59,835 bases of DNA. Source: a phage. The notes under the pieces are model-generated. The model was given only the letters and a program-made list of their open reading frames with translations. It had not been told where the DNA came from and did not search any database. The DNA lies in the sequence record PZ445421.1, one strand, 5' to 3'. Below, one piece after another: positions 1 through 59,835 of the stretch; positions within the stretch are counted from its first letter, which is position 1; the number at the start of each line of letters is the position of its first letter. Made by a program: the position numbers and the translations under genes.

Positions 1-1599
1 ATGGACTCAATGATTCAAACACCGTCCACTAAGGTAGTATGGAAACCACATCCAGGATCTCAAGTACTGGCACTGAGTTGTCCAGCAGATGAGATTTTAT
101 ATCATGGTACTCGTGGCCCTGGAAAGACCGATGCTCAGTTGATGCGTTTTCGTCGTTATGTTGGCATGGGGTATGGTAAACACTGGCGCGGTATCATTTT
201 TGACCGAGAATACAAAAACTTAGATGACTTAGTTGCAAAGTCACAGCGTTGGTTTCCTGAATTTAATGATGGTTGTAAATTCTTATCTTCCAAGTCAGAT
301 TATAAATGGGTGTGGCCTAGCGGCGAAGAACTAATGTTCCGTGTTGCTAAAAAGCCTAAGGATTACTGGCTGTACCACGGTCAGGAATTTCCATTTATTG
401 GATGGAACGAATTAACTAAATATCCTGATAGTGGGCTTTATGAAGCAATGAAGTCCTGTAACCGTACATCATTTGTTGCAGAAGAAAACCCGATAATTAT
501 TGACGGTGATGTGTATCGGAGAACTGGACGTCTTGTGCTTGTTCAGCCAGACCATGAATACGCAATGCAGTTCATACTGCCACCTTTGCCGTTGCAGATC
601 TTTTCTACGACTAACCCATTTGGAGTTGGACATAACTGGGTCAAGAAATATTTTATTAACTCTTGCCCTCTTGGGTCCATGAAGAAGGAAGTGACAAACG
701 TCTTCAACCCGCGTACACAGAAACGGGAAGACGTAGTTCGAACTCGCTGCCATATATTTGGTTCGTATCGAGAGAACCGCAACTTGACACCAGAATATGT
801 TGCGCAGCTTGTAAACATTGACGATCCTAACCTCCGTATGGCATGGCTCGGTGGTAGCTGGGATATTACGTCAGGTGGGATGTTCGACGACCTGTGGCGC
901 CAGAATATACATGTGGTCAAACCATTTCCAATACCTCACTCCTGGAGAATTGATAGATCATTTGACTGGGGCTCAAGTAAACCGTTCTCTGTTGGTTGGT
1001 GGGCAAGAAGTGATGGTAGCGATATCGTGTATCCAAATGGGCGTCGTGTACGAACAGTACGAGGTGACTTATTTAGGATCATGGAATGGTATGGTACTAA
1101 CGGAAAACCGAACGAAGGTTTAAGATTATTGGATTCTGAAATTGCTCGTGGTATCATCGTCAGGGAAATTGAAGCTGGTTTATACGGTCGCGTAGTTCCA
1201 GGCCCTGCTGATAACAGCATTTGGGACGTTAAGGACGGTAACAGTACCGCAGCAACAATGTCTAAGCCAATAACTATCAATGGTCGGTCTTATCCTGGTG
1301 TACAGTGGATCCGAAGTGATAAATCCCCTGGATCACGTAAAGCAGGTTGGAAGCGAATGCGGGAATATTTAGCTGCTTCAATTCCGGATCCTAAGGTTGC
1401 CGCTTTGCGTGAAAGACCTTCTATGTTTATTTTTGACAACTGTCATCATTTTATAGATCTTGTTCCAACTCTTGCTAGAGACGAAGATGATCTTGATGAT
1501 GTCGATACTGATTCTGAGGACCACATTGCTGACGAAGCTCGTTATCGCGTAGCCAACGAAGCACGTGGCGGTAGTATCGGTAAGACTGTTGGAACATAA
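1..1599 (+). CDS. terL: terminase large subunit
   Basis: 532-aa ORF with N-terminal P-loop 'GTRGPGKT', Walker-B-like 'FIGWNE' and acidic C-terminal nuclease-like region; followed 12 nt later by the portal gene; small-terminase-like ORF lies at the window 3' end. Confidence 0.85.
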   Translation: MDSMIQTPSTKVVWKPHPGSQVLALSCPADEILYHGTRGPGKTDAQLMRFRRYVGMGYGKHWRGIIFDREYKNLDDLVAKSQRWFPEFNDGCKFLSSKSDYKWVWPSGEELMFRVAKKPKDYWLYHGQEFPFIGWNELTKYPDSGLYEAMKSCNRTSFVAEENPIIIDGDVYRRTGRLVLVQPDHEYAMQFILPPLPLQIFSTTNPFGVGHNWVKKYFINSCPLGSMKKEVTNVFNPRTQKREDVVRTRCHIFGSYRENRNLTPEYVAQLVNIDDPNLRMAWLGGSWDITSGGMFDDLWRQNIHVVKPFPIPHSWRIDRSFDWGSSKPFSVGWWARSDGSDIVYPNGRRVRTVRGDLFRIMEWYGTNGKPNEGLRLLDSEIARGIIVREIEAGLYGRVVPGPADNSIWDVKDGNSTAATMSKPITINGRSYPGVQWIRSDKSPGSRKAGWKRMREYLAASIPDPKVAALRERPSMFIFDNCHHFIDLVPTLARDEDDLDDVDTDSEDHIADEARYRVANEARGGSIGKTVGT

Positions 1600-1611
1600 G
1601 GAGTTTAACAG

Positions 1612-3138
1612 ATGGCCATTTCTTCGGTTCATCCTAAATATTTACAGTTTAGTGCATTATGGTTGAAGATGCGGGACTGTTTTCTTGGAGCTGACCACAT
1701 CAAAGCTCAAGGCACTTTGTATCTTCCACCGACACCTGCTATGCGTTATGACGGTATGAAACCAGGCGAAGATGGCTATATCCGTTACAACGATTATAAA
1801 GAACGTGCAGTGTTCCCGGAGTATGTCGCTGATGCGGTAGTTAATCACAGTGGTATGCTTCATAGTAAGTCAGCTATCATTCAGTTACCTGCTGCAATGG
1901 AACCCCTTCGTCAATCTGCTACCAGCAAGCGCGAAGGTTTAGATCAGCTACTACGCCGTATAAACGAGCTACAGCTACGCGATGGTCGTCTTGGCCTTCT
2001 GTTGGAGCTGCCAGCGGGAAGTACCCGTGATACGTTGCCGTACATCGCAGTATACGAGGCGTTAAGTATACGAAACTGGGACGACGGTGAAGATGATCTT
2101 GGTTCACTTAACCTTAACCTAGTTGTTCTGGATGAGTCCAAAGAAGTATTGGACAAGACTTCACTTGATTGGACTTATAAAGTTCAATATCGAGTTCTTG
2201 TTCTTGGAAGCGCCAATGTAGACGAACCGACAGATAGCGGTTACGTGTATGGGCAGTACATGACAGAACTACTTCCTGGTGAAGATGACGAACCAGAAGA
2301 GGTGAGCTCTGACGTTGTAGTCCCTCAGTATAAAGGTACTCCGCTTGAGCAGATACCTTTCGTATTTTGTAACGCTATGGACTTAGTCCCAGAACCAGAT
2401 AAACCACCGCTACTTGCATTAGCAAACAGATGCATTTCCATTTATCATGGTGAAGCTGATTATCGACAGGCTTTGTTTATGCAGAGCCAGGATACGCTGG
2501 TTGTTCGCGGTGGTATTACGAACAGTGACGCAGTTGATGATAAAGCTCCTGTTCGTGTTGGTGCTGGTGCTCGTATTGATGTATCTCCAGACGGTGATGC
2601 TAAATACATTGGTACTAATTCACAAGGTTTACCGGAGCAACGTAAAGCACTTGAAGCTGACCATAAAGACGCTCAGACCCGTTCCGGGCATTTAACCAGT
2701 GCAGAAAGTGCTTCTCAAGAATCTGGCGATGCTCTGGAAACACGTCTTATCACTAAGACTGCTTCATTAGTTGGTATTGCTAAGACTGGTGCTGCTGCGT
2801 TAGAAAAAATCCTTCGTATTTGTGCTATATGGATGGGATTAAATCCAGACGAAGTTAAAGTTACACCTAACCTTGACTTCAGCAAAGCTAATATTGAAGG
2901 CCAGGAATTGGTGCAGGTGCAGACTGCCAAGAATCTTGGTGCTCCGTTATGTGCTGAGTCTATGCACAATTGGTTGCAGGATAAGGGAATGACCTCTTTG
3001 ACGTTTGAAGAGGAGATGAAACGGCTTGAGGAGGAGCGCAAAGAATACCCGTTCCTTTTACCTCAAGTTAAAAACGATCAGAACCAAATCCAGCAAACAA
3101 CTGGAGAACAGACGGGGAATGCAAATGCCGCTAAGTAA
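1612..3138 (+). CDS. portal protein
   Basis: 508-aa ORF directly after terL, SD 'AAGGAG' upstream; size and synteny typical of portal; no motif-level proof. Confidence 0.7.
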   Translation: MAISSVHPKYLQFSALWLKMRDCFLGADHIKAQGTLYLPPTPAMRYDGMKPGEDGYIRYNDYKERAVFPEYVADAVVNHSGMLHSKSAIIQLPAAMEPLRQSATSKREGLDQLLRRINELQLRDGRLGLLLELPAGSTRDTLPYIAVYEALSIRNWDDGEDDLGSLNLNLVVLDESKEVLDKTSLDWTYKVQYRVLVLGSANVDEPTDSGYVYGQYMTELLPGEDDEPEEVSSDVVVPQYKGTPLEQIPFVFCNAMDLVPEPDKPPLLALANRCISIYHGEADYRQALFMQSQDTLVVRGGITNSDAVDDKAPVRVGAGARIDVSPDGDAKYIGTNSQGLPEQRKALEADHKDAQTRSGHLTSAESASQESGDALETRLITKTASLVGIAKTGAAALEKILRICAIWMGLNPDEVKVTPNLDFSKANIEGQELVQVQTAKNLGAPLCAESMHNWLQDKGMTSLTFEEEMKRLEEERKEYPFLLPQVKNDQNQIQQTTGEQTGNANAAK

Positions 3139-3210
3139 AGGCGTGCAGCGTAAAGCAAAAGCCAAGAGTAAAAAATAGTTGCTTCATTCTTAATGATGTA
3201 TTAGTTTTAT

Positions 3211-3241
3211 AGCGCGGTAGAACGGTCTATCGCGCTTTTTA
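3211..3241 (+). terminator. rho-independent terminator (11-bp stem with one G.U, tetraloop, T5 run)
   Basis: AGCGCGGTAGA-acgg-TCTATCGCGCT followed by TTTTT, between portal stop and scaffold start. Confidence 0.55.
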
Positions 3242-3268
3242 GTGGAACGGTCCACAATGGAGAATTTT

Positions 3269-4147
3269 ATGAACAAATATCACATTCATCTAGCGGTAGC
3301 TTATTCCGCTGGCTTCTTCCAGTCTATGCCTCGTTTTGGTGCATTGGAACTTGAATATACTTCTGAAGATGAAATCCCGGAAAACGCGCGTGAGTATTAT
3401 TCCCAAGAAGGCGATAAGTGGATCCTCACTGGTGTAAAGGGTGGTGGCAAACAGAATATTGACAGGTTGCAATCTGCACTTGAAAAAGAACGCAACGATC
3501 ATAAAGCGGTCAAGAGTAAGCTAAGTAAGCTGAACGGACGTGATATTGACGAACTCTTGCAGCGCGACGCTGAATATGAAGAGCTTAAACTGCGTGCGGA
3601 TAAAGTTGATGATGAAAAGTTGGAGCAAATCATTAACGTACGAATCCGTAACAAGTTAACTCCGCTTGAGCGTGAACGTGACGAGCTGAAAAACAAACTT
3701 TCTACCTATGAGAAGCAAGTAGAAGAGCTGACCACAAAAGAGAAGAACCGCATCGTTAAGACCGCTCTTAGCAAGGCTGCAATGTCTGCTAAAGTGATCA
3801 CGGAAGCTATTGACGACGTGGAACTGATTGGTTCTCGTTTGTTTGAGCTCACCGAAGACGGTCAGGTTGTGACACGCGACGGTGTGGGCGTAACTCCTGG
3901 CATCACTCCAGAAATGTGGTTACAGGACATTCAAGATAAGAAACCTCACTGGTTCCCTGGAAACGTTGGCGGTGGTGCTGGTGGCTCGCGTACTCCTGGC
4001 GCTGCTGGTAAGAACCCGTGGAGTGCCGACGGTTGGAACCTTACTGAGCAGGGTAAAATTCTTCGTGAAAATCCTGAAAAAGCAGGCCGTTTGGCAGCCA
4101 TGGCTGGTGTGGACTTGAAGCGTCCAGTACGTCCAGTTAAAAAATAA
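3269..4147 (+). CDS. putative head scaffolding protein
   Basis: Track ORF 3242..4147 begins at GTG; internal ATG at 3269 has SD 'GGAG'; long charged coiled-coil-like central region and Gly-rich C-terminus, positioned between portal and major capsid genes. Confidence 0.5.
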   Translation: MNKYHIHLAVAYSAGFFQSMPRFGALELEYTSEDEIPENAREYYSQEGDKWILTGVKGGGKQNIDRLQSALEKERNDHKAVKSKLSKLNGRDIDELLQRDAEYEELKLRADKVDDEKLEQIINVRIRNKLTPLERERDELKNKLSTYEKQVEELTTKEKNRIVKTALSKAAMSAKVITEAIDDVELIGSRLFELTEDGQVVTRDGVGVTPGITPEMWLQDIQDKKPHWFPGNVGGGAGGSRTPGAAGKNPWSADGWNLTEQGKILRENPEKAGRLAAMAGVDLKRPVRPVKK

Positions 4148-4166
4148 TAAAATTTGTTGACACTCC

Positions 4167-4199
4167 CTCCGGTTGGTGTTAGTTTTACATCAACCGGAG
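4167..4199 (+). other. stem-loop (9-bp perfect inverted repeat CTCCGGTTG/CAACCGGAG, 15-nt loop) with no U-tract
   Basis: Read directly; lies between scaffold stop and capsid start, adjacent to a TTGACA hexamer at 4158-4163. Confidence 0.3.
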
Positions 4200-4285
4200 C
4201 ACGGGCTCCGATCAATCAAGGATTATTGGAGCCTCCCACGGCGGTAGAGTTCCAAAGTAAATCGATTAACTTTGCGGAGACTACC

Positions 4286-5389
4286 ATGTCTAAAATTCTG
4301 TCAGCTCCGATGCTTAATTTACGAGCTACAAATTCAATTCTTCTGTCTGCTGTTCGTCGTGGTGCGATCACTGAACTTGCAGATGTTATCGTTCCAGAGA
4401 TCTTCGTACCATATGTGCAGAACCGCACAACTGAAAAGTCCCGACTGATTCAGTCTGGTGCTATTGAGATTTCTGAGCGTCTTAACGCTGCATTGATGGG
4501 TGAAGGTACTACCTTTAACCAGCGTTTCTTTAAAGACCTGGATCGTGACGAAGAAAACGTTTCAAGCGCAAGCGATGCAACCGATTCTACTCCTGGCGGT
4601 ATCAAATCCGGGCGTGAAATCCAGATCCGTCTGTCCCGTAACCATTCATGGGGTTCTGCGGACCTGCTGGACAGCCTGATCTCCCCTGACCCGCTGGATG
4701 CTATCATCAATCTGGTGGCAAGCTACCGTCAGAGCCGTCTGCAACGTGCATTCGTTGCAACTGTAGGCGGTGTGTTTGCTATGAACGCCGCTGCTCCGAC
4801 TGGTTCCGGTGATAAGAAGTCCACCCATGTTCAGAACGATATGACCCATGACATCTCTGGTTCATCCTTCACCGATGGTGTGACTAACTTCAACCCGGCC
4901 GGTGTTATCCTGGCTGCTGGTACTATGGGTGACTCCCTGAACGAGCTGTCTATGATGATGGTACACAGTGTGGTATACCAGCGTATGCAGCTTATGAACC
5001 TGATCGACTTCATCCCGGATGCTCGTGCTGAAGTAATGATCCCGACCTACATGGGCCGTGAAGTTATCGTTGATGATATGATGCCTCACGATGGTGGTAA
5101 GTACGAAACCTGGCTGGTTGGTCGTGGTGCATTCCAGTTAGGTGTCGGTTCACCGAAAGTTCCTGTTGAAACTGAACGTAAACCTGCATCCTACAAAGGT
5201 GGTGGTTCTGAAATCCTGTTCCACCGCTGGGAAAACATCATTCACCCTGTCGGTCACGCATGGGTTGGTACTGCTGCTGAAGGTGGTCCGGATAACGCCG
5301 CTCTGAAGACTGCTACTAACTGGGCTCGTGTATTCCCTGAGCGTAAACAGATTAAGATTGCTCGCCTGATCACTCGCGAACACGCTTAA
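4286..5389 (+). CDS. major capsid protein
   Basis: Track ORF 4154..5389 starts at TTG inside the hairpin; internal ATG 4286 has SD 'GGAGA'; 367 aa, position after scaffold, followed by strong terminator. Confidence 0.7.
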   Translation: MSKILSAPMLNLRATNSILLSAVRRGAITELADVIVPEIFVPYVQNRTTEKSRLIQSGAIEISERLNAALMGEGTTFNQRFFKDLDRDEENVSSASDATDSTPGGIKSGREIQIRLSRNHSWGSADLLDSLISPDPLDAIINLVASYRQSRLQRAFVATVGGVFAMNAAAPTGSGDKKSTHVQNDMTHDISGSSFTDGVTNFNPAGVILAAGTMGDSLNELSMMMVHSVVYQRMQLMNLIDFIPDARAEVMIPTYMGREVIVDDMMPHDGGKYETWLVGRGAFQLGVGSPKVPVETERKPASYKGGGSEILFHRWENIIHPVGHAWVGTAAEGGPDNAALKTATNWARVFPERKQIKIARLITREHA

Positions 5390-5407
5390 TGCTTTAGCCA
5401 TGTAATT

Positions 5408-5434
5408 AAAGGGGCCTATATGGTCCCTTTTTGT
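5408..5434 (+). terminator. rho-independent terminator
   Basis: AAAGGGGCC-tatat-GGTCCCTTT then TTTTG, immediately after capsid stop. Confidence 0.6.
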
Positions 5435-5445
5435 TAGGAGGAAAC

Positions 5446-5526
5446 ATGCGTTATCAACGTTATTCAAGACATCGTCGTTATGTACGTCATGAACGTCTCG
5501 GTTCAGATGCAACACCTAAAGAGTAG
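5446..5526 (+). CDS. small Arg-rich basic peptide (26 aa), unannotated in ORF track
   Basis: ATG 5446 preceded by SD 'AGGAGG'; encodes MRYQRYSRHRRYVRHERLGSDATPKE; flanked by two intrinsic terminators. Confidence 0.3.
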   Translation: MRYQRYSRHRRYVRHERLGSDATPKE

Positions 5527-5573
5527 ATTGAGACTGTTGAAGTATAAACGTTAAATTGCTAGATGTTTTAAAG

Positions 5574-5607
5574 GGTGTTACACTTCGCTTGTAACACCTT
5601 TTATTTT
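5574..5607 (+). terminator. rho-independent terminator
   Basis: GGTGTTACA-cttcgct-TGTAACACC followed by TTTTATTTT. Confidence 0.65.
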
Positions 5608-5616
5608 GAGGAATGA

Positions 5617-6288
5617 ATGATGAAAGACAAGATCATTGAAGGGCTTCGTAAACTCAACGTTGAGAATGACAATCATTGGACTGCCGATGGCCTGCCTAAA
5701 ATTGAAGCATTGAAGTTTACAGTTGGCCCGTCCGTCACGCGAGAAGATGTCAATTCTGTTGCGCCTGAGTTCACTCGTTCAAATCCTGTAATTGAGGACG
5801 TCGAACATGAAGAAAAGCATGACACTTCCTCATTGCAGGAAACCGAACAGACGGAAGTTATTGCAGATACCGACAATGCACAATATGAGTCCTTATCTAA
5901 GGCTGAAGCAGATAAGGAAACTGTTAACGGTAAATCGATTGTCACTACGCGAATAGCTTTAGAAGTCAACGTGAGCGATGCAGTTAAAGCAATACTCAAA
6001 GATATTCCAGATATTGACTTTGACACTGTTTCTGTGGAAGAGCTTAAAGAATATGAAAAAGTTCTTTCGGAACAAGTGAACGCAGACAACCAGATGTTAT
6101 CTGCAATGCACGAACTTGTTGAATCTCGTGCTAAACTGTACGCAAAAGTCAACACTGAAATTGAACGTCGTAAGCCTAAGACCGAGCTGGCTCACACGTT
6201 AGCATCTTTCCGCGATCAGATGGCACAAATCCCACATGTGGTCAATCAGCCTCGTATGGTTGTTCGTAACGGTATTCGTACTCGTTAA
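5617..6288 (+). CDS. hypothetical protein (acidic, head module)
   Basis: 223-aa ORF in the morphogenesis operon; no motif recognised. Confidence 0.5.
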   Translation: MMKDKIIEGLRKLNVENDNHWTADGLPKIEALKFTVGPSVTREDVNSVAPEFTRSNPVIEDVEHEEKHDTSSLQETEQTEVIADTDNAQYESLSKAEADKETVNGKSIVTTRIALEVNVSDAVKAILKDIPDIDFDTVSVEELKEYEKVLSEQVNADNQMLSAMHELVESRAKLYAKVNTEIERRKPKTELAHTLASFRDQMAQIPHVVNQPRMVVRNGIRTR

Positions 6289-6296
6289 GGTGACAT

Positions 6297-6626
6297 ATGG
6301 TATTTCGAACAGACAAAAAGTTCCTGTTTCATATGATGCAACGTAACAGACGTCGTCGAGATGCCACGTTGAATCCTGTAAGTGGTGTCCTGGGGTGGGT
6401 AACACCGCCCCCGTCGACAGGTGTCGTATATACCGGTTACGCCATGACGTGGCAGAATGGCCAAACACCTTACGTTGTGCAGGTCTTTAAAGATAAAAAG
6501 TTGGTCTCACAGAATCAGTTTGATTTGCAGACCTTCACAATTAACAAATCGTCCGCTGCAAGATACGATATTAAAATTATAAGTGCAGACGGTCAGATTC
6601 TTAATGGTACAATAGATATTGCGTGA
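6297..6626 (+). CDS. hypothetical protein (head module)
   Basis: 109-aa ORF, SD-like 'AAGGTGA' upstream. Confidence 0.45.
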   Translation: MVFRTDKKFLFHMMQRNRRRRDATLNPVSGVLGWVTPPPSTGVVYTGYAMTWQNGQTPYVVQVFKDKKLVSQNQFDLQTFTINKSSAARYDIKIISADGQILNGTIDIA

Positions 6627-6633
6627 GGCGCCT

Positions 6634-7137
6634 ATGACTGTAACTATCATTGTCGAAGATGGGTCTTGTGTACCTAATGCAAATAGCTATATTGATGTCG
6701 AATATGCTACGCAGTATTTAGAAGACCGTGGGGTTACTGTCCCGGCGGAAGATAAGTTGAAACCCATGCTTATCAACGCGATGGATTTCATGGAGAGTCT
6801 TAACCGTTATAAGGGTAAGCGCACCAACCAGGATCAGGAGCTACAATTCCCGCGCAGCGGCTTATACAGCGACGGTGTAGAGATTCCAGGTAACACCATA
6901 CCCGTAGCAATTAAGCGAGCACAGGCTCAACTGGTCGCGGATACGGTACAGAGCGGTAAGCCATTATTAAGTAACAGTACCAGTTATGCACTGAAAAAGC
7001 GTATTCTTGGACCGCTGACGCTTGAATATGCAGTTGGTCAGAGTGCTGTATTAGAAAGTGCAACACCACACCCGCGTTTCTGGGCTTTGATTAATGACTA
7101 TCTGCGAAGCTCTAGCTCAAAAGGAGTAATGCGATGA
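6634..7137 (+). CDS. putative head-tail connector/adaptor protein
   Basis: Track ORF starts at TTG 6619; ATG 6634 has SD 'GAGG'; position between capsid and tail genes; weak resemblance to gp6-like adaptors. Confidence 0.45.
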   Translation: MTVTIIVEDGSCVPNANSYIDVEYATQYLEDRGVTVPAEDKLKPMLINAMDFMESLNRYKGKRTNQDQELQFPRSGLYSDGVEIPGNTIPVAIKRAQAQLVADTVQSGKPLLSNSTSYALKKRILGPLTLEYAVGQSAVLESATPHPRFWALINDYLRSSSSKGVMR

Positions 7138-7508
7138 CAATTGCTTCAGAATTTATTGCAATGGCACATGAGATGTTGAACGACCAAGAAATTGGTTTTG
7201 ATGGAACACTCATTGTTAAAGTAAAAGAAGATGGAAGTGAATCAAAGCCTTGGGCTCCGACTTTTAAAGAACAAGAAGTACCACTGCGTTTGTTCTATGA
7301 CGAGCAGTCAAAGACTAACGTAAACGGTAGTATAGTTCTTAAAGGTGAAAAGGTCTTTATCACTTACGAACCGGACGGTATTAGTCTGGAAGATTGCATT
7401 GGTTTTAAATTTATTGACCACAAAGGGCGCTCGTTCGTTGTTAATGCAGTTGAGCCTATCGGTGCGGGTGGAACTACAATCATTAGTTACGTTAAAGTTG
7501 GTTCCTAA
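7134..7508 (+). CDS. hypothetical head-tail joining protein
   Basis: 124-aa ORF, overlapping start/stop with neighbours (translational coupling). Confidence 0.5.
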   Translation: MTIASEFIAMAHEMLNDQEIGFDGTLIVKVKEDGSESKPWAPTFKEQEVPLRLFYDEQSKTNVNGSIVLKGEKVFITYEPDGISLEDCIGFKFIDHKGRSFVVNAVEPIGAGGTTIISYVKVGS

Positions 7509-7927
7509 TGGCTAAGAAGAGCTTCCGTGATCAGTTTACCAGTGCTCAATTAAGAGCCATGCAAAAAGCCGCAGGTGAGGTAAAACAAAGACTTTATGGC
7601 TTCGTTAGTGCTGTTGTTGATGACACTCCTGTTAAGGACGGTGGATTACGCGGAAGTTGGCAGATACAGAAATCACCCGACCTTATTCAGGACAATCTGC
7701 CGGAAGACCCGTCCGGAGCTGCTACGAAACAAAGATTGTTTACTAAAATAAGATATCTCCCAATCCATCAAGATTGGGATATTTATTTTGGTAACGGTAA
7801 GCCTTATGCTCAGAAGATTGAATATGAAGGTTACAGTAAGCAGGCGCCTAACGGGATGTTGCGTAAGAACATCGCAAGAGGTGGACAAGCATTCAGTGGA
7901 TTTAAACTTGGGAGCTTTGATAAATGA
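7508..7927 (+). CDS. hypothetical tail-completion/neck protein
   Basis: 139-aa ORF, ATG overlaps upstream stop (TAATG). Confidence 0.5.
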   Translation: MAKKSFRDQFTSAQLRAMQKAAGEVKQRLYGFVSAVVDDTPVKDGGLRGSWQIQKSPDLIQDNLPEDPSGAATKQRLFTKIRYLPIHQDWDIYFGNGKPYAQKIEYEGYSKQAPNGMLRKNIARGGQAFSGFKLGSFDK

Positions 7928-8391
7928 TCCCGTATCCGTTTCATTGGGTCGAAGATACCCTGAAATCACACTTAGTGAATAACTATGCTGAAATGTCACA
8001 CGCTATGGCGTGGAAGAACTTGACATTTGATGCCAGCGTCTTTAAAGTGTGGTTAAAGATTATGAATACCCCATCCAGTGAAGACCCTGTAACGTTAGGC
8101 CCTTATGGCGATAATGAAATGCGTGGGTTTTTGCAGATTGGTGTGTATTCACAGCTGACTATCGGTATTGAAGAATCTAACGCTGTTCTTGGACATGTGA
8201 GTAAAATCTTTAGTGTACCAAGACAGCTCCAGGCACCGGACGGCTGCATGTTAAGACTGACAAGAAAGACGTTTTCTCAGGGCGGGCAGACGTCAATTGC
8301 AGACTTCACTCGCGGTGGCGTTGAAGGTGTTTGGGATGCTCAATATGTAACAATCTACTGGCTCGCACGTGAGCCTAAACAGAGGATATAA
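7924..8391 (+). CDS. hypothetical tail protein
   Basis: 155-aa ORF coupled to neighbours. Confidence 0.5.
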   Translation: MIPYPFHWVEDTLKSHLVNNYAEMSHAMAWKNLTFDASVFKVWLKIMNTPSSEDPVTLGPYGDNEMRGFLQIGVYSQLTIGIEESNAVLGHVSKIFSVPRQLQAPDGCMLRLTRKTFSQGGQTSIADFTRGGVEGVWDAQYVTIYWLAREPKQRI

Positions 8392-8393
8392 CG

Positions 8394-9569
8394 ATGGCTG
8401 AAGGTTCACGTTATAGTAGCTATTACATCAAAGAACAGACCTCCGGTGTCACTCCGTCTAGCGGAACTCTGAAGGTCTTTCGTGCTACTAAATCGGGTCT
8501 TGATATTAAAGTCGCTACTCTGCAATCTGAAGAAATTCGAGATGACGCGGAAGTGGCGGATTTCCGTCTTGGTGCTCGTCACGTAGAAGGTACAGCAACG
8601 GGTGAACTGTCTTATGGGACATTTGATGACCTGTTGGGTGGTGCGTTACGTGGTACGTTTGCGGGTGAAGTGCTGACCGCAGGCATCGAGCGCCAATCCT
8701 TTACTTTTATCGACTATAACGCAGATATTGCAGACTTCCCGTATACCATCTATCGCGGTTGTGAAGTTAACAGTCTTGCAATTACTGTAAGTGCTGAAGC
8801 TATCACCGGCGTGGAATTCGGTATCGTTGGTCGTACGATGGAACAAGCTGCTACCCTGCCGTCTGGTCTAAGTAAAGGTACTCGTACGACTACACCACCT
8901 ATGGATGGCTTCTCTGGTAAGCTGGCTATGGGCGATGTGTCCGTTGATGTTATTACTGAGATGGCTATTAACCTTGAGAACGGCATTGAGCCTCGCTTTG
9001 TTGTTGGTTCCAAGTTCTCCATTAAGCCAAGCTCTAAACGCCGTCAGATTAGTGGTACACTGACCGCCTACTACGAAGATAACAAACTGCGTAGTAAGTT
9101 CCTGAACGAACAGGAAAGTGACCTGACTATTGACATCCTGGACGGAACTACTGGTGCCGGTTATCGCTTCAGTATGCCCCGTATCAAGATTACGGAAGCT
9201 CCGCGTCCGATCGATGGTGAAGGCGATATTATGCTGAACATGAGCTATACTGGTCTGTTGGATCAGGAAGAAGGTTACAGCATTCGCATTACTAAACTTC
9301 CTCCGATGTCTTTCACGACGGATCTTACCGCAAACAAGACTATCACTAAAGGGCAAACGCTGACCCTTTCTGTTGTGGTCAAAGGTGGTGCAGAACCTTA
9401 TACCTACGTGTGGAAGAAAGGTGGTGTCGTTATTGGAGGTGCTAATCAAGCTACATTCACTAAAGCTAACGCACAACAGGCGGATGCTGGTCAGTATGTA
9501 TGTGAAGTAACAGATTCACATGGCCGTACTATACCGAGCACACCTTGCCTTGTTGCTGTTACTGGTTAG
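8394..9569 (+). CDS. major tail (tube) protein with C-terminal Ig-like domain
   Basis: 391 aa; C-terminal ~90 aa has Ig-like signature (...YTYVWKKGG...AGQYVCEVTD...); placed before chaperone pair and tape measure; followed by terminator. Confidence 0.7.
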   Translation: MAEGSRYSSYYIKEQTSGVTPSSGTLKVFRATKSGLDIKVATLQSEEIRDDAEVADFRLGARHVEGTATGELSYGTFDDLLGGALRGTFAGEVLTAGIERQSFTFIDYNADIADFPYTIYRGCEVNSLAITVSAEAITGVEFGIVGRTMEQAATLPSGLSKGTRTTTPPMDGFSGKLAMGDVSVDVITEMAINLENGIEPRFVVGSKFSIKPSSKRRQISGTLTAYYEDNKLRSKFLNEQESDLTIDILDGTTGAGYRFSMPRIKITEAPRPIDGEGDIMLNMSYTGLLDQEEGYSIRITKLPPMSFTTDLTANKTITKGQTLTLSVVVKGGAEPYTYVWKKGGVVIGGANQATFTKANAQQADAGQYVCEVTDSHGRTIPSTPCLVAVTG

Positions 9570-9576
9570 TAATTGG

Positions 9577-9602
9577 AACGGGGTGTAAACCCCGTTTTAT
9601 TA
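9577..9602 (+). terminator. rho-independent terminator
   Basis: AACGGGGT-gtaa-ACCCCGTT followed by TTAT-rich run. Confidence 0.6.
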
Positions 9603-9612
9603 AGGAACTATT

Positions 9613-10041
9613 ATGTCTTCAGAAAACAAACAAGTATCCACTGAAGTTGCAAAGAAAGCTGTTAGTGCATCTTTCCGTGACTTTAACTTGAAAAAGAAAT
9701 TAGAGAACGCTCCGCTGCTGCATTACCCGCTCGTTTTCCCAGGACAGGGCGATACAGGTCACTGGTTGAAAATTCGCAACCGCCACAGCGAAGAATTTCG
9801 TCAAGCGGATTTAAAAGCACAACGTCAGATTAGTGCGCTTGTCGTTGCTAACGGATCTTTTGAAAAGATTGATAAAGACATGCTCGACGATATCAATATG
9901 CGAGCGTTCTGTAAGTTGGTTGCTTCGTGGAGCTTCGAAGAAGAATGTAACGAAGACAATCTTCTTGAATTCTTTGATAATAACCCGTTTGCGTATGACG
10001 ACATCAATCGTCTGGCAGCGCAAGATTCCCTTTTTTTCTAA
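9613..10041 (+). CDS. tail assembly chaperone (G-like)
   Basis: 142-aa ORF immediately upstream of tape measure; ends ...SLFF with a T7 run just before the stop. Confidence 0.65.
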   Translation: MSSENKQVSTEVAKKAVSASFRDFNLKKKLENAPLLHYPLVFPGQGDTGHWLKIRNRHSEEFRQADLKAQRQISALVVANGSFEKIDKDMLDDINMRAFCKLVASWSFEEECNEDNLLEFFDNNPFAYDDINRLAAQDSLFF

Positions 10042-10424
10042 GATCCCGCGAAAAGCTAATTGATCACTTACTGCTCGAATGGCAATTGCACAGTTGCCCG
10101 CCGGGCAGTAAGACTCCAACAATTAAACATCTCCAGCACGTTAAAAAAGTCACTGGTAAGACTCCCTCCTTACTAGCAAAGTACGAATCCAGCTCCGTAC
10201 CACACGAACTCAGATACATTTACAAGTTATTTCTTGACTTTTATAATGGTGATAAATTCAGTTACAGCGAATTTAACGCCTGGCAAGATTATATAGGTGT
10301 AGAACTTGATTTCAGAGAGCGTGAACTAATTCGGCAGATTTGTCTTGAACGGCAAGCATTTGATATTAGGCGTCAACAAGAACTTATGCAACACGCTCAG
10401 ACCAATAATAAAGGAGGTAAATAA
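9613..10424 (+). CDS. tail assembly chaperone, -1 frameshift extension product (GT-like)
   Basis: -1 frame from the slippery site is open and runs into track ORF 10086..10424 (same frame); this ends at the tape-measure start. Confidence 0.45.
10031..10037 (+). promoter_or_regulatory. slippery heptamer for -1 programmed ribosomal frameshift (U UUU UUC context)
   Basis: TTTTTTT run 2 nt before the chaperone stop; the -1 frame is open from here to 10424. Confidence 0.5.
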
Positions 10425-13400
10425 TGGCTGATGCAGCTGACATCGTCATTAGAGTCCGTGCTGAAGGTATTCAGAATGCTGAAACAGCACTGCGACGCTT
10501 GCAAGCGGCAGGTGTAAGAGTTGAGACTGTCAGCTCGCGTATGGAGAATGGTTTTCAACGTGCAGCTACAAGTGCTGACGCATTCCATCAGGCCATTAGT
10601 GCAATCTATACGGTAATGACTGTAACCACACTGACATCCTACGTCGGTGGGCTTGCTAAGTTATCGGATGCGTGGCTGGACGTCACTAACAAACTGGCTA
10701 ACGCCAACTCTGCAAACGAGCAGATGGTTGATATTCAAGATCGAGTGTTCGGTATCGCTCAAAGAACTCGTACGAGCCTGGAAGCTACGTCAACTCTTTA
10801 TGCTCGTATGGAACGTTCGCTGAACCAGTACGGTGTGACTGGCAAACAGGTCGCTCAGATCACTGAAACAATTAACAAGGCGATGATTGTTTCTGGTGCG
10901 ACAACTGCGGAATCTACTGCTGCTATTATCCAGTTCTCACAGGGTCTGCAATCTGGTGTGTTACGTGGGGACGAATTCCGTTCTGTAATGGAACAAGCTC
11001 CTCGTCTTGGTAAGATGATTGCAGATGGTCTCGGTGTTGGTACTGCTGGTCTTCGCCAGATGGCTAACGCTGGACAGTTGACCGCTGACGTTGTTATTAA
11101 CTCCATTTCTAAAGCTGCATCAACTATTGACGATGAGTTTAATCGTACAATACCAACGTTCTCTCAGCGAATGGAGATTGCGAATAACAACTTAATTAAA
11201 TTCGCGGGAACGTCAACCTCAGTACAAACTGTGGTCAATTCAATGGGTGCTGTGATCGAAACTGCTACAGACCACCTCACCTTGCTGTCCAATACGGCAA
11301 TCGGTGTTGCTGCTATTGTTGGCGGTCGAATGATCACTGCCCTGGCCGTACAAATTGCAGCATTCATCAAGCTCAATGCAATACAGGCAAGTAGCTCGGC
11401 TATAAACATTAAGACTATTGATGGTATCACACGATCCGCAGTAGCTCGCTATAATGAAGCACAAGCAACGTTAGCACAGGTTGCAGCCGAGCGCACCAAG
11501 ATTCAGGCGGCATTGCAAGCCAACCAAACGTATTATAAAGGTATAGCGACACTCAACGCATACATGCAGAATACGCGGCAGGCGCGCGAAGCTACGGAAG
11601 CGGTTGCTATTGCCCAGACTACCATGCAGGCGCGTATGGCTGCTGCGACCGTAGCGTCCCGTGTGCTTACTGTCACCATGACAGGCCTGCGGACGGTAAT
11701 GGGCTTGATGGGTGGACCTGTAGGTGTGGTCGCATTGGCTGCTGCCGCATGGTTCATGTGGAGTCAGAACAGTAAACAAGCTGTCCAGGATGCACAGAAC
11801 CTTGCTTCCTCTCAAGAAGATTTAAAGAACAAGTTAAAAGAAACAACTCTTGAACAACAACGAGCTCTTAGTGTTCAGTTGCAACGTGCCGCTATTACGT
11901 TGGACGAACAGATTGCTGCTGAAAACAGAGAGCTGGATGAATTAAAGAACCGTCTTAGTACAGTAAAGCGCTATCAAGAGGAAGCAACTGAAGGAACAAG
12001 CGAGTATAACCGACTCACTAAAGACCGTACGGAGTTAGAAGGTGACGTTGCTATTAAGATTGGTGAAATATCCACCCTTGAGCAAAAAGCACAACAGGTT
12101 AAATCTAATTTAACGACTGTACTGAACAATTTAACTGCTGCTGTAATGGGTCATACTGATGCACTCAAAGCGGAAAACGAGCAGTTGTCTATTAATATCA
12201 GTTCTGCTGCCGGTCGTTCACAGGAGCTAGTCAGTGCAATTCAAGCTCAGAATAATGAGTTAGATGTTGCTCAATTAAAGATGTCTGGACACGCACGACA
12301 AGCAAGTATCCTGAAAGATGCTCAGACAGCTCTTGGTAAGAAGTATAAAGAAAACGAAACGTTCATTAAGAACTATATCAGCGGCCATGCTGACGCAACT
12401 GCTGTATTAACGGATGAGCAGCAAGGACTAGTTGAACTTCTCAATTTATCCGGGAAGAACTACGACGCTCAGAAGAAGATCCATGAACAGCAAGAAAAAG
12501 AGCGTCAGAATAAGAAAGACAATAAAGCTGCCGCACGTTACGCTGAACAATGGGATAAAGCATATGAACGTGTGGAAGCGCGTGGTGCTACTGGTTTACA
12601 GCGTCTTAACTTACAGCAAGAAGCTGAAGTTCGTGCTATTCGTGATAAAGCCGAACGAGCTAAAGCATCTGAAGAAGAATTGCAGAACGCATTATTAGCT
12701 ATCCAACGTAAGTATGATCTGAAACGTGCAGAACTGGCGGAGCAGTACAAGCCAGGCGTTGCAATGGTGCGTGCGTACAAAGAAGCACAGCAAGAAATAA
12801 ATCAGTTGCTTGAAGCTGGTTTATTGACAGAGCAACAGGTATATACAGCTAGATTAAATCTGCAAGCGGATTATTATACAAAACGTGCGCAGATGCAATC
12901 CGAACTGAACCCGGCTGGACAAGCTGCTGATCAAGAAGCTGCTGAGCTTGCGGCACTTAAATCCCAGTATGAAACAGCGATTGAATTAGCCACTGGCAAA
13001 GAAGAGCAACTAACCGCTATCAAAGAGAACTATGAGCGCATACGACACGACATTCAGTTGAAGTACGCTCAGAAGCAGATGCTCGCACAGAATCAGACGG
13101 CAATGGCTTACATTGAAAGTCTAAGCTCTATGGCTGGGTCAATGACCACAATTATGGCGGCTGCTGGTGATGATGCTAGTGGTGCTTACAGGGTTATGTT
13201 CGCACTGTCTAAATCGTTCAGTATTGCTCAGTCGATGTTAAGCATTACCACCGCACTGTCGCAGGTGTTAGCGGATCCGACAGCATTGACACCGATGCAA
13301 AAGATGGCCAACTACGCGACTATTGCAGCCGCTGGTGCTAACATTATTTCAACATTGTCCAGTGTCACTCTTACTGGTATGGCTCATGATGGTATAGCCA

Positions 13401-13684
13401 ACGTTCCAGAAGAGGGTACATGGCTTCTGAATAAAGGTGAACGAGTTCTTAGTCCCCAACAGAACGCGGACTTTACTAACTTTATGAAGGGTCAATCAAA
13501 TACTGGCAATAATTCGGGTGGGGGTGTTATCATTAACCAGAACTTTAACATCCATGGTAATGGTGATGCAGCTTTGAAAAGCGCAGTTCAACAAGCTGCG
13601 AGAGATGGCGCCCAGCAAGGTTATAACATGGTACTCCAAGACTTTGCTAACCGTGGATCAATTAGAAAATTAGCGTTGGGGTAA
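10424..13684 (+). CDS. tail tape measure protein
   Basis: 1086 aa, Ala/Gln-rich coiled-coil, hydrophobic segments, SD 'GGAGG'; canonical position. Confidence 0.9.
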   Translation: MADAADIVIRVRAEGIQNAETALRRLQAAGVRVETVSSRMENGFQRAATSADAFHQAISAIYTVMTVTTLTSYVGGLAKLSDAWLDVTNKLANANSANEQMVDIQDRVFGIAQRTRTSLEATSTLYARMERSLNQYGVTGKQVAQITETINKAMIVSGATTAESTAAIIQFSQGLQSGVLRGDEFRSVMEQAPRLGKMIADGLGVGTAGLRQMANAGQLTADVVINSISKAASTIDDEFNRTIPTFSQRMEIANNNLIKFAGTSTSVQTVVNSMGAVIETATDHLTLLSNTAIGVAAIVGGRMITALAVQIAAFIKLNAIQASSSAINIKTIDGITRSAVARYNEAQATLAQVAAERTKIQAALQANQTYYKGIATLNAYMQNTRQAREATEAVAIAQTTMQARMAAATVASRVLTVTMTGLRTVMGLMGGPVGVVALAAAAWFMWSQNSKQAVQDAQNLASSQEDLKNKLKETTLEQQRALSVQLQRAAITLDEQIAAENRELDELKNRLSTVKRYQEEATEGTSEYNRLTKDRTELEGDVAIKIGEISTLEQKAQQVKSNLTTVLNNLTAAVMGHTDALKAENEQLSINISSAAGRSQELVSAIQAQNNELDVAQLKMSGHARQASILKDAQTALGKKYKENETFIKNYISGHADATAVLTDEQQGLVELLNLSGKNYDAQKKIHEQQEKERQNKKDNKAAARYAEQWDKAYERVEARGATGLQRLNLQQEAEVRAIRDKAERAKASEEELQNALLAIQRKYDLKRAELAEQYKPGVAMVRAYKEAQQEINQLLEAGLLTEQQVYTARLNLQADYYTKRAQMQSELNPAGQAADQEAAELAALKSQYETAIELATGKEEQLTAIKENYERIRHDIQLKYAQKQMLAQNQTAMAYIESLSSMAGSMTTIMAAAGDDASGAYRVMFALSKSFSIAQSMLSITTALSQVLADPTALTPMQKMANYATIAAAGANIISTLSSVTLTGMAHDGIANVPEEGTWLLNKGERVLSPQQNADFTNFMKGQSNTGNNSGGGVIINQNFNIHGNGDAALKSAVQQAARDGAQQGYNMVLQDFANRGSIRKLALG

Positions 13685-13686
13685 AG

Positions 13687-14277
13687 ATGGCGATATTAAC
13701 CTGGCCTGAAGCCTTAAGACCTTCTACAATGGACTGGGATCTCGTATCTAACTCTGTAAAATTTACAAGCCCCTTCAACGGGGCTTCACAGGTTGTAGGA
13801 TATCCAGGATCACGTTGGAAGGCGAGTCTTGAATTTAATAACTTGGACGATTGGGAATCCCGAAAGTTAGAAGTCCTTATCGCTAAGTTGGACGGCATGG
13901 TTGGCATGATAAAGTTACACGACTTCGGTAGATGGGGACGTCCACCAGTTGGGACACCTGTGGTCAAAGGAGCGAATAATACCGGGACACAGATACAGTC
14001 AAGAGGTTGGCTCGCTGAACGCCTTGTTCTACAAGAAGGTGATTACATTACTATCAACAACGAACTCAAACTTGTTACAGAAGATGTATGGAGCGACGCC
14101 AGTGGTCTTGCTACGGTGTACTTTGCACCTATGTTAAGAAATATTCCACCTGACGGAGCTAAGATAGAGACTGAAAACCCATTTGGATTATTTCGTTTAT
14201 CTGATAACACAAATGGTGTGTCCCGTCAACCTGCATTCAATAACTCGTTCACGTTAGAGTTTGAGGAGACTTTTTAA
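13687..14277 (+). CDS. minor tail protein (distal tail)
   Basis: 196-aa ORF immediately after tape measure. Confidence 0.55.
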   Translation: MAILTWPEALRPSTMDWDLVSNSVKFTSPFNGASQVVGYPGSRWKASLEFNNLDDWESRKLEVLIAKLDGMVGMIKLHDFGRWGRPPVGTPVVKGANNTGTQIQSRGWLAERLVLQEGDYITINNELKLVTEDVWSDASGLATVYFAPMLRNIPPDGAKIETENPFGLFRLSDNTNGVSRQPAFNNSFTLEFEETF

Positions 14278-14862
14278 ATGATATTTAGTCCGTTTAGTGA
14301 CTCTTTATTGGACTCTATGGAACAACCTAGCGTCACGATGATAATTGCAGTTGCAATTTATTTTGATTCAGGAACAACAAGAGTCCACTCTGGTACTGGC
14401 GTATTATCTATTGATGGTCAGACATTCGTTGGTGTCGGTAATCTTGGTGATGTAGGTGGTGTCACGGAAGAGAATACTACCAGTGCAAGCACGATGTCTC
14501 TTACATTAAGTGGACTTGATATGACACTTGTTGGGCAGACACTCAATGAAAACTGCGTAGGACGCGATGTGAAATGTTATATCGCTACTATGGATGAAAA
14601 AGGGCAAGTAACTAACGCTAACGTCCTTTTTGAAGGTTTTATTAGTGATACTGCAATGCAAGCGGGCACAACAAACGCTATCACGTATACGGTGTCAAAT
14701 ATATTTGAAAAGTGGTCTTCCGGTATACCGGATCGTTATACGGATGAAAGCCAACAGCGATTACATCCAGGAGATCGCTTCTTTAGATATGTTGCACAAA
14801 TGGCGGAGCGTTCAATCTATTGGGGAAGTAAAAAAGATGCACCAGGATTCAGTTACGAGTAA
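14278..14862 (+). CDS. minor tail protein (L-like)
   Basis: 194-aa ORF, synteny. Confidence 0.55.
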   Translation: MIFSPFSDSLLDSMEQPSVTMIIAVAIYFDSGTTRVHSGTGVLSIDGQTFVGVGNLGDVGGVTEENTTSASTMSLTLSGLDMTLVGQTLNENCVGRDVKCYIATMDEKGQVTNANVLFEGFISDTAMQAGTTNAITYTVSNIFEKWSSGIPDRYTDESQQRLHPGDRFFRYVAQMAERSIYWGSKKDAPGFSYE

Positions 14863-15271
14863 GACTCCAGGTTGGCAGATGCGCTTGCTAACCACAGTTA
14901 ACTCGCTCAAAGAAGTACCTTTCCAATGGGGTCAAAACGATTGCTGCATCTTTGCCGCTAAGTGTATTGATGCTCAATACGGTACAAAGATTGCGGATGA
15001 AGTTGTCGGTCAATATGACTCCGAGATCAGCTGTAAACGCTTCATGCTAAAACGAGTTAAAGACACATCCCTAGCAATGGTTCTGGACTCATTCTTACCA
15101 GTTCGTGTAGACAGAAAGTTTGCTCAACGCGGTGACGTAGTGACATTTAACGGGGATCTTGGCTTAACTGCTGGGGTACTGTGGACAGGTTGCATTTGGG
15201 CGATGGGCCCGAATGGTGTTGTTACCTTTAAACTGACGGACGTCGAAATCACAGACGCGTGGAGGGTGTAA
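14837..15271 (+). CDS. putative tail assembly protein (K-like, possible NlpC/P60-type Cys)
   Basis: Track ORF 14630..15271 overlaps the upstream gene heavily; in-frame ATG 14837 chosen; motif 'WGQNDCC'. Confidence 0.4.
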   Translation: MHQDSVTSKTPGWQMRLLTTVNSLKEVPFQWGQNDCCIFAAKCIDAQYGTKIADEVVGQYDSEISCKRFMLKRVKDTSLAMVLDSFLPVRVDRKFAQRGDVVTFNGDLGLTAGVLWTGCIWAMGPNGVVTFKLTDVEITDAWRV

Positions 15272-18049
15272 ATGCCACCAGCAATAATTGGAGCCGTAGT
15301 TGCTATCGGGGCAGCGGCTGGGGCAGCGGCAGGTATTATCACAGCCACTACCGCGCTTGTGATTGGTATTGCTGCCAGTGCCGCTGGAGCTCTACTTACA
15401 AAGACTCAAAGTTTCAACTTTGATTCCTACACACCTCAGAGCGAACGTAAGCAGGTTATTCGTGCCGCTGCTGCATCTAGAACTGTGATTTATGGGACAA
15501 CTGTGTCCAGTGGTGTTCTTGTATTTGCGGAAGAGGAACCAGGAGTACAGGAACCAGATAAACATGGCGAGAACCATGAAAAGTTGACGTTGGTTCTTGC
15601 ATTAGCCGGACACGAACTAACAGAAGTAGGACAAGTGTGGTTAGGGGATGATGCTATCGAAAGTTTTGGTGATAAAGCGTCATATGTAATACATAACAAT
15701 CCTACTACCGTTAGTCGAGATATGCTGAATCGTTGCCCATCATGGAAAAGTGACATGATTGGTAAAGGTATTTGCTGGATGCAATTAAACCTTGTGTTCG
15801 ATTCTGAAAAATTCCCTTCTGGCCTACCTAACGTTAAATGCCTTAAGAAAGGTCGTAAAGTATTAGATCCTAGAACTGGTAATATGATATTTAGCAATAA
15901 CGCAGCTTTAGTCATTCTGGATTACTTGCGAGTGTACTTAAAGCGTTCTGATGATGCAATTCTTTGGGACCAGTTCAAGGAAGCTGCTAATATATGTGAT
16001 GAAAGTGTGAAGAACGCGGACAACACATTTGAACCTCGTTACACCATAAATGGTGAGTTCGATATTGACGAAGCTTCATCTAAGATCCTGGAGGATATGC
16101 TTGACTCTTGTGGTGGGGAGTTAACTTATATTGGCGGTAAACATGGTTTATTAGTTGGTGCTTATTACGGTCCACCTGAACTAACACTTGACACAAGTTG
16201 TATTGCTGGTGATATTAAAATCACACCTGAAACAGCTTTTAAAGAACGCACCAATACAATCACAGGTACTTATATAGATCCTTTGCAGAACTATCAGGAG
16301 GCAGACTTTCCTCCTGTAAGCGTTGCGGAATGGATAAAACAAGACGGGCAAGAAATCACACAAGACGTAGACTATCGTTTTGTAACAAGCCCATATCAGG
16401 CACAACGTTTGTCTAACTTAACATTGAAACGCAAACGCATTGGTCGTTCCATCGAGATACCATGTAACATGCGTGGGTATCGTTTCCGTCCAGGAATGTA
16501 TGTTTACGTTGACATTCCTAATATTGGAATGAACAAAGTAGAGATGCGTGTCATTAAGTGGCAGTTTGATCCGAAAGGTGGTGTCACTGTAACTGTACGC
16601 CAAGACTTCCCGGACTTATGGGACGATGCAATTGGCAAACCTGTAGAGCGACCAGATCTAGTGGATTTACCTACTGGTGGCGCTATGCAACCTCAGAACC
16701 TACAATATGAAGTCTTACAAATTAGCGACGTTGTACAGGGTGTTCTGTCGTGGCAAAATATAATGGCTGTAGCCTACAACAACGTAGTAATTAAGAAAGA
16801 TGGTACTACCGTATTGACGGTGCAAGTACCGGGCCAGAGCACGCGGATTACGGGGCTTATTCGCGGCGCTTATACAGCACATGTGAAAGCTGTGGCGTAT
16901 ACCGGCGCAACAAGTCCAGAAGCATATCTTGAATTTAACATTCAAGCACCTTCCGCTCCCACATCTGTTGAAGTAAAACAAGGCTACTTTGCAGTGACAC
17001 TGAAACCAAAATCTGCAGATCTAGCGAACGTTAGTACACAATATGATTTCTGGACGTCCGGTGAAACAAGACTACCATCCACCGCTGTAGACGTGGTAGA
17101 GAGACAAGCCACCCGTGCTGGTATGGGTACAACGTGGACTTCAGAAGGGTTACTTAATGACCACACTTATTACTGGTACGTGCGAGCAATCAATGCTTTT
17201 GGTTCTTCTTCATTTGTAGAGGTGGCTGCAAGATGCTTCACAGATGCTGCTGGCCTTATTCCGCAGATTGACACAGAGTTCAAAGGTACTAACACCTATA
17301 AAGAACTTATGGCTGAGATTGGAAGCGTCAGTGATGGTGTTAAGAGTTATGTGGACGACCAAATTGAGACCTCTGAAGGGCGCTTAACTCAAACAATAGA
17401 TACAGTGCAACAATCTGTAGTTCTTGTTGACGGTAAAGTGCAGCAACAAGGCGTCACAATTAATAAACAGGGGCAGTTAATAGATGCTCAAGGTAAGTTA
17501 ATCGAGACAAACGGCCGACAAATTAATGTGGTCAAAGCTACCGTACAGGAAGTCAGTAAGTCCGTTGTAGATCTTGAAGGTAAAGTCAACGCTCAGTGGG
17601 GCGCCAAGATCCAGGTGGATAGTAAAGGACAGAAATATGTTGCTGGTATTCAGTTAGGTATGGAAGGTTCCGGTGGAGCTATCCAATCTTACTTTATGGT
17701 CAACGCCAACAACTTTGCTATCTATAACCCAACTAACAGCACAGCGGATTTAGCATTTGCAGTTAAGAACGGTCAAGTGTTTATGAAGGCGACGTTCATT
17801 GAGAACGGGTCTATTGATAATGCCAAAATCGGCAACTATATCCAGTCCAACAACTATGCAGCTGGTTCTGCTGGCTGGAGGATTACCAAGGACGGAGCTT
17901 CGGAGTTTAATAATGTTATCGTCAGAGGTGAGATATATGCAGCGGTTGGCAAATTCGGATTCAACGGAAATGGAGGTATAACAATCAATAGCAACGGGAT
18001 TACGGTTCCATTGTCAGGTGGTGGTAAAGTTGTAGTTGGTAGATGGTAA
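15272..18049 (+). CDS. tail tip / host-specificity protein (J-like) with fibronectin-III-like region
   Basis: 925 aa; Gly/Ala-rich hydrophobic N-terminus; '...YYWYVRAINAFGSS...' FN3-like segment; SD 'GGAGGG'. Confidence 0.7.
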   Translation: MPPAIIGAVVAIGAAAGAAAGIITATTALVIGIAASAAGALLTKTQSFNFDSYTPQSERKQVIRAAAASRTVIYGTTVSSGVLVFAEEEPGVQEPDKHGENHEKLTLVLALAGHELTEVGQVWLGDDAIESFGDKASYVIHNNPTTVSRDMLNRCPSWKSDMIGKGICWMQLNLVFDSEKFPSGLPNVKCLKKGRKVLDPRTGNMIFSNNAALVILDYLRVYLKRSDDAILWDQFKEAANICDESVKNADNTFEPRYTINGEFDIDEASSKILEDMLDSCGGELTYIGGKHGLLVGAYYGPPELTLDTSCIAGDIKITPETAFKERTNTITGTYIDPLQNYQEADFPPVSVAEWIKQDGQEITQDVDYRFVTSPYQAQRLSNLTLKRKRIGRSIEIPCNMRGYRFRPGMYVYVDIPNIGMNKVEMRVIKWQFDPKGGVTVTVRQDFPDLWDDAIGKPVERPDLVDLPTGGAMQPQNLQYEVLQISDVVQGVLSWQNIMAVAYNNVVIKKDGTTVLTVQVPGQSTRITGLIRGAYTAHVKAVAYTGATSPEAYLEFNIQAPSAPTSVEVKQGYFAVTLKPKSADLANVSTQYDFWTSGETRLPSTAVDVVERQATRAGMGTTWTSEGLLNDHTYYWYVRAINAFGSSSFVEVAARCFTDAAGLIPQIDTEFKGTNTYKELMAEIGSVSDGVKSYVDDQIETSEGRLTQTIDTVQQSVVLVDGKVQQQGVTINKQGQLIDAQGKLIETNGRQINVVKATVQEVSKSVVDLEGKVNAQWGAKIQVDSKGQKYVAGIQLGMEGSGGAIQSYFMVNANNFAIYNPTNSTADLAFAVKNGQVFMKATFIENGSIDNAKIGNYIQSNNYAAGSAGWRITKDGASEFNNVIVRGEIYAAVGKFGFNGNGGITINSNGITVPLSGGGKVVVGRW

Positions 18050-18050
18050 A

Positions 18051-18072
18051 TTAAGGGGCGAAAGCCCCTTAA
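18051..18072. terminator. bidirectional hairpin between convergent genes
   Basis: TTAAGGGGC-gaaa-GCCCCTTAA; overlaps the stop of the minus-strand gene; weak U-tracts on both strands. Confidence 0.45.
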
Positions 18073-19034
18073 TACATATTGGGTAGTGCAATAATAGGTG
18101 TTGGGGTAACAATGTTTCTTTCAGGTGGTCGTAGTGAGGGGGAATGAAAGTTCCCTATTACCTTATTTCTTTCAGCTCGTACTTTATTTCCATACATACG
18201 AACGCCATTATATCTTACATTGTCATAACCACCATTATAAACGTTCTTCATTCCATAGAAAGCAAGTTGAATTAATCTGTCACCAATATCCTGATCACTT
18301 GTTGTTAAAGTTAGAGTTTTATCAAATAAGAACGGTTTCTTTACTGTGGAGAATGTAACTTGCCCAGCGGTATTAGTCATGGTAATACCGTCACCTGCTG
18401 CTGGTGGGGTATTATTAAATATTACCAGTTCCATTGTTACACTGGCAGCAACATCATCCCTACCAGTGTAGGTGATGTCCCGAACTATAATGTTAGTTCC
18501 ATCAAAGCCAACAGAAACGTTAGCAGAGTTCCATCTTGCAAAAGGAATGCCTGATACTGGAAGTCGCATACTTCCGTTAACTGTAACAGTACCAGCATAC
18601 TGACAAGTCATTAATTTTGCATTATTTGAAATAGCTGTAAAATCCGTAGAGTTTGACACATACAGACCTGTGTTATATGTAGAAGCAGGTAATACTTCCA
18701 TAATAGAGCCTGCCCATTGTGGAAGTTTTCCAGTATATCCAAAAGGATTAGCACCCCTTAAAATAACACCAGAGTTACCATTCCTGCTGATAGAGGAGAT
18801 ATAGAAAGGTGCAGGGACTACAAGACCCTGATCGTATACTTCGATAATTTCAACAGGTTTAGTAGGGATCACAAAAACTTCAGAGGCTTGTGTGAGGGTT
18901 GTATTAATTGTTAAAGTTTGATCAGACTGGCAACGCTGATTAAAGTTAGCACAAAAAGATAAAGCTCGCAATCCTGCTGTTATTTGCATTGCAGGTCTTC
19001 CGTCATTGTAGTTTATGTAAATACCCTCAGGCAT
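18069..19034 (-). CDS. hypothetical protein, reverse-oriented inside tail module (candidate receptor-binding/host-range protein)
   Basis: Track ORF starts at GTG 19040; ATG 19034 has SD 'GGAG'; Asn/Thr/Gly/Ser-rich, no signal peptide; own AT-rich upstream region 19035-19150. Confidence 0.6.
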   Translation of the reverse strand: MPEGIYINYNDGRPAMQITAGLRALSFCANFNQRCQSDQTLTINTTLTQASEVFVIPTKPVEIIEVYDQGLVVPAPFYISSISRNGNSGVILRGANPFGYTGKLPQWAGSIMEVLPASTYNTGLYVSNSTDFTAISNNAKLMTCQYAGTVTVNGSMRLPVSGIPFARWNSANVSVGFDGTNIIVRDITYTGRDDVAASVTMELVIFNNTPPAAGDGITMTNTAGQVTFSTVKKPFLFDKTLTLTTSDQDIGDRLIQLAFYGMKNVYNGGYDNVRYNGVRMYGNKVRAERNKVIGNFHSPSLRPPERNIVTPTPIIALPNMY

Positions 19035-19150
19035 AATCACTCCAAATAATGTGGTTAAAGACGATAGATAATATTGTTTTATATTCTAATTTAATTTACC
19101 ATATTTGTATGCCCTGAAATATCTATTAATTTTACAGATAAGAGGTAAAA

Positions 19151-22100
19151 ATGACAATTCGTCTATATGGTGTCCTGACAGATGGTTTGAATAAACCTAT
19201 TGTTAATGCAACCGTATCCTTGATAGCAAGAAGTAACACTCTTACCGTGTTAGGTGGTAGCGAAGCTGTATTTCGCACAGACGCGCAGGGTGCATATAAT
19301 ATCACAGTGAACCCAGGGCACTATGTGGTCATAGTAGGCCCTCAAGGAAAAGAACCATATAAGGCTGGAGAAATTGTCCTATATGCAGATAGTCCGGGGG
19401 GATCACTTAATGGTTATCTTGTTAATTGGGTGGAAGAAGAACTAACACCAGATGTTATCAAACAAGTTCAACAACTTATGGCTGCTTCTGAAGAATACTC
19501 TTTGCAAGCTGGCCGCTCTGCTGCGGCAGCAAACGCAGATGCTACGGATGCTCGCAATAGTAAGGCTTCAGCTGCTCAATCTGCTTCGGAAGCCCTTGTG
19601 TATAAGAATGATTCTAAAACCAATGCTGACGCTGCTAAACAAGCACAGGCTGGAGCTGCTGGGTCTGCTAACACCGCTAACGCTGCGGTAACCACAATTC
19701 AAGGTATCCAAAAGGATGTCACAGCATCCAAGGACCGTGCTGTGACTGCGGAAACTAACGCTAAATCCAGCGAGAATGTGGCTACACAAGCTAAAGAGCA
19801 AGCTGTAGCTGCTAAGAATAAAGCTCAACAGATTGCAGATTCAATAGACCCGCAGTCTATTAAAAATTCTATCGGTCTTGGGTTGGCTCCTCGAAACTGT
19901 CCGGATATCTCAGGCAATCCATCAGGATATGTTGGATTTATGCGTATTATGAGCACGGCAACAGGCTTTCCATCGGTTGCATCCGGTGAAAGCAGTCTTA
20001 CGGGGTTTATTAGTCAGGCAGATGAAACTCCATCGTATACAGGTGTATTTCAGGGATGGGCTACGCGCTCGCTTTATACTTATCGCTGGAATCCGACAAT
20101 AGGCCCACAATGGACGCGCCACGCTCGCAAAAATGAAGTGGACCGTCTTAACCAATGGAGCAGCGAAACATGGATATATAACGCTGATGAATCTATGCGC
20201 CTGGGTTTAACCGGATCAACATGGGGGTGTTACAGCGACACACAAAAAAAATGGATACCACTTGATGTTTCTCATGGTGGCACTGGCGCAAATAGCCTTG
20301 ATGACGCCAAAACTAATTTGCAAATCCCTGAGGGTGGGTTAACAAAAGCGATGACCATTAATGCACCTGGTGGTGCAGTGGATGGCAAATACTACCCTGT
20401 CATAATAGACACATCCGCAATGGAAGGTTACGGCAACCTGACATGTCCTATTGATATAAAAACAGCAGGACGTTCATCATCAGACCCGCTTAATAGCAAT
20501 ACATTTAGTGGATATTTTCGATGCGGTGGCTGGAGTGACTCCAGAGATATAGCTTGCGGCTCATTTGTTGCCTATGACAAAAATGAGCTAGGGATACTTT
20601 GCCTTAAAGTATCGCAGAAAGACTATCCGCAATATGTAGCGTTCTATATCCATAAAGCCGCTTTCCCGATATTATTGCAAACAGGCTATAAAGCACGAGT
20701 CATTGTACCAACAGAAGATTATATAATCGGCACAAGCGGCGTTAAATATAAATTTGGTGTATCAACGTCAACAGAGGGTAACGCCGAGAACGCTGTTAAA
20801 AATGCTCTCGATTTCACTGGCGGTGAAAGCGGGTTTTATAGCAACCTGCCGTTCCGGCAAGGATACGCCTATAATGTCGCATTAACAAACGGGATGGTTC
20901 TTGATAATAATTTTGTCTTAACCGCTCCAGTATTTATGAACAATGGCGAGGTTAAAGCAACAAAATCTTTCACCGCGTACGGTACGGATGTTTCAAACAG
21001 AACATTTGTTTCTCAAAGATTACAATCCGAAGGAGGTCCGGTTGTCGATCAAACTGAACTAAGGGCTGGTAACGGGAAAGGTGAAATTGTTGTCAGGGAC
21101 ATAAATAATTCAGGGAACAGCAAGTTCTTTAATTTTAACCTTGATGGTACCTTCAGTTCTTATCAGGGATTGGTTGTTCACACAGAGCAAAACTGGAGCA
21201 CTCAACATACAGAGAATGTAAATAAGTTTAAGCCAATAGCAGGGAGCGCAGGCGGTCCTGACGGAACAATGGTTGTTGGCGGGTTCCATGCTCAATTTAG
21301 CGGTAATTACGTCACACAATTCGCCGGTCGCAACTCCAAATTTTGGGCAAGAAGCTTTGAGGCTGGGGTTGATAAGGGATGGAAACGACTATTAACAGTA
21401 GACGATCTCAATTCATCTACCGATCTTGCTGTCAGGTCATTAACCACATCTAACCCGGTAAAATCTGGCGGAGGGCGGATTAATGTCCTTGGAAGCACGT
21501 CAGATTATAGCAAAATGGATTGCTTTGTAAGTGGGTTTGATAGCACCGGTAATTCTCTCGCGTGGGCGTTGGGTTCATCAGTCGGCGTAAGTAAGATGCT
21601 GTCGCTAAAAAATTTCTTTAGCGGAGCTGAGATACTGTTAAATGGCAGTGATGAAGCAGTTCAACTAAAAACAGGTACTGTTGGTGGAGCCGCTGCGCAA
21701 GCAATTACTATAAATAAAGATGAAGTTTATTCAACTGTCAATTTTTCTATTACAAAAGGAGGTAAACGACTCTCTATAGAGAACAGTGCCAACTCGGAAT
21801 TATCGTTTAATATGAGGATATGGGGTTCCAGCACTCGTCAAAACGTTTTTGAGGTAGGCACGTCTGCCTCCTATCTGTTCTATGCTCAAAGAACATCACA
21901 GGGGCAACTGTTTGATGTAAACGGTAATATTAACTGTGTGACACTTAACCAATCTTCGGACCGTAGACTTAAAGACAATATCACTGTTATTGCTGACGCA
22001 ACAGGTGCTATCCGCAAGATTAATGGATATACTTACACCCTGAAAGATGGTGGTTCTAATAAGGCTGGCGTTATTGCTCAAGAAGTCATGGAAGCATTGC

Positions 22101-22333
22101 CCCAGGCTGTAGGTTCATTTATCCGATACGGCCAAGAGCTTCCAGGTCCAACAGCAGATGGGAACCGCTTGCGTGAGGAGGAACCATATCTTAACGTTGA
22201 CTATTCTGCGCTTACTGGTCTTCTTGTTCAGTTTGCTCGTGAGTCGGATGATCGTATTACGAAGCTTGAAACGGAAATCGAGGAACTTAAAAAGTTAGTC
22301 GCTACGCTTGTTAATAAAGAAACTCTACCTTAA
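19151..22333 (+). CDS. tail fibre protein with C-terminal intramolecular chaperone (peptidase S74-like) domain
   Basis: 1060 aa; Ala-rich N-proximal region; C-terminal '...SSDRRLKDNITVIADATGAIRKINGYTYTLKDG...GVIAQEVMEALPQAV' matches the auto-cleaving chaperone domain signature (from ~21956). Confidence 0.8.
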   Translation: MTIRLYGVLTDGLNKPIVNATVSLIARSNTLTVLGGSEAVFRTDAQGAYNITVNPGHYVVIVGPQGKEPYKAGEIVLYADSPGGSLNGYLVNWVEEELTPDVIKQVQQLMAASEEYSLQAGRSAAAANADATDARNSKASAAQSASEALVYKNDSKTNADAAKQAQAGAAGSANTANAAVTTIQGIQKDVTASKDRAVTAETNAKSSENVATQAKEQAVAAKNKAQQIADSIDPQSIKNSIGLGLAPRNCPDISGNPSGYVGFMRIMSTATGFPSVASGESSLTGFISQADETPSYTGVFQGWATRSLYTYRWNPTIGPQWTRHARKNEVDRLNQWSSETWIYNADESMRLGLTGSTWGCYSDTQKKWIPLDVSHGGTGANSLDDAKTNLQIPEGGLTKAMTINAPGGAVDGKYYPVIIDTSAMEGYGNLTCPIDIKTAGRSSSDPLNSNTFSGYFRCGGWSDSRDIACGSFVAYDKNELGILCLKVSQKDYPQYVAFYIHKAAFPILLQTGYKARVIVPTEDYIIGTSGVKYKFGVSTSTEGNAENAVKNALDFTGGESGFYSNLPFRQGYAYNVALTNGMVLDNNFVLTAPVFMNNGEVKATKSFTAYGTDVSNRTFVSQRLQSEGGPVVDQTELRAGNGKGEIVVRDINNSGNSKFFNFNLDGTFSSYQGLVVHTEQNWSTQHTENVNKFKPIAGSAGGPDGTMVVGGFHAQFSGNYVTQFAGRNSKFWARSFEAGVDKGWKRLLTVDDLNSSTDLAVRSLTTSNPVKSGGGRINVLGSTSDYSKMDCFVSGFDSTGNSLAWALGSSVGVSKMLSLKNFFSGAEILLNGSDEAVQLKTGTVGGAAAQAITINKDEVYSTVNFSITKGGKRLSIENSANSELSFNMRIWGSSTRQNVFEVGTSASYLFYAQRTSQGQLFDVNGNINCVTLNQSSDRRLKDNITVIADATGAIRKINGYTYTLKDGGSNKAGVIAQEVMEALPQAVGSFIRYGQELPGPTADGNRLREEEPYLNVDYSALTGLLVQFARESDDRITKLETEIEELKKLVATLVNKETLP

Positions 22334-22350
22334 CCACATCTAACTTCCTC

Positions 22351-22377
22351 AGCGCGTCTTCGGGCGCGCTTTTTATT
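22351..22377 (+). terminator. rho-independent terminator (UUCG tetraloop)
   Basis: AGCGCGTC-ttcg-GGCGCGCT followed by TTTTTATT, right after fibre stop. Confidence 0.7.
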
Positions 22378-22504
22378 GACTGCCAATCCCAATTTACAAA
22401 ATCTTTACATTTGGATCATTGTAAAAAGCATGTTAAGGGATATGCTTTATTTCGTAACCAGTTGGTTACATCCGCTTAACAAATCCATATATGGAGATTT
22501 TCCT

Positions 22505-22753
22505 ATGTCTGACATGACTCTTTTACCTACTAATCTCGGTGGCGACGGTTTCGGCGGTGAAGCTGGTGCGGCTGGTATTGGTTCCTGGATCGGCGGCTTA
22601 ATTGGTTCCTGGATCGGAAATGGTTGGGGTGGTGGTTGGGCATCCAAGAATCAAATAAGAAACAAGAAAAGAAGAATAAGTAGAGACAACGTACGGCATT
22701 TTGGGGCATTTTATTGTGGGCCAGTACAAATGTATTGGCCCACATTTTATTAA
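22505..22753 (+). CDS. small Gly/Trp-rich glycine-zipper protein (82 aa)
   Basis: Track ORF 22376..22753 starts at TTG inside the terminator T-run; ATG 22505 has SD 'GGAG'; sequence MSDMTLLPTNLGG|DGFGGEAGAAGIGSWIGGLIGSWIGNGWGGGW... then basic tail. Confidence 0.5.
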   Translation: MSDMTLLPTNLGGDGFGGEAGAAGIGSWIGGLIGSWIGNGWGGGWASKNQIRNKKRRISRDNVRHFGAFYCGPVQMYWPTFY

Positions 22754-24723
22754 GCGGCGTATGCGAGTTTTTCCAGCAATTTTTCCGCTTTAGCTATGTA
22801 CACTTCGTGGTTGAGATCTGGCGGTAACTGGTCAGTAAGTTCCATCATAGGTTTACCCCCTGATGTCTTACCAACACGCCCACCACTCTTGACTATCAGT
22901 ATTTCAGGTACTTCTTCTTTTGTATAGTACCAGCGAACAACCTTACCTAATGGCTCACTATTCCACGCAGCTCCACCGTTAGCTGTCTTGATACAAACAA
23001 ACTTACGAATATCTTGACACTCTGTGATAGTTTTAGCAATTGGTGTACCGTCACGGAGAAGGTTAACCACTGCATCCATAATGATCTCGCCTTCCGCGTT
23101 CTTAGCTAGACCAGTCTCGGCGAACCAACCTTTACGCTTGGCTTTACCATCCGCTTTGATCGCGACGTAGTTGTTAACGTTTGCAGAGTTAAGGCGCAGA
23201 TACTGATTTAACTCCATTTCAAAACCAGTTGTTTCTTCCCACCAATTAATGATATCCGTCATTAATTGCTTCTTAGCTTTGCAAGGCTTAATAACGATAC
23301 CATCCGTGTTAGCACTAACGACCTGAATACCGTTAAGCTCTAGTGTTTCAATGAGCATAAGCAGAGCCAACTGACCTGTCAGTGTGGTCTGAATAATAAG
23401 GTGCGGTGCATACAGAATAGAGAACGGTGAACCAAACTTACCATAAGAACCGTTAATAACGATCTTAAGAGTTTGTGCAGTCTTATCGTCATGAGCCATC
23501 TTAGCTGCAATACGTCGTTGTACAATCTTAACGAAGATATCGATAAAACGTGGGCCCAAATGCTCAGGATACAGTTGCTGGTTAATGATACAGATTGGGT
23601 AGTATGACGTTACGTCAGCATCCCACATCTCTTCATCTTCAGATGGTACAATCTCCATTAACTCTTCGCAGGAGTGCAGACCACCGATACCCATGTTGTA
23701 AGTTGTCTGATTAATTGTAAACTTCAAAGAGTTCATGGTTGATGGTTGCTTAATTTTACCATCTTCTGCAACTCGGAAGTAACTATCAAGCACAACCTGA
23801 AATACGGACTTCATTAATGGAGTTTGGAAACCTAACCACACTGGAGGATTGTATCTGAAGGTTCTACCGACTTCCACCATACCCTTCTGTGGTACGAAGC
23901 CCAGCATTTCCTTCATTTCATGGCGGATTACAGCTTCTGCGATCTGTGCATCGGATTTAGAGCGAAGGTCTACTTTATACTCTTCGCTCATAATCTCACG
24001 TAGATGGATCTGCTCTTCCAGTGAGTTAAACAGAGCCATTGTTGTATCAAGGTCGTTAATACAGTAGAAGCGCACAATAGCGATCTGTTCTACGGATAAC
24101 GCCCAATGTGGTGGGAATGGTAAGTCCTGGAGCTTCTGCATGTGCATACGTCCACCATACAACTTCAACGAACCAAAGCCAGGAGCTACTTCTTGAACGT
24201 CAATGTGGTCAATCCAAAACTGTTTTACACCAAAACTGTTAAGAATGTCCCACGGAGCCCACTCTTCCTGGATCATCCTGTCACTTGCTTCTTTTAGCTT
24301 GTCAACAGTCAGACCAGCAATGGCAAGGAATGTCATCGTATTATCGTAGTTTCTTGAGTTGAAACCAACGGTACGAAAGTTCTTCATTATCCATTCATAT
24401 TTTTCCGTGTCAAGTGTCTGACCGGCAGTCATTTCTAGATAATAAACCTTACCGAACTTAATCCCTTTAAACGCCACAAGAAAATAGTTCTTATAACATT
24501 CGATATCATATACGAATGTTTCTTGTGCAAAATACATCTCCACTAATTCACCGTCTGTCATACGCGGATCGTTAGCTGCAAAACGCATTGCTGCATCAAG
24601 ACCTGGAAGGTAGTCTGGGCGCTCCCATACCCTTTCAACTGGTTGACGTTTTACTTTCTGTTTCTTCTCTTTTTTAGCGGGAGGTAAATCAGTCCAGAAA
24701 AACCCAATAGCATCTTTTCTCAT
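22750..24723 (-). CDS. DNA polymerase, family B (with 3'-5' exonuclease motifs)
   Basis: Exo I 'YDIECY', Exo II 'FNSRNYD', Exo III 'YCINDLD'; Pol motif A 'DVTSYYP', motif B 'KIVINGSYGKFG', motif C 'ANTDGIV'. Confidence 0.8.
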   Translation of the reverse strand: MRKDAIGFFWTDLPPAKKEKKQKVKRQPVERVWERPDYLPGLDAAMRFAANDPRMTDGELVEMYFAQETFVYDIECYKNYFLVAFKGIKFGKVYYLEMTAGQTLDTEKYEWIMKNFRTVGFNSRNYDNTMTFLAIAGLTVDKLKEASDRMIQEEWAPWDILNSFGVKQFWIDHIDVQEVAPGFGSLKLYGGRMHMQKLQDLPFPPHWALSVEQIAIVRFYCINDLDTTMALFNSLEEQIHLREIMSEEYKVDLRSKSDAQIAEAVIRHEMKEMLGFVPQKGMVEVGRTFRYNPPVWLGFQTPLMKSVFQVVLDSYFRVAEDGKIKQPSTMNSLKFTINQTTYNMGIGGLHSCEELMEIVPSEDEEMWDADVTSYYPICIINQQLYPEHLGPRFIDIFVKIVQRRIAAKMAHDDKTAQTLKIVINGSYGKFGSPFSILYAPHLIIQTTLTGQLALLMLIETLELNGIQVVSANTDGIVIKPCKAKKQLMTDIINWWEETTGFEMELNQYLRLNSANVNNYVAIKADGKAKRKGWFAETGLAKNAEGEIIMDAVVNLLRDGTPIAKTITECQDIRKFVCIKTANGGAAWNSEPLGKVVRWYYTKEEVPEILIVKSGGRVGKTSGGKPMMELTDQLPPDLNHEVYIAKAEKLLEKLAYAA

Positions 24724-25712
24724 AGCCGAAATCCTACAATTACCCCACGTAGATTTTCACCATAAAAAATAATAGGAGTTGAAAGACCCCTTTCGTCCTT
24801 TTCATTGAAACGAGAAGCGTCCCAATCCGTTGCAAGTCCTTTCAACTGCATAATAAGATCTATATTATACACGCCAATTGACTTAGATTCCCGGAACATT
24901 GCACTAGCACCGTCCAGCTCGTTGTAATGGGTACGCACAACACCATTTTCCATGTAAATACGCCCATCCCGCTCACAGAACGGTTTTATCTTTTCTAAGC
25001 AATTAAAAAGCTCAGTATCAAGCGTATAGACGTTGGCCCCATTTTCTGTACGCTCAATTATCTTATCAATGTTAGGCCACTTTAATTCCAGCAATTGTGT
25101 ACGCAACCAGCAACCGTCTTCGTAGTGAAATGTCATGCTGGTATCCGTACATTGAATTCTTACTGGTGGCTTTTTAATACGCAATAATTCTTTGATGGCC
25201 ATACGTGGCACAACACAATCAACGGGGAATACAGCACCGAACCAATACTGTATAATACTAGCGTTGTTGGTCGCGTACATGCTGCCCTGTTTTACCAGCA
25301 CGCCGCAAGACCACGGGCGGGAAGCATCGTCGCTTATAAACGGCGTTACGCGGCTTAAACCGTTGAGAAAAAGCTGACCGTCTATTTCGTGAATTGTTCC
25401 TTCTGGCTCTACGTGTGCAGTTGGTTTCTGAAGAGTATCTACACTAACCTTAAAGCCACCAGACTTAATGCTCAACTTACCGTTCGCTAACATTGTCATT
25501 TGTACAGCTTCATCACATGCTGCAATAGCCTTGAGCATTGGTTCAGCTTTAGGCGTACAGTCAATATTTAGTGGTACTGGACTACACAATGAAATAGTTC
25601 CGTTGAACCCGCGCACAGTACCATCAACAATACGGAAGTGAGTTAAACCTTCCTGGAGTTCTTTCTTCGCGACGGAGCCTTGAACAAACTTTAAAGCATC
25701 AAGCAAATCCAT
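24720..25712 (-). CDS. hypothetical protein; possible polymerase processivity (clamp-like) factor
   Basis: 330-aa ORF translationally coupled to the polymerase gene; only weak pattern resemblance to beta-clamp N-termini. Confidence 0.45.
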   Translation of the reverse strand: MDLLDALKFVQGSVAKKELQEGLTHFRIVDGTVRGFNGTISLCSPVPLNIDCTPKAEPMLKAIAACDEAVQMTMLANGKLSIKSGGFKVSVDTLQKPTAHVEPEGTIHEIDGQLFLNGLSRVTPFISDDASRPWSCGVLVKQGSMYATNNASIIQYWFGAVFPVDCVVPRMAIKELLRIKKPPVRIQCTDTSMTFHYEDGCWLRTQLLELKWPNIDKIIERTENGANVYTLDTELFNCLEKIKPFCERDGRIYMENGVVRTHYNELDGASAMFRESKSIGVYNIDLIMQLKGLATDWDASRFNEKDERGLSTPIIFYGENLRGVIVGFRL

Positions 25713-25720
25713 AAGTAACC

Positions 25721-26674
25721 TTATTCGTCAAATAAATCCTGGAGACGTTCGTTGAACTTCCCATTGTGGTTAGCAAGAATCATAGCGTTGACCACACCAT
25801 ACGCCCATAAATTGTATGCAGCGCGTGATTCGTATATCGTTGAAAGTCGTTCGTATGTGAAACCTGACTCCTCCAAGTAGCGCAGAACGTTGTTCTGTTC
25901 TATTTCTGAAAGATTGCAGATATGTTGCCCTTGATAGTGTCGTGACGGTGACTTTTCGGATACCTGCATTGGACCCCACTTAGGAGTTTCAATAGCACCA
26001 AATGCGGCAGATTGAATCCAGGAGGATGAGTCACAGGAGTACCACGGGTAACGCTCCATAAGTGGGCGGGACGTAATACCAAAGCCATGGACTTTGATCT
26101 TAGCTCGCCCACTACCGTCTACAAGGTGTTTATCCCATACCCTGTCTAGCCATACCTGAAGTTGTTGTGTACTCGCTCCAACAAGACCACCGAGAGTGAT
26201 ATATTCATAATTTCGTACATAATGGTCCAGGTATTCAAAAGGTTCGCCGGCGTGGAAGCACGGTAAAGGTCTTACACCTCTGGCTTCCATCTCTTCCTGG
26301 TTGCGCCACGTTTGAAGTGGATCACCGATACCATCGAGTACAGAAGCCATAAGCGAACCATCTTCCACACGGATGATATCTATGTTTCGTTGGATGTAAT
26401 CACAGTATTCTTTAACTGATAACGTAACTCCCAAAGTGTAGGCTGAGAACGCTCCGGAGTCGAGAAATATCTTGGCCCCATCGGCACGCATGGCATCGAC
26501 ATAGGATTGCTTTCCAACGTAATGGTAGGATTCAAGAATGTTTGGAATATTCTCGACAACACGTTTTTCTTGTTCGTTGAGTTTGACATAGCGATTCATG
26601 CCGGGCTTGTAGGAGTTCGTATATACCGCTGCCATGTATATTTGAAAAGTATAATCTATAGATTCTTTATACAT
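25721..26674 (-). CDS. dpdA: DpdA-like DNA-guanine transglycosylase (TGT superfamily)
   Basis: 'IFLDSGAFS' resembles the TGT catalytic 'DSGG' segment; 317 aa; embedded with folE/queD/queE/queC. Confidence 0.65.
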   Translation of the reverse strand: MYKESIDYTFQIYMAAVYTNSYKPGMNRYVKLNEQEKRVVENIPNILESYHYVGKQSYVDAMRADGAKIFLDSGAFSAYTLGVTLSVKEYCDYIQRNIDIIRVEDGSLMASVLDGIGDPLQTWRNQEEMEARGVRPLPCFHAGEPFEYLDHYVRNYEYITLGGLVGASTQQLQVWLDRVWDKHLVDGSGRAKIKVHGFGITSRPLMERYPWYSCDSSSWIQSAAFGAIETPKWGPMQVSEKSPSRHYQGQHICNLSEIEQNNVLRYLEESGFTYERLSTIYESRAAYNLWAYGVVNAMILANHNGKFNERLQDLFDE

Positions 26675-27161
26675 TATAGCGATTCCCTTTAGATCTGTTT
26701 TCTAACATTGGTAAGTATTGCAAATTAGCCAACACATGTAAACCAGAGACAAGATCCCCTTGTAACGGAATGATATGATCAACCTCATAACCTTCCGGGC
26801 AGTTCTTATAAAACTCTTTAATTTCTTCAGTTTCACTCCATGCAGGAACCCTTTTCAATCGTTTACATCTTTGGAGTGAGCTTTCGCACCTATACATAGC
26901 AGGATCTTTCGAATAGCGCTCCCGGTCTTTCAATCTTAATTTTTCCCGTACACCAGGCTGATTTCTGTAAGATTCTACTGATTCCTTAAACTTATCGGGA
27001 TTATTTTCATAAGCGACACGCTGCTCTTCCCGAACACACTTGACACATTTCCAATCATATACTTGCCTTTCGCATACGTGGCCGGCTTTCTTACAAGGTT
27101 TACCAGTAAAATATCGCTTCAGACCTTTCTCTTTAGCTTCTTTACACGATATAAGTTTCAT
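26667..27161 (-). CDS. HNH homing endonuclease
   Basis: Cys-rich N-terminus and C-terminal HNH motif 'EVDHIIPL...GLHVLANLQ'; ATG 27161 with SD 'GGAG' (track start TTG 27176). Confidence 0.7.
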   Translation of the reverse strand: MKLISCKEAKEKGLKRYFTGKPCKKAGHVCERQVYDWKCVKCVREEQRVAYENNPDKFKESVESYRNQPGVREKLRLKDRERYSKDPAMYRCESSLQRCKRLKRVPAWSETEEIKEFYKNCPEGYEVDHIIPLQGDLVSGLHVLANLQYLPMLENRSKGNRYNV

Positions 27162-27178
27162 CTTCACTCCAAACAAAA

Positions 27179-27198
27179 TAAGCGCCCGTAGGCGCTTA
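27179..27198 (-). terminator. putative intrinsic terminator (minus strand)
   Basis: TAAGCGCC-cgta-GGCGCTTA; on the minus strand followed by AUUUUGUUU. Confidence 0.4.
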
Positions 27199-27232
27199 TT
27201 ATATTAAAGATAATGTATGATTCGCAAATTAG

Positions 27233-27832
27233 TTACTTTTTACACGCTTCAAGAAATTCCCGACGCCATGTGTCACCAGTCACATCAGGTAATACACCAT
27301 CGCCCAACGCAGTACGTCCGCGGAATGCTTTAGTAATGGTTGAGCTGCCGCATACCTGTTTAACACCGCGCGACTCCATACACATATGCTTGGCGTCAAT
27401 ATAAACACACACAGCTTTCGGGTCCAAGTGCTCTACGATAGCATCTGCAATTTGGTTAGTTAGACGCTCTTGGACTTGCAAACGACGAGCAAACGCATCA
27501 ACCACACGAGATAACTTACTAAGGCCAACAATACGACCGTTAGGAACATACCCCACGACAGCGTGACCGATAATAGGAGCCATATGATGCTCACAATGAC
27601 TGTAGACAGGGATATCACGGACGATGACCATTTCATCACAGTTTTCCCCACCATCTTCAAATGTCTTGAACAGGGATGCGATATCGACATCGTAACCGCC
27701 GAACCATGTAGCATAAGCCTTAGCGACACGTTCAGGTGTTTCCTGTAGCCCACCACGCAAAGTCGGCGACGAATGGTCTTCAATATTAAACAACAGAGAA
27801 GTGATAGCGCCTTTTACAGCTTGTTTATTCAT
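27233..27832 (-). CDS. folE: GTP cyclohydrolase I
   Basis: 'YSHCEHHMAPIIG' and 'GLSKLSRVVDAFARRLQVQERLTNQIADAI' match the FolE active-site and conserved C-terminal blocks. Confidence 0.9.
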   Translation of the reverse strand: MNKQAVKGAITSLLFNIEDHSSPTLRGGLQETPERVAKAYATWFGGYDVDIASLFKTFEDGGENCDEMVIVRDIPVYSHCEHHMAPIIGHAVVGYVPNGRIVGLSKLSRVVDAFARRLQVQERLTNQIADAIVEHLDPKAVCVYIDAKHMCMESRGVKQVCGSSTITKAFRGRTALGDGVLPDVTGDTWRREFLEACKK

Positions 27833-27858
27833 GGTTTACAGTTTCCTTGTGTGGTCAA

Positions 27859-28386
27859 TTATTTGCAATAGTTAACATGGCATTTGGACGTTTCTTCAAT
27901 GGTGCATTCTACCAATTCAACACCATATTGGTCAAGCAGTTGAGGACCAATTACGTCAACCATATATGCAGCTAAGTTTTCCGCAGTTGGGTTGAATGGT
28001 AAACACACCATAGACCTGAAGAAATGACGGGCGTCTTCATTTGCAACCGTCAAAGGCGTATGATGAGTCTGATCATGATCAACAAGAACCTTAATACCGC
28101 GGATGAGTTCATCTTTCTCCCAATGCAGGAATTTATGATCCCAGTTATCTTCCAACCACTGGCAAAGCGTAGTTTTAACCACACTAAAGTCGATAACACG
28201 ACCTACGTCGTCCAGTTGCTTAAGGGCCGCAAATTCAGCTTCGTCCATGACTTTATAAGGGACTTTCGGCGCAACCTTAAAGTGAAACTTATAGTTGTGC
28301 CCGTGCAGGTGGCGGCACTTACTTTCATGGCCAACTACACGATGGCCAGCGCAAATCTCATGTGAACGGATTACTTCGTAGCTCAT
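27859..28386 (-). CDS. queD: 6-carboxy-5,6,7,8-tetrahydropterin synthase
   Basis: 'CAGHRVVGHESKCRHLHGHNYKF' matches the QueD/PTPS zinc-binding His motif. Confidence 0.85.
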   Translation of the reverse strand: MSYEVIRSHEICAGHRVVGHESKCRHLHGHNYKFHFKVAPKVPYKVMDEAEFAALKQLDDVGRVIDFSVVKTTLCQWLEDNWDHKFLHWEKDELIRGIKVLVDHDQTHHTPLTVANEDARHFFRSMVCLPFNPTAENLAAYMVDVIGPQLLDQYGVELVECTIEETSKCHVNYCK

Positions 28387-28631
28387 TCTGCCACCTCATA
28401 AGTCTGGGCAAAAATATCAGGTTTACACGGGTAATGCTCACCATTTACTCCTCGTATAATCCAGTCACCATTGGACGCTGTCATGACCCCTTCTAGAGTA
28501 TTAATTAATAAATTGTCGCCCATAACATGACAATCCCGCGACCCACTATTACAGAAATCGTATACTTCCTGCGTATTCAATCCAGTCCATTGAACAGCTT
28601 CAATCACGACCGGCTTTTTACGGAATCTCAT
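28383..28631 (-). CDS. hypothetical protein inside deazaguanine cluster
   Basis: 82-aa ORF coupled to queD. Confidence 0.5.
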   Translation of the reverse strand: MRFRKKPVVIEAVQWTGLNTQEVYDFCNSGSRDCHVMGDNLLINTLEGVMTASNGDWIIRGVNGEHYPCKPDIFAQTYEVAE

Positions 28632-29032
28632 TGGGATTTCTCCACTTCAATAGCTGCTTTAATATCACGCAGTGCGCGAATTTCATGGTGCAGATAACCA
28701 GTATCTTCTTCCACGTTTTCCGCAGCAACGCGCTCCAGGATAGTGATCAACGAATCAACGTGCGTTGACATCATATCCGCAATGTTGAGATGACCTTTAT
28801 AAATGTCGTTCCCACTAATGCGATTATACAACGCAGCGGACGCTGATTGGTACTCCGGCCAGTCGTTAGCAATAAAAATCCCTTCGGTGACACCGCGCCC
28901 TTCAGCAACCCGCCCAAGGACAACGATGTCAGTCAGGTCTTCAATAGTCTCACGCTGGTCACGAGTGAGGTACTTTTTGACGTCATCGTTCTTAAGAACT
29001 AAGTAACGATGCTCGAAGCGTTTATCCTTCAT
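28628..29032 (-). CDS. hypothetical protein inside deazaguanine cluster
   Basis: Track ORF starts at TTG 29092; ATG 29032 (MKDKRF...) avoids the large overlap. Confidence 0.45.
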   Translation of the reverse strand: MKDKRFEHRYLVLKNDDVKKYLTRDQRETIEDLTDIVVLGRVAEGRGVTEGIFIANDWPEYQSASAALYNRISGNDIYKGHLNIADMMSTHVDSLITILERVAAENVEEDTGYLHHEIRALRDIKAAIEVEKSQ

Positions 29033-29291
29033 TTTCTTTCTCCATAAATTCACGGTATTTACGAACGCACTCGTCTTTACTACGGGACGCAAAACAGCGC
29101 CAACCGTTGTCCAGCTTGTACGACCAGTAGAACGCGCCGAAACATTTCTTCATCTGCTTAGTTACACAGACGCTCTGTTTCAGCATTTGGTTTTGAGACT
29201 TGATAAAGGCAGCACGTTCAGCGGCAGGTAACATCTCATAGGCCTCCTTCTGCATACTGGCATAAACCATCTCACGGAAATTCTGTTTCAT
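29022..29291 (-). CDS. hypothetical protein (Cys-containing, basic)
   Basis: 89-aa ORF. Confidence 0.45.
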   Translation of the reverse strand: MKQNFREMVYASMQKEAYEMLPAAERAAFIKSQNQMLKQSVCVTKQMKKCFGAFYWSYKLDNGWRCFASRSKDECVRKYREFMEKENEG

Positions 29292-29325
29292 AGGTTTCTC
29301 CTGGACGTCCCTGTCCGGTTGTTAG

Positions 29326-30741
29326 TTACTGTTCATCCAGATAGTTAATTACCTCTGGCGCGTTATTAATACTAAACGCAGTCCGTCGCATCATGCAAGG
29401 TCCACACGTACCGCAATGCAGGTCACCGTTACGGTAACAACTCCAGGTGTGCTCCAACGGGGCCCCTAAACGCAGACCTGTAGCGACAATTTCGTGCTTC
29501 ATTAAGTTACCTACTGGCATGAGCACTTCAACGCGCTTACCGTCCCCTACAGCGAACGGTAACACCTGATTAAAGCGATTAATAAACTCGGGTTCGTTGT
29601 CCGGATAGGCTCCAGCTTCTTCTAAATTGTTACCAAGAACAATATAGTCGAAACCGTTAGCTTCTGCGTATGCAGTAGCAACAGAAAGCATTACAAGGTT
29701 ACGAGCTGGAACCCATTCATGGGCGAACTCAGCACCTTCTTCACCGCCAGCAATTGTAGCATCTTGATCAAATAATGGGCTATCTTTCTTATCGTAGATC
29801 GGGATTGGAAATTCAATTAATGGAACCCCCATTACCTCCGCAATCTTACGAATAGCGTACAGTTCATTAGTTTCTGCACGACAACCATACTGGAAGTTGA
29901 TCAATGTGACATCTAAACCATTGGACTTACACATCTGAGCTGCTACTGTGCTGTCCATACCACCACTGGCGACAACTAACGCACGTTGAGTCTGCTTATT
30001 TGGAATAAGATCAACTTCATTGCATACATCAGTCGATGTGACCACATTACAGGTGTAAGGCTTCAACATTTGCTTAATAGCACGGGTTGGAAGCATATCT
30101 TCCTGGCTGGCGAAATACATACCAGTATCAGTCTTACCGATCCAGATTGGACGATAATTACATGCTGCAAACACATACCCAGGAAGTGAATCGTGCGTTG
30201 CAAGGATTGCGTAACTTCCTTTCAACTTGCGAATAATTTCATGAAATACGTTATAAAGGTAATCTGAATCAGACAGACACGTTTCATCCGCTGAAAGTGT
30301 GCATTCCGCTAACTGTTCAACAATCGCAGCACTATCAATTTTAGTCTGTAGTGCATAGGTACGAAGGTCTTTATCGTTCGCAATAGTACCGTTATGAACA
30401 ATAGTCCAACCATCCATATGATACGGTTGCTGGTCCCACTCGTTCTTGTCAACGACCCACTCTGTAGTCGGTTCAGCACGAGCGTTACCAATCATTGTGA
30501 AGCTACCAATAGCTCCAGCATGAGATACAATGCGCCCAACTTTGACAGGACGTTCCAGTGATGTTTCCTTACCGACACTAACAATACGTTGCGGGTGCAT
30601 ACTGTGGTCACCATGCGTAAAGCGTACACCAAGACCATCACGACCACGCTTGATACTAGCTTTAATAAGATCCTCAATGTCGTTACGGATAATAAGACTT
30701 TCAGGTTGACCGTTAGTAATAACACCAAAGATAGAGCACAT
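29326..30741 (-). CDS. queC: glutamine amidotransferase (class II, Ntn) - QueC fusion (7-cyano-7-deazaguanine synthase-like)
   Basis: Start reset to ATG 30741 (SD 'AAGGAAGG') giving N-terminal 'MCSIFGV' (Cys-2 nucleophile, AsnB-like); PP-loop 'VVASGGMDST'; C-terminal Zn Cys cluster 'CYRNGDLHCGTCGPC'. Confidence 0.85.
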   Translation of the reverse strand: MCSIFGVITNGQPESLIIRNDIEDLIKASIKRGRDGLGVRFTHGDHSMHPQRIVSVGKETSLERPVKVGRIVSHAGAIGSFTMIGNARAEPTTEWVVDKNEWDQQPYHMDGWTIVHNGTIANDKDLRTYALQTKIDSAAIVEQLAECTLSADETCLSDSDYLYNVFHEIIRKLKGSYAILATHDSLPGYVFAACNYRPIWIGKTDTGMYFASQEDMLPTRAIKQMLKPYTCNVVTSTDVCNEVDLIPNKQTQRALVVASGGMDSTVAAQMCKSNGLDVTLINFQYGCRAETNELYAIRKIAEVMGVPLIEFPIPIYDKKDSPLFDQDATIAGGEEGAEFAHEWVPARNLVMLSVATAYAEANGFDYIVLGNNLEEAGAYPDNEPEFINRFNQVLPFAVGDGKRVEVLMPVGNLMKHEIVATGLRLGAPLEHTWSCYRNGDLHCGTCGPCMMRRTAFSINNAPEVINYLDEQ

Positions 30742-30742
30742 A

Positions 30743-31501
30743 TTATTTACCTTCCTTAACCATTTCAATTTCACGCTCAACGCATGCAATAATATCGTTG
30801 AGGTCTTCCAGTAAGTCTTTATGACCGCGCTCACCCGCACACAGCACTTTCTTCAGTGCATGTTGCATGGGCCCACTGGTTACATTGAATGCTTTAATTA
30901 CATCATACACGTCAACCCACACATCGATTTCAATCGGGCTACCGTTAATGTCATGTGATTCAAAACTTTTGATTTTGCGCATATATTTATTTGGACGTGG
31001 AGCTTTAATATCCTGGATGCAATCCTTATTAACAAACGCTTCATTAACGAATAGTTCCGGCTCGCCTTCTTTGTCACGATCAACTTTAAAGACGCTCGCA
31101 AGTACATCTTCCATGATACCAGCTAATTTTTCAGAAGAAGTTTTATGATTTTTAACCATCTTCCCCACCTCTTCTGCTTTCTGGCTTCCGCTAACAGAAG
31201 GACTAATGCGCCATTTGTAAAGCGCATTACGCGGAGGCGTTACATGCGTGTTGTAGACTGTCTTTAAGTTCATAAGATCATTTCCATCCATACCTTCAAC
31301 AAAGACAGTGAGTGCGGGACTGCTATCGTTCAGAACATCTACTAAATATCCTTCTCGAATTACAGATGCAAGAGCTGCATGGGACGCCGCCTGAGAAACT
31401 GTGGTCACATAATGTTTTACAAATCCGTCTTCATCAAACAGACACTGGTTTAACACATTTTGTGGAACAATTTGACCGAGTAATTGAATATGCTTATTCA
31501 T
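30743..31501 (-). CDS. hypothetical protein (252 aa) between Gat-QueC and QueE
   Basis: Long ORF, stop 1 nt from the queC start; no motif recognised. Confidence 0.55.
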   Translation of the reverse strand: MNKHIQLLGQIVPQNVLNQCLFDEDGFVKHYVTTVSQAASHAALASVIREGYLVDVLNDSSPALTVFVEGMDGNDLMNLKTVYNTHVTPPRNALYKWRISPSVSGSQKAEEVGKMVKNHKTSSEKLAGIMEDVLASVFKVDRDKEGEPELFVNEAFVNKDCIQDIKAPRPNKYMRKIKSFESHDINGSPIEIDVWVDVYDVIKAFNVTSGPMQHALKKVLCAGERGHKDLLEDLNDIIACVEREIEMVKEGK

Positions 31502-31618
31502 AACGATTTACCTTATTAGTTGAACATACCGTGTCTTTTAGCGCGTTGACCGTCACCAGCATAATGATCATTAGCCACAGCAATCATCCATGCGTTTTTG
31601 AATATGTATAACTTCACT

Positions 31619-31873
31619 CTACACCTTAGTTAATGTCTGAGTCCAATCTAACCCTTCAAGATCAACTTTTGCAATCTTCTCGTAATAACCAGCATCAATA
31701 TCAGGAACCCAGCGACCATACTCCACATTACAACATATTGGATCGTCTTCGTAACCCATCAGAGTTCCGTTTTTATCACAGGCAAGATATGTGACCCAAT
31801 TTGGAACTGTTAAGTTAATACCATGAAACTTAACAACTTTATTAGTTTTAAACAGGGTTTTTACACGCATCAC
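31619..31873 (-). CDS. hypothetical protein (84 aa)
   Basis: ORF overlapping the queE stop by 4 nt. Confidence 0.5.
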   Translation of the reverse strand: MMRVKTLFKTNKVVKFHGINLTVPNWVTYLACDKNGTLMGYEDDPICCNVEYGRWVPDIDAGYYEKIAKVDLEGLDWTQTLTKV

Positions 31874-32634
31874 TCTACACCTAAATATTTGTGGATCTGC
31901 AACTGCACGATGTAATTATGCTTCATTGCGTATTTAACGACAGCTTGAGTGTTTGCTTTATTAGCATCGTCGTCCTGTTCATCCATAGGTTGAAGATAGA
32001 TATTACCTTTAAAGTGTACCGGAGGACGTGCGATAAATGGTGTTGCACGGTGATCCAGTGCCTGCAACGGTAATCCATCTTCCTCGTTGACGTTTCCGCT
32101 TTTCATTACATATTTGAAAGCGTCTGCTCTGGCAGAAACACTAGGGTGAATCTTTGCTGCCTTAGGACTACATACTACCACACAACTATAGTTGAGTTCA
32201 CGCGGGATAGGCATAGTTCCGTTAGTTTCAACCTGTACACGGTATCCCTTCATATCGATAAGATAGTTGATAAAATTAACAACTTCAGGTTGACGGAAAG
32301 GTTCGCCACCAGTAATAACAACTAATTCAGTCTTAGCTTCACCAGTAACACGGACAATCTCTTGCCAGATATCGTTATGACTCATCTTCCTACGATTAGA
32401 CGTATAGTTTGTATCACAACCTGGGCATTGTAAGTTGCAACCAGCTAATCGAACAAATACGGCAGGTTGACCACAAAATGGACCTTCACCTTGAATGGTA
32501 TGAAAAATGGAATGTACATCAAGAATACCATGTTCACGAACTAACTTCTCAGGTTCCTGAGTATTAATAATTTTCATATGATTTCCAAATTTGGCTTGAG
32601 CCCAGTGGTGGGCGATAATGGCTTGTGCAAACAT
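31870..32634 (-). CDS. queE: 7-carboxy-7-deazaguanine synthase (radical SAM)
   Basis: 'SIFHTIQGEGPFCGQPAVFVRLAGCNLQCPGCDT' matches QueE; ATG 32634 with SD 'GAGG' preferred over track TTG 32658. Confidence 0.85.
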   Translation of the reverse strand: MFAQAIIAHHWAQAKFGNHMKIINTQEPEKLVREHGILDVHSIFHTIQGEGPFCGQPAVFVRLAGCNLQCPGCDTNYTSNRRKMSHNDIWQEIVRVTGEAKTELVVITGGEPFRQPEVVNFINYLIDMKGYRVQVETNGTMPIPRELNYSCVVVCSPKAAKIHPSVSARADAFKYVMKSGNVNEEDGLPLQALDHRATPFIARPPVHFKGNIYLQPMDEQDDDANKANTQAVVKYAMKHNYIVQLQIHKYLGVE

Positions 32635-32657
32635 TTGAACCTCGGGGTAAGATAACA

Positions 32658-32678
32658 AAGGGGCAGTAGATGCCCCTT
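32658..32678 (-). other. hairpin upstream of queE (possible partial terminator/attenuator)
   Basis: AAGGGGCA-gtaga-TGCCCCTT; on the minus strand followed by UUGUUAUCUU. Confidence 0.3.
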
Positions 32679-32702
32679 CTGAGTTTCCGAAGTGTCTACA
32701 GA

Positions 32703-33527
32703 TTACTCTGCAGATTTCTGAGACGGAATTTCTACGTTAGCGGCCGCCTGTGCAATATTAGCAGGTACTGGAACGGATACGCGACCAGTAATGCCCATGT
32801 ATTTTTTCCAGCGAGCATATTCCGCTTTAACGTTCGCTTCGTTCAGGCCTTTGTCCAGTGCAACAGGCAGAACGTAGCTGATCGGCGCAGTCTGACCAAG
32901 CTCCAGGGTGACAGCGTCAAAGATATCCCATGCAGCACGACACAGAGTACCGACACCAGGCTTACGAATACCGTTCTGTTCAGGCTCTTTCTTATCTTCG
33001 CGTTCTGCTGCTTTACGAGCACGCTCTTCGTCCTGCAGACGTTTCTTCTCAGCGCGTTCTGCGTCACGTTTCGCTTTTTCAGCGGCCTTAGTGGCTTCGC
33101 GGGCAGCGGATACACGGCCTTTAACATCTTTCAGGGTGGATTCAATGCTAGAAACCAGATCTTCAGATGCTGCAACGGCAGTTTTCAGTTGATCATTGTC
33201 TTTAATTTTACGTGCGGCCGCTTTGACAGCTTTCAGACCTTCTTTAGCGGTCTTCAGTTGAGCTGTAACTACGCCTTCAACTGCTTTAACTTCGTCCAGC
33301 AATGAACCTTCGTTCAGGGTCGCGAACTGTTCTTTAACAGCGGACACAGCACCTTCGATCACATTGTAACCGTCAGTGGCTTCGTTCAATGCGGCGTCAA
33401 CTTTAGCCTGCAATTCACGTGCTGCTTTTTCTTCAGCTTCACGTTTTTTCTTTGCTTCAGCTTCTTTTGCTGCTTTCTTTGCAGCTTCTTCTGCTTCCAG
33501 TTGTTCTGGAGTTTTCTCTTTAGCCAT
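32703..33527 (-). CDS. Lys/Ala/Glu-rich coiled-coil protein (274 aa), function unknown
   Basis: Long ORF with clear ATG and dedicated promoter; strongly low-complexity KAE composition. Confidence 0.55.
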   Translation of the reverse strand: MAKEKTPEQLEAEEAAKKAAKEAEAKKKREAEEKAARELQAKVDAALNEATDGYNVIEGAVSAVKEQFATLNEGSLLDEVKAVEGVVTAQLKTAKEGLKAVKAAARKIKDNDQLKTAVAASEDLVSSIESTLKDVKGRVSAAREATKAAEKAKRDAERAEKKRLQDEERARKAAEREDKKEPEQNGIRKPGVGTLCRAAWDIFDAVTLELGQTAPISYVLPVALDKGLNEANVKAEYARWKKYMGITGRVSVPVPANIAQAAANVEIPSQKSAE

Positions 33528-33582
33528 GATTTAAATCCTCACAGTGTGGTTATTGGTTGTGAACTACGTTTTAAGTGGTTGC

Positions 33583-33611
33583 ACTATAACCCCTCTAAAA
33601 GAACTATGCAA
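33583..33611 (-). promoter_or_regulatory. sigma70-like promoter (TTGCAT-N17-TATAGT) on minus strand
   Basis: Plus-strand 'atgcaa' 33606-33611 and 'actata' 33583-33588 with 17-nt spacing; about 50 nt upstream of ATG 33527. Confidence 0.5.
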
Positions 33612-33623
33612 TATTTTAGTTAA

Positions 33624-34346
33624 TTAATTTAAGCCACGTTCTTTTACCCAGACCCCTAATGTATTGCTTGATGTATTACGCTTCACACCTTGTGCCTCTA
33701 AACGATCCATCATTTGTTTTCTAAGCTGAAGGATTTCCTTCTTGTCACGAGGTTCACCAGCTTCTTTCCACATTTCGTCAGCAACAGCGAAAATAATATC
33801 GCGAGTGCCGGCTGTACGCGACGTTGCGGCACGTTTTTCGTTTGCCGGTGCGCTAGTACCTTGCCGCTCTCTTGTCGGTGTCCATGCCCCTTGTATGCCC
33901 ATATTTGTTTGTACGGTTGGGCCGTCAATGATGGTGGATTCCAATGAACTATCATTCCGTACTTGAATATTAAGCTCCTCCCCCAAATCTGGAACAGAGC
34001 TGCCTTCGCGGTACATGCACTCACCCTCTTTATTACTAGCAATTGCCCAGTCCGCTTGTTCAGCCACATCCGCATCTATTACTGTCTCCGGTATTTCATT
34101 TAAAAAGTAATGGATGATCTTACTGATCATTTTCTTTGGATATAAAGCACCTTGCTTATTACCCGTTAAGTTGATGTACAAAAGTTGCATTTGCACATCA
34201 TCAAACTCTTTATGCAGTTCTTCAACTTCTAACGGAAGAACTACAGAACTTTCGCTACAGCATAGAATTCCATACTCATGAAGACGTTGGAAGTTTGGAT
34301 GCTTGGCTAATACCTGCATCCGATCGTAATCAATTAAGACGTACAT
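33624..34346 (-). CDS. hypothetical protein
   Basis: Track ORF 33624..34424; ATG 34346 with SD 'GGAAGG' abuts the upstream stop. Confidence 0.5.
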   Translation of the reverse strand: MYVLIDYDRMQVLAKHPNFQRLHEYGILCCSESSVVLPLEVEELHKEFDDVQMQLLYINLTGNKQGALYPKKMISKIIHYFLNEIPETVIDADVAEQADWAIASNKEGECMYREGSSVPDLGEELNIQVRNDSSLESTIIDGPTVQTNMGIQGAWTPTRERQGTSAPANEKRAATSRTAGTRDIIFAVADEMWKEAGEPRDKKEILQLRKQMMDRLEAQGVKRNTSSNTLGVWVKERGLN

Positions 34347-34347
34347 A

Positions 34348-34587
34348 TTAATCCTTCCACCATTCGGGCCCACAATACATTCCACGTAGTTCTTCACGCA
34401 TGTAATTTTCAAACTCGTCTTCAATATTGATTACTTGACTTTCGTGAAAAACTGCTACACCATGAATAAATCGTTTAGCTCTTTCTCCTTTAATTACACC
34501 GTAACCTAACGCCTCCCACTCTTTAAAAGTCTTCCATTCACCATCTTCCGGTGAATAGTCGTCACTTCTAAACGTCATCTTTGCCAT
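34348..34587 (-). CDS. hypothetical protein (79 aa)
   Basis: Track ORF 34348..34755 overlaps the helicase; internal ATG 34587 with SD 'GAGG' sits just after the helicase stop. Confidence 0.4.
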   Translation of the reverse strand: MAKMTFRSDDYSPEDGEWKTFKEWEALGYGVIKGERAKRFIHGVAVFHESQVINIEDEFENYMREELRGMYCGPEWWKD

Positions 34588-34594
34588 ATAAGCC

Positions 34595-36598
34595 TCAAAA
34601 CGGAATGTCGTCATCAAAGTCTGGTGGTAGTTCTTTACCGTTACCAGTAAGAATAGGTTGATTAGACGTAGAATGCAATACTGTCGTACGGGAATCAGTC
34701 TGCTCATCTTCATCAAACTTATTCGTATAACTGCTACCAAACTGGGACAGACCATTCATTGCTGCAATTTGTACAACCGGACGTTCGTTTGTTGCTTCTT
34801 TCTTACCGAATTCACTACCATCATAACAACTATTCAACACTTCTGGGAACTTACCCTTCAAGTTGACATAAATGTGCGTCGGTACACGAAGCTGGCTGAC
34901 CACATTGAGAGCTTCGTCAATGTTGGCTGGGATTGCCAAGCTGCAATGCTCACGCCACCAGTTACGCGCTTTCTTGCCTGCAAAACCAGTATGGAACAGA
35001 CAAATATATTGTTGAATAGTTTGTGAGCCACAAAGATAATCGACACGAAGTGTTGGTGGCTTAGAACGGTCACCCCTGTTCTCGTGGCGGTAGTAACTCA
35101 CCATATCAACTTTCAACACTTCAGTAACTGGTAGATCATTCTTGATAATAGCTTTCGTACTAGCACTCGCCATTAGTTTCTTCTCAAAAGTAAACTCATG
35201 ACCACAATAACCAGCACGGCACGCTTTATTATTTGTAATGGTATAACCTAACCCTTGCAGATAAAGTATTTCTTCATGTGACATACTGCTTGTGTCGAAT
35301 GGTTTTAACCCACCGCAATAGCGAACCGACGCATGGTTCCAGGTTTTACATACCGGGCATTCTTTAACAGGTGCAGCGGACTTTCCTTTCTGCCCTGGGC
35401 GCTTAGGAATTACAGGGTCGTTAATAGGCCCAAGGCGTCTTGTGTTACCTGCATAATCCAATACAAGACAGTTCTGTTTATGCGAAGCGGAGATAGCTTG
35501 CAAACGACCTTCCGTTGTGGTCAAATCAAAACCATCAGCATAATCAGGTCGAGTACCACGTCCAAGCATCTGAACCCACAAACGGGAAGATTGAGATGGT
35601 CGCATACCGATTATCAAGTCAAGACCCGGATGGTCAAAACCTGTCGTTAATACGTTGTTGTTCGCTATTGCCTGCAAACGACCAGCTTTAAAGTCAATAA
35701 GGTACTGGTCACGCAAGGCTTTCGGTGTATCGCCAGTTACAACTTCACAACTAATACCGCGCTCATTAAGATAGTCTTTTACATCCTTTGCATGGTCCAC
35801 ACCAGCACAAAAGATAAGCCAACTCATCCTATTCTCTTCTTCCGCAATACTAATCGCATCATCTAACAAATGACGTGTTACATCAGGGTCGTTTACAACT
35901 TTCTGAAGTTCACTTTCAATGAACTCACCGCCTCGAGTATGAACACCACTTACATCATACTCTTTCTTTGTTTTACGTGGTACTAACGGAACCAGATAAC
36001 CTTCATCAATAAACCAGTTGAAGCACTCTACGGTACACGCGTTAAATACGATTTCATCAAATAAAGCGTTAGGCGCATAATCATCTTTGATAATAGAACC
36101 AAAACCAAGACGCCAACTCGTAGCAGTAAGACCGATAATCTTTAGATATGGATTCTTTTCACGAATGTGCGCAAAGAATTTCTGATAACTTGTTTGTTGA
36201 TTTGGACTAATAAGGTCACATTCGTCAACTATAATAATATCAACGTCCTCAAAATATTTAGCTTGTTTTGCAACAGACTGAATACCTGCGAACGTTATCA
36301 TTGCGTTCTTATCTTTGCGACCCATACCAGCACTATAAATACCAGTCGGTGCTTCAGGCCACAACTTTTTAAATTTATCGTGGTTCTGGTCTATCAATTC
36401 TTTTACGTGAGTAATTACCATCATGCGGGTACTACCCCAATTATCGTGAATTGTCTTTAATAGACCAGCAATTACAAGGGACTTACCAGTCCCCGTAGGC
36501 AACAAGATAACAGGATTTCCTGACTTTTCACCGTGATTGATGAAATAGCGCAATGTACTGTTTACAGCTTCTTGCTGATAATCACGTAGTTTGAACAT
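34595..36598 (-). CDS. SF2 DNA helicase (DEAD/DEAH-like) with C-terminal Cys-rich region
   Basis: Motif I 'LLPTGTGKS', motif II 'DECD', motif III 'TATS', motif VI 'QMLGRGTR'. Confidence 0.8.
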   Translation of the reverse strand: MFKLRDYQQEAVNSTLRYFINHGEKSGNPVILLPTGTGKSLVIAGLLKTIHDNWGSTRMMVITHVKELIDQNHDKFKKLWPEAPTGIYSAGMGRKDKNAMITFAGIQSVAKQAKYFEDVDIIIVDECDLISPNQQTSYQKFFAHIREKNPYLKIIGLTATSWRLGFGSIIKDDYAPNALFDEIVFNACTVECFNWFIDEGYLVPLVPRKTKKEYDVSGVHTRGGEFIESELQKVVNDPDVTRHLLDDAISIAEEENRMSWLIFCAGVDHAKDVKDYLNERGISCEVVTGDTPKALRDQYLIDFKAGRLQAIANNNVLTTGFDHPGLDLIIGMRPSQSSRLWVQMLGRGTRPDYADGFDLTTTEGRLQAISASHKQNCLVLDYAGNTRRLGPINDPVIPKRPGQKGKSAAPVKECPVCKTWNHASVRYCGGLKPFDTSSMSHEEILYLQGLGYTITNNKACRAGYCGHEFTFEKKLMASASTKAIIKNDLPVTEVLKVDMVSYYRHENRGDRSKPPTLRVDYLCGSQTIQQYICLFHTGFAGKKARNWWREHCSLAIPANIDEALNVVSQLRVPTHIYVNLKGKFPEVLNSCYDGSEFGKKEATNERPVVQIAAMNGLSQFGSSYTNKFDEDEQTDSRTTVLHSTSNQPILTGNGKELPPDFDDDIPF

Positions 36599-37549
36599 TT
36601 ACTCACCGTAATAATCTGCTGCTTCGTATTGACCACATGCTGCCATCTGATCTTCCTTTGTTAATACACCTTCAGTTCCATCGGTGATGTATGCAGTAGC
36701 AGAAGCTACTTTGATTGCACATCTCCAGGTTCCATCTTCAAGCGGATAAGAGTGCTTACAGGTGCGGCAGTTAACTTCAGGCATCTTATTGTTGTGGCAT
36801 ACTGCTTTGTGGTCACACCATTTGCATTTATAGTAAGATTTACTTTCATTGAGCTTAGGTGGTGGGCATTCCGCCAGTGCAATCACAAATCCACGGTCTT
36901 TGTAGCGTTCTGCGGTTTCTTTATCAAACGGTACAAGCTCTGCCCAAATCTCGTCCGTGTTCTTATTAACTGCAATATAAAGAGCGGCTGGGAGTCCATA
37001 ATACAACATGTATTCCTGCATCTGAACATAGTGCTCCCATTTGGATTCCATCACACCATTAACGACAAGTTTCTTGAACGAATCGTTATTGTGCGTTTTC
37101 ATCTCCGTCAAGATTGGTGTAGAAGGTTGTGGCATGTCGGGGCAACCAATGACAATACCATCTATCGCAGAGCCAAAGTGCCCGTTGAGATAGCTAACTC
37201 GATACTGGCTGCCATTTTCGTCTTGTTGGATGACTTGCATACCGGCAGTAAGTAATAAGGCCACGAAGCGACCTTCTTCAAGATGCCCGCGATTGAATAG
37301 ACGTAAGGTTTTACCGTTAAAGTGCGGTTTTGTTGCCCATCTCCATCCATAGAAGATTGCTCTGCTACACTCTTGCCCGATAAGACTAATCCCAAGATGC
37401 GAACGGAATCCGCCATCTCCCTCTCGATATGCGTCTTCAATATGCGGTAATACTTTTCCGAGCCATACTCTGTAAGCGGATCCTTGATCTCGTTCAATAC
37501 AGTCATTGAATAACTCCATTGTCTTAGTAGCAGGATAAAAATGTGGCAT
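36599..37549 (-). CDS. PD-(D/E)xK-type nuclease with C-terminal Cys cluster (RecB/Cas4-like exonuclease candidate)
   Basis: 'DGIVIG...LTEMKT' D...E.K arrangement; C-terminal 'CKWCDHKAVCH...CRTCKH...WRC'. Confidence 0.5.
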   Translation of the reverse strand: MPHFYPATKTMELFNDCIERDQGSAYRVWLGKVLPHIEDAYREGDGGFRSHLGISLIGQECSRAIFYGWRWATKPHFNGKTLRLFNRGHLEEGRFVALLLTAGMQVIQQDENGSQYRVSYLNGHFGSAIDGIVIGCPDMPQPSTPILTEMKTHNNDSFKKLVVNGVMESKWEHYVQMQEYMLYYGLPAALYIAVNKNTDEIWAELVPFDKETAERYKDRGFVIALAECPPPKLNESKSYYKCKWCDHKAVCHNNKMPEVNCRTCKHSYPLEDGTWRCAIKVASATAYITDGTEGVLTKEDQMAACGQYEAADYYGE

Positions 37550-37611
37550 ATCATAATCCTATATAGAAAAATAAAGCTCCCGGAGGAGCTTTATTATAAC
37601 ATGATTTTTAA

Positions 37612-38517
37612 TTACTGTGCAGAGTCATTGCCTTCAGTGGAACGTTTCCACGGTGGAGTCTTGGTCTGAGCTGCTTTAGCGATATCGTCCTGCACTTCAG
37701 GTTCTGCATGGTTAGCAGTACCAGTGTTTTGAGCTTGAGTTTGTGGTTGCTCTACTCCAGGCTGTACCTTCTGAGTTGCCCAGTTAGGCTGCTGTGGCTG
37801 CTGCGCACCAGTAGCCCACGGTTGGGATTGTGCCGCACTGTTAAAATCAACTGTTCCAGACTGCTGCTGTTGCTGTACCGGCTGTTGCGGCTGTTGTTGC
37901 TGCTGCGGTTGCTGGAACCACTGAGTCTGAGGTTGTTGCTGCTGTTGCTGAGGCTGCTGCCCAAATGCGCCCGGGAAACCCTGCTGCGATTGCTGCTGTG
38001 GTTGCTGAGTACCACCGAACGCACCGCCACCAAATGCTGGAGATTGTGCTGCCGCTGCCGGAGTTGATTTAGGTAGGTTAGCCATATCCGCCTTAGTTGC
38101 GTATACAACACCTTCCATATTATCAATCGCTTGATAAATCTGAGGTTCGTTGTTTGGCTCATAGCCAGGTTGCTGACGAACTTTCACTTTCAGGTTAAAC
38201 GGAATACCGTGCAGTTGTTCAGTATCGTTCCAAACTGGAACTTTAACAGCACGAGACAGCTCTGCCAGTTCTTCCATTGCAATCTGTACAGCGACAGGGT
38301 TCGCGTTCTTGACGTTGTAACCGCCAAACATCACACGACCAGCAAAATCACCCTGTATAATCTTAAACTGAAGATTCAGACGCGCACCGCCTGGAGTTTT
38401 AGTCGGTTTGATTTCAGAGTTTACAATCTGAACAACATACCAACCAGCGGGCATCAAGCTGTTGTGTTGACGCTCTGCGTGCTGTCCAGCGTTAAATTGC
38501 GTTCCTAAACCGGCCAT
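37612..38517 (-). CDS. putative ssDNA-binding/annealing accessory protein with Gln/Pro-rich low-complexity linker
   Basis: 301 aa; N-terminal globular part, then ~100 aa of Q/P repeats; start overlaps stop of the ATPase gene. Confidence 0.4.
   Translation of the reverse strand: MAGLGTQFNAGQHAERQHNSLMPAGWYVVQIVNSEIKPTKTPGGARLNLQFKIIQGDFAGRVMFGGYNVKNANPVAVQIAMEELAELSRAVKVPVWNDTEQLHGIPFNLKVKVRQQPGYEPNNEPQIYQAIDNMEGVVYATKADMANLPKSTPAAAAQSPAFGGGAFGGTQQPQQQSQQGFPGAFGQQPQQQQQQPQTQWFQQPQQQQQPQQPVQQQQQSGTVDFNSAAQSQPWATGAQQPQQPNWATQKVQPGVEQPQTQAQNTGTANHAEPEVQDDIAKAAQTKTPPWKRSTEGNDSAQ
37861..38010. repeat. CTG/TTG trinucleotide-rich tract (encodes poly-Gln/Pro on the minus strand)
   Basis: Read directly: ctgctgctgttgctg...gctgttgttgctgctgcggttgctg... 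Confidence 0.6.
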
Positions 38518-39263
38518 TATTGTACCCCTTTGATTTTGTTAATGATTACACCGAGATGTGGATATTCCATCTGTTCTAACGAACCAGAACGATCTTTACA
38601 TACATTTGACAGATCTGGTCTTGTCAGCAGATAACGAAAATCTGCTTGAGTATTTTGGTCTTTACCAACACTAATCTTGAACACTTCGTCAAAAAAGTAT
38701 GGTAATTCTGGACCTAATTTTGCACCAGGCATAGAAGGACCATAAGACGTAATACCTGTTAACTCGTCCTTATTACGGGACATTTTAGCTGCCATGTATA
38801 CGTTAAGTCCAGGAATATCTCGAAAAGCACGAACCAAAGTTTGCATCTTCTCAATGAGATCCCCATAAGCCTGACGCGGATCTTTCACAGTACGCTTCGC
38901 ATTGTTAAGGCACTTTTCAGCAATCTCAGTAAGTGAATCCAGCGCAAGAGACTGAAAGCGCGGTAAACCATCTTCACCTACAGGGTTGTTTGCAGGGTTA
39001 GTCGCCCAAACGTAAGCCTGCTCCACATCCTGGATATTTTCAACCGTGATGGTTGGAATATCGTAACAGATATCTGGTCTGTTTTCACCAAACACACGAG
39101 CAATGTTATTCGGTGTTAAAGACAGAAGCCCAGACTCTGCAGAAATCAGCAACGGTCTTGGAAGAGTTGCTGTAAGCATGGTCTTACCCATACCGGATTC
39201 ACCATACACAAGCATCTTGACACCAGTGTCCAAAACTGCCTGCGCGGTAGTTGTAAATTGCAT
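38517..39263 (-). CDS. RecA-like/AAA ATPase (Sak4-type recombination ATPase candidate)
   Basis: Walker A 'GESGMGKT' near the N-terminus; 248 aa; adjacent to the SSB-like gene. Confidence 0.55.
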   Translation of the reverse strand: MQFTTTAQAVLDTGVKMLVYGESGMGKTMLTATLPRPLLISAESGLLSLTPNNIARVFGENRPDICYDIPTITVENIQDVEQAYVWATNPANNPVGEDGLPRFQSLALDSLTEIAEKCLNNAKRTVKDPRQAYGDLIEKMQTLVRAFRDIPGLNVYMAAKMSRNKDELTGITSYGPSMPGAKLGPELPYFFDEVFKISVGKDQNTQADFRYLLTRPDLSNVCKDRSGSLEQMEYPHLGVIINKIKGVQ

Positions 39264-39327
39264 AAGTTGTTCCTTGTGTGGTTACGGTTGCAATACTAGG
39301 ACCTAATTAACCTGAATGCAAACGTGA

Positions 39328-40275
39328 TTATTCACTAATATCTGTTGGATCACGGAAACTTTGATGCGTGGGAATACGCAATTTGTCTTTCATACCGTGA
39401 GCAAAGAATTTCCATTTAGAAATCTTCCCAATGAATTCATCAGGATGCTCAAAATAATATTTACGTTCTTCGTGCGTAAGACGACCAGCACCTACACGCA
39501 TCTCTTGCCCGACTTCAATAAGATCTTCAAGGCCTTCTGGTACTGTAAGCACACGTACATCAAATGAGCCAACCATACCATTTGGAATCATATTTTCCTG
39601 ATGGGATGAACGGAACGTCTGTCCTAATTCGTTAATCTGAGCCTCATTTGCATTGGTGCAACCTTCAATGATACGAATGATCTCGCCTTCACCATCAGTG
39701 AAACGTTTAATGCGGAGATAACCGCCTTCACGCTGCGTACTACGGCCCCATTTATATTTCGCTTCAAGGTCACGAATAATAACGCCTTCGTATCCCATAT
39801 CGAGCCAAATATTTTCCCACTCCAGCAGTTCTTGTTCGTTGTTGACCACATACAACGGCACAAGTTTCACGTCCATCAACTCGCCGTTAGCGTGGCATTC
39901 GTCCACGTACTTCTTGAGCATATCATAACGCTCTTTGTACGGTAGATGTGCAACATTTGGTTCGCACAAATCGAACACATGCCACGTCCAAACGTATTCA
40001 CCTTCAATTTTAGATGTTGCACTACTTGTTTTGCGACATAAGTCAAAGTCCGTTTCGTCCCCAACGGCAAGCTCACCGTCCATACCATCATAGATGGGAG
40101 ATTCAAATACCTTTGCGACCTGCTTATTTGCAAAAGATTTAAGACTTCGTCCAACAAGCTCCCCAAACGGTTTCATCCCACGAACGCCGTCAATTTTAGG
40201 CATAATACCTACAGGATATTTCTGTTTAGCTGAATCCCAATCTGTTGCTAGAAAAGGACGAAATTTTTTAGTCAT
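39328..40275 (-). CDS. ATP-dependent DNA ligase
   Basis: Adenylation motif I 'MPKIDGVRG' (KxDGxR); ATG 40275 with SD 'GGAGGG' (track start 40290). Confidence 0.85.
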   Translation of the reverse strand: MTKKFRPFLATDWDSAKQKYPVGIMPKIDGVRGMKPFGELVGRSLKSFANKQVAKVFESPIYDGMDGELAVGDETDFDLCRKTSSATSKIEGEYVWTWHVFDLCEPNVAHLPYKERYDMLKKYVDECHANGELMDVKLVPLYVVNNEQELLEWENIWLDMGYEGVIIRDLEAKYKWGRSTQREGGYLRIKRFTDGEGEIIRIIEGCTNANEAQINELGQTFRSSHQENMIPNGMVGSFDVRVLTVPEGLEDLIEVGQEMRVGAGRLTHEERKYYFEHPDEFIGKISKWKFFAHGMKDKLRIPTHQSFRDPTDISE

Positions 40276-40801
40276 CTGAACCCTCCACATGCAAATTCGT
40301 CATGTATAGATTTTCTCATATCATCTAACCATTCTGAAGCAAGAGCTAAACCTTCATCCGTAAATGGAAACACCTTCTGTTTACGTTTACCATTAACTTG
40401 AATTGTGGCGCACCAACGCTCATAACCATTATTGTTTACAAACCGAGATACACCTTTTACACCGGAAGTGTTGTTAGCCTGAATAATTTATTACAGTTAT
40501 TTTGGCTTGATGTGGCTTTTCTAATATTACACCATCTGTTATCAAAACCTTTCCCGTTTTTATGGTCTATTTCAACTTGAGGATCTTCCCCTGTCATCCA
40601 TTTCCAAATGACCCTGTGAACAAAGTAATCGCGTCCTTTAAGACCTACATACTTATAATTTAGACCATAATACCCAGCTTCCGCTCCAGCAACTCTTCTC
40701 CGCCAACTTTTACGCCAACTAAGAATGCCAGTTTCCGCGTTATAATCCAATAACTCTTTTAATTCCTGTTCACTATAAGGAATAGGTTTAAATCGAGCCA
40801 T
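40272..40801 (-). pseudogene. HNH-AP2 homing endonuclease split across two reading frames
   Basis: HNH frame 40457..40801 ('EIDHKNGKGFDNRWCNIRKATSSQN'); the AP2-like part ('NNTSGVKGVS...NGYERWCATIQVNGKRK...') is in another frame from 40487 to a TGA overlapping the ligase ATG. Confidence 0.5.
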
Positions 40802-41378
40802 TGAAATTTACCTTTGTGTGTTCCCGAACAAGAAGTTTTAACTTCCTAACCCAAGATTGCTGTTTCTCAATGTTAACTTTCTTCGGTTTAGGAATAATGG
40901 ATTTTGCTGTAGCTACTTTTAATTTATCGTAGTCCATGCGACGTCTACCTGTTCGCATGTGCATACCCGCAATTTCATCACACTTGTCTTGTGCAAGACT
41001 ACGGGAATCCATCCTACCTGAATGACCTTTAACATGACGGAACTGGAAACTAAGCCTATTCTCAACGATAGTATCCATGAACCATTTATATATTTGCTGC
41101 TCTTCTCCTCTCGGTGGACGTTTACCTTCGAACATATGGATAGCTGCTTTGCAATCCGTCTGGAACAATATAACGTCGTTTGTGTAGATAAGTCCAGCCT
41201 CTATACCATGATATAAACCGTTAGCTACTGCAATACATTCAACTACGGTATTATCTGTGTGACCATGCGCAGGGCCACCAAAAGCCTTCTTACCACGCTT
41301 GGAGGCTACCCAGATTCCATAGCCTCCACATTTAGTACGGTGACAAAACGACGCATCCGATATTATCGTGATGAGCAT
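40788..41378 (-). CDS. rnhA: ribonuclease H
   Basis: 'ISDASF...GGYGIW' N-terminal block and 'HVKGHSGRMDSRSLAQDKCDEIA' C-terminal block typical of RNase HI. Confidence 0.8.
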   Translation of the reverse strand: MLITIISDASFCHRTKCGGYGIWVASKRGKKAFGGPAHGHTDNTVVECIAVANGLYHGIEAGLIYTNDVILFQTDCKAAIHMFEGKRPPRGEEQQIYKWFMDTIVENRLSFQFRHVKGHSGRMDSRSLAQDKCDEIAGMHMRTGRRRMDYDKLKVATAKSIIPKPKKVNIEKQQSWVRKLKLLVREHTKVNFNGSI

Positions 41379-41804
41379 TTAACCCTTCTTAACAGCGATC
41401 TTAACCTGTGGAGAACCTGGAGTTGTGGTCACACATTCGTCAAAGATCGCCAACTGTTCAGCTGTGAGCTTACGATATGCAGCCACACGGAGTTCTACTT
41501 TAGTTTCAGTAACTTCGTTGACATCCACACCAGCTTCAACAAGGTCTGGCAGAATCTGACTAAAGATCGCCTTATCGACTTTACGCGTATAAGGTTGAGT
41601 AACAACAAGATCATCGCCTGTATCAAGTTTAATCTTGTTAGTATTTTCGTTAAGACCATCAGGAAAGAAGACGCTAACCACACTTTGGCGCAGTGCACGT
41701 TCTTGCGCTTGTACTTTGGCCAATTCTTCTTTCTTAGAATACCAGTTGTAAAGGAGTTCGTACTTCTGCTCTTCAGTTAAGTTCATTTCTGGTAACTGGA
41801 CCAT
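41379..41804 (-). CDS. hypothetical protein
   Basis: 141-aa ORF. Confidence 0.5.
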   Translation of the reverse strand: MVQLPEMNLTEEQKYELLYNWYSKKEELAKVQAQERALRQSVVSVFFPDGLNENTNKIKLDTGDDLVVTQPYTRKVDKAIFSQILPDLVEAGVDVNEVTETKVELRVAAYRKLTAEQLAIFDECVTTTPGSPQVKIAVKKG

Positions 41805-41884
41805 GTTATTGCCCTCGTTGTTTGCTATTTGCTTAGGGGTAATTTACTAGGAACTTAGTTCGTTGTAAATACCCCTAGCTGATA

Positions 41885-42490
41885 TTAAAATTTCTTACCG
41901 TGTTCCTGGGCGCGGTTCTCACGCTTATGGTCTGCACGGTTCGAGTTATATGCACGCTTGTCGCCCAGCGCCTGCTCCAGTGGCCAACCCCAGCCAACCG
42001 CCCAGTAAATCATATCCAGTGCGATAGCCAGCTCGAACGCTGCGATATCTAACGTTTCGTTATTATCTTCGTTGGAGTGAGGAACCTGCATAACCTGGTT
42101 CTTACGCACACCCTCCAACCCTGCGCTAATGTGCTCGTGCAGATCCGCATAATACTGATAGAAGTTTACATCCGTTTCAAACGCCGGCGGCGTGTCGTTA
42201 GCGCCTAAACGGTATACAGCGTCCAGCGCTTTCTCCAGATCCCACTTCTTATGACCGAAGAAGTCATAGATACGGATTGCAGCGTCCGCCAGCTCGACTA
42301 GCTGATTGGTGTATTGTGATAAGTGATCGTCCTTATCACCAGTCTTAAAACCAGTGTATGACTCAGATACTTCAGAATGGATCAGCGCGATTGTTGTACC
42401 GTCCGGACGCACTGGTTCATCCCACCAGCCGGCCTTGACATTGTGGTTATAGATTTCGTCGCGTAATACGTTGGGGTTTTCAATTTGCAT
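41885..42490 (-). CDS. hypothetical protein (possible NTP pyrophosphohydrolase-like)
   Basis: Track ORF to 42598; ATG 42490 with SD 'AGAGGA'; function guess is weak. Confidence 0.4.
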   Translation of the reverse strand: MQIENPNVLRDEIYNHNVKAGWWDEPVRPDGTTIALIHSEVSESYTGFKTGDKDDHLSQYTNQLVELADAAIRIYDFFGHKKWDLEKALDAVYRLGANDTPPAFETDVNFYQYYADLHEHISAGLEGVRKNQVMQVPHSNEDNNETLDIAAFELAIALDMIYWAVGWGWPLEQALGDKRAYNSNRADHKRENRAQEHGKKF

Positions 42491-42959
42491 GACCGTTCCT
42501 CTTGATGTACTCAATTGCATGGGCGCGAAAAAGCATCCGAAAATCTTCCAGGGATATTTCACATCTCGGAGGATCTTCTTTGTGATGTTTCGCTTCATCG
42601 GCGAAAAGCATGATAGGATTCATATACAGGACTACGCGCCAGGACTTTTTATTCTGACGGTACATAAGAACTGGAAACTTGTCTGCTTCCAATGCACTCT
42701 TAACACACTGCGCCCACCATGTGTTAATTGATATCTGCTCCTGTCGTTTAACTTCCACCGCATAGAAACAGGTATTTGTGATATCACAACCACCTACAGC
42801 ACTCTGATTCTGGTTACGTTGTGCTATGGGCTTTTCAGGATAAGTCATTCCAAGAGCGGCGTAAACTTCTTCGTAGATGTCATTAAAGAATTTACAAATT
42901 TCACGCTCACCTGTCTGACCTTTAGTACGAGGATTAGCTCCCATGTTATAAATCTCCAT
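42480..42959 (-). CDS. hypothetical protein (nuclease/resolvase-like guess)
   Basis: Track ORF to 43007 (starts within a G11 tract); internal ATG 42959; function uncertain. Confidence 0.4.
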   Translation of the reverse strand: MEIYNMGANPRTKGQTGEREICKFFNDIYEEVYAALGMTYPEKPIAQRNQNQSAVGGCDITNTCFYAVEVKRQEQISINTWWAQCVKSALEADKFPVLMYRQNKKSWRVVLYMNPIMLFADEAKHHKEDPPRCEISLEDFRMLFRAHAIEYIKRNGHAN

Positions 42960-42983
42960 CCAAAAAATAGAGGTACACAAGTA

Positions 42984-42994
42984 CCCCCCCCCCC
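42984..42994. repeat. homopolymer C11 (G11 on the minus strand)
   Basis: Read directly: gtaCCCCCCCCCCCgaaagc. Confidence 0.9.
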
Positions 42995-43135
42995 GAAAGC
43001 GAAGCATATAATAGATAATAACATGTCAGCGAGAGGCAGCCTTCGAAAAGGGGTAATCTACCAACCACTCTCGCAAATAATGTTAACCTGTTTACGTGTT
43101 TGATTACAATACACGAATTCGTCACAATTCACAGG

Positions 43136-43411
43136 TCATACCGTACATTTTTGCCAATGGCCCATAGAAAATGACAGCGAAGTGCAGACAACTTCCAGCC
43201 CGTTATCATCACGTACCACTGGCAAAGCTAGGCCGCTGCGGGCGTTATGTACAGTGCGGTGTACTCTATACACAGAGTTAGGCGTAAAGCGCCGCGTGTT
43301 CGCGTTTGTGCAGCGTAATAACGATCCGATATGTACAAGTGGAGCGGGCATAGTAAAGCCGATCATTAGATCCTTCTCTTTCTTATTAGGCTGGCGTACA
43401 GTTACATTCAT
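43136..43411 (-). CDS. hypothetical protein
   Basis: Track ORF to 43429; ATG 43411 with SD 'GAGGGGG'. Confidence 0.45.
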   Translation of the reverse strand: MNVTVRQPNKKEKDLMIGFTMPAPLVHIGSLLRCTNANTRRFTPNSVYRVHRTVHNARSGLALPVVRDDNGLEVVCTSLSFSMGHWQKCTV

Positions 43412-43589
43412 TGTGTCGTCCCCCCTCATTTAAAGATTCCAGGCGCTCACCTAACAAAATGAGCGATTTAATTTGATGCGGTTTCTTACCAAGATGTTCA
43501 GCAATGTGGTTATAAGTAAAACCTTTCTCCCGCATACGATAAGCAGTAATAGCGGCATTGCGATTGCGGATATCGGTTTTCTTACTCAT
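43386..43589 (-). CDS. small helix-turn-helix protein (putative transcriptional regulator)
   Basis: 67 aa; 'FTYNHIAEHLGKKPHQIKSLILLG' HTH-like. Confidence 0.45.
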   Translation of the reverse strand: MSKKTDIRNRNAAITAYRMREKGFTYNHIAEHLGKKPHQIKSLILLGERLESLNEGGRHNECNCTPA

Positions 43590-43894
43590 GGTAAACTAAT
43601 TCTCCTTAATTTAGCTTCAATACGATTAATTAACATTGAGATACTACGATCTGCAACCATATGATGTGGTTCGTAGTAACCGTATGCCCAATAGTTTACC
43701 TCTTGCCCGCAATGATTACAATTAATCTTTGACTCGCACACAGGTGAATAGTATCCATCAACTTGAGCTACCACAGTCTCTGTGAACTGAGTGTGACCAC
43801 ACTTTGGGCATTGTATGCACTTCATTTCCTTGTCGTAGTTTGAGCGAAAAGTATAAGGCTTCCATCCTAACATCTTGTATATTTTGCTAGGCAT
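43586..43894 (-). CDS. zinc-ribbon protein
   Basis: CxxC...CxxC pairs (CPKCG ... CNHCG). Confidence 0.5.
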   Translation of the reverse strand: MPSKIYKMLGWKPYTFRSNYDKEMKCIQCPKCGHTQFTETVVAQVDGYYSPVCESKINCNHCGQEVNYWAYGYYEPHHMVADRSISMLINRIEAKLRRISLP

Positions 43895-44130
43895 TAGTGT
43901 AGATTCTCTTTAGGTTGTTCTTCGCTCGTCATAAGATGAGCTAATACGCCACATACATTTGATTTCTGCCAGGCTTTCTCAATTTCATCTAACGAGGATT
44001 CTGGTTTACATAACCGATAGGCTTCTATAAATGAATTCTGGGCTGCTTCAATGATTGCCAGAGACGCCAACACTCTTTCGTCTAGCATCATCGTTTCTTC
44101 ATATTTATCACACATATTAATTCTCCTCAA
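43894..44130 (-). CDS. hypothetical protein
   Basis: 78-aa ORF, coupled. Confidence 0.45.
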   Translation of the reverse strand: MRRINMCDKYEETMMLDERVLASLAIIEAAQNSFIEAYRLCKPESSLDEIEKAWQKSNVCGVLAHLMTSEEQPKENLH

Positions 44131-44336
44131 TGTTTATCAGAAATTATACCTAGTTTATCTTCAATTATTTCAATTCGTGTGAATAATCTATCAATATACT
44201 CGGACTTAGTGTCTTCATCTATACGATGTGATTGATTAGAACCGCAATTCGGACAGATGTACTGGTTAGTCAACACTTCCCTCTGAGAAGGCCGGTCCAT
44301 GCCAGCTTCGCATTCATCGCAGTATATAAAGGCCAT
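44127..44336 (-). CDS. zinc-ribbon protein
   Basis: 'CDEC...CPNCG'. Confidence 0.5.
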   Translation of the reverse strand: MAFIYCDECEAGMDRPSQREVLTNQYICPNCGSNQSHRIDEDTKSEYIDRLFTRIEIIEDKLGIISDKH

Positions 44337-44900
44337 TTATTTCTCCAATTCAATAATGTTTAGAATAATTACATTATCAACTTCAATCTGTCCCTTGATT
44401 ATTTTTTCAACTTCTTGAATTGACTCCATACTAACATCTGGCATAATCACACTTACATTTCCAAAACCTGGAGTAAGTAAACCAGCTTTACTAAAGCTAT
44501 ACGACACCATGAATTTTCTACGGTTTTCGGTGACTTGCTCAGTCTGTTCACACTGGTTACATTGATCTCCCATAAATACAGGATCCTTTTCTGTTTCGTT
44601 AATACATTGGATAAGTTGATGTATAGTTACATCAACATAAATGTCACTACCCTGAAGCTCTTCTACGAATTGATCTTCGCAACGAATCGGATTGTGTATA
44701 GTGCCAATTTCATAAACTTGAACATGAGGGATAAGTGGTAATAAATATATTCTTACCAGTTTTATCAGAATTTGGTGTGGATCCCTTTCATCTAAACTGA
44801 TATTGTTATCCTCGCAAAAATAATCAACAATATCTCCATCACCGAAACCAAACTTACTTGCTAAACTTGCAGCAAGAAGCCTTATAACATTACCCTTCAT
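44337..44900 (-). CDS. hypothetical protein
   Basis: 187-aa ORF. Confidence 0.5.
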   Translation of the reverse strand: MKGNVIRLLAASLASKFGFGDGDIVDYFCEDNNISLDERDPHQILIKLVRIYLLPLIPHVQVYEIGTIHNPIRCEDQFVEELQGSDIYVDVTIHQLIQCINETEKDPVFMGDQCNQCEQTEQVTENRRKFMVSYSFSKAGLLTPGFGNVSVIMPDVSMESIQEVEKIIKGQIEVDNVIILNIIELEK

Positions 44901-44915
44901 TTAAGCACCCCCGAA

Positions 44916-45113
44916 TCAAAAGAACGTACCAGTAAGTACATACAACACAGCGTCGCGCAGTGTTGGTAACAAGGGCGAGCAGTTAGGAACGCTGTAGAAT
45001 TTACGTGATCCCACTTTAACACGCACTATTGTAATATAACGTTTATTGCGCTCTACTGCGTAGAGACCACCACCAAGACGACGGACTTTATATAGAGGTT
45101 GATGCTTTTGCAT
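44916..45113 (-). CDS. hypothetical protein
   Basis: 65-aa ORF. Confidence 0.4.
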   Translation of the reverse strand: MQKHQPLYKVRRLGGGLYAVERNKRYITIVRVKVGSRKFYSVPNCSPLLPTLRDAVLYVLTGTFF

Positions 45114-45130
45114 GTTTTAACTCCTTTCTT

Positions 45131-45409
45131 TTATTTGCTGACACGTATAGCTCTACCTGTTAAGAAGGTGTATCCACAGTGCCGCATTAAGTCACGTTCT
45201 TCTATTACACTTCGTAACTGGCGTGACAGCGTTTCATAGTAAGGACGGACCTCGTTCTTACTGATAGCTAAAGCATAGGCGAACAGTTGTTCCGAGTCAA
45301 TACGATTAGACTTGATTCTTTTGATTGCCTGCTCAATTCCTGGGAACTCTTCATCCTGGTATAGAGCACCGTACACAATTTTGATAGCTGCTAGATTGTA
45401 ACTGGACAT
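45131..45409 (-). CDS. hypothetical protein
   Basis: 92-aa ORF. Confidence 0.5.
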   Translation of the reverse strand: MSSYNLAAIKIVYGALYQDEEFPGIEQAIKRIKSNRIDSEQLFAYALAISKNEVRPYYETLSRQLRSVIEERDLMRHCGYTFLTGRAIRVSK

Positions 45410-45444
45410 TTGACCCTCGGACGTAAAATAATTCTTGATACCTA

Positions 45445-45472
45445 TTGCATTCCTAAGGAAATGCTCTATAGT
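45445..45472 (+). promoter_or_regulatory. sigma70-like promoter (TTGCAT-N16-TATAGT) on plus strand
   Basis: Same hexamer pair as the 33583-33611 promoter; 35 nt upstream of a plus-strand ATG with SD 'GGAGG'. Confidence 0.4.
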
Positions 45473-45507
45473 ATGTATTATACAGTTTGTAAGCGGAGGA
45501 ACACAAA

Positions 45508-45645
45508 ATGACTCACCAAGATCTTATAAAAAGAAACATCAGAACTGCAATGAACAAATCAGAGGAATTCTCACACAACTGTACTAATGGCACTCATAAA
45601 ATTAGATATGAATATATGGGGATCCTCAACTGTGGTTACATTTGA
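45508..45645 (+). CDS. small plus-strand ORF (45 aa) in an otherwise minus-strand region
   Basis: ATG 45508 with SD 'GGAGG'; an overlapping 50-codon ORF (45587..45739) in another frame ends at the terminator. Confidence 0.3.
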   Translation: MTHQDLIKRNIRTAMNKSEEFSHNCTNGTHKIRYEYMGILNCGYI

Positions 45646-45743
45646 GAACGATCAGTATCACGTTGGAGACTTTTCAACACCAGATTACGACGAGATGTTT
45701 GAATACGTTGTATGTGGGTTCTTAAAATTGCACGAATAATATA

Positions 45744-45770
45744 ATGGGCGCATATAGCGCCCATTTTTAT
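45744..45770. terminator. bidirectional intrinsic terminator
   Basis: ATGGGCGC-atata-GCGCCCAT followed by TTTTTAT on plus; overlaps the stop of the minus-strand primase gene. Confidence 0.55.
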
Positions 45771-48316
45771 AACTTAATGACTTCATTCATTCTCTCAATG
45801 TCTACCAAATAACATTTCATTCTTGGTGGTACAAAATCAGGACCGAATAAACTTGAGAAGTCCATAGGCCTCATTTCAGCAAGAACTTCCATAGACATCA
45901 GACCATAAATTGTATTGTCTATGACCTGCAATATGTTGTCATTTCTTGTCTGCTTGAATGCTTTAAATTGCCTACAATAAGTGCATAAATCACTCCGTGT
46001 GACTATAAATGAGTCCTTAAACATTGGGAACCGTTTATACACGTAAGCCTTTACTTCCCCATCCAAGAACTTCTTGATAGAGTTGAGCATTATTTTCTCG
46101 CGGCTTGTACTGTCTGTAGACCCAATCTGCCCACTGTTACGCTTCTCTAAGAAACGCTCGTTACCCTGATCGATAAATGACTCAGCCCAACGATAATGTT
46201 CCATAGTAACAACTGGTCGTTCACTGTTATCCGCAACAGCAAGAAGAGAGGCGATACGCAATACCTTCAACGCCTTCCTTGTGTACATCTGACGAATTAC
46301 TTCGTCTTGTACCTGTTCACCATCATTACCGCTGTTCAGGAACTTCGCGACAACATTGTCAAGGTTATCAAATGCTTCATGTACCTCTGCTTCCATTTCA
46401 ACATAACATGGAGCAGTCCCTGACATAATACGCACAGCTTGTTTATAGATAGCTCCAATAGTGCGTAGAATTGCTTCTGGATATTCCAGGAGCATACTTT
46501 TATTCATCAACGGTCTGTCAGCTGTACATTCCCATGCGATAATACGGGACATGAAGCCACTCGACATCATGCGGTCATCAACGTTCCCGTAAAATTCATC
46601 CGGTGTCGTTTCACCTGCAAAACTATACGCCTTGACCTTACCGCCAGCAGTCGTATTATCTTTACTAGAGTGCTTTGAACCACCAGAGAAAGCATAGAAA
46701 TGCCCCTTGTCATAAAGGGAAAGCATTTCATCCATAATGTCTTTAGCTTTACCGACTTCCATCTTACCGTTACGGAAAAACGCACCGACTTCAGTCTTAT
46801 AGTTAATGGATGAGCCACAAGACATAACGGATGTATCCATTATGACGTCCTTGCGCAATGCAGCATCAGACGCATAGGTACTTGTATCCAGGACACGTTC
46901 AATACCAAATATCTGCTGGCCATCTTGACCTCCATAATTGGACACTTGAGAAAGAATAGTTTCAATGTTAGAGCGAAACGCTTCTTTACCAATACCAGAA
47001 CGTGCAATTAATACAAAGTAGTTATTCAGACCACTTCGTGTGACTGTGTTCCACGCCTTACCGCACATACCACTAAATAAAGCAAGAGCAGACAGAATAC
47101 TAATGTCTTTAATAGGCAACAAGCTCGCTTTATACATATTACGCGCAACCTCGCCCATAAAGCCCGGAGGCCAAGCGAGACCGTCCGCCTGCTCTTCAGT
47201 GTAATTACCATCTGTGGTCAACACTTCTTCAGGTGGGCGTTCTGGTGTAGTTGCTTGACGTAGTTTTTCCGTGCGCTCTATAGCTGCATTAACGTTATTC
47301 TGAACTATCTGCATAAGTCCCATAGATTTAACATGGGCATCATAACGATAGTTGCGAATCATTCTATCCAAATGATACGGACGTTTGATTTTTTCACCAG
47401 GCATACGACGGGAATCATCGTAACGACTACTCATTGGTGAATACATGAACAGACGTCTTACCTGGAAATTGTACTTACTCTTAAAGCAAAGAAAGTCAAT
47501 TAATGCAAATTCTGCTTCAGACTGGGAAGGGAAACAACGTTCACCGATAGAAGTATCAACTTCTTCAGCTCTCCAACGACCTTCCCATAGCTGCTTAAAC
47601 AATGTTCCGTTTTCTTGTTCGCACAACTGAATATAGACATCCTGGTCTTCCATTGCATATGGGTCGTTACTAAAATCTTCTTCAGTAAGTTCCAGCATTT
47701 GGAAGCCATCAGACTCATTAATCTCACTCATCTCTGACATAAGCTGATGAATGAGATTAGCGATATACCCTTCGCTTTCACTACCTGGAGCACCAGACAC
47801 AGTACGCGGAGTAATATCCCAGTGATCACCTGTACAGATAATAAAACGATACTGTGAATACACTTCCACATCATCACGGCGCTTACCAGCCTGAGGGATG
47901 GAATAAATCCATGTATGCAACCCATCACCACTTCTGGAAATTTCCGTATAGCTATGGAACGATTCAACAATCTTCTTATATCGCTCACCAGCAACTTTCT
48001 TTTCCATTTCAGACATGGTATCTTTAATGTCCATGTCTATACAACAGAACGGGTCACTTGGAAGTAGATAGAAACCTAAACGCAAATTATGGCCAATCTC
48101 GTTATAATAACGAACGCAGCGTTCAGCATCTTCAAAAGACATAAGTAAATGCAGGTTAGACGGTTTCTTATCGTTGCCATCTTTACGAAGTGGGACCATA
48201 TCCCCTAAATCATCATCCCACACATAAGGTTGTTTTTCTGATGATGTACCTGGATGAAAACCGCAGACAGCCCACTGTTCGTATTGTTTAATTTCTTGAG
48301 GAAAAAGTTCCAGCAT
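45767..48316 (-). CDS. primase-polymerase (AEP-like) fused to P-loop NTPase/helicase domain
   Basis: 849 aa; AEP-like 'CCIDMDIKD' (DxD) and 'SGDGLHTW' (sxH); central P-loop-like 'ARSGIGKE'. Confidence 0.55.
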   Translation of the reverse strand: MLELFPQEIKQYEQWAVCGFHPGTSSEKQPYVWDDDLGDMVPLRKDGNDKKPSNLHLLMSFEDAERCVRYYNEIGHNLRLGFYLLPSDPFCCIDMDIKDTMSEMEKKVAGERYKKIVESFHSYTEISRSGDGLHTWIYSIPQAGKRRDDVEVYSQYRFIICTGDHWDITPRTVSGAPGSESEGYIANLIHQLMSEMSEINESDGFQMLELTEEDFSNDPYAMEDQDVYIQLCEQENGTLFKQLWEGRWRAEEVDTSIGERCFPSQSEAEFALIDFLCFKSKYNFQVRRLFMYSPMSSRYDDSRRMPGEKIKRPYHLDRMIRNYRYDAHVKSMGLMQIVQNNVNAAIERTEKLRQATTPERPPEEVLTTDGNYTEEQADGLAWPPGFMGEVARNMYKASLLPIKDISILSALALFSGMCGKAWNTVTRSGLNNYFVLIARSGIGKEAFRSNIETILSQVSNYGGQDGQQIFGIERVLDTSTYASDAALRKDVIMDTSVMSCGSSINYKTEVGAFFRNGKMEVGKAKDIMDEMLSLYDKGHFYAFSGGSKHSSKDNTTAGGKVKAYSFAGETTPDEFYGNVDDRMMSSGFMSRIIAWECTADRPLMNKSMLLEYPEAILRTIGAIYKQAVRIMSGTAPCYVEMEAEVHEAFDNLDNVVAKFLNSGNDGEQVQDEVIRQMYTRKALKVLRIASLLAVADNSERPVVTMEHYRWAESFIDQGNERFLEKRNSGQIGSTDSTSREKIMLNSIKKFLDGEVKAYVYKRFPMFKDSFIVTRSDLCTYCRQFKAFKQTRNDNILQVIDNTIYGLMSMEVLAEMRPMDFSSLFGPDFVPPRMKCYLVDIERMNEVIKL

Positions 48317-48325
48317 GTTATTACC

Positions 48326-48562
48326 TTAAAACGTAGCGGGATTAATTTCAAATAACGAACGTGATGGTACAACATCAAAGTTGACATCTACCAGCTTAAA
48401 AGAATTCGTGTAAACACACCATGTACCGACTTTTTCATTAAAGACGGGCTTGTCATTATTAAACGCGTACACGCAACCATCAGAATCTGTTGCAATATAT
48501 CTTGTGTCTTTTGGTACTTCTACATCCGAACCATAATAGTGAACGGTAATTAAATCTGACAT
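48326..48562 (-). CDS. hypothetical protein
   Basis: 78-aa ORF. Confidence 0.45.
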   Translation of the reverse strand: MSDLITVHYYGSDVEVPKDTRYIATDSDGCVYAFNNDKPVFNEKVGTWCVYTNSFKLVDVNFDVVPSRSLFEINPATF

Positions 48563-48611
48563 GTTATTCTCCTACGATCCATTAGGCACACATAGTATAT
48601 ACTGATGGATC

Positions 48612-48631
48612 GCAGGGGGCTAACCCCCTGC
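48612..48631 (-). other. GC-rich hairpin without U-tract
   Basis: GCAGGGGG-ctaa-CCCCCTGC between two minus-strand genes. Confidence 0.3.
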
Positions 48632-48634
48632 AAA

Positions 48635-49033
48635 TTACGGTACTAAGACCCAACGACAGGCGAAAGGTTGGCACGTTATTTCTTCTTTAGAGATGTTAAT
48701 TCGGTCCCTGAACATTATTCTCGGATAAAAATACTTCATATAATTATCCGAATCCGTTTTACATTGTGCATTCAATATGCGGGAGCTGACAACAAATTTT
48801 AAATCCGCCCAATCCTCCATAGAATTAGAAAAAGATAAAATACGCCCATTTCCACGAACTTTAGCCGTTGACTCAACTGGTAGCCTGTGATTAATATCAC
48901 ACGGTAAGTCTAAAGCAGGTATCTTTCCTTTGATTAATTTATCTGTATTAAAAGAACCAATTTCCAAAGTATGGATATTTTGACCTTTAATTGGTTCTTC
49001 AAACTTAACATCGACAACGAGTTTGACTAACAT
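48635..49033 (-). CDS. hypothetical protein
   Basis: 132-aa ORF. Confidence 0.5.
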   Translation of the reverse strand: MLVKLVVDVKFEEPIKGQNIHTLEIGSFNTDKLIKGKIPALDLPCDINHRLPVESTAKVRGNGRILSFSNSMEDWADLKFVVSSRILNAQCKTDSDNYMKYFYPRIMFRDRINISKEEITCQPFACRWVLVP

Positions 49034-49048
49034 ATATTACCTTCACAA

Positions 49049-49318
49049 TTACCATAAAATTTCTACACTTTCAGTATCCATCTGACTCAATGGTTGCTTA
49101 TATGAGATTGTATATCCAAATGATACCAGTTGTTCAGTCACCTTTCTCATTGCAGGACGTGCATTAGGACTACCAATTTCACTATATGGCTTTTCAAATA
49201 ATTTAATATGATTCCTGCCATCTAGAGACGCTTTAGTAATCCATTTATCCAAATCATCAAGATATGCACTGGTATCCAAGTTTTCACTATTTGTACGAGC
49301 TTCTTGTACTGTGATCAT
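49049..49318 (-). CDS. hypothetical protein
   Basis: 89-aa ORF. Confidence 0.5.
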   Translation of the reverse strand: MITVQEARTNSENLDTSAYLDDLDKWITKASLDGRNHIKLFEKPYSEIGSPNARPAMRKVTEQLVSFGYTISYKQPLSQMDTESVEILW

Positions 49319-49320
49319 AA

Positions 49321-49644
49321 TTATTGCTCCATAGCTTGTTTGATCAATGCGTCATAAATACATTTCGCACTAGACGCGTTCCACAGTTGTTCGTCTGTCT
49401 GAACTTCCTGGCTCCATTGCTTGTCAAATAAACCTTCTTCATACGCGTCTTTAATACGCTCGCACAAAGTAAAGATGTCGGTTTGAAGAATATCAATTTC
49501 TTCTTGGGTTAACGCAACCTGGAGTTCTTTATTCATCTGTATCACCTTCTTTATTCTGTTGACCACATGTTGGTGTCCATTCGCCGAGCAATAATCGTTT
49601 ATAATCACCTTTGCGCATACGCTCGAATCACTCAGTGTGGTCAT
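49321..49644 (-). CDS. hypothetical protein
   Basis: 107-aa ORF. Confidence 0.5.
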   Translation of the reverse strand: MTTLSDSSVCAKVIINDYCSANGHQHVVNRIKKVIQMNKELQVALTQEEIDILQTDIFTLCERIKDAYEEGLFDKQWSQEVQTDEQLWNASSAKCIYDALIKQAMEQ

Positions 49645-49921
49645 GAGGATTGTCGCTTACTTTATAGTCTATATTAACACACGTTTCTTTGAAATCCATA
49701 CCTTCCAGGTCTACGTTATAACAGATATCGATTTCAATACCTGGCTCAGTTAATACCCAAAAACCATCGCCATCAATACATTCGCACCACTGAGGTTCAT
49801 TCTCGAACGCAGTTAAAGTACCGTCCTCGTCGACCGCAAGGTATTTCGCCCACACAGGAACAAACAACACTTCACCGAAGTAGCGAACAGCCTTCTGAGT
49901 AAGATTAATTTGCATCTTCAC
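49628..49921 (-). CDS. hypothetical protein
   Basis: 97-aa ORF. Confidence 0.5.
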   Translation of the reverse strand: MKMQINLTQKAVRYFGEVLFVPVWAKYLAVDEDGTLTAFENEPQWCECIDGDGFWVLTEPGIEIDICYNVDLEGMDFKETCVNIDYKVSDNPHDHTE

Positions 49922-50258
49922 CTCCCGTTACCAGTTCCAAAGTCTCACGAAGCAGACGCTCGAGCTTCGATTTATTTTTGATAAGCTGATATTGCCGATC
50001 CACCACAAGCGCCTTCTGACGGTTACGCATAAGGTATTCGAACGCACTTTGAATATCTTCGACTTTACCTTCGTAGCCTAAAGCCTTCGCAACGTGCGAC
50101 ATACGATGCAGCAAGAAGTCCGCCGAGTCCATAACGTCCATCGCATTGACAATAGCGTCAAGTAAATCCGGATTTGCAATCGGGTCCAGCTGTTTAGCCT
50201 GTTCAAGAAGACGCACCTTTGCTTTATATAAAGACGAATTGCTTATTGTTTGCATCAC
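49905..50258 (-). CDS. hypothetical protein
   Basis: 117-aa ORF. Confidence 0.5.
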   Translation of the reverse strand: MMQTISNSSLYKAKVRLLEQAKQLDPIANPDLLDAIVNAMDVMDSADFLLHRMSHVAKALGYEGKVEDIQSAFEYLMRNRQKALVVDRQYQLIKNKSKLERLLRETLELVTGGEDAN

Positions 50259-50722
50259 TTCCTCCAGATATCACGCGATTCTTTAATACGGATGTTGTAC
50301 CGTATAAGTTGTTGCATAATTTTATGCAGGTCATCGAGATGCTTCCTTAAACGAAGGCGTTTCTTGATAGCCCACAGGTTCTTCATATCCGTTCGTTGCA
50401 GATCCTCCCTTAAATACAATGAAAAGTCAGTCTGCCGATCTAAGATAAATTGGATACGCATCAAAGTATCTGACTTACGATAATCAGGATACCATTTAGG
50501 AAGAAGATCTTGTTCGTGAATCACCTTATGCTCCAAACTGATCAATGTACTCAATGAGCTCTTGCAATTCTTGCTGTAACTGCACATTACCACTATTATT
50601 CGTCTGAAGTCTAACGAGGCATTCCTTGATATGTGTAATGTGGTTAGCACCCATCCGACGCTTCTGTACATCGCACCAGCGAACAACACCATCTTCAATA
50701 TACGCACGACGCGCTTTACCAC
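50255..50722 (-). CDS. hypothetical basic protein (start uncertain)
   Basis: Track ORF overlaps the upstream gene by ~200 nt; the true start is probably an internal Met. Confidence 0.35.
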   Translation of the reverse strand: MVKRVVRILKMVLFAGAMYRSVGWVLTTLHISRNASLDFRRIIVVMCSYSKNCKSSLSTLISLEHKVIHEQDLLPKWYPDYRKSDTLMRIQFILDRQTDFSLYLREDLQRTDMKNLWAIKKRLRLRKHLDDLHKIMQQLIRYNIRIKESRDIWRK

Positions 50723-51146
50723 GCGGGTATCTCAGTGGCCGAACTTCACACTTATCGCCAACCCACTTAAAGCCCAGGATCATAACAGCGTTACCTTCCG
50801 TATCAGGACACACGTCAAAGCAACTGTTGAACCCTTTACTGTGCATATACTTGTCCAGCGGAATCACACAATCCACATCTAACAACCAGTACCCGAAGTA
50901 AATGTCAACAGTAAACATCATCCCAAGCATCGGAGCCGACCAGCACATATACATCCGCCCGTCATCCAACTTCTTGACAGCATTCGGCCGCAACATCAGG
51001 CCAGCCGCCTTCCACGCTTTGACCACATTACTTAGGCTGTCATTATGCTGTTCTAATATGTCTACCGCTTTGGCGTACATTTCTTCGTTATAACCGAACA
51101 TTTCCTGTACGTGTGCGTGCGTTATTTCAATATTACTATTCCGCAT
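50526..51146 (-). CDS. hypothetical protein (first gene of the leftward operon)
   Basis: Track ORF to 51197 (TTG); ATG 51146 with SD 'GGTGAGG'. Confidence 0.5.
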   Translation of the reverse strand: MRNSNIEITHAHVQEMFGYNEEMYAKAVDILEQHNDSLSNVVKAWKAAGLMLRPNAVKKLDDGRMYMCWSAPMLGMMFTVDIYFGYWLLDVDCVIPLDKYMHSKGFNSCFDVCPDTEGNAVMILGFKWVGDKCEVRPLRYPRGKARRAYIEDGVVRWCDVQKRRMGANHITHIKECLVRLQTNNSGNVQLQQELQELIEYIDQFGA

Positions 51147-51312
51147 AACCTCACCCTTGATAATAATAATCGACCGATTTTGAAATTCAGTTGCCAAGTT
51201 TTAATTTATGCGAAGTTTTTGCTATTTGCAATTGTGACATTTTGCGGTGTTTGTATGTGCAATGTTTTTGCTTTTGCAAAAATTACAACAGTCTGAAGGT
51301 GAGAAATTGTAC

Positions 51313-51520
51313 ATTTATAAAGATCGGTGAAAAAATGCACAATTTATAAAGACCCCGTAATACATAAAACGGCGAAGCGAAGTGTATGAAAAATAAGGGA
51401 AAATTTCGAGGGTTTGGGGGAACGTGTGAATTTATAAATTTTATAAAGGGGTCTCGTAGGGGTCGTCAGTAGACAACTCAAAAACAAAAAATCTTTATAC
51501 AATTTATATAAATACACACA
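51313..51520. repeat. AT-rich region with repeated ACAnTTTATAAAGA / TTTATAAA motifs and GGGGTC direct repeats
   Basis: TTTATAAAG at ~51314, ~51353, ~51441; GGGGTCTCGTAGGGGTCGTC at 51448-51467; (CA)n-like run near 51513. Confidence 0.5.
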
Positions 51521-51559
51521 TACACACATTTTTTACCTTATTTTTCATGCACTTACCTC

Positions 51560-52120
51560 CTTTCATTTCGTATATTAAGCGTTAATACATGAGCAATATA
51601 ACATATATTTGTTGCGCAACGACTGTGTGTTTTCTAACCAATCGAAAGATTGCTTTATATACGTCCGCGCGTCTAACACAAAAGAAAAGTAGATTGCAAG
51701 CGATTTTTGCTGATGTAACTCTCGAAGTGAAAGCGATTTGCGAGGTTGAAATTTTGTAGCCCGAAAACGATTCTATTTTATGGTATAAATGTCGGATTTT
51801 TCGGTGAAAGCTGGCTTTTCGGTGAGGTTGGGTGGCTGGGATCGGGGTAACGGGTAGCCCATAAAGCGAAAATAGCCGCGAAAACGGGGCACGTAGCGCG
51901 ATTAAATGGTTGGATCGGTGTAAGGGTGGCGGTGAGGGGCGAAAATGCCGCAAAATCGCGTACAGGGAAGCAGGGAGTGGATGGCTGTAAGGGCGTATAA
52001 GGCGACTAAATTGGAGTCTATGGTAATGTATGGAAGAAGGATTCAGGTTCTTAGAGCGCGAATGGTGGAGCTATGGGTGAGGAATATGTGGTCAGCAGGG
52101 TAACGCGGGAGGTGGTGCGG
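51560..52120. other. ORF-poor, strongly purine/G-rich (plus strand) region with many short direct repeats
   Basis: Repeats TTTTCGGTGA x2, GCGAAAAT x2, TGTAAGGG x2, GGTAACG x2; the minus strand is C/T-rich and G-poor. Confidence 0.45.
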
Positions 52121-52122
52121 GT

Positions 52123-52159
52123 ACAAAAACGAAAACGCCCCGTTGGACTTCAACAGGGC
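52123..52159 (-). terminator. rho-independent terminator (minus strand)
   Basis: Minus strand CGCCCUGUUG-aaguc-CAACGGGGCG followed by UUUUCGUUUUUGU. Confidence 0.65.
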
Positions 52160-52184
52160 GCGGATTCTAAAATGGTTTTAGAAG

Positions 52185-52433
52185 TTATTTACAAGTTAAT
52201 AGTACCGCCCAGGTATTATCTGGAAGCGTACCAATTCCACGGATTTTCAACTGGAGCGACTGGTGCTGCATGTTGTAGTTGTCTAGTAACTCCTGGGCCG
52301 CGGCAGCGGCGTTCGCTTCACTGTTGAGGCTGTAGTCGTTACTCGTTACCGCGCACATACCGAGACCAACTGCTTTGAAGCGCAAACCTTTGGATTGAGT
52401 CGGTGCGAGTGCTTTGACATGGATAGCTTGCAT
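52185..52433 (-). CDS. small protein (82 aa), paralog of 52963..53211
   Basis: Shared N-terminus 'M(A)QAI..K.LAPT.S.G.R.KA' and shared C-terminal pattern with the second copy. Confidence 0.55.
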   Translation of the reverse strand: MQAIHVKALAPTQSKGLRFKAVGLGMCAVTSNDYSLNSEANAAAAAQELLDNYNMQHQSLQLKIRGIGTLPDNTWAVLLTCK

Positions 52434-52462
52434 ATTATATATCTCCGTTACAATTTGAAAGG

Positions 52463-52720
52463 TTAGCAGTTTTTTAACAGGTTGATGAAGCCCGCCAGCG
52501 TGGACGCTGTTGCAACCAGGCGGCCTATAGTATGCAGTTCCGCGTGAACTTTACCGTCGTCAAATACAGTTAAATAAACGTTAAGACCATTGCAACGGAC
52601 GCGATATTTGCGCGCGTTATTACCGAAAGTTTCTAGCTCTGCGGTGATAGTCGCGAGATTAGCTATACGTTTTCCGATAATACGGCGAGTGATAGTGGAC
52701 TGGTTTAATACTGTAGACAT
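52463..52720 (-). CDS. hypothetical protein (85 aa)
   Basis: First gene downstream of palindromic promoter module 1. Confidence 0.5.
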   Translation of the reverse strand: MSTVLNQSTITRRIIGKRIANLATITAELETFGNNARKYRVRCNGLNVYLTVFDDGKVHAELHTIGRLVATASTLAGFINLLKNC

Positions 52721-52751
52721 AATAATTTCCTCTGTTAACTATGAGAAGTGC

Positions 52752-52780
52752 ATATTATTGCCCACTGTTACTATGGGCAA
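52752..52780 (-). promoter_or_regulatory. promoter with embedded palindromic operator (TTGCCCA-N9-TGGGCAA), copy 1
   Basis: Minus strand reads TTGCCC-N17-TAATAT; the palindrome overlaps the -35/spacer; ~30 nt upstream of ATG 52720. Confidence 0.5.
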
Positions 52781-52788
52781 TGTATATG

Positions 52789-52953
52789 TCACTCAGCGGA
52801 AACATATTCTAACGCTTCTGATAGTGTAGCGAAGTGACCATCACTCACCAGATTAATAGCGTATTCAAGTTGATCGCGGGTCAGGTTGCGAAACTTGTTA
52901 CGGATGTGATAGCAACGACCGCGATAAATAAGCTGGAAATAGTTGCGTTCCAT
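52789..52953 (-). CDS. small ORF (54 aa), below track cutoff
   Basis: ATG 52953 with SD 'GAGGGA' overlapping the stop of the upstream paralog; encodes MERNYFQLIYRGRCYHIRNKFRNL... Confidence 0.3.
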   Translation of the reverse strand: MERNYFQLIYRGRCYHIRNKFRNLTRDQLEYAINLVSDGHFATLSEALEYVSAE

Positions 52954-52962
52954 AATTATCCC

Positions 52963-53211
52963 TCATGCAGTGATAATGAAGGAGTAACCGCTTTGATCCG
53001 GGAGCTCACCACCAGCGAGGATCTTAAACTCGGCGTCCATTTTAGCGTTTAACTTTTTGACCAGCTCTTCCACTGCGGCGCGATGGTTGCCGTATGTGTC
53101 CAACTGGTAACTCCAGGCAATAGTCACGGAACTATTCCAGCACGTTGCTTTTACACGATCGCCACGGGACATAGTTGGAGCCAGGAATTTAGTGATAATT
53201 GCTTGTGCCAT
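52963..53211 (-). CDS. small protein (82 aa), paralog of 52185..52433
   Basis: See paralog above. Confidence 0.55.
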   Translation of the reverse strand: MAQAIITKFLAPTMSRGDRVKATCWNSSVTIAWSYQLDTYGNHRAAVEELVKKLNAKMDAEFKILAGGELPDQSGYSFIITA

Positions 53212-53216
53212 GATAA

Positions 53217-53402
53217 TTACTCCGGTAAAATTACAGTGACGTTAATATTTGCAATGCGAGCGCACTCGCGGAAACCTTTTACATAAGCATCCATTTCGTC
53301 ATAGGATGCGAAAGTTGCGTCCGGGACTGGTCCGTTGTTAATATTCACGCAATATTCATGTTCGTCCAGGTCAACCCAACAATTCAGAACGATAGTTTCC
53401 AT
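53217..53402 (-). CDS. hypothetical protein (61 aa)
   Basis: Track ORF 53217..53435; ATG 53402 with SD 'GGAGGG'. Confidence 0.45.
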   Translation of the reverse strand: METIVLNCWVDLDEHEYCVNINNGPVPDATFASYDEMDAYVKGFRECARIANINVTVILPE

Positions 53403-53403
53403 A

Positions 53404-53478
53404 TTATTTGCCCTCCGTATAGTACAGACCTGCAACTATTGGAGCTCCGAATACCAAGAACGCTAATAAGTAGAACAT
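53404..53478 (-). CDS. hydrophobic micro-peptide (24 aa), below track cutoff
   Basis: ATG 53478 with SD 'AAGGGGG'; encodes MFYLLAFLVFGAPIVAGLYYTEGK; sits exactly between two genes. Confidence 0.3.
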   Translation of the reverse strand: MFYLLAFLVFGAPIVAGLYYTEGK

Positions 53479-53480
53479 AA

Positions 53481-53960
53481 TTAGTTGCCCCCTTTATTGT
53501 TGAGCCCGTTGAATTTACGCCATGCGTAGAATTCAATCGTTGCATTATTAATATTCCAACCATTAGCTTTCGCAAGGTCACGGACGTTACCAATAGTTGG
53601 CACACTATCAGGTAACATATTATCCAGGGCATTCCAAACGTCTGCGCATTTACCTTTAATCGGGCGACGGACCCCGTTGCGCGTTTCGCTGCGCGTTTTA
53701 CCTTTGGCGGGAGCGACCGGAGCTTGTTGTGTGGTCACTTCCACGACAGTCGCTTTATCAGCTTCAACCAGATCGTTAGCCGCCTTATTAACCGCGCTTT
53801 CGCTGTACCAGTAGCGGCCACCGTCTTCGTGCGGTTCCTGGTGAATAAAGCTGTTAGCTGTCGCTGTGTCTACGTCCAGAACCTTTTTCAAGGCACGGCG
53901 AGCGTTAGACATGTTGGTGAAAAAGCGAGCATCTTTTGCTACGCGAGTGATAGTAACCAT
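53481..53960 (-). CDS. hypothetical protein (159 aa)
   Basis: Track ORF to 53975; ATG 53960 is served by the 'GGAG' that follows the first ATG. Confidence 0.5.
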   Translation of the reverse strand: MVTITRVAKDARFFTNMSNARRALKKVLDVDTATANSFIHQEPHEDGGRYWYSESAVNKAANDLVEADKATVVEVTTQQAPVAPAKGKTRSETRNGVRRPIKGKCADVWNALDNMLPDSVPTIGNVRDLAKANGWNINNATIEFYAWRKFNGLNNKGGN

Positions 53961-53993
53961 TGTGAATATCTCCATGCTGTTCTAGCGGATTGC

Positions 53994-54022
53994 ATATTTT
54001 TGCCCACTGCGACAATGGGCAA
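53994..54022 (-). promoter_or_regulatory. promoter with embedded palindromic operator (TTGCCCA-N9-TGGGCAA), copy 2
   Basis: Minus strand TTGCCC-N17-AAATAT; near-identical ~45-bp module to copy 1, including the flanking GTATATGTCA. Confidence 0.5.
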
Positions 54023-54034
54023 AGTATATGTCAA

Positions 54035-54208
54035 TCAACTATCTTGTATATTGTCCAGTAGATGCGCGAGCAGATCCAGCTGGCTCTTGGTTTTGAGAGC
54101 TTCTTCTCCGGTTTGCTCTTCGTACTCGTTGTAGAGCGTAACATACAACCATTGAAACAGGTCTTCAGCAATAAGGCACTGAGAGTCGGTTAGTTGGATG
54201 GTTTTCAT
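54035..54208 (-). CDS. small acidic ORF (57 aa), below track cutoff
   Basis: ATG 54208 with SD 'AAGGGGA'; its 3' end overlaps promoter module 2. Confidence 0.35.
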   Translation of the reverse strand: MKTIQLTDSQCLIAEDLFQWLYVTLYNEYEEQTGEEALKTKSQLDLLAHLLDNIQDS

Positions 54209-54390
54209 GGTGTTCCCCTTCGGGTGAGGCGGGCGCGGAACCCGTGTCCCGCTTAAAAACCCCCTTTACCCTACGCAGTTATAATAGGACAACTGGGTAT
54301 CAGATGCAACTATTATCTGCATTATTTTAGAACTTTTTTAGTTGTGTTTCGTAATAATAACATCCGGTACTATGCGGTAGATGGTGTGCC

Positions 54391-54470
54391 GGAAATACCA
54401 GGTAGCGCGAGCGTGTCGAAAATACCAGGTAACAGCACGCGCCGAAAATACCAGGTAGCACATACATAGA
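54391..54470. repeat. iteron array: three direct repeats with 26-bp period (core GAAA(A)TACCAGGTARC)
   Basis: Units begin at 54392, 54418 and 54444; read directly. Confidence 0.7.
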
Positions 54471-54506
54471 CAGCACATAGTGGGCAGGTGGATAGTAACA
54501 GATGCA

Positions 54507-54531
54507 ACTATACTGGACGGTACAGTATAGT
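54507..54531. repeat. palindrome ACTATACTG-N7-CAGTATAGT
   Basis: Read directly; the 13-mer CAGATGCAACTAT also occurs twice (54301 and 54499). Confidence 0.5.
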
Positions 54532-54809
54532 CGTGTAATAGATAGCATACTAATCAAATAAAAATAATAACGCGTGTAACAATAAACAACGTTATAGTAG
54601 AGCGAGTGACAGTCACATGACGTAACAATCACCTCACTGACGATCACGGGACGTTATAGTAACGCCGCGGGGCGGCTCTTAGATCTCTGCCAAGGATTCT
54701 TCGTTTGTAGATTATCTCGTCACTAGACACTTTATATCCTCACCTCACCTGCCCTATATTGTTCGTATAAAGTTAATTCCGTATGTAAATACTCGAGAGG
54801 AGATCTATT

Positions 54810-55097
54810 ATGTTCGTTCTGGCTTTCAATAGTGCAATATGGCTAGGTATCAACTGGATCCTTGCAATTATATTAGGTCTTGTGATCTGGTATGTACCGT
54901 TTATGCGTTACGCTGTTATCATTTCGCTTGTATATTTAGTTGTTAAACATTTCTTCGTATGGTGCGTATGCAATCCACAAGCTGCAAACATCAAACGTAA
55001 GAAAGCGAACTTCTTTAGTGTGCTTATTTTAGGTTCACTGATTGTGTACGCATGGTTGCTTGGTGCGCAGAACTTAGGTTGGTTCACGTTGCCTTAA
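54810..55097 (+). CDS. small multi-pass membrane protein (95 aa)
   Basis: Three hydrophobic segments; strong SD 'GAGAGGAG'; first gene of the rightward block after the iteron region. Confidence 0.55.
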   Translation: MFVLAFNSAIWLGINWILAIILGLVIWYVPFMRYAVIISLVYLVVKHFFVWCVCNPQAANIKRKKANFFSVLILGSLIVYAWLLGAQNLGWFTLP

Positions 55098-55182
55098 TGT
55101 GGTCACTAATTGTTGCGGCCGGCTATGTTAATCAACTTGCGTATCCTGTTATAGTTATTCCGTTAACGTTAAAGGGGTTTAT

Positions 55183-55548
55183 ATGAACGAGAATATAGTT
55201 AAAGCCTGGTCTATCTTACGACCACAGCTGAAAGACGATCGTGTCGCTTTTGTTTTATGTCCGAGCAATGAGTATCGCCGGAAGCTCGAAGAAGTGTTGC
55301 GCGAAGATCCTGAGTTCGTTCGCTGTGTACAACTGTCGCGCGAGTCATCTGTGGTGCAGTTTGATCGTTTCCATCTTCGTTTGGTTTCTCATCGCAGAGA
55401 CTCGTATGAAGACACTGTTATTCGTACGAGTGGCTTCCATTGTGATATTGCCATTCTTGACTGCGAATTAAGTATTGAGCAGAAACAAGACTTATATAAT
55501 CTTGCTCGTGAACGTCATGGTGAACTGTTAATTGTGGAAGTGCAATAA
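55183..55548 (+). CDS. hypothetical protein
   Basis: 121-aa ORF. Confidence 0.5.
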   Translation: MNENIVKAWSILRPQLKDDRVAFVLCPSNEYRRKLEEVLREDPEFVRCVQLSRESSVVQFDRFHLRLVSHRRDSYEDTVIRTSGFHCDIAILDCELSIEQKQDLYNLARERHGELLIVEVQ

Positions 55549-55886
55549 TGGCCAAAGATATCGTTATTCCGAAAATGTATTGTCAGCTCCGTGATACTTT
55601 ATTACAAAGCGGTTGGATTATTAGTCATACCGATGTGAATGATACTTATATTGTTCTTATACCACCTGAAGGAACGATATCCTGCATTTTGCACTACATG
55701 CCCGAAGCGAAGACGGTTTATCCGAACGGGTCATTCCTGCTTCGTTTGCGCTCTGATACATGGAAGATCCAGACGGATACCTGTGCAATTGACGAGAATA
55801 CCAGTAAAGAGTTTATTCGCAAGCTGACTCAGCTGAATAAAATCTACGAGCATGTTAAATTTGATTTGTTTAAGGAAGTGTTCTAA
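55548..55886 (+). CDS. hypothetical protein
   Basis: 112-aa ORF, ATG overlaps upstream stop. Confidence 0.5.
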   Translation: MAKDIVIPKMYCQLRDTLLQSGWIISHTDVNDTYIVLIPPEGTISCILHYMPEAKTVYPNGSFLLRLRSDTWKIQTDTCAIDENTSKEFIRKLTQLNKIYEHVKFDLFKEVF

Positions 55887-56326
55887 TGATTACTATCAAC
55901 GATCCAATCAAGCATAAAACTCAGAAAAGCATAATGGCTTGCATCCCTACCTGCCTTGCTATGCTTCTTGACAAAGACCCTGAGCAGGTATATGACGAGT
56001 TCACGAAGGATTATATTCGTGGTTTTACTGACGTGTCGAACTATCTGTATAAGCACGGTGTCTTTGCGCAGCCGCATATCACTGCCGGTATGCACCAGAT
56101 CCGACCTGGGCGCTTGTATCTTGCGACTGTACCCTCTTTGCAGTTACCTGGACTTTTCCATCAGATCATTATTGACGCTCGCTTCGGTGATGTTAAGGTA
56201 TACGACCCATGTAAAGGTCTGCAAGGGAAACAATACTATTCCTATGACCACATTGCAGAGGGTAATGATCTGGCGTATCCTCTGCGGTCTTTCCTGATCG
56301 ATTATGAAATTATATTGCCGGGGTGA
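55886..56326 (+). CDS. papain-fold cysteine peptidase, C39-like
   Basis: 'Q-x5-CIPTCLAM' resembles the C39 'Q...CGxAxLxM' Cys block; downstream 'HQIIID...DP' resembles the His...Asp-Pro block. Confidence 0.45.
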   Translation: MITINDPIKHKTQKSIMACIPTCLAMLLDKDPEQVYDEFTKDYIRGFTDVSNYLYKHGVFAQPHITAGMHQIRPGRLYLATVPSLQLPGLFHQIIIDARFGDVKVYDPCKGLQGKQYYSYDHIAEGNDLAYPLRSFLIDYEIILPG

Positions 56327-56329
56327 TTT

Positions 56330-56683
56330 ATGGGCTTGCAACGTTTTGACAATGCAGAACTCGCGTGTGAATTTGCAAAGCGCAAGTTTGCTAAAACAGG
56401 TACGCCGCGATGTGTACATGCGGCTATTGGGCAAAATGGGGCAAAGTATTGGTACGTTGGTACAGTAGCTCAGATTAAGCGAAGATTCGCGACTACGCCC
56501 GAAATGCGCCGGCTTGGGTCCCCTACACTTGTGCGAAACAGGCAGTTGGATAAAGAGGAAATTTATCGATTTCTTAGGAATTACACTGGTAAAGAGAATA
56601 GATTTCAGGTTGCAGCGAAAGAGTTTAATATCGGTCTTTCCACTGCTTATAAAATTTATCACATATATGGGCGTTTAATATGA
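56330..56683 (+). CDS. hypothetical protein
   Basis: 117-aa ORF. Confidence 0.5.
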   Translation: MGLQRFDNAELACEFAKRKFAKTGTPRCVHAAIGQNGAKYWYVGTVAQIKRRFATTPEMRRLGSPTLVRNRQLDKEEIYRFLRNYTGKENRFQVAAKEFNIGLSTAYKIYHIYGRLI

Positions 56684-57174
56684 CCGCAATTGCTTATCGT
56701 AATGGTATATTGGCTGTAGATCGTCAGGTTACATGGGGTAATATTGCAACAACTACAGATAAAGTTCACACTGTCAATATTCCAGGAATTGGACTTTGTC
56801 TTGTTGCGATGTCTGGTAAATTACGTGCTGTAGAAGACATTGTAGAGCATCTCAAAACTACGGTTCGTGGACGTAAAGAACCTTTCTCGGATTTAATTCC
56901 AGATTCCCGTTATGGTATTGCGGTGACACAAGATCTTGTTGTGTATCCTATCTACGGGGATGGTAAATTAGGTCTACCGGACACTAATGAATTTATTGCG
57001 GAAGGTAGCGCGTTTGAGTTCCTGATGGGTGCAATGGCGGGAGGTTGCACCGCTGAAGAGGCAGTACGACTGGCGTGCGTATATTGCGACAGTTGTGGTC
57101 AAGGGGTTAAGTTCTATGACGTAGCCTACACTCTTAAAGTGGCGCAGTGTAAAATCGAGGAGAAACCATTTTGA
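56680..57174 (+). CDS. Ntn-hydrolase of the HslV/proteasome beta type (candidate)
   Basis: N-terminal 'MTAIAYRNGILAVDRQVTWGN' (Thr-2) and C-terminal 'AEGSAFEFLMGAMAGG...' follow the HslV pattern. Confidence 0.45.
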   Translation: MTAIAYRNGILAVDRQVTWGNIATTTDKVHTVNIPGIGLCLVAMSGKLRAVEDIVEHLKTTVRGRKEPFSDLIPDSRYGIAVTQDLVVYPIYGDGKLGLPDTNEFIAEGSAFEFLMGAMAGGCTAEEAVRLACVYCDSCGQGVKFYDVAYTLKVAQCKIEEKPF

Positions 57175-57362
57175 AGAAACCTAAGACTGGTCTGTTCCTT
57201 TGTGTTGGTGGACCTTTTGACGGTAAGCGTATACGCTTAACAACATCAGATTTGTATCCAAGTTCCTCCGTTTTCTCTGTTCCATCTTATAAAAACGGTG
57301 AGAAGGGGAAATACGTCTGCAATGATGAAATTCGAAACAGTGTAATCTGGAGAACATCGTGA
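57171..57362 (+). CDS. hypothetical protein
   Basis: 63-aa ORF. Confidence 0.4.
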   Translation: MKKPKTGLFLCVGGPFDGKRIRLTTSDLYPSSSVFSVPSYKNGEKGKYVCNDEIRNSVIWRTS

Positions 57363-57586
57363 GCGATACTACAAATGCGCAATTAGCCGCTGCAAGAGTG
57401 TATATGCGCGGAGCTGCCGCTGAGATTGATGCTTTGCCTCAATTTGAAAAGCATGTACAGCAACTTGAACATAAATTTAAGGCTCTTAAAGACTTAGGAG
57501 ATAAGAAGGACGCCATAGCCTTTCTTCTTGCTATCCAATACTTGTCTATGGGGGTTGGTGACAAAGTATGTTCCTTAGAAGAATAA
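57359..57586 (+). CDS. hypothetical protein
   Basis: 75-aa ORF, GTG start with SD 'GGAGA'. Confidence 0.4.
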   Translation: MSDTTNAQLAAARVYMRGAAAEIDALPQFEKHVQQLEHKFKALKDLGDKKDAIAFLLAIQYLSMGVGDKVCSLEE

Positions 57587-58068
57587 TTGGTATTGTTGCA
57601 CCTTGGATACCACTTGTCATAATTGTTATTCTAGCCAACTGGGCTTATGACAATGCCATAGAATCAGCTAGAAAGGAGGGTTTCGATGCCGGTGTGTCGT
57701 ACCAAAAAGAAACTCAGAAAGCGGTTGATTTCGAGGAGGAGAAACGGAGAGCGTATGAGAAAGACACTATCGAACGTCAGTACAGATCTCGTATTGAATC
57801 TTTGGTTGCCGATCTTAATAATTATCGTGCTACTAATGACAGGTTGCACAACGAAATCGCAACCGTCCGTAAGTACCTCGGTGACGCTACCGGCCCTCAG
57901 CCCGACAGCAAGACAACCGCCCAGATCGCCCGTGTGCTCACCGAGCTGTATTCAGAAAGCGTCACAGAATACAGACAAGTGGCAGAAGAGGCTGAAAAGT
58001 ATCGTATTGCCGGCGAGCAGTGCGAACTACAATATGATGCAATGCGAAATCCGCGTAAACAAAATTGA
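57568..58068 (+). CDS. i-spanin (Rz-like)
   Basis: N-terminal TM segment then helical periplasmic domain, Cys near C-terminus; overall pattern like lambda Rz; contains an embedded +1-frame lipoprotein ORF. Confidence 0.65.
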   Translation: MFLRRIIGIVAPWIPLVIIVILANWAYDNAIESARKEGFDAGVSYQKETQKAVDFEEEKRRAYEKDTIERQYRSRIESLVADLNNYRATNDRLHNEIATVRKYLGDATGPQPDSKTTAQIARVLTELYSESVTEYRQVAEEAEKYRIAGEQCELQYDAMRNPRKQN

Positions 58069-58099
58069 TAAACTGCAAAGTCCTTGCCGGGTTGCGTAA
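57755..58099 (+). CDS. o-spanin (Rz1-like lipoprotein), embedded in +1 frame
   Basis: Lipobox-like 'LLMTGC' followed by Pro-rich sequence; start could instead be ATG 57686 (strong SD). Confidence 0.5.
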   Translation: MRKTLSNVSTDLVLNLWLPILIIIVLLMTGCTTKSQPSVSTSVTLPALSPTARQPPRSPVCSPSCIQKASQNTDKWQKRLKSIVLPASSANYNMMQCEIRVNKIDKLQSPCRVA

Positions 58100-58190
58100 C
58101 TAAACGTTCAATCTTAATTGCACATAATTGATTGTGTACATGTGATAATTCAACTATGCTCTATTCGGTTTAACTGAATGGAGCTTTTTT

Positions 58191-58625
58191 ATGACTGTGC
58201 AACCACGAGGCATTCGGAATAACAATCCGGGAAATATTCGTTGGGGTGATAATTGGAAAGGTCTTGTTCCTGAAGACAAACGGACTGACCGTTCTTTCTG
58301 TCAATTTATCGATGTAAAATACGGTATTCGCGCTATTGTGCGTATTCTACTAAACTACCGCAACCGCGAAGGAATGAAAGGTGTCGGAAATAAAGGAATT
58401 GACACTGTACGGGAGATTATTTCGCGCTGGGCTCCGCCGAATGAAAATAACACTGAAGCCTATATTCAATCTGTGTCTAAGGCTTGTGGTGTTGGTGCAG
58501 AACAGCCGATTTCATTGACCGATGATAAAATCATGCTTGCAATCGTGAAAGCGATTATCAAACATGAGAACGGTGTGCAACCTTATTCTGATGAAGTTTT
58601 GCTCGCGGGTATTCACATGGCATAG
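58191..58625 (+). CDS. putative endolysin (by position only)
   Basis: 144-aa soluble protein between spanins and holin; no catalytic motif recognised. Confidence 0.3.
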   Translation: MTVQPRGIRNNNPGNIRWGDNWKGLVPEDKRTDRSFCQFIDVKYGIRAIVRILLNYRNREGMKGVGNKGIDTVREIISRWAPPNENNTEAYIQSVSKACGVGAEQPISLTDDKIMLAIVKAIIKHENGVQPYSDEVLLAGIHMA

Positions 58626-58638
58626 TAAGAGGTTATAA

Positions 58639-58947
58639 GTGTCGCCGAACTGGGATTGGAATATAGTTTTTATTCTCACTGCCATTGCGATGGTAGGGGG
58701 TTCCCTTGGCTACGCTGCAAGAACCCATGATGCTAAAGAAAAGTTCAGACTCAGTGTCTTCATTCAAGAGGGTGCTTTTTCTGCATTCTTTGGTTTCTTG
58801 ATAGGTGTAATTAACGTGGAACAAGGTGTCTCACTGGGGCTCAGTGGGGCGTTCATAGGCGTGTTATCTTGGTCCGGTTCAAGAACCATGCTAAAGTTTC
58901 TACGGAGAAAGACAGAAGCATGTGACCGAGAAAAGGAAAGAGGTTGA
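58639..58947 (+). CDS. holin (three-TM, class I-like)
   Basis: GTG start with SD 'AAGAGG'; three hydrophobic segments and a charged C-terminus. Confidence 0.55.
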   Translation: MSPNWDWNIVFILTAIAMVGGSLGYAARTHDAKEKFRLSVFIQEGAFSAFFGFLIGVINVEQGVSLGLSGAFIGVLSWSGSRTMLKFLRRKTEACDREKERG

Positions 58948-59186
58948 TTATGCGTCACTTCATCAATGATCTTCTTATATTGTGTAAGAAACCGCGATTG
59001 CTTTTCATCTATATGATGATTGGACTTGCACAAATTGGAGTTAGTGCTATCGCCATTGATCAGATGCACAAGAAACACAGGGCAAACCTGCAACTTTCGC
59101 CACCACCTGTTTATGTGGTCAATAAGGTTGAACAAATCAAACAAGACATTCGGGAGATAACGTACATTCCTAAAGTTGACATGTAG
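58944..59186 (+). CDS. small membrane protein (possible antiholin/lysis regulator)
   Basis: 80 aa with one TM segment, coupled to holin. Confidence 0.4.
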   Translation: MIMRHFINDLLILCKKPRLLFIYMMIGLAQIGVSAIAIDQMHKKHRANLQLSPPPVYVVNKVEQIKQDIREITYIPKVDM

Positions 59187-59201
59187 ATTGGTTTATAAGT
59201 A

Positions 59202-59241
59202 AAGCCCGCTCTTTGAATTTATATCGAGCGGGCTTTTTATT
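59202..59241 (+). terminator. rho-independent terminator
   Basis: AGCCCGCTC-14 nt loop-GAGCGGGCT followed by TTTTTATT; a TTGACA hexamer starts in the T-run. Confidence 0.65.
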
Positions 59242-59315
59242 GACATTTGCTATAACCCTTGCAATTAATTAATCCACCGCTTATATTCGTGTCAAGAATC
59301 GACAGGAGTAACGTT

Positions 59316-59835
59316 ATGGTAAAGCCTATTCTACCTTGGACACGTAGCATTGAATACGAAGCCGATCTCACTAAAGAAGAGATGGCTATACGTGACTCTG
59401 TCGTTGAAGAATATCTGTTCGATTATGATTGGGTTAATGCGTGTAAACGTGTAGGCATGAGCTCCGCAATGGCGTTTGATTATGCTAAACGTTTTCAGGA
59501 TGATAGCTATTGCCAAAGACGAATTAAAGAACTTCAACAGCAGAAAGCAAGAAGTGCTGAACGTGACCGTAAATACGAAATAGAACAAGAGCGCCAGCGC
59601 ATCATTGAAGGTCTTAGATTTGAATCCACGTATCGTGGCCCTGGATCTTCTCAAGCTGCTCGTGTTGCTGCATATAAACAATTATGTAGTATCTTTGGAT
59701 TTGAAGCTCCTAAGCAACAGAAGATGGATATTGGTGTATCTACTGGTGTTATGCTGGTTCCTATGGTTGGTTCTATGGATGATTGGGAAAGAGTTGCTGG
59801 GGAGTCTCAGACTAAGCTGCAAGAGGATACTTTAA
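59316..59835 (+). CDS. terS: terminase small subunit (3'-truncated by window end)
   Basis: ATG 59316 with SD 'GGAG'; 173 codons open to the last base; HTH-like 'DWVNACKRVGMSSAMAFDYAK'; not in ORF track because no stop in window. Confidence 0.55.
   Translation, partial: MVKPILPWTRSIEYEADLTKEEMAIRDSVVEEYLFDYDWVNACKRVGMSSAMAFDYAKRFQDDSYCQRRIKELQQQKARSAERDRKYEIEQERQRIIEGLRFESTYRGPGSSQAARVAAYKQLCSIFGFEAPKQQKMDIGVSTGVMLVPMVGSMDDWERVAGESQTKLQEDTL

What the first reader, a model, noticed from the sequence alone, without database searches (positions are those of the whole stretch)
51198..52120. ~0.9-kb ORF-poor region: AT-rich repeat block followed by a strand-asymmetric purine-rich block
51.3-51.5 kb holds several copies of ACAnTTTATAAAGA, tandem GGGGTC repeats and a CA-rich run. 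51.56-52.12 kb is G/purine-rich on the plus strand (C-rich and G-poor on the leftward transcript) with many 8-12-bp direct repeats. The only track ORFs here look non-coding. The C-rich leftward RNA downstream of the 52123-52159 terminator resembles a Rho-utilisation region; alternatively the block is a replication origin, packaging site or structured RNA.
Basis: seen in the sequence. Interest (0 to 1): 0.5.

Follow-up and report, generated by a model that had tools for sequence, protein, structure and literature searches.

The report
Phage genome end and untranslated leader
This gene-free stretch of a 9g-like coliphage contains the spot where the packaged DNA molecule begins (the left edge of a 3.2-kb terminal repeat), followed by a conserved untranslated purine-rich leader; it is a real and functionally constrained feature, but of a known general kind.

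Summary
The window is Escherichia phage FritzHoffmann (Nonagvirus). The gap is non-coding yet more conserved than the flanking genes. Its main identity is the left boundary of a long direct terminal repeat (DTR). Relatives HdSG1 and HdK1 are deposited with perfect 3,363/3,367-bp DTRs. Their left ends map to window 51440/51443, inside the TTTATAAAG/GGGGTC block, and their right end maps to window 54678. That right end is the same base as the read-start hot spot published for phage 9g. A Seuratvirus record (ECP2304, 3,695-bp DTR) puts its left end in the equivalent gap. The terminus lies inside a conserved 175-bp imperfect palindrome. The purine-rich block is the untranslated stretch downstream of the intrinsic terminator that ends the DTR's leftward operon. 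It has the most extreme G-C skew in the genome. Its leftward RNA would be 36% C and 14% G and shows no excess structure, so it looks like a Rho-loading site. Two islands within it are still about 70% identical in a different genus, which implies an additional sequence-specific role that remains unknown. Structured RNA, protein coding, Chi sites and DnaA boxes are rejected. An origin function is untested. Verdict: a real feature, a new member of a known kind (a T5-type long-DTR boundary region).

The parts
51198..51333 (-). Promoter-like elements for the leftward early operon, whose first gene is bas20_0069 (ATG at 51146). They are a tandem 29-nt repeat (51198-51226 and 51247-51275) reading TTGCAA-17-TAAATT and TTGCAA-17-ATACAA on the minus strand, and TTTTCA-16-TACAAT at 51333..51306. 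All lie outside the DTR.
   Evidence: Repeat family D2, promoter scan hit and direct reading of the minus strand. Promoter function is inferred. The scan as a whole is not enriched over shuffles (14 found vs 9.5 +/- 3.2).
51304..51352 (+). Two copies of ACA(N)TTTATAAAGA (51311-51323 and 51339-51352), with an overlapping 13-nt inverted repeat AAATTGTACATTT/AAATGCACAATTT.
   Evidence: The region is 94-96% identical across relatives.
51380..51554 (.). A 175-bp imperfect palindrome spanning the DTR boundary. The outer arms are AAGTGYATGAAAAATAAGGKAAAA (51380-51403 and 51531-51554). Nested arms lie at 51424-51448 and 51493-51517. The left arm is outside the DTR and the right arm inside it, so the palindrome is intact only at the concatemer junction and at the inner edge of the right DTR copy.
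   Evidence: Inverted repeats I1-I3. The ssDNA fold has z = -4.96, with 0 of 200 shuffles as good. The arms are present in all 17 genomes with z of -1.8 to -7.2, and substitutions in them are not compensated.
51440..51443 (.). Left boundary of the direct terminal repeat, which is the left physical end of the virion DNA (cut between 51439 and 51440 by homology to HdSG1; 51443 by homology to HdK1).
   Evidence: HdSG1 has a perfect 3,363-bp DTR and HdK1 a perfect 3,367-bp DTR. The first 30 nt of HdSG1 equal window 51440-51469 exactly. Those record ends were set where most reads ended abruptly (PMC6563267). The sequence just outside the cut is variable and the sequence just inside is nearly invariant.
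51448..51475 (+). Tandem GGGGTC (51448 and 51459), followed by the 13-mer TCGTCAGTAGACA (51463-51475), which recurs beside the right boundary.
   Evidence: The surrounding 21-mer is invariant in all relatives. Kpn2-P2 carries the identical 13-mer at its right-boundary equivalent. Significance is borderline.
51477..51560 (.). Very AT-rich core just inside the left end, including the CA run at 51512-51528 and, on the minus strand, a strong SD-ATG mini-ORF.
   Evidence: 82-90% of its columns are invariant. ECP2304 (Seuratvirus) has an equivalent 19%-GC stretch just inside its left end.
51561..51673 (.). Variable spacer that exists as alternative sequence versions among relatives, with indels of 3, 8 and 10 nt.
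   Evidence: 54% of its columns are variable. Identity to Fritz falls to 46-69% in several relatives.
51674..51954 (+). Conserved core of the purine/G-rich block. It holds a pair of RCAAGCGAWWT sites 33 bp apart (51695 and 51728), the stretch AAAACGATTCTATTTTAT, TTTTCGGTGA x2 (51798 and 51816), and three 16-nt TGGATCGGTGTAAGGG-like repeats (51838, 51911 and 51978, the last lying just beyond this core). Island A (51665-51781) is about 70% identical in Klebsiella phage Kpn2-P2.
   Evidence: Only 22% of its columns vary, against 36-39% in the flanking genes, and the variation has no codon periodicity.
51955..52134 (+). Distal part of the G-rich block. Its start lies within island B (51931-52040), which is about 71% identical in Kpn2-P2. 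In JenP1 it is replaced, together with the terminator and the first DTR gene, by an HNH homing-endonuclease insertion.
51700..52134 (-). Untranslated leftward RNA downstream of the terminator. Over 51700-52130 it is 36% C and 14% G, with C/G of 2-4 and 16-20 YC dimers per 78 nt, and it shows no excess structure. It is a candidate Rho-loading (rut-like) zone.
   Evidence: Rho dependence is inferred, not shown.
52135..52161 (-). Intrinsic terminator that ends the leftward operon of small DTR genes.
   Evidence: It is annotated independently in HdSG1, HdK1 and SP8.
51440..54678 (.). The inferred direct terminal repeat (3,239 bp in this genome). It holds the untranslated leader, the terminator and about 7 small leftward genes of unknown function.
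   Evidence: The right end corresponds to position 28,243 in phage 9g, which is the published read-start hot spot.
54615..54729 (+). Right DTR boundary region. The cut lies between 54678 and 54679 (...CGCGGGGCGGCTC|TTAGATCTC). About 85 bp around it are nearly invariant. The second copy of the 13-mer, TCGTCACTAGACA, is at 54717-54729.

Best explanation
The gap is the untranslated left edge of a long direct terminal repeat of about 3.24 kb (window 51440-54678) in this 9g-like siphophage.

Shown:
- Close relatives whose ends were set from read pile-ups begin their virion DNA at window 51440-51443, inside the AT-rich TTTATAAAG/GGGGTC block.
- They end it at window 54678, the exact base that phage 9g's read data marked as a physical end.
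- A phage of the sister genus has its left end in the equivalent gap.
- The region is non-coding yet more conserved than its flanking genes.

Inferred:
- The AT-rich block is the concatemer-processing site where the terminase complex cuts and the repeat is duplicated. The 175-bp palindrome that straddles the cut, the very AT-rich core just inside it, and a 13-mer shared with the right boundary would be the cis elements for recognition, strand opening or hairpin-primed synthesis, as proposed for T7.
- The sequence to the left of the cut (51198-51333) carries the promoters of the early leftward operon.
- The purine-rich block is the untranslated stretch downstream of the intrinsic terminator that ends the leftward operon of small DTR genes. 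Any read-through RNA there is C-rich, G-poor, unstructured and untranslated, so Rho should load on it and stop transcription. This would insulate the DTR operon from the early operon (in the right copy and in concatemers) and from the DNA end (in the left copy).
- Two islands of that block are conserved in sequence across genera, so they probably also bind a protein. Its identity is unknown.
For: Termini:
- HdSG1 and HdK1 have perfect DTRs of 3,363 and 3,367 bp with 0 mismatches.
- The first 30 nt of HdSG1 match window 51440-51469 exactly, and the right-end sequence matches up to window 54678.
- The ends of those records were placed where the majority of reads ended abruptly (PMC6563267).
- The 9g paper reports 91 reverse reads starting at position 28,243 and infers a terminal repeat (PMC4276943). 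Position 28,243 is the last base of ...GGGGCGGCTC, which is the same base as window 54678.
- Seuratvirus ECP2304 has a perfect 3,695-bp DTR whose left end lies in the equivalent gene-free gap, followed by a 19%-GC stretch and then a G-skewed stretch.
- Iggy, whose terminase large subunit (TerL) falls in a clade with the Nonagvirus/Seuratvirus TerL, has a nanopore-mapped DTR (PMC10484667).

Conservation around the cut:
- The sequence just outside the cut is variable, while the 120 bp just inside is 94-100% identical.
- The palindrome folds with z = -4.96 and is present in all 17 genomes.
- The 13-mer TCGTCA(G/C)TAGACA is exact only at the two boundaries, and it is identical at Kpn2-P2's right-boundary equivalent.

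Non-coding but constrained:
- There is no codon periodicity, and 22-27% of columns vary against 36-39% in the flanking genes.

Rut-like features:
- A terminator lies at 52161..52135.
- The skew of +0.455 is the genome's extreme, and C/G is 2-4 over about 350 nt.
- The RNA fold z-score is -0.2.
- The same transcript-sense C>G asymmetry is found in Kpn2-P2, Seurat and ECP2304, although Seuratvirus cannot be aligned with Nonagvirus here.

Cross-genus islands:
- Window 51665-51781 and 51931-52040 are 70-71% identical in Kpn2-P2, whose primase is only 49% identical.
Against: - No read data exist here for FritzHoffmann itself. Its termini are inferred by homology, although both boundary sequences are identical to HdSG1's.
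- The 9g paper reported only one hot spot, the right boundary, and did not report one at the left boundary. The HdSG1 and HdK1 left ends also differ by 3 nt, so the left cut may be less sharp than the right.
- The method used to define ECP2304's ends is unknown.
- Substitutions in the palindrome arms are not compensatory, so there is no covariation evidence for a hairpin.
- The boundary 13-mer is only borderline significant: alignment score 21 against shuffles of 13.7 +/- 2.0, with a maximum of 24 in 300. Kpn2-P2's gap lacks a good copy.
- A strong intrinsic terminator sits directly upstream of the proposed Rho zone, so little RNA may ever reach it.
- Composition alone does not explain why the block is 93-97% identical within the genus.
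- JenP1 lacks the distal block and the terminator and is still a viable phage.
Confidence: 0.7

Rival explanations
1. The purine-rich block exists mainly as a Rho-utilisation site, and the AT-rich block is only promoter and regulatory DNA. The proximity of the genome end is incidental.
For: The leftward RNA is C-rich, G-poor, unstructured and untranslated. The asymmetry recurs in other lineages without sequence similarity. Promoter-like hexamers occur in 51198-51333.
Against: The termini of three phages from two genera map inside the equivalent gap. The sequence changes from variable to nearly invariant exactly at the cut. Rut sites do not need 93-97% sequence identity, nor 70% identity across genera. 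A strong intrinsic terminator lies directly upstream.
Confidence: 0.25
2. The region is, or contains, the phage replication origin. The AT-rich core would be the unwinding element, the direct repeats would be iterons for the nearby primase-helicase, and a G-rich rightward RNA might prime through an R-loop.
For: - The core is AT-rich and repeated motifs lie on both sides of it.
- Kpn2-P2 has eight GCTAAC repeats at 14-15-bp spacing in the same place, while Fritz has different repeats. This is the pattern expected if the repeats co-vary with a specificity protein.
- The primase-helicase gene lies 3 kb downstream.
- The sequence TGgTATAAA, which resembles an extended -10 promoter element, sits at 51782-51790 in the most conserved 40 bp.
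Against: - There are no DnaA boxes or IHF sites.
- The repeats are few, degenerate and irregularly spaced (67-73 bp).
- The candidate rightward promoters are weak, or are not conserved in relatives or in Kpn2-P2.
- No replication data exist, and the same features fit a terminase-binding region equally well.
Confidence: 0.15
3. The region is a T5-like gate for stepwise DNA entry. The right DTR copy would enter first, its small genes would be expressed as pre-early genes, and the untranslated block at the inner edge of the DTR would pause DNA transfer or transcription until those products act.
For: T5 has large untranslated repeat regions in its DTR, one of which straddles the DTR boundary. They are more conserved than the DTR's ORFs, rich in palindromes, and split by an HNH gene in some relatives (preprint 10.1101/866236). 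All of these features are paralleled here. The DTR genes are small, of unknown function, and transcribed inward from the right end.
Against: The DnaA-box pairs that the T5 preprint describes in that region are absent here. Nothing is known about two-step entry in Nonagvirus. Which end enters first is also unknown.
Confidence: 0.1
4. The phage packages by the headful mechanism from a pac site at 54678, and the apparent left end is an imprecise headful cut rather than a defined DTR boundary.
For: The 9g paper saw a single sharp hot spot only.
Against: Two phages whose unique genome lengths differ (60,232 and 60,692 bp) have left ends within 3 nt of each other at the homologous sequence, with perfect repeats. 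Sequence conservation changes exactly at that point. Headful ends would scatter over hundreds of bp.
Confidence: 0.05
5. The region encodes a structured non-coding RNA or small proteins.
For: Short ORFs have been annotated in the gap in some relatives. A strong SD-ATG mini-ORF lies at 51562..51504 on the minus strand.
Against: - Rfam gives no hits at E<=1.
- The fold z-scores are -0.2 and +1.3.
- There is no codon periodicity, and 1-nt indels occur, including inside the mini-ORF and the 52-aa + strand ORF.
- The ORFs annotated in different records are at inconsistent positions.
Confidence: 0.03

Closest known systems
Long direct terminal repeats of T5-type and SPO1-type phages, including the untranslated repeat regions of the T5 terminal repeat
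   Same: - The repeat is several kilobases long, exact and present at both virion ends.
- It carries small genes of unknown or host-takeover type.
- A large untranslated, repeat-rich and palindrome-rich region straddles one DTR boundary.
- That untranslated region is more conserved than the DTR's ORFs.
- Relatives carry HNH insertions in it (10.1101/866236; here).
   Different: - The repeat is 3.2-3.7 kb here, against about 10 kb in T5.
- There are no DnaA boxes.
- There is no sequence or protein homology to T5.
- No evidence exists for two-step injection or for the site-specific nicks known in T5 DNA.
- The strongly strand-asymmetric G-rich block is not among the T5 features described in that preprint.
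T7 concatemer junction and terminal-repeat duplication
   Same: The ends are defined and non-permuted, which requires cuts at both repeat boundaries and duplication of the repeat. A hairpin-capable inverted repeat lies next to the repeat; a hairpin intermediate has been reported for T7 (Chung, Nardone & Hinkle 1990, as cited in PMC9503643 and described in PMC4281155). Arrays of short repeats lie near the ends.
   Different: The T7 repeat is 160 bp and non-coding, whereas this one is 3.2 kb with genes. The phage is a siphovirus with an unrelated terminase. The hairpin role here is an inference without covariation support.
Phage 9g's published genome end, and the DTRs in the GenBank records of HdSG1 and HdK1
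   Same: They belong to the same genus, and the sequences at both boundaries are identical or nearly so. The right boundary is the published 9g end (PMC4276943).
   Different: The 9g paper could not size the repeat or locate the second boundary. The paper describing HdSG1 and HdK1 does not discuss their DTRs. The anatomy of the left boundary (palindrome, motifs, conserved purine block) is not described in any paper in the searchable library.
Rho-dependent terminators (rut sites) of E. coli and lambda tR1
   Same: The RNA has a long C-rich, G-poor, unstructured and untranslated segment with frequent YC dimers.
   Different: It lies immediately after an efficient intrinsic terminator. Its sequence, not only its composition, is strongly conserved. 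Rho dependence has not been tested.

Membership tests
Long direct terminal repeat (fixed-end, T5/SPO1-type) genome architecture | The same sequence is present at both ends of the linear virion DNA | tested here: met
   HdSG1 has a 3,363-bp repeat and HdK1 a 3,367-bp repeat, both with 0 mismatches. Seuratvirus ECP2304 has a 3,695-bp repeat with 0 mismatches. This was shown in relatives. The FritzHoffmann record holds a single copy.
Long direct terminal repeat (fixed-end, T5/SPO1-type) genome architecture | The ends are fixed and non-permuted, and are supported by read-start pile-ups | tested here: met
   This rests on the literature. The 9g hot spot at 28,243 had 91 read starts against a mean of 2.6, and it maps to the same base as the HdSG1/HdK1 right end. 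The Korf et al. records were linearised where most reads ended abruptly. No reads were available for this phage.
Long direct terminal repeat (fixed-end, T5/SPO1-type) genome architecture | The boundary sequences are conserved in the genome under study | tested here: met
   A 30-mer at the left boundary and a 20-mer plus a 13-mer at the right boundary match the window exactly. The right boundary is nearly invariant in 15 genomes.
Long direct terminal repeat (fixed-end, T5/SPO1-type) genome architecture | The large terminase belongs to a clade of DTR-packaging phages | not tested
   TerL was identified (window 1-1599, phrog_2), but no phylogeny was built. The Iggy paper places the Nonagvirus/Seuratvirus TerL in a clade with Iggy, which has a mapped 1,091-bp DTR.
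Rho-dependent terminator / rut site | The RNA has a C-rich, G-poor segment of at least about 80 nt | tested here: met
   The RNA is 36% C and 14% G over 431 nt, with C/G of 2.1-4.1 in successive 78-nt windows.
Rho-dependent terminator / rut site | The RNA has little secondary structure and is not translated | tested here: met
   The fold z-score is -0.2. No conserved coding frame exists.
Rho-dependent terminator / rut site | Termination depends on Rho (bicyclomycin-sensitive 3' ends) | not testable with these tools
   This needs transcript 3'-end mapping in infected cells.
T5 injection-stop-signal type untranslated repeat region | A large untranslated region rich in repeats and palindromes lies at a DTR boundary and is more conserved than the DTR's ORFs | tested here: met
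   See, compared with the T5 preprint 10.1101/866236.
T5 injection-stop-signal type untranslated repeat region | Paired DnaA boxes (TTWTNCACA) | tested here: not met
   There are no exact DnaA boxes in 51198-52184. One-mismatch hits are at about background density: 4 in 0.99 kb, against 2.4 per kb genome-wide.
T5 injection-stop-signal type untranslated repeat region | DNA enters the cell in two steps | not testable with these tools
   This needs infection experiments.
Iteron-type replication origin | A regular array of three or more iterons lies next to an AT-rich unwinding element | tested here: inconclusive
   There are three degenerate 16-nt repeats at 67-73-bp spacing, two 10-nt repeats and two 11-nt repeats, and an AT-rich core lies 150-400 bp away. 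Kpn2-P2 has a clearer array of eight GCTAAC repeats. None of this is diagnostic.
Known non-coding RNA families (Rfam 15) | A match to a covariance model | tested here: not met
   No match at E<=1 on either strand of 50500-53000.

The most novel reading that the evidence does not exclude
The conserved purine-rich block, together with the palindromic AT block, forms a cis-acting module at the inner edge of a pre-early terminal repeat. The module would control stepwise genome entry or the hand-over from DTR-gene expression to early-gene expression. It would be a T5-like two-stage infection programme in a small siphophage group, the Queuovirinae, where none is known, and it would use sequence elements unrelated to T5's DnaA boxes. 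The 13-mer shared by the two boundaries would be the first sequence-level recognition element proposed for the two cuts that generate a long DTR.
Probability: 0.12. Interest if true: 0.65.

Novelty: new member of a known kind. Interest (0 to 1): 0.4.

Why it matters
Most deposited Nonagvirus genomes, including the BASEL phages Bas19 and Bas20 (ChristophMerian and FritzHoffmann), are presented as circularly closed or arbitrarily opened sequences with a single copy of this region. Recognising that 51440 and 54678 are the likely physical ends has several consequences:

- The true virion genome is about 3.2 kb longer than the record.
- About seven small genes are present in two copies.
- The order in which genes enter the cell becomes definable.
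- Engineering, for example genome assembly, rebooting, or deletions near the ends, must preserve these cis elements.

The work also gives a concrete and testable set of candidate cis elements for the formation of long DTRs: the palindrome, the AT core and the 13-mer. This process is poorly understood outside T7. Finally, it flags an unusually conserved non-coding block, shared across genera, whose function is open.

Tried and rejected
- Structured ncRNA: rejected. Rfam gave nothing at E<=1, and folding of the G block on either strand is no better than shuffles.
- Protein coding: rejected. There is no 3-periodicity, 1-nt indels occur, and annotators place the ORFs inconsistently.
- Chi sites that might protect the DNA end from RecBCD: rejected. 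The block has no Chi or one-mismatch Chi.
- DnaA boxes or IHF sites, as in T5's injection stop signal or oriC: not enriched.
- G-quadruplex: one canonical motif lies at 51830-51856, but its second G-tract is disrupted in 9g, SE1, SP8 and PD328 (read from the alignment), so it is not a conserved feature.
- Sigma-70 promoter scan: not enriched over shuffles (14 found vs 9.5 +/- 3.2). The promoter assignments therefore remain inferences.
- Distant DNA search: found nothing outside the genus, and the flanking gene bas20_0069 is genus-specific. Cross-genus comparison had to be anchored on the primase instead.
- IMG/VR contigs carrying the invariant 21-mer: they added four relatives, but none of those contigs begins or ends at the termini.
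- Similarity between the two DTR boundaries: only the 13-mer was found, and it is of borderline significance.
- Covariation in the palindrome arms: substitutions are few and none is compensatory.
- Literature: no paper in the library describes the left boundary or the purine-rich block.
Full report
IDENTITY AND CONTEXT

The window is Escherichia phage FritzHoffmann (Bas20, MZ501068; Nonagvirus, Queuovirinae). The match is 100% identical, and window coordinates equal record coordinates minus 519. The finding occupies the only large gene-free gap in a long run of minus-strand genes. It lies between bas20_0069 (window 50526-51146) and bas20_0070 (52185-52442). The large terminase gene is at window 1-1599. 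Plus-strand genes run from 54810 through the window's end and start to about 22.3 kb. Minus-strand genes run from 54647 back to about 22.7 kb.

CHECKING THE OBSERVATION

- TTTATAAAG occurs exactly four times in the genome, three of them at 51314, 51343 and 51440. Ten of the 46 hits with up to one mismatch (24.8 +/- 5.3 expected) fall within 51313-51661.
- Two of the three plus-strand GGGGTC copies sit 11 bp apart at 51448 and 51459.
- The CA run is at 51512-51528.
- Repeated 7-9-mers exceed dinucleotide shuffles in the AT block (z 4.3-6.9) and in the purine core (z 4.5-5.8 for k=7-8), but not in neighbouring genes.
- The G-C skew of 51700-52129 is +0.455, the most extreme of any window of that size in the genome (range elsewhere -0.34 to +0.30). 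The purine fraction also peaks here.
- The terminator is real, at 52161..52135 on the minus strand.

NON-CODING BUT CONSTRAINED

I aligned 13 cultured relatives and later added four uncultivated ones.

- The flanking genes have 36-39% variable columns with strong codon periodicity (p about 1e-4 to 5e-4).
- The AT block and the purine block have only 22-27% variable columns and no periodicity (p 0.6-0.9). Single-base indels are scattered through them.
- Annotators of different relatives call small ORFs at inconsistent places in the AT block and none in the purine block.
- A 113-bp spacer (51561-51673) is highly variable.

The two blocks are therefore under nucleotide-level selection.

THE KEY RESULT: A GENOME TERMINUS

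Two relatives, HdSG1 (63,595 bp) and HdK1 (64,059 bp), have records about 3.4 kb longer than the others, and each holds this region twice. Their record ends are perfect direct repeats of 3,363 and 3,367 bp.

- The first 30 nt of HdSG1 (TTTATAAAGGGGTCTCGTAGGGGTCGTCAG) equal window 51440-51469 exactly. HdK1 starts 3 nt further in.
- Both records end at ...CGCGGGGCGGCTC, which is window 54678.
- The authors state that contigs were linearised at distinct start and end points where the majority of reads ended abruptly (PMC6563267). They do not discuss these repeats.
- Independently, the 9g paper found one read-start hot spot at position 28,243 (91 reverse reads against a mean of 2.6). It concluded that a terminal repeat of undetermined size exists (PMC4276943). 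In the 9g record, 28,243 is the last base of ...GGGGCGGCTC, the same base as the HdSG1/HdK1 right end.

The right boundary therefore has two independent supports. The left boundary, which lies inside the finding, is supported by two phage assemblies. By homology FritzHoffmann has a DTR of 3,239 bp (51440-54678).

The conservation pattern agrees with this. The 40 bp just left of 51440 vary among relatives, while the 120 bp just right of it are 94-100% identical. The right boundary sits in about 85 nearly invariant bp.

GENERALITY

- Seuratvirus, the sister genus, cannot be aligned here at the DNA level. Even so, Seurat has a 630-bp gap in the same position: AT-rich, full of TATAGGG/CCCTATA motifs, and ending in a G-skewed stretch.
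- Seuratvirus ECP2304 is deposited with a perfect 3,695-bp DTR. Its left end lies inside the equivalent gap, followed by a 19%-GC stretch and then a stretch with skew of +0.27 to +0.43.
- Klebsiella phage vB_Kpn2-P2 (primase 49% identical) has the same layout with a 1.25-kb gap.
- The related Pseudomonas phage Iggy has an experimentally mapped 1,091-bp DTR. Its TerL falls in a clade with the Nonagvirus/Seuratvirus TerL (PMC10484667).

ANATOMY AROUND THE CUT

The cut lies within a 175-bp imperfect palindrome.

- The outer 24-nt arms are at 51380-51403 and 51531-51554, with nested arms at 51424-51448 and 51493-51517.
- As single-stranded DNA it folds far better than shuffles (z = -4.96, 0 of 200).
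- The arms are present in all 17 genomes, but the few substitutions in them are not compensated. Paired protein-binding sites and a tolerant hairpin are therefore equally possible.
- The left arm is outside the DTR. The palindrome is thus intact only at the concatemer junction and at the inner edge of the right repeat copy.
- Kpn2-P2 also has a long-range inverted repeat bracketing its AT core.
- A 13-mer, TCGTCA(G/C)TAGACA, occurs exactly only at 51463-51475 (24 nt right of the left cut) and at 54717-54729 (38 nt right of the right cut), on the same strand. The identical 13-mer sits at Kpn2-P2's right-boundary equivalent, with a degenerate second copy 29 bp away. Statistically this is borderline: alignment score 21 against 13.7 +/- 2.0, with a maximum of 24 in 300 shuffles. 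I treat it as a lead.

Duplication of a terminal repeat requires cuts at both boundaries plus DNA synthesis. For T7, a hairpin intermediate next to the repeat has been reported (described in PMC4281155 and cited in PMC9503643). The palindrome and the very AT-rich core are plausible counterparts, but this is inference.

LEFT OF THE CUT

On the minus strand, the tandem 29-nt repeat reads TTGCAA-17-TAAATT and TTGCAA-17-ATACAA. A third hexamer pair, TTTTCA-16-TACAAT, lies at 51333..51306. All are upstream of a good Shine-Dalgarno sequence and the ATG at 51146. These are the likely promoters of the early operon. The assignment is an inference, because the scan is not enriched over shuffles.

THE PURINE-RICH BLOCK

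It is the untranslated stretch downstream of the intrinsic terminator that ends the DTR's leftward operon of small genes. All of those genes belong to PHROG families of unknown function.

- Rut-like features. Leftward RNA from the block would be 36% C and 14% G, with C/G of 2-4 and 16-20 YC dimers per 78 nt for about 350 nt. It shows no excess structure (z = -0.2). The plus-strand RNA is not structured either (z = +1.3), and Rfam finds nothing. From established knowledge of Rho, such an untranslated RNA is a good loading substrate.
- Conserved composition. The same transcript-sense C>G asymmetry is found in Kpn2-P2, Seurat and ECP2304, even where the sequence cannot be aligned. This suggests that composition itself is selected.
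- Composition is not the whole story. The block is 93-97% identical within the genus. Two islands (51665-51781 and 51931-52040) remain 70-71% identical in Kpn2-P2, as conserved as the adjacent coding DNA. They include a pair of RCAAGCGAWWT sites whose 33-bp spacing is conserved, and the stretch AAAACGATTCTATTTTAT.
- Part of it is dispensable. In JenP1 an HNH homing-endonuclease insertion replaces everything from 51955 through the terminator and the first DTR gene. The distal part can therefore be lost.

I conclude that the block most likely acts as a transcriptional insulator (terminator plus Rho back-up) and also carries sequence-specific sites of unknown function.

ALTERNATIVES

- Replication origin: fits the AT core and the lineage-specific repeats (eight GCTAAC repeats in Kpn2-P2). 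But there are no DnaA or IHF sites, no convincing conserved rightward promoter, and no replication data.
- T5-like injection or expression gate: an attractive analogy, because T5's terminal repeat has conserved untranslated repeat regions at a DTR boundary (10.1101/866236). The DnaA-box feature fails here, and entry has not been studied.
- Headful packaging: unlikely, given that the left ends of two phages with different genome lengths agree to within 3 nt.
- Chi sites, a conserved G-quadruplex, coding capacity and structured RNA: all rejected.

VERDICT

The feature is a new, undescribed member of a known kind: the boundary region of a long direct terminal repeat. It has an unusually conserved purine-rich untranslated block whose sequence-specific function remains open. 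The information on the ends is implicit in three GenBank records and in one end reported for 9g, but the searchable literature does not describe it.

Noticed in passing
window 54327-54647 (minus strand; bas20_0078): This annotated 106-aa GTG-start ORF overlaps a stretch just inside the right DTR boundary that is left non-coding in HdSG1, 9g and most other relatives. The stretch is rich in conserved direct repeats and palindromes: AAAATACCAGGTA x2, ACGTTATAGTA x2 and ACTATACTG...CAGTATAGT. The ORF has no PHROG or Pfam hit and is probably a spurious call over a cis-acting region.
   Followed up: partly
L009 (JenP1) 4938-5411; L005 (HdK1) 3536-4015; L026 (ECP2304) 1250-1774: HNH homing-endonuclease genes sit at or next to DTR-boundary non-coding regions in several relatives. 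In JenP1 one replaces the distal purine block, the terminator and the first DTR gene. In HdK1 one lies just outside the right DTR boundary. T5 relatives also carry an HNH insert in their DTR repeat regions.
   Followed up: partly
window 51562-51504 (minus strand): A near-perfect Shine-Dalgarno sequence (AAGGAGGT), a 6-nt spacer and an ATG open a 14-codon mini-ORF (MKNKVKNVCMCVFI*) about 100 nt inside the left end. The SD and ATG are conserved, but a 1-nt deletion in most relatives changes the frame and length. The peptide is therefore not conserved, although ribosome loading at this site might be.
   Followed up: partly
window 52185-52433 and 52963-53211 (minus strand): Two of the small DTR genes are paralogues (both phrog_3199, unknown function). 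All DTR genes lack any functional annotation.
   Followed up: no
L022 (Klebsiella phage vB_Kpn2-P2) about 3340-3460: There is an array of eight GCTAA(C/T) repeats at 14-15-bp spacing, resembling the binding-site arrays (iterons) of replication origins. It lies between the two islands that are homologous to the window's purine block, and it is absent from the Nonagvirus genomes.
   Followed up: no
phage 9g record KJ419279, position 28,243 (equivalent to window 54678): The 9g paper reports about 1.5-fold higher read coverage over the early-gene half of the genome, with a sharp break at the right DTR boundary. A 3.2-kb DTR does not explain this, and it remains unexplained.
   Followed up: no
L024 (Seurat) 3600-3900: More than ten copies of CCCTATA/TATAGGG lie on both strands around the inferred Seuratvirus left terminus. 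They may be the counterpart of the TTTATAAAG(GGGTC) motifs in Nonagvirus and of TTATAGGGGTATC in Kpn2-P2.
   Followed up: partly
whole window compared with MZ501068: The window is a rotated copy of the GenBank record (offset 519, starting at the large terminase gene) and is 1 nt longer (59,835 vs 59,834). Like most Nonagvirus records, the GenBank record contains only one DTR copy and is opened at an arbitrary point rather than at the physical ends.
   Followed up: no

Follow-up and report, generated by a model that had tools for sequence, protein, structure and literature searches.

A predicted genome end, candidate divergent promoters and a three-unit repeat array in an intergenic hub of Escherichia phage FritzHoffmann

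The stretch of DNA analyzed here (the window) comprises 59,835 nucleotides of sequence record PZ445421.1 and comes from Escherichia phage FritzHoffmann (Bas20, Nonagvirus). Within it, positions 54209-54809 form a gap between two divergent gene blocks, with the ATG of the leftward gene at 54208 and that of the rightward gene at 54810, just as an earlier reading of the letters alone (the original prediction) had described it. We refer to this gap as the hub, and the features that we located in and around it are collected in Table 1. Distant blastn searches with the hub DNA returned no matches outside Nonagvirus, Rfam searches of the hub and the left-boundary region gave nothing meaningful even at permissive thresholds, and a tRNA search found none. 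For both the leader of the leftward operon (z = -0.97) and the terminase recognition (pac) region, the folding energy was not better than that of shuffles, and we therefore make no structural claim for either of them.

Table 1. Features in and around the hub of phage FritzHoffmann, in window coordinates.
Feature	Position	Strand	Basis
Predicted direct terminal repeat (DTR), 3239 bp	51440..54678	.	HdSG1 and HdK1 record ends, homology
Terminator of leftward early operon	about 52135-52159		
Leftward early operon inside terminal repeat	54208 to about 52185	-	mapped within 51440..54678
5' leader of leftward early operon	54209..54275	-	sequence; conserved in all relatives including JenP1
RBS AAGGGGAA of leftward leader	reverse complement of 54213-54220	-	sequence
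GC-rich hairpin-capable segment in leftward leader	~54226-54256	-	sequence; hairpin only possible
Candidate leftward early promoter P_L, TTGCAT-17-TATTAT, TSS ~54274	54281..54309	-	prediction
AT-rich stretch upstream of P_L, ~35% GC	54310..54384	.	inference
Array of three direct repeats, consensus YGYGYCGRAAATACCAGGTARC	54385..54460	+	tandem-repeat detection, shuffles, conservation
Second GTAACAGATGCAACTAT copy, overlapping the inverted repeat	54495-54511	.	sequence, shuffles
Inverted repeat ACTATACTG-N7-CAGTATAGT	54507-54531	.	sequence, shuffles, relatives
Second AT-rich stretch, ~31% GC	54545..54600	.	composition
Leftward promoter-like site TTGTTT-17-TATTTT, -10 at 54566-54561	within 54545..54600	-	prediction
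Terminase recognition region (pac)	54605..54678	+	conservation; published for 9g, PMC5567051
Terminase cut site, GGCTC|TT, right virion DNA end and right DTR boundary	54678..54679	.	9g homology
Candidate rightward promoter P_R, TTTATA-18-TATATT, TSS ~54767	54731..54760	+	prediction
RBS GAGAGGAG downstream of P_R	54795-54802	+	ATG at 54810 follows

The main identity of this region, which the original prediction overlooked, is that of a genome end with a terminase cut site, and it corresponds to the genome end, packaging, and early-promoter hub already described for 9g-like phages. Position 54678 of the window is the homolog of nt 28243 of phage 9g, where an end has been located from piled-up read ends, by run-off sequencing, and with restriction digests (PMC4276943; PMC5567051), with 91 read starts, 23 read ends, and 85 crossing reads (PMC4276943). 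The cut context (54674-54680) and the BglII site AGATCT at 54681-54686, which lies 2 bp away as published, are identical to the sequence around that position in 9g. Two further relatives, HdSG1 and HdK1, were deposited with perfect direct terminal repeats of 3363 bp and 3367 bp, respectively, and the right end of both is the homolog of 54678; the ends of these records were placed at abrupt read stops. Because the left ends of the two repeats are 3 nt apart, the precision of this end may be lower than that of the right one. On inspecting the terminal sequences, we saw no convincing motif common to both boundaries of the repeat. In close relatives, experiments have shown both the cut site and the boundary of the repeat, and from near-identity with them we infer that FritzHoffmann DNA would end at 54678 and at about 51440. 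The terminase itself is highly conserved, with TerL at least 99% identical across 18 Nonagvirus records. Between FritzHoffmann and JenP1, TerL is 99.4% identical and TerS is identical at 181/183 positions, and JenP1 TerS, used as the query, is 98.9% identical to that of 9g.

Next to the cut, the pac region contains the GTGACAGTCAC palindrome, ATCACCTCAC, and two 12-bp cores SRYCRCGGGRCG, namely GATCACGGGACG at 54642-54653 and CGCCGCGGGGCG at 54663-54674, which had gone unnoticed in the first reading. The palindrome had been noticed and is present at 54606-54616, but taken alone it is at chance level (487/1000 shuffles). Variation between 54605 and 54678 is confined to positions 54605-54608 and four single-phage substitutions (54619, 54638, 54648). 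The segment 54649-54699, which includes the second core as well as the cut site, shows no variation in 13/13 Nonagvirus hubs, and it is unchanged even in JenP1 and HdK1, which diverge on both sides of it. The pac region is also kept in outline in Ec1-ASingh.

Both papers on 9g found a single read-end hot spot and took it to be a pac site, with packaging by the headful mechanism (PMC4276943; PMC5567051), and in this published interpretation the redundancy of ~3 kb is permuted. The headful reading conflicts with the deposited repeats of HdSG1 and HdK1, while an exact repeat reconciles both. When we recalculated the 9g digest, the DraI fragment of 13,517 bp was the sum of 8,362 and 5,155 bp, and a left end placed by homology at about nt 25160 gave a left-end DraI fragment of 8,239 bp, which explains the published "8.4-kb doublet, 5.2 kb missing". 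The cut fraction of 33-50% obtained by run-off sequencing in 9g (PMC5567051) agrees with the 50% expected from an exact repeat. Another relative, iggy, has a DTR of 1091 bp. An exact repeat of ~3.1-3.4 kb, instead of headful packaging, fits the HdSG1 and HdK1 records as well as the 9g DraI recalculation.

The cut site is accompanied by promoter-like sequences facing both gene blocks. A divergent control region had been one of the two functions first suggested for the gap, and sequence analysis supports it in that promoter-like sites recur at similar distances in diverged hubs. The candidate P_L (-35 at 54309-54304, -10 at 54286-54281) is the top-scoring sigma70-like site of the hub, and its predicted start lies 66 nt before the left ATG. 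Its hexamers and their spacing recur 66-69 nt before this ATG in FritzHoffmann, 9g, HdK1, and JenP1, the spacer having diverged in JenP1 while the hexamers and spacing are the same, and a positional equivalent is present in Ec1-ASingh. The AT-rich stretch upstream of P_L is possibly UP-element-like, and the rightward promoter predicted by BPROM for 9g falls in it. On the other side, the candidate P_R lies outside the terminal repeat with its start 43 nt before the right ATG, and P_R or an equivalent is found 40-80 nt before this ATG in FritzHoffmann, 9g, HdK1, and Ec1-ASingh. Both divergent promoters are predicted from consensus matches, of which 469 score 8 or more genome-wide. Divergent Pl/Pr promoters have already been proposed for the homologous gap of 9g (PMC4276943).

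Neither 9g paper mentions the 26/27-bp repeat array (PMC4276943, PMC5567051). The repeats are real, and the array has not been described previously. All three of the tandem units first pointed out are present (54391-54406, 54418-54433, and 54444-54459), but their spacing is not exactly 26 bp as had been claimed, the cores being 27 and 26 bp apart. Their invariant cores ATACCAGGTA (54395-54404, 54422-54431, and 54448-54457) each contain the 9-bp palindrome TACCWGGTA with a Dcm site, CCWGG, inside it. With a TRF score of 97 the array is the best-scoring tandem repeat of the window, three tandem copies of an exact 10-mer arose in 0/1000 dinucleotide shuffles, and TACCWGGTA has no other occurrence in the FritzHoffmann genome. 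The array is conserved in 12 relatives, and variable positions are rarer in the cores (1/30) than in the spacers (11/46; Fisher p = 0.022), a statistic made weak by the ~95% identity of these relatives. In JenP1 the array is absent entirely, with zero copies of the TACCWGGTA motif, although the argument from JenP1 is that of one phage, and Ec1-ASingh has a different array at the equivalent position. A pattern search of IMG/VR with two spaced cores retrieved five Nonagvirus contigs; its other matches were unrelated tandem repeats in contigs of giant viruses and others. The array lies within the terminal repeat, 220-290 bp inward of the mapped DNA end, and its cores are 111-190 bp upstream of the predicted P_L start and >270 bp from P_R, too distant upstream to occlude either predicted promoter.

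Apart from the array, the hub contains several further repeats. The duplicated 13-mer CAGATGCAACTAT of the original prediction is present at 54301 and 54499, and repeats of at least 13 bases arise in 3/1000 shuffles. Its first copy (54301-54313) includes the -35 of P_L, while the second copy is exact in 0/12 relatives, which differ at 54505 and/or 54508. The inverted repeat, with 9-bp arms and a 7-nt loop, is also there as described, though marginal in shuffles (31/1000). Its palindromic character is retained in relatives, with the core ATACTG...CAGTAT found in all of them including JenP1 and shifted in register in 9g. A weak leftward promoter-like site predicted by BPROM in 9g overlaps 54495..54531. 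We also considered a LexA box for the inverted repeat, but on inspection CTG...CAG covers 13 bp and not the 16 bp of such a box, so we rejected it.

As far as sequence and conservation can tell, the array is probably an accessory protein-binding element rather than a replication origin, and it is probably functional but dispensable, with a regulatory role in protein binding. We consider it dispensable because it is absent from JenP1 despite a near-identical replisome and terminase, and we infer an accessory module that can be lost or swapped and is neither a replication origin nor a terminase-binding element. Weighing the individual roles, we tentatively favor regulatory protein-binding sites, while the absence of any function, or some other function, is rather unlikely but should be kept in mind. 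To look for a binding partner, we searched ~20 neighboring small proteins against Pfam, PHROGs, and PDB sequences, and none of these searches returned a function. Pfam gave no domains and no HTH above threshold, the HTH hints in a 117-aa protein were sub-threshold only, and the "TetR family" label given in 9g for the gp3 homolog was not reproduced. A 164-aa early protein was excluded as the array-specific partner because JenP1 keeps it at 95% identity without having the array.

A replication origin, the other function first suggested for the gap, is not supported by our analysis, and we regard it as unlikely. In an iteron-type origin, a phage initiator (the primase-helicase, say, or one of the small early proteins) would bind the repeats, and the neighboring AT-rich DNA would melt to start replication. 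The three direct repeats are indeed non-random with conserved cores, AT-rich stretches flank them on both sides, and iterons with internal dyad symmetry occur in lambda ori. Beside the primase-helicase gene lie the genes of two small proteins of 132 aa (48635..49033) and 97 aa (49628..49921), whose conservation is 90-98% among array-bearing phages, whereas their identity is ~75% in array-less JenP1, which would fit a binder that co-varies with the array. However, JenP1 lacks the motif and yet has a primase-helicase, DNA polymerase, and helicase that are 98.6%, 99.1%, and 99.4% identical, respectively. The array has only three units, and the 27/26-bp spacing of its cores amounts to about 2.5 helical turns, which is out of phase. 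There are no DnaA boxes (TTWTNCACA) or IHF consensus sites (WATCAANNNNTTR) in the hub, and no Rep- or O-like initiator is recognizable among the proteins encoded nearby. The cumulative GC-skew minimum falls at 51175, 3 kb away, and the hub has a neutral skew (0.015) with no compositional strand switch; if skew serves as a guide, an origin would more likely be sought at 51.2-52.2 kb. Lastly, the similar repeat-rich region of T5, an architectural analog, is not the origin of that phage.

We are similarly doubtful that the array is an accessory to packaging or ejection, with repeats that either bind TerS like the R sites of lambda cosB or act at the leading end during entry as in T5. Its location within the terminal repeat and close to the mapped DNA end would suit this role. 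The arrangement is comparable to that of lambda cosB, where three R sites lie within about 170 bp of cosN, and inward-pointing promoters a few hundred bp from an end recall the left end of T7. In T5, too, an untranslated stretch full of repeats and palindromes adjoins leftward-pointing pre-early genes where the long repeat ends on its inner side, and the injection stop signal of T5 is located in this region. Against this, JenP1 has no array but identical pac cores and the near-identical TerL and TerS noted above, and a TerS-binding, cosB-like element that is missing beside a TerS identical at 181/183 positions does not co-occur with its protein. The invariant block is moreover the 75 bp adjoining the cut and not the array, the hub is devoid of the DnaA boxes common to T5-like iss regions, and two-step ejection is unreported for 9g-like phages.

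It is intriguing to consider a more specific form of regulation, which we regard as speculative, in which the TACCWGGTA sites and two flanking GATGCAAC motifs form an operator and looping module through which a putative phage protein partly represses the early promoter. The two motifs are 198 bp apart and bracket the array, and one of them is the -35 of the predicted early promoter. The hub departs from a lambdoid tripartite operator in that the cores do not overlap the promoters and the neighboring HTH is below threshold. If such a module exists, it would represent a temperate-like switch in a virulent siphovirus with terminal repeats, and could account for the "pseudolysogenic" carrier state of 9g, a state that its authors reportedly noted together with a temperate-like layout. 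In a variation on this idea, the array could lie at the end of the DNA that enters and act there as a T5-like genome-entry checkpoint.

It is improbable that the units are instead tandem promoters, in which the minus strand, reading TGGTATTTT with an extended -10, would form a series of early promoters directed leftward, comparable to A1-A3 of T7. Two minus-strand matches with an upstream TG each, CTGTCT-17-TATTTT and TTTTCG-18-TATTTT, do score 10.3 and 8.5, but the last T of the -10, a critical base, is missing from unit 1 in all phages and from unit 3 in five phages (GGAAAT variants), and the TACC half is invariant even though a promoter would not need it. The loss of this T and the invariance of TACC therefore fit a palindromic binding site better than promoters. 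Least credible of all is a real protein gene here, be it the annotated CDS bas20_0078 (minus strand, 54327..54647) or a shorter ORF that crosses the array: the GenBank record carries bas20_0078 and minus-strand open frames of 67-71 codons persist in close relatives, but its 106-aa frame is open in FritzHoffmann only, because a 1-nt indel disrupts it in 11/12 relatives and it is absent in JenP1, where the protein has no match, while the internal ATG at 54478 is not preceded by a Shine-Dalgarno sequence and most depositors left the region unannotated. The implausibility of this ORF and the non-coding nature of the hub, both anticipated by the original prediction, were therefore borne out.

Our preferred interpretation of the hub as a whole, which we hold with considerable confidence, is that it is the junction between the DTR and unique DNA and combines the terminase site, promoters for the host RNA polymerase, and the array. 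The right ~75 bp of the repeat (54605-54678), with its two SRYCRCGGGRCG cores, would be recognized by the terminase, which would cut after GGCTC at 54678 and thereby create the right physical end of the virion DNA. With the left end at ~51440, every virion would have an exact repeat of ~3.2 kb, of the T7 or T5 type and not headful. The leftward early promoter inside the repeat (TSS ~54274) would drive the small early genes, and the rightward promoter just outside it (TSS ~54767) would drive the rightward block. The array would offer sites for a dimeric DNA-binding protein of phage or host origin that tunes early transcription or the change from early to late expression.

The practical value of this analysis is corrective. 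Like most Nonagvirus records, that of FritzHoffmann was deposited without a terminal repeat and does not begin at a physical end, and the CDS that it carries across the hub is probably spurious. Knowledge of the true ends matters when BASEL phages are engineered, when the first DNA to enter is to be predicted, and when coverage is interpreted. The array is the sole undescribed element of the hub, and as a well-defined, swappable cis element it could help to identify what regulates the early/late switch in phages whose early proteins all lack known function.

Several known systems resemble parts of this hub. The iteron origins of lambda, P4, and plasmids consist of direct repeats of ~19 bp, some of them dyad-symmetric, beside AT-rich DNA, and the array likewise has several direct repeats adjoining AT-rich DNA. 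Iteron origins have a spacing of about 21-23 bp, in contrast to the 26-27 bp and three units found here, and the array has no initiator gene in or adjoining the site, no host-factor boxes, and is dispensable in JenP1. The lambdoid operators OR1-3 are three dyad-symmetric sites with 23-27-bp center spacing between divergent transcription units, and the array similarly places three dyad-symmetric cores in the gap between such units. It differs from them in that its sites lie off the predicted promoters, the repeats are direct with asymmetric flanks, no repressor gene is recognizable, and the phage is virulent.

At the level of the genome end, an exact repeat of ~3.1-3.4 kb makes the Queuovirinae coliphages small-scale analogs of T5 and T7. 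The left end of T7 has an exact terminal repeat and a short repeat array followed by the early promoters A1-A3, and the hub shares with it an exact repeat, an array of short repeats a few hundred bp from the end, and inward-pointing early promoters for the host polymerase. The T7 repeat is 160 bp long and gene-free, arrays of 7-bp units flank it on both sides, and concatemer processing uses promoters of the phage RNA polymerase; to our knowledge, 9g-like phages encode no RNA polymerase. In T5, the left terminal repeat has the untranslated iss region at its inner end (Davison preprint 10.1101/866236). The likeness to T5 is one of architecture only: in both, the first-expressed genes sit in a long exact terminal repeat with a repeat-rich non-coding region at its inner boundary, and this region is rich in inverted repeats and palindromes, is conserved above the adjacent genes, and is not a replication origin. 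T5 differs in its repeat of 10.1 kb and a region of ~1 kb that contains nine DRD repeats and DnaA boxes in pairs, whereas FritzHoffmann has a repeat of ~3.2 kb, no DnaA boxes, no known two-step DNA transfer, and no sequence similarity to T5. The closest counterpart is the pac site and genome end of 9g (Kulikov et al. 2014, PMC4276943; Tsai et al. 2017, PMC5567051), which is homologous at about 95% identity. This end was measured in 9g and is assigned by homology in FritzHoffmann, and the two phages have in common the identical pair of 12-bp cores, GGCTC|TT, and adjacent BglII site, the flanking divergent gene blocks, and a terminase that is at least 99% identical.

The hub is the non-coding gap at 54209-54809, flanked by one gene that runs leftward from an ATG at 54208 and another that runs rightward from an ATG at 54810. 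The 1.1 kb around it matches Escherichia phage FritzHoffmann (Bas20, MZ501068; genus Nonagvirus, subfamily Queuovirinae) with 100% identity, and positions in that record convert to window positions by subtracting 519. The window has 59,835 bases and the GenBank record 59,834, with a rotation of 519 nt between them. All 17 other Nonagvirus records match the gap from 54216 onward at 91-97% identity, but they do not share the gene on its left, and a distant DNA search gave no match to the hub outside Nonagvirus. The hub is already known, both in kind and by close homology; only its array of three direct repeats, 26/27 bp apart, is a new element, and its function is one that we infer. The annotated ORF in the hub, bas20_0078, had been called implausible, and we rejected it as almost certainly a false gene: its 106-codon frame is interrupted by a 1-nt indel near 54560 in 11 of 12 relatives, has no counterpart in JenP1, and is open in FritzHoffmann alone, so the hub is non-coding.

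What the original prediction overlooked is that the hub contains a genome end. At nt 28,243 of phage 9g, Kulikov et al. (PMC4276943) counted 91 reads starting, 23 ending and 85 crossing, from which they inferred that the DNA has a physical end there and a direct terminal repeat. Tsai et al. (PMC5567051) used run-off sequencing together with restriction digests to confirm this cut, and reported that two 21-bp repeats with the core SRYCRCGGGRCG precede it and that a BglII site lies 2 bp past it. We placed the cut in the 9g sequence after GGCTC (nt 28243). The GenBank records of HdSG1 (63.6 kb) and HdK1 (64.1 kb) contain direct terminal repeats, perfect over 3363 and 3367 bp respectively, that share one right end, ...ACGCCGCGGGGCGGCTC / TTAGATCT..., which falls between window positions 54678 and 54679, the same point as the independently mapped 9g cut. 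Their left ends map to 51440, at most 3 nt apart. No variation occurs at 54649-54699 across the 13 aligned hubs, and elsewhere in 54605-54678 it is confined to 54605-54608 and four single-phage substitutions. This conservation extends to JenP1, which is diverged left of ~54490, and to HdK1, which is diverged right of 54700; identity of the large terminase subunit (TerL) is 99% or higher throughout the genus. By homology with 9g, HdSG1 and HdK1, we strongly infer that FritzHoffmann DNA ends at 54678.

Features located in and around the hub (window coordinates unless a sequence handle is given)
Feature	Position	Strand	Remarks
Leftward sigma70-like site, TTGCAT-17-TATTAT	start near 54274	minus	predicted; best score in hub
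Rightward site, TTTATA-18-TATATT	start near 54767	plus	predicted; best rightward score
Terminator, GC-rich hairpin then T-run	52135-52159	minus	end of leftward early operon; annotated in HdSG1 and HdK1
Array invariant cores, ATACCAGGTA	starts 54395, 54422, 54448		
GATGCAAC(T) motif copies	54303-54310, 54501-54508; L032 3919, 4237; L015 ~1265-1400		
CDS bas20_0078	54327-54647	minus	annotated; frame conservation checked in 12 relatives
pac cores	54642-54653, 54663-54674		9g cores located in window
AGATCT (BglII)	54681-54686		located in window
Large imperfect palindrome	arms 51380-51403/51531-51554 and 51424-51448/51493-51517		in 51198-52184
28-bp tandem repeat	51298-51352		in 51198-52184
Three 16-mers, ~70 nt apart	51838, 51911, 51978		in 51198-52184

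The mechanism that Tsai et al. proposed for 9g is headful packaging, with ~3.0-3.2 kb of permuted redundancy, but an exact repeat fits their data better, namely a DraI digest with an ~8.4-kb doublet and a missing 5.2-kb band, and a "cut" fraction of 33-50% in run-off sequencing (PMC5567051). The 13,517-bp DraI fragment across the 9g cut divides into 8,362 and 5,155 bp, agreeing with the published numbers, and a left end at the HdSG1/HdK1 homologue (~nt 25,160) gives a repeat of ~3,084 bp and a left-end fragment of ~8,239 bp, which would run together with the right-end fragment of 8,362 bp. The discrete band points to a discrete left end, and the 33-50% cut fraction is what an exact repeat would produce, as the junction would occur twice in each genome, once at the end and once internally. 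In iggy, a Queuovirinae phage that is less closely related, Nanopore reads define a repeat of 1,091 bp. By homology, the FritzHoffmann repeat would be 51440-54678 (3,239 bp) and its virion DNA ~63.1 kb. Read coverage in 9g (KJ419279) is reported to be ~1.5x higher across the whole early-gene half, with a sharp step at the cut (PMC4276943), an excess that a 3-kb terminal repeat does not explain.

Several observations concern the genes in and beside this repeat. It encodes two paralogous 82-aa proteins (phrog_3199; 52185-52433 and 52963-53211); for the second of these, the homologue in the 9g record is labelled "TetR family transcription regulator", but a Pfam search allowing E values up to 10 matched it to no family. 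The leftward operon begins with a FritzHoffmann-specific gene (57 aa, 54035-54208), and an unrelated 101-aa gene occupies its position in every relative examined, which makes the gene adjoining the conserved hub a swap point. An HNH homing-endonuclease gene adjoins the hub in HdK1 (L005 3536-4015), replacing a gene for a 95-aa membrane protein, and another is inserted within the terminal-repeat region of JenP1 (L018 2740-3213); such insertions in repeat regions also occur in T5-like phages.

The reading of the gap as a divergent control region holds, in that promoter-like sites are predicted toward both flanking genes, although comparable scores are common genome-wide. Kulikov et al. (PMC4276943) had earlier proposed divergent promoters, Pl and Pr, for the 603-bp gap, and we found no transcript mapping for Nonagvirus in the papers searched. 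The leftward site lies 66-69 nt ahead of the left gene in FritzHoffmann, 9g, HdK1 and JenP1, the last with the same hexamers and spacing around a diverged spacer sequence. The predicted rightward start is 43 nt ahead of the right gene, beyond the terminal repeat, and HdK1 and Ec1-ASingh, whose sequence differs here, have other promoter-like sites at the corresponding place, 40-80 nt ahead of that gene. Given the terminator, the ~2.1-kb early transcript would fall entirely within the terminal repeat.

All of the repeats originally listed are present in the hub and are real. The three tandem units stand, but their spacing is not exactly 26 bp, as the cores are 27 and 26 bp apart. The array is the top-scoring tandem repeat of the window, none of 1000 dinucleotide-preserving shuffles produced a triple exact 10-mer in tandem, and TACCWGGTA, the 9-bp palindrome within each core, has no further copy in the FritzHoffmann genome. 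The duplicated 13-mer is improbable by chance (3/1000 shuffles), but all 12 relatives depart from its second copy, at 54505 and/or 54508, and its first copy is simply the -35 of the predicted leftward promoter. The 9-bp inverted repeat is statistically marginal (31/1000), and the GTGAC-a-GTCAC palindrome, taken alone, is at chance level (487/1000). The motif GATGCAAC(T), often just preceded by RTAAC, is common to the FritzHoffmann, JenP1 and Ec1-ASingh hubs despite their differing arrays; the two FritzHoffmann copies lie 198 bp (~19 helical turns) apart with the array between them, the left one forming the -35 of the predicted early promoter.

The array appears to be under sequence constraint, as its cores vary at 1 of 30 positions and its spacers at 11 of 46 (Fisher p = 0.022). 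The cores are palindromes of the form 4+1+4, as is usual for sites bound by dimeric proteins. In Ec1-ASingh (TerL 82% identical), the equivalent position holds a different direct-repeat array (GGTGTAGGYA, 3-4 copies), while the pac-proximal elements are kept in diverged form, so that a lineage-specific, swappable array stands beside a conserved packaging site. We conclude that the array most likely serves as an accessory set of regulatory binding sites for early transcription or the early/late switch. Reading its units as tandem minus-strand promoters of the extended -10 type (TGGTATTTT) fits the conservation pattern less well, as the final T of the -10 is missing in several units and the TACC half is invariant. 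The evidence is against the original prediction of an iteron-type replication origin. Iterons are normally in helical phase, but the array has only three units, spaced 26-27 bp (~2.5 helical turns) apart. No DnaA or IHF consensus sites occur in the hub, which is skew-neutral (0.015), and the genome-wide cumulative GC-skew minimum is at 51175, 3 kb to its left. The most telling evidence comes from JenP1, in which unrelated sequence replaces 54310-54490 and TACCWGGTA is missing genome-wide, yet its primase-helicase, DNA polymerase and helicase are 98.6%, 99.1% and 99.4% identical to those of FritzHoffmann; so similar a replisome would not tolerate losing its sole array for origin recognition. 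JenP1 likewise argues against a terminase-binding element, as its TerL (99.4% identical), small terminase subunit (181/183 identical) and pac cores (identical) persist without the array. On composition, a better origin candidate is 51198-52184, a repeat-rich stretch of ~1 kb without annotated genes that flanks the left terminal-repeat boundary (51439/51440), with recurring TTTATAAAG motifs and a GC skew of +0.29.

As for what might bind the proposed regulatory array, the neighbouring small proteins have no recognisable domains, and we therefore name no partner. Two small proteins of unknown function, encoded beside the primase-helicase gene and upstream of it (48635..49033 and 49628..49921), are weak candidates through weak co-variation, being 90-98% identical among array-bearing phages and ~75% in JenP1.

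The hub's nearest match is its homologous counterpart in 9g, where the genome end, pac repeats and divergent promoters are already published. The hub lacks several of the features that define iteron origins and those that define lambdoid operators. In architecture, it is similar to T5 at the inner end of the left terminal repeat, an untranslated region rich in repeats and palindromes beside the pre-early genes, which is more conserved than those genes and is not an origin, although the T5 region has DnaA boxes and the hub does not. It also resembles the left end of T7, where a terminal repeat is followed by an array of short repeats and then by inward promoters for the host polymerase.

Follow-up and report, generated by a model that had tools for sequence, protein, structure and literature searches.

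The GG-leader peptidases, represented by the C39 domains of the PCAT/AMS exporters (LahT150, the peptidase domain of ComA and PCAT1; PF03412), are the closest relatives, both in sequence and in structure, of the small phage protein described here, the product of bas20_0083. These domains resemble it in size (about 140–150 aa) and in their papain-like alpha/beta fold, and their Gln-x5-Cys...His...Asp-Pro-x-x-Gly signature falls in register with that of the phage protein. In contrast to them, the phage protein is unfused, phage-borne and predicted to be cytoplasmic, it stays below the Pfam cut-off, and neither a transporter nor a GG-leader peptide is encoded nearby. FapD, from the functional-amyloid (Fap) operon of Pseudomonas (NCBIfam NF058616), is a free-standing C39-type protein, as are the members of the phage family, and its model is matched weakly by two relatives of PHROG 4049 (best E 5.2e-4) and not by the bas20_0083 protein itself. 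FapD belongs to a secreted amyloid pathway, its model bearing the name ‘fibril amyloid maturation endopeptidase’, whereas the phage protein has neither a signal peptide nor Fap partners.

C39-like domains of the Peptidase_C39_2 type such as 3erv of B. anthracis, and likewise the N5 domain of the LysA endolysins of mycobacteriophages, form part of cell-wall hydrolases with several domains in phages of Gram-positive or mycolata hosts, while the bas20_0083 protein is a single domain, belongs to phages of Gammaproteobacteria and is encoded mostly away from lysis genes. PeiW, PeiP and PeiR (MEROPS C71), from methanogen prophages, bear the name of an isopeptidase of archaeal pseudomurein, and PeiR has 228 aa against the 146 aa of the phage protein. 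Tox-PL-C39, the CdiA-CT of Citrobacter rodentium (8ssm) and the DUF4150/PAAR toxin 9l5u use T6SS or CDI for delivery and have an immunity gene as partner; unlike these polymorphic toxins, the phage family shows no conserved downstream ‘immunity’ gene. The deubiquitinase-type proteases (Josephin, UfSP and ZUFSP) and the bacterial ubiquitin ‘clippases’ are less similar to the phage protein than the C39 domains are. The literature searched yielded no study of the PHROG 4049 family or of phage C39-like proteases, with no activity, substrate or expression data, and no description of a free, transporter-less and leader-less form of C39 restricted to phages and prophages and placed in early accessory regions.

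The window, that is, the whole stretch of 59,835 nucleotides of phage DNA that was analysed (PZ445421.1), is identical over the 3 kb around bas20_0083 (100%) to Escherichia phage FritzHoffmann (Bas20, MZ501068.1; Nonagvirus, Queuovirinae), in whose record each coordinate equals the window coordinate plus 519 and the gene is annotated as ‘hypothetical protein’; most likely the window is the complete genome of this phage. The ORF, as read from the sequence, runs from ATG to TGA and fits its coordinates exactly (Table 1). Its ATG overlaps the stop codon of the preceding gene in the string TAATG at 55884–55888, and this overlap suggests that both genes are translationally coupled. From 55183 on, the ORFs of the gene string to which it belongs mostly abut or overlap by 1–4 nt; the ORF directly 3' of it encodes a 117-aa protein with weak HTH matches, and a terminator scan detected a strong terminator-like hairpin at 58158–58184, located 3' of the string and ahead of the endolysin and holin genes. 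A promoter scan of the window was uninformative, with 13 sites against 12.5 expected from shuffles. No signal peptide was found in the protein. The coding sequence stops at 146 codons, and the genome annotation lists no transporter, which agrees with the sequence-only reading of this DNA in that the protein has no ABC-transporter domain; that it is a free domain holds as well, and its relatives are nearly all of 135–160 aa.

Table 1. Position of the peptidase gene, its predicted catalytic codons and its neighbourhood (window coordinates)
Feature	Position	Strand	Remarks
Rightward string of tightly packed genes that begins with bas20_0079, ends with the spanins and includes the peptidase gene	54810..58099	+	From ORF coordinates
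Shine-Dalgarno-like AAGGAAG	55872..55878	+	8–14 nt 5' of the bas20_0083 ATG; read from sequence
ORF of the stand-alone C39-like cysteine peptidase (predicted), bas20_0083, PHROG 4049	55886..56326	+	146 aa + stop
Gln13 codon CAG, predicted oxyanion-hole residue	55922..55924	+	Invariant in 99 relatives; aligns with LahT150 Gln21
Cys19 codon TGC, predicted nucleophile	55940..55942	+	Invariant in 99 relatives; aligns with LahT150 Cys27
His92 codon CAT, predicted general base, in strand 91–100	56159..56161	+	Invariant; aligns with LahT150 His101
Asp107-Pro108 codons GAC CCA, predicted third triad member	56204..56209	+	D and P invariant; D-P-x-x-G motif
HslV-family Ntn peptidase gene	56680..57174	+	phrog_1040, E 7.5e-36; one gene downstream; starts M-T-A-I

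The protein matches PHROG 4049, a family of ‘unknown function’, with an E of 1.4e-54 (residues 7–144 on profile positions 2–140 of 145), and homologues from four other lineages match the same PHROG. An exhaustive profile search gathered 674 cluster representatives, nearly all free-standing. The Pfam models Peptidase_C39 and C39_2, to which the sequence-only reading had pointed, gave no match to the protein at E<=1; direct NCBIfam and PADLOC scans gave none either, and phmmer and hmmsearch against PDB sequences returned nothing significant (best E 0.35). Among 99 relatives, PF03412 is matched by 9 at E<=0.01 (best E 2.4e-6), and two match NCBIfam C39 peptidase models, including that of the free-standing FapD. 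The homologues from phage isolates that were tried remain under the PF03412 gathering cut-off of 22 bits, with 14.3 bits for CAjan and 17.8 bits for JM-2012, and the other seven had no match to this model at E<=1.

Profile–profile comparison reaches further. When the profile of the 99 relatives was aligned by hhalign to one built from 28 genuine double-glycine peptidase domains around LahT150, all of them carrying PF03412, the match extended over 100 columns with 92% probability and an E of 6.7e-7, and it placed Q13, C19, H92, D107-P108 and G111 on Q21, C27, H101, D117-P118 and G121 of LahT150. The paper on the LahT150 structure describes these residues as the oxyanion candidate (Gln) and the catalytic triad (PMC6363468). 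It takes a C39 alignment to obtain this result, as the single LahT150 sequence gave a match of 25 columns only (71%). The claim of a C39-type peptidase thus stands for the order and spacing of Gln, Cys, His and Asp and falls short at the Pfam cut-off: because there is no Pfam match, only 9 of the 99 relatives reach the model and the isolate homologues lie below 22 bits, the protein is, by sequence, C39-like and not core C39. Two other families were considered and rejected: Peptidase_C70 (AvrRpt2), which is the label on the ESCO3 orthologue, and the MEROPS C71 pseudomurein endoisopeptidases (Pei), whose profile matched at E 0.37 over one segment. Nearly all examined records of family members carry the label ‘hypothetical protein’, and the UniRef name of the Kuttervirus, CAjan and PA_L9 homologues is ‘Peptidase C39 domain-containing protein’; the fold and the chemistry are of a known kind, and some homologues are already tagged C39 in databases.

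The two motif blocks that had been proposed from the letters of this DNA are exact, Q13-KSIMA-C19-IPT-C23LAM and H92-QIIID97...D107-P108. In the alignment of the 99 relatives, which share 26–54% identity with the bas20_0083 protein, Q13, C19, H92, D107 and P108 are the sole invariant columns, the pattern that would be expected of an oxyanion Gln and a Cys/His/Asp triad under selection. G111 is near-invariant and completes the D-P-x-x-G motif that the protein has in common with C39 domains, corresponding to Asp117-Pro118...Gly121 of LahT150. Close homologues (52–97% identity) keep Q13, C19, C23, H92, D97 and D107. The bare motif by itself is only mildly unusual, and it is weak evidence because translating the window in six frames yields a single instance of the pattern Q-x5-C-x(55-95)-H-x(12-18)-DP, where 0.11 would be expected from residue shuffles; what lifts it above chance is its conservation in the 99 relatives, the profile–profile homology in register and a confident papain-like model.

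This model, obtained with AF2, has a pLDDT of 93.4 and a pTM of 0.90. Cys19 lies at the start of helix 1 (residues 19–28), and the papain-like fold, with a Cys at a helix N-terminus and a later His on a beta-strand, is that of clan CA. The top matches in Foldseek are all of clan CA and weak (best E 1.8e-3); those to PCAT1 and LahT, weak as well, have a TM of 0.54–0.56, and Josephin-2 ranks second. Further structural neighbours, behind C39, are staphopains, papain-like toxins, Josephin/UfSP deubiquitinases and AvrPphB. Taking sequence and model together, bas20_0083 very likely encodes an active clan-CA hydrolase of C39-like fold, and it is probably a divergent, stand-alone and active C39-like cysteine peptidase that has no transporter. 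It is a well-supported and testable candidate protease, and not a surprising one in itself.

By tblastn the family was detected in 174 phage records of GenBank, which represent many phage families, and the hosts listed for them are almost all Gammaproteobacteria. Its carriers include Queuovirinae, Kuttervirus, Samunavirus, Henunavirus, Schizotequatrovirus, Knuthellervirus, many Vibrio phages and a 167-kb marine phage with phiKZ-like genes, and a profile search found copies in bacterial genomes too. The peptidase region of the window itself is conserved at >=90% DNA identity in 18/18 matching phage records. What longer members of the family add is confined to a YunG-like domain and a weak match to a zinc ribbon, which are probably gene-call fusions, and no wall-binding or transporter domain was found in them.

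The genomic contexts of the family were sampled by hand. In lambdoid prophages of Enterobacter hormaechei, Citrobacter farmeri and Serratia, the gene is located in the early-left operon, in the order RecT/Exo/Gam-like genes or a Dam-type methylase, the family gene, and then xis/int; in a Mu-like prophage it directly follows MuA-MuB and is followed by Kil, GemA and Mor, in the semi-essential early region. Another lambdoid phage has it beside RusA in a nin-type region, a 73-kb phage with its own RNA polymerase carries it amid small early-type genes, and in Kuttervirus it is inserted between the two genes for topoisomerase II subunits. All-against-all BLAST of the ORFs revealed no conserved neighbour gene across 9 phage lineages, where the sole shared neighbours are those of a holin/spanin cassette in Nonagvirus, Seuratvirus and Pseudomonas phage PMBT14. 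In lambda, P22 and Mu, such regions hold early, dispensable genes for host modulation and anti-defence. Extending this rule to the genes of PHROG 4049 would be guilt by association, and it suggests a similar role for them.

The activity, cellular location, timing, specificity and substrate that we infer for the bas20_0083 protein are the following. Homology suggests that the scissile bond would be attacked by Cys19, the residue that opens helix 1; His92, part of the central beta-sheet, would be the base, the D-P-x-x-G turn would contribute Asp107 to orient His92, and Gln13 would line the oxyanion hole. As it has no transporter and no adjacent leader peptide, and as the family occupies early accessory regions, the enzyme would be a site-specific endopeptidase or isopeptidase of the infected cell's cytoplasm, and the gene for its substrate would lie elsewhere. 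A cytoplasmic action with an accessory function of early or middle timing is somewhat favoured. The substrate would most likely be a conserved host protein of Gammaproteobacteria, its cleavage leading to host takeover or counter-defence; this identification of the target as a host protein is tentative and leans to the unlikely side. Cleavage after small residues, as in C39 enzymes, would be possible, and retention of a Gly-Gly-type P2–P1 preference appears rather unlikely. The model as a whole, in which a soluble C39-like peptidase of clan CA acts in the cytoplasm on the host by limited proteolysis, is evenly poised between being right and being wrong. Against it counts that no more than about 2 kb separate the gene from holin/spanin genes in Nonagvirus, Seuratvirus and PMBT14, and against a role in counter-defence, that PADLOC shows no relation of the protein to defence proteins. 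A broader proposal, improbable as it stands, would see in PHROG 4049 widespread, horizontally mobile and minimal Gly-Gly-type proteases that virulent as well as temperate phages of Gammaproteobacteria would express early and that would cut a conserved host protein, be it in a defence pathway (e.g., a ubiquitin-like or CD-NTase conjugate) or in a host process.

Phage proteases that act on the host, instead of on the capsid or the cell wall, are hardly known. The family deserves follow-up as a small one with an invariant catalytic set, present in at least 174 sequenced phages of many families and spanning the BASEL coliphage models, Kuttervirus, KVP40-like phages and Mu-like and lambdoid prophages, and it tends to sit where phages keep genes for host takeover and anti-defence. 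If the substrate were a host protein, it would offer a new point of attack in infection and a compact sequence-specific protease for use as a tool, and if the host-cutting, Gly-Gly-type reading were true, the C39 lineage would have in this protein its first phage factor for counter-defence or takeover. An accessory lysis or housekeeping enzyme would be an ordinary result, from which the gain would be an annotation better than ‘hypothetical protein’.

It could be argued that the protein is an auxiliary lysis enzyme, an envelope endopeptidase or isopeptidase that reaches the periplasm via the holin and cuts stem peptides or the link between Lpp and peptidoglycan. In Nonagvirus and Seuratvirus the gene is upstream of, and co-directional with, the spanin, endolysin and holin genes, in Nonagvirus the tightly packed string runs from it into the spanins, and in PMBT14 it comes directly after holin and spanin. 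In the endolysins of mycobacteriophages, C39-like domains provide the N5 peptidase domain (PMC3314691), and a Gordonia phage endolysin is among the BFVD matches (E 2.9e-3). However, in four prophage types and in Kuttervirus the gene is found amid early, recombination, transposition or replication genes, apart from those for lysis, in the nin-type region it lies about 3 kb upstream of them, and no lysis gene was seen nearby in Vibrio K300 or in the phage that encodes an RNA polymerase. Furthermore, the protein has no signal peptide, its longer relatives have no wall-binding domain, and the phage already possesses a complete set of endolysin, holin and spanin, so that a lysis function is clearly unlikely.

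A papain-like scaffold may also serve a different chemistry, such as that of a deamidase, transglutaminase, acyltransferase, glutathione-type amidase or glycosidase, or it may be a non-catalytic binding module. Papain-like folds support all of these activities. The papain-like domains of polymorphic toxins have been proposed to be thiol peptidases or transglutaminases (PMC3482391), a 2026 paper reports glycosidase activity for a C39-like archaeal protein (PMC13642728), and HlyB contains an inactive C39-like domain (PMC6363468). Against this, the full Gln/Cys/His/Asp set is invariant family-wide in the register of C39, a pattern at odds with a degenerate binding module and in keeping with a hydrolase, and the best neighbours in sequence and structure are true peptidases. 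Another chemistry, or none, is quite improbable.

A function as a deubiquitinase-like deconjugase, which would act on a bacterial ubiquitin-like or CD-NTase conjugate by cutting behind its C-terminal Gly-Gly or Gly and so reverse a conjugation-based defence, is very doubtful. It would fit the early accessory context expected of counter-defence and the second place of Josephin-2 in the structural ranking, and cutting next to Gly-Gly is common to C39 enzymes and deconjugating proteases. However, the likeness to deubiquitinases is below that to C39 domains, no PADLOC defence component was matched, and the protein, with its 146 aa, bears no extra ubiquitin-binding module. No phage deconjugase of this sort is known to have been described, and the laboratory host E. 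coli K-12 is not known to have such conjugation systems, yet the gene is conserved.

The proximity of the HslV-family gene raises the question of whether the enzyme could mature a phage protein, for instance a partner from the same operon such as this HslV-like peptidase. Both genes are 0–1 genes apart in Nonagvirus and Seuratvirus, and also in Klebsiella K9PH25C2 and K4PH164, Cronobacter CSP1 and Salmonella STP-SP5, the genes being tightly packed and the pairing being kept though identity between the C39-like proteins is no higher than about 35%. However, an HslV-like gene could not be detected in most phages with the C39-like gene, nor the latter in most phages with the former (174 C39-like against 62 HslV-like records, with different genus profiles), and no phage protein encoded near the gene is common to all lineages. 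Maturation of the neighbouring HslV-like protein in particular was dropped because this protein starts with Met-Thr, from which methionine aminopeptidase should expose the nucleophile with no need of a protease, and maturation of a phage protein in general is hardly probable. The C39-like/HslV pairing is kept in Nonagvirus, Seuratvirus and related siphophages of 57–61 kb and is absent from other lineages, and therefore it is most simply explained as lineage synteny.

The sequence-only reading had offered a substrate within the phage itself, a glycine-rich ORF at 22505..22753. The enzyme would remove a GG-leader from this peptide, bas20_0022, and yield a bacteriocin-like or membrane-active product with no dedicated ABC exporter. 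Besides the kinship of the enzyme with GG-leader peptidases, the ORF itself gives some reason for this: located inside bas20_0022, whose annotated start is at 22431, it reads MSDMTLLPTNLGG and then DGFGGEAGAAGIGSW..., so that MSDMTLLPTNLGG is followed by DGFGG... and a GG is reached about 13 residues in, and phage ChristophMerian has a shortened copy with the same N-terminus. The proposal fails in several respects, and as the ORF is not conserved, its leader conforms poorly to the consensus and no GG-leader ORF was found in 11 family loci, it is extremely improbable that this peptide is the substrate, a link of the peptidase to the ORF being very unlikely. The consensus of GG-leaders requires hydrophobic residues at positions where the 13-residue ‘leader’ has N (-4) and S (-12) (PMC6363468). 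Pfam gave no match for the ORF, no exporter is encoded in the genome, and a scan for the GG-leader pattern in all ORFs of the genome and in the 11 family loci returned only chance-like matches, in holin transmembrane segments and off-frame ORFs. While the peptidase family extends over its many phage families, tblastn found the glycine-rich ORF in full length in FritzHoffmann only: ChristophMerian has a truncated form of 44 aa and JenK1 an unrelated ORF of 89 aa in its place, even though the peptidase locus of these two phages is preserved at 92–96% DNA identity. In 14 other Nonagvirus records the match is limited to the last 24 codons of the ORF, where the 3' end of the convergent gene for DNA polymerase directly adjoins it.

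The C39-like gene bas20_0083, a predicted stand-alone cysteine peptidase, is separated by a single gene from a downstream HslV-like peptidase gene in the window, and this pairing of two proteases is common to Nonagvirus, Seuratvirus and their siphophage relatives of 57-61 kb. The HslV-like protein begins with M-T-A-I, so that Thr2 could act as its nucleophile and is a candidate for this role. The C-terminus of the intervening gene product, bas20_0084, was matched weakly (E about 0.1) by HTH_7 and HTH_23. A gene of the related Klebsiella phage vB_Kpn2-P2 that overlaps the HslV-like match carries the annotation 'late transcriptional activator'. In Kuttervirus, here Salmonella phage SeSz-1, the C39-like gene is flanked by the genes for the large and the second subunits of topoisomerase II, and it overlaps the downstream subunit gene by 4 nt.

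Both peptidase genes belong to a rightward gene string that reaches the spanins. A strong terminator-like hairpin has the spanin genes on one side and the endolysin gene on the other. Because this predicted terminator lies between them, the spanins would be co-transcribed with the upstream string, including both peptidase genes, and separately from the endolysin and the holin.

Coordinates of the features discussed (window positions, except for the SeSz-1 locus L006, numbered internally)
Feature	Position	Strand	Remarks
Glycine-zipper-like ORF	22376..22753	+	After lateral tail fibre gene; start at 22505 in the sequence-only reading
bas20_0058	45131..45409	-	92 aa; GenBank label 'putative cysteine protease'
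bas20_0067	49905..50255	-	116-aa helical protein; C-terminus ...LERLLRETLELVTGG, then EDAN
bas20_0084	56330..56683	+	117 aa; weak C-terminal helix-turn-helix matches
HslV/proteasome-beta-like Ntn peptidase gene	56680..57174	+	phrog_1040, E 7.5e-36
Terminator-like hairpin	58158..58184	+	12 pairs plus T-run
Topoisomerase II subunit genes and C39-like gene, SeSz-1	L006 1577..5263

The glycine-zipper-like ORF, which the sequence-only reading had named as a possible GG-leader substrate of the C39-like peptidase, gave no match in a Pfam search and is highly variable among Nonagviruses, being present at full length in FritzHoffmann alone. It is shortened to 44 aa in ChristophMerian (307..441 of its locus, L009); in JenK1 an 89-aa ORF takes its place (332..601 of L008). 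The 'conserved' part of the glycine-zipper-like ORF corresponds to its last 24 codons, at which the frame runs up against the 3' end of the DNA polymerase gene, which is convergent with it. A Pfam search of bas20_0058 returned only noise (E>0.02), with nothing that backs its protease label. The end of bas20_0067 looks like either a double-glycine leader or the GG tail of a ubiquitin-like protein, with four further residues behind it; as such a pattern is common by chance, the likeness is probably coincidental.

With respect to the GenBank record MZ501068.1, the coordinates of the window are offset by 519 bases, as shown over 55000-58000; at 59835 bases, the window exceeds the record (59834) by one.

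Follow-up and report, generated by a model that had tools for sequence, protein, structure and literature searches.

Fuchs, Alva and Lupas defined 22 new proteasome homologues in 2021 (PMC8665760). One of them, PPH, comprises proteins of ~140 residues from Caudovirales and prophages, which have no propeptide and are placed in group I together with HslV and the betaproteobacterial proteasome homologue BPH (PMC8665760). In total, 324 PPH-family sequences were reported in 2021. Helix H2 is missing in only three homologues, namely PPH, its relative RPC and connectase (PMC8665760). BPH features all four helices, a long acidic pore loop and double heptameric rings, connectase is devoid of both H1 and H2 and has an inserted pair of helices that covers its active site, and Anbu is characterized by a long C-terminal helix (PMC8665760). 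For HslV, the C-terminal tails of HslU bind to inter-subunit pockets involving Phe54, Phe57, Ala79, Lys80 and Gln114 (PMC6429459). Full-text literature searches yielded no experimental study of a PPH or HslV-like protein from phages; what they returned was the bioinformatic description of 2021 and genome papers remarking on 'HslV but no HslU'.

The gene bas20_0085 of Escherichia phage FritzHoffmann (Bas20) belongs to this group. By homology, its product is a compact HslV/proteasome-like threonine peptidase of the PPH family with predicted activity, an assignment made through the features described for the family, the published representative of which is WP_042125023.1 (KEGG OC.1434257). Such an identification is already known, the PPH family having been described in 2021 (PMC8665760) and orthologues having been named in RefSeq, and it adds little by itself; the interest lies in the function of viral proteasome homologues.

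Gene, family and fold

Megablast of positions 55000-59000 revealed a 100% match to Bas20 (MZ501068.1; Queuovirinae, Nonagvirus), with relatives at 92-96% identity including JenK1, 9g, JenP1/2, SE1 and BRET. The window, referring to the whole 59,835-nucleotide stretch of DNA analysed, is MZ501068.1 rotated to begin at the large terminase gene. The sole difference found between the two is an intergenic poly-C run at ~42983-42993, with 11 C in the window and 10 in MZ501068.1.

The coding sequence of the PPH-family proteasome/HslV-like Ntn hydrolase occupies positions 56680-57174 on the plus strand and comprises 164 codons, starting with ATG at 56680 and ending with the stop TGA at 57172-57174. 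The 164-aa protein begins with MTAIAYRNG and is identical to bas20_0085 of MZ501068.1, where it is labelled 'hypothetical protein'. No earlier start codon lies between the preceding in-frame stop and the ATG at 56680, which makes an N-terminal extension impossible and leaves no room for a propeptide. Pairwise Nei-Gojobori dN/dS values among eight Nonagvirus orthologues lie at 0.04-0.19; bas20_0085 is therefore a constrained protein-coding gene under strong purifying selection and no chance ORF. In the record of phage 9g (KJ419279.1 / NC_024146.1), the orthologue at 30245-30735 matches in two pieces over 491 nt instead of 492, which suggests a frameshift, be it an error of sequencing or the mark of a pseudogene.

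The orthologues of JenK1, 9g, JenP1/2 and SE1, with identities of up to 97%, are named 'peptidase HslV family' in RefSeq, and one GenBank record names an orthologue 'proteasome subunit alpha type-2'. In PHROGs, bas20_0085 matches PHROG 1040 (phrog_1040), 'peptidase HslV family', with an E value of 7.5e-36. Searched as a single sequence, the protein found no match in Pfam even at E<=10 (PF00227 Proteasome was not reached) and none in NCBIfam at E<=1 (the HslV model NF003964 was not reached). Scans of bas20_0085 and four distant relatives against Pfam, NCBIfam and PADLOC returned no significant family, by which a recognised defence-system component or a curated HslV was rejected as an identity. 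Single-sequence phmmer against the PDB gave noise, with FtsY at E 1.6, and profiles were required to see the homology. A profile of 121 family sequences matched T. maritima HslV with E 1.8e-8, along with dozens of other chains from HslV, BPH and beta subunits. Alignment of the family profile with E. coli HslV by hhalign reached a probability of 96% and E 3.7e-9, pairing family-profile residues 1-143 with HslV residues 1-172 end to end; the published numbering of Phe54, Phe57, Ala79 and Lys80 (PMC6429459) fits the HslV sequence used here.

The AlphaFold2 (AF2) model of bas20_0085, calculated from a 17-sequence alignment, has a pLDDT of 92.8 and a pTM of 0.87. It displays the alpha-beta-beta-alpha Ntn-hydrolase fold of the proteasome-beta type, and its top Foldseek matches in the PDB are solely HslV, BPH, Anbu and 20S subunits. 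The initial annotation had read the protein as an HslV/proteasome-beta-like Ntn hydrolase whose N- and C-terminal blocks follow HslV. The first part is supported by the fold, the homology and the catalytic Thr/Asp/Lys described below, and the second agrees with the end-to-end alignment. The accompanying statement that proteasome-type peptidases are uncommon in phages does not hold, as a profile search of 1.84 billion representatives (50%-identity clusters) matched 6,359 proteins at E<=1e-3, of which 1,993 reached E<=1e-10, and a large PPH family had already been described (PMC8665760). Nearly all of these matches are 140-165 aa long and align from residue 1, the median of the collected relatives being 152 aa, and the identity of bas20_0085 to mainstream family members is 26-36%. 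Some relatives carry precomputed PF00227 matches, and JGI names some of them HslV. A 263-aa profile match and a 287-aa product from one locus resemble the RPC relatives with C-terminal extensions.

Active site, helix H2 and the HslU pocket

Six residues, M1, T2, D14, K28, G46 and G109, are invariant in the 17-sequence alignment. Thr2 (codon ACC, 56683..56685, plus strand) aligns with HslV Thr1 and is the predicted N-terminal nucleophile after removal of Met1, as had been proposed from the sequence at the outset; the Met-Thr start is found in 164 of the 176 collected family proteins, and in bas20_0085 it has no possible start upstream. Asp14 (GAT, 56719..56721, plus strand) and Lys28 (AAA, 56761..56763, plus strand) correspond in hhalign to proteasome/HslV Asp17 and Lys33, and are kept in 160/162 and 161/162 of the MT-starting relatives, respectively. 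Lys28 is invariant in both family alignments, A1 and A2, and Asp14 in A1. The alignments thereby place in bas20_0085 the Thr/Asp/Lys catalytic triad of the proteasome/HslV superfamily (MEROPS T1-type).

Alignments and column counts cover two more segments, namely Ala43-Met44-Ser45-Gly46 (56806..56817, plus strand), with which the strand preceding helix H1 ends, and the Gly109-Ser110 pair (57004..57009, plus strand), which corresponds to the G-S of HslV Gly123-Ser124 (proteasome Gly128-Ser129). Gly109 is kept in 161/162 members, and position 110 is Ser in 95 (59%) and Ala in 33 of the 162. Gly46 pairs with HslV Gly48 and is Gly in 161/162 members. The oxyanion-hole glycine (proteasome Gly47, HslV Gly45) pairs with Ala43 in three independent alignments, and family position 43 is occupied by Ala in 80 and Gly in 65 of the 162 members, Val being found as well. 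An alanine at this position departs from the statement that Gly47 is common to all homologues (PMC8665760). Judged from the alignments, Ala43 is not the textbook oxyanion arrangement, yet catalysis may still proceed, because the oxyanion hole is formed by a backbone NH.

In the AF2 model, a helix at residues 48-58 (H1) is followed by a loop at 59-76, a strand at 77-83 and helices at 112-120 and 125-135. The helix H2 of HslV and proteasome beta subunits is absent, its place being taken by the loop after H1, and a matching gap appears in hhalign; H1, H3, H4 and the beta core are kept. The protein is a compact single domain of 164 aa with neither propeptide nor extra domains, and the family comes from tailed phages and prophages, as evidenced by the Nonagvirus genomes, 97 confirmed IMG/VR loci and an Aminobacter prophage. 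The likeness to PPH accordingly covers the Met-Thr start, the Thr/Asp/Lys triad, the lack of H2, the occurrence in tailed phages and prophages of proteobacteria and the proximity to HslV and BPH. In contrast to the typical ~140 aa of PPH, bas20_0085 has 164 aa, and the Nonagvirus clade differs by a small hairpin insertion (residues 34-39) and an extra C-terminal helix (148-160). Neither the long C-terminal helix of Anbu nor the two-helix insertion of connectase is present in the model. With respect to the pore loop and rings of BPH, bas20_0085 is known here from its sequence and a monomer model.

In structure and profile searches alike, HslV matches best, sharing the alpha-beta-beta-alpha Ntn fold, the MT start and the equivalents of Asp17, Lys33 and G-S. 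However, the identity is 16-19%, H2 is deleted, the H3-H4 connection is shorter, the HslU-pocket residues are not conserved, no hslU lies adjacent, and the NCBIfam/Pfam thresholds are missed. At the five pocket positions, hhalign places Glu52, Val55, a gap, a gap and Leu98 of bas20_0085, on account of which canonical docking to the host HslU appears unlikely. Judged by model and alignment, bas20_0085 is not an HslV orthologue, with H2 and the HslU-pocket residues missing, which qualifies the HslV likeness noted initially. The remark that a partner ATPase is not obvious proved apt. No AAA+ unfoldase is annotated in Bas20, and searches with E. coli HslU by tblastn, blastp and phmmer against the window and the neighbours of 79 loci gave matches of Walker-A length at most.

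Genomic context

Immediately upstream of the PPH gene lies a 117-aa gene of phrog_17085 (56330..56683, plus strand), the stop codon of which overlaps the PPH start in an ATGA motif, an arrangement that suggests translational coupling. In Klebsiella phage vB_Kpn2-P2 the orthologue of this gene bears the label 'late transcriptional activator', which Pfam, NCBIfam and PDB sequence searches did not support. Downstream, two small plus-strand ORFs at 57171-57362 (63 aa, phrog_12090) and 57359-57586 (75 aa, phrog_19774) separate PPH from the spanins; the TTG start codon of the former overlaps the stop of PPH. The lysis cassette follows on the same strand at 57568..58947, as defined by the GenBank annotation of MZ501068.1 and the ORFs, with the i-spanin (57568-58068), the embedded o-spanin (57755-58099), the endolysin (58191-58625) and the holin (58639-58947), which agrees with the placement of the gene just upstream of the lysis genes by the initial annotation. 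A strong terminator-like hairpin on the plus strand (58158-58184), comprising a 12-bp stem and then a T run, is located between o-spanin and endolysin. The lysis genes could thereby be transcribed as two units, the upstream one of which would contain PPH and the spanins. A promoter scan gave the background level (13 found versus 12.5 expected), and gene order alone would place bas20_0085 among the late genes. The plus-strand scaffolding protein gene (3269-4147; phrog_206, E 2e-50) lies between the portal and major capsid protein genes. No prohead protease is annotated in Bas20 or JenK1, both of which have a scaffolding protein. The presence of this protein, together with the lack of an annotated prohead protease, leaves room for a morphogenetic role of PPH in Bas20.

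The context across the family was sampled in 80 IMG/VR loci, 79 of them usable, with crude ORF calls and neighbours clustered all-against-all. No conserved partner gene emerged, the best neighbour cluster being present in 15/79 loci. A PHROGs scan of the 150 nearest same-strand neighbours, from ~38 of 52 dereplicated loci, identified terminase large subunit, portal and head-tail adaptors as the commonest neighbour families, with the terminase small subunit recurring. In T7-like contigs the order is portal-scaffold-PPH and then more structural-module ORFs, and in an Aminobacter sp. prophage (GCA_009674635.1, 5753-13540) it is TerS-TerL-PPH-144 aa-P22-type portal-capsid. In Edwardsiella phage PEi21, PPH (gp32, 18013-18489) forms part of a group of small minus-strand genes that interrupts the tail module, and the phage encodes a canonical head maturation protease (gp11) besides PPH. 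Only in Nonagvirus-like phages does PPH lie next to lysis genes, an arrangement kept down to 55% PPH identity (Klebsiella phage vB_Kpn2-P2). PPH behaves like a movable accessory gene, not like a core gene of replication or morphogenesis, and its preferred insertion sites are within or next to late operons for head and packaging functions. With spanin, endolysin and holin adjacency thus confined, a specific link of PPH to lysis was rejected, and the view of PPH as a general prohead protease was downgraded on account of the two proteins in PEi21.

Proposed function and alternative explanations

The reading that we consider probable is that bas20_0085 acts as a stand-alone N-terminal-threonine peptidase, a minimal Ntn hydrolase of the proteasome-beta/HslV type with a late accessory function. 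The protein would be made from the rightward gene block that leads into the lysis, terminase and head genes. Met1 would then be removed by the host methionine aminopeptidase, as a Thr in second position permits Met removal and E. coli HslV, which also starts with MT, is processed alike. The free alpha-amino group and the hydroxyl of Thr would serve as base and nucleophile on the peptide bond, assisted by Lys28 and Asp14. With no unfoldase gene in the phage and no conservation of the pocket in which HslU docks, the enzyme would work without a dedicated unfoldase. The analogy to HslV, BPH and Anbu makes it probable that the protein self-assembles into a homo-oligomer acting on unfolded or specific protein substrates, and rings sequestering the active sites would be expected from the characterized group I relatives.

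Since HslV is the closest match and the E. coli host encodes HslU, bas20_0085 could instead be a functional HslV substitute, which docks on the host HslU (ClpY) hexamer to give a hybrid ATP-dependent protease redirected to phage-chosen targets. The lack of an ATPase partner in Bas20 itself and the weak activity of isolated HslV without HslU (PMC6429459) would fit such an arrangement. It is nevertheless unlikely, because Ala79 and Lys80, two of the five residues lining the HslU pocket, belong to the deleted H2 (PMC8665760 and the model), the remaining three are not conserved, and the protein is only 16-19% identical to HslV and below the HslV/Proteasome thresholds of NCBIfam and Pfam. The missing pocket also counts against a catalytically dead mimic that disturbs the host HslVU, be it that HslU is sequestered or that the rings of HslV are poisoned. 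Such a mimic could accommodate the incomplete conservation of the oxyanion-glycine and Ser129 equivalents, but hundreds of diverged sequences keep Asp14, Lys28 and the N-terminal Thr almost without exception, which is hard to explain without catalysis, making it the least credible explanation. It is also quite improbable that the protein is no general peptidase but an enzyme with this fold that acts as a monomer and with sequence specificity, either a connectase-like ligase/transpeptidase or an amidohydrolase on a non-protein substrate.

A capsid-associated protease, belonging to the head module and serving in scaffold removal or head-protein trimming, or packaged and injected with the DNA, would account for the terminase, portal and adaptor genes being the commonest same-strand neighbours, for the position of PPH between scaffold and capsid genes in the T7-like contigs and between TerL and portal in the Aminobacter prophage, and for the scaffold-bearing Bas20 and JenK1 having no annotated prohead protease. 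Phages with a separate scaffold, such as P22, T7 and SPP1, however, commonly need no protease. PEi21 possesses gp11 in addition to a PPH in an opposite-strand islet, the position of PPH relative to portal, scaffold and capsid genes is variable, the gene calls in the metagenomic loci are crude ORF calls, and in Bas20 the gene lies ~3 kb from the head genes with the lysis genes in between, so that a head-module protease is very unlikely.

A gene that is so common in phages, with an intact triad, no unfoldase and a frequent location close to genes for head and packaging, presumably has an important task. The roles put forward in the initial annotation, degradation of host defence or regulatory proteins or processing of phage proteins, would be candidates for it. 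A bolder and rather doubtful proposal is that PPH represents a widespread, unfoldase-independent viral 'mini-proteasome', co-expressed with late head and packaging genes and fulfilling a specific role in infection that is new for phage proteases. As such, it may be a threonine protease, packaged in the capsid or acting late, whose target for destruction is a regulatory or defence protein of the host, or it may remove scaffold in phages without a classical prohead protease. Bas20, which belongs to the BASEL collection and grows on E. coli K-12, would be well suited to identifying, for the first time, what a viral proteasome homologue cleaves.

In Nonagvirus-like phages, PPH might act jointly with a second enzyme. 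Two genes upstream of PPH (55886..56326, plus strand), a 146-aa protein of phrog_4049 is encoded, which is a probable papain-like cysteine peptidase (clan CA, C39-like) and, from sequence and model, the probable second peptidase of the PPH gene block. Its Gln13, Cys19, His92 and Asp97/107 are invariant, and its AF2 model has a pLDDT of 92.3. The best Foldseek matches in the PDB, at a weak E of ~3e-3, are Josephin-2, AvrPphB, the PCAT1 C39 domain and a double-glycine protease. The phrog_4049 gene is syntenic with PPH in Nonagvirus-like phages, down to ~52-55% identity.
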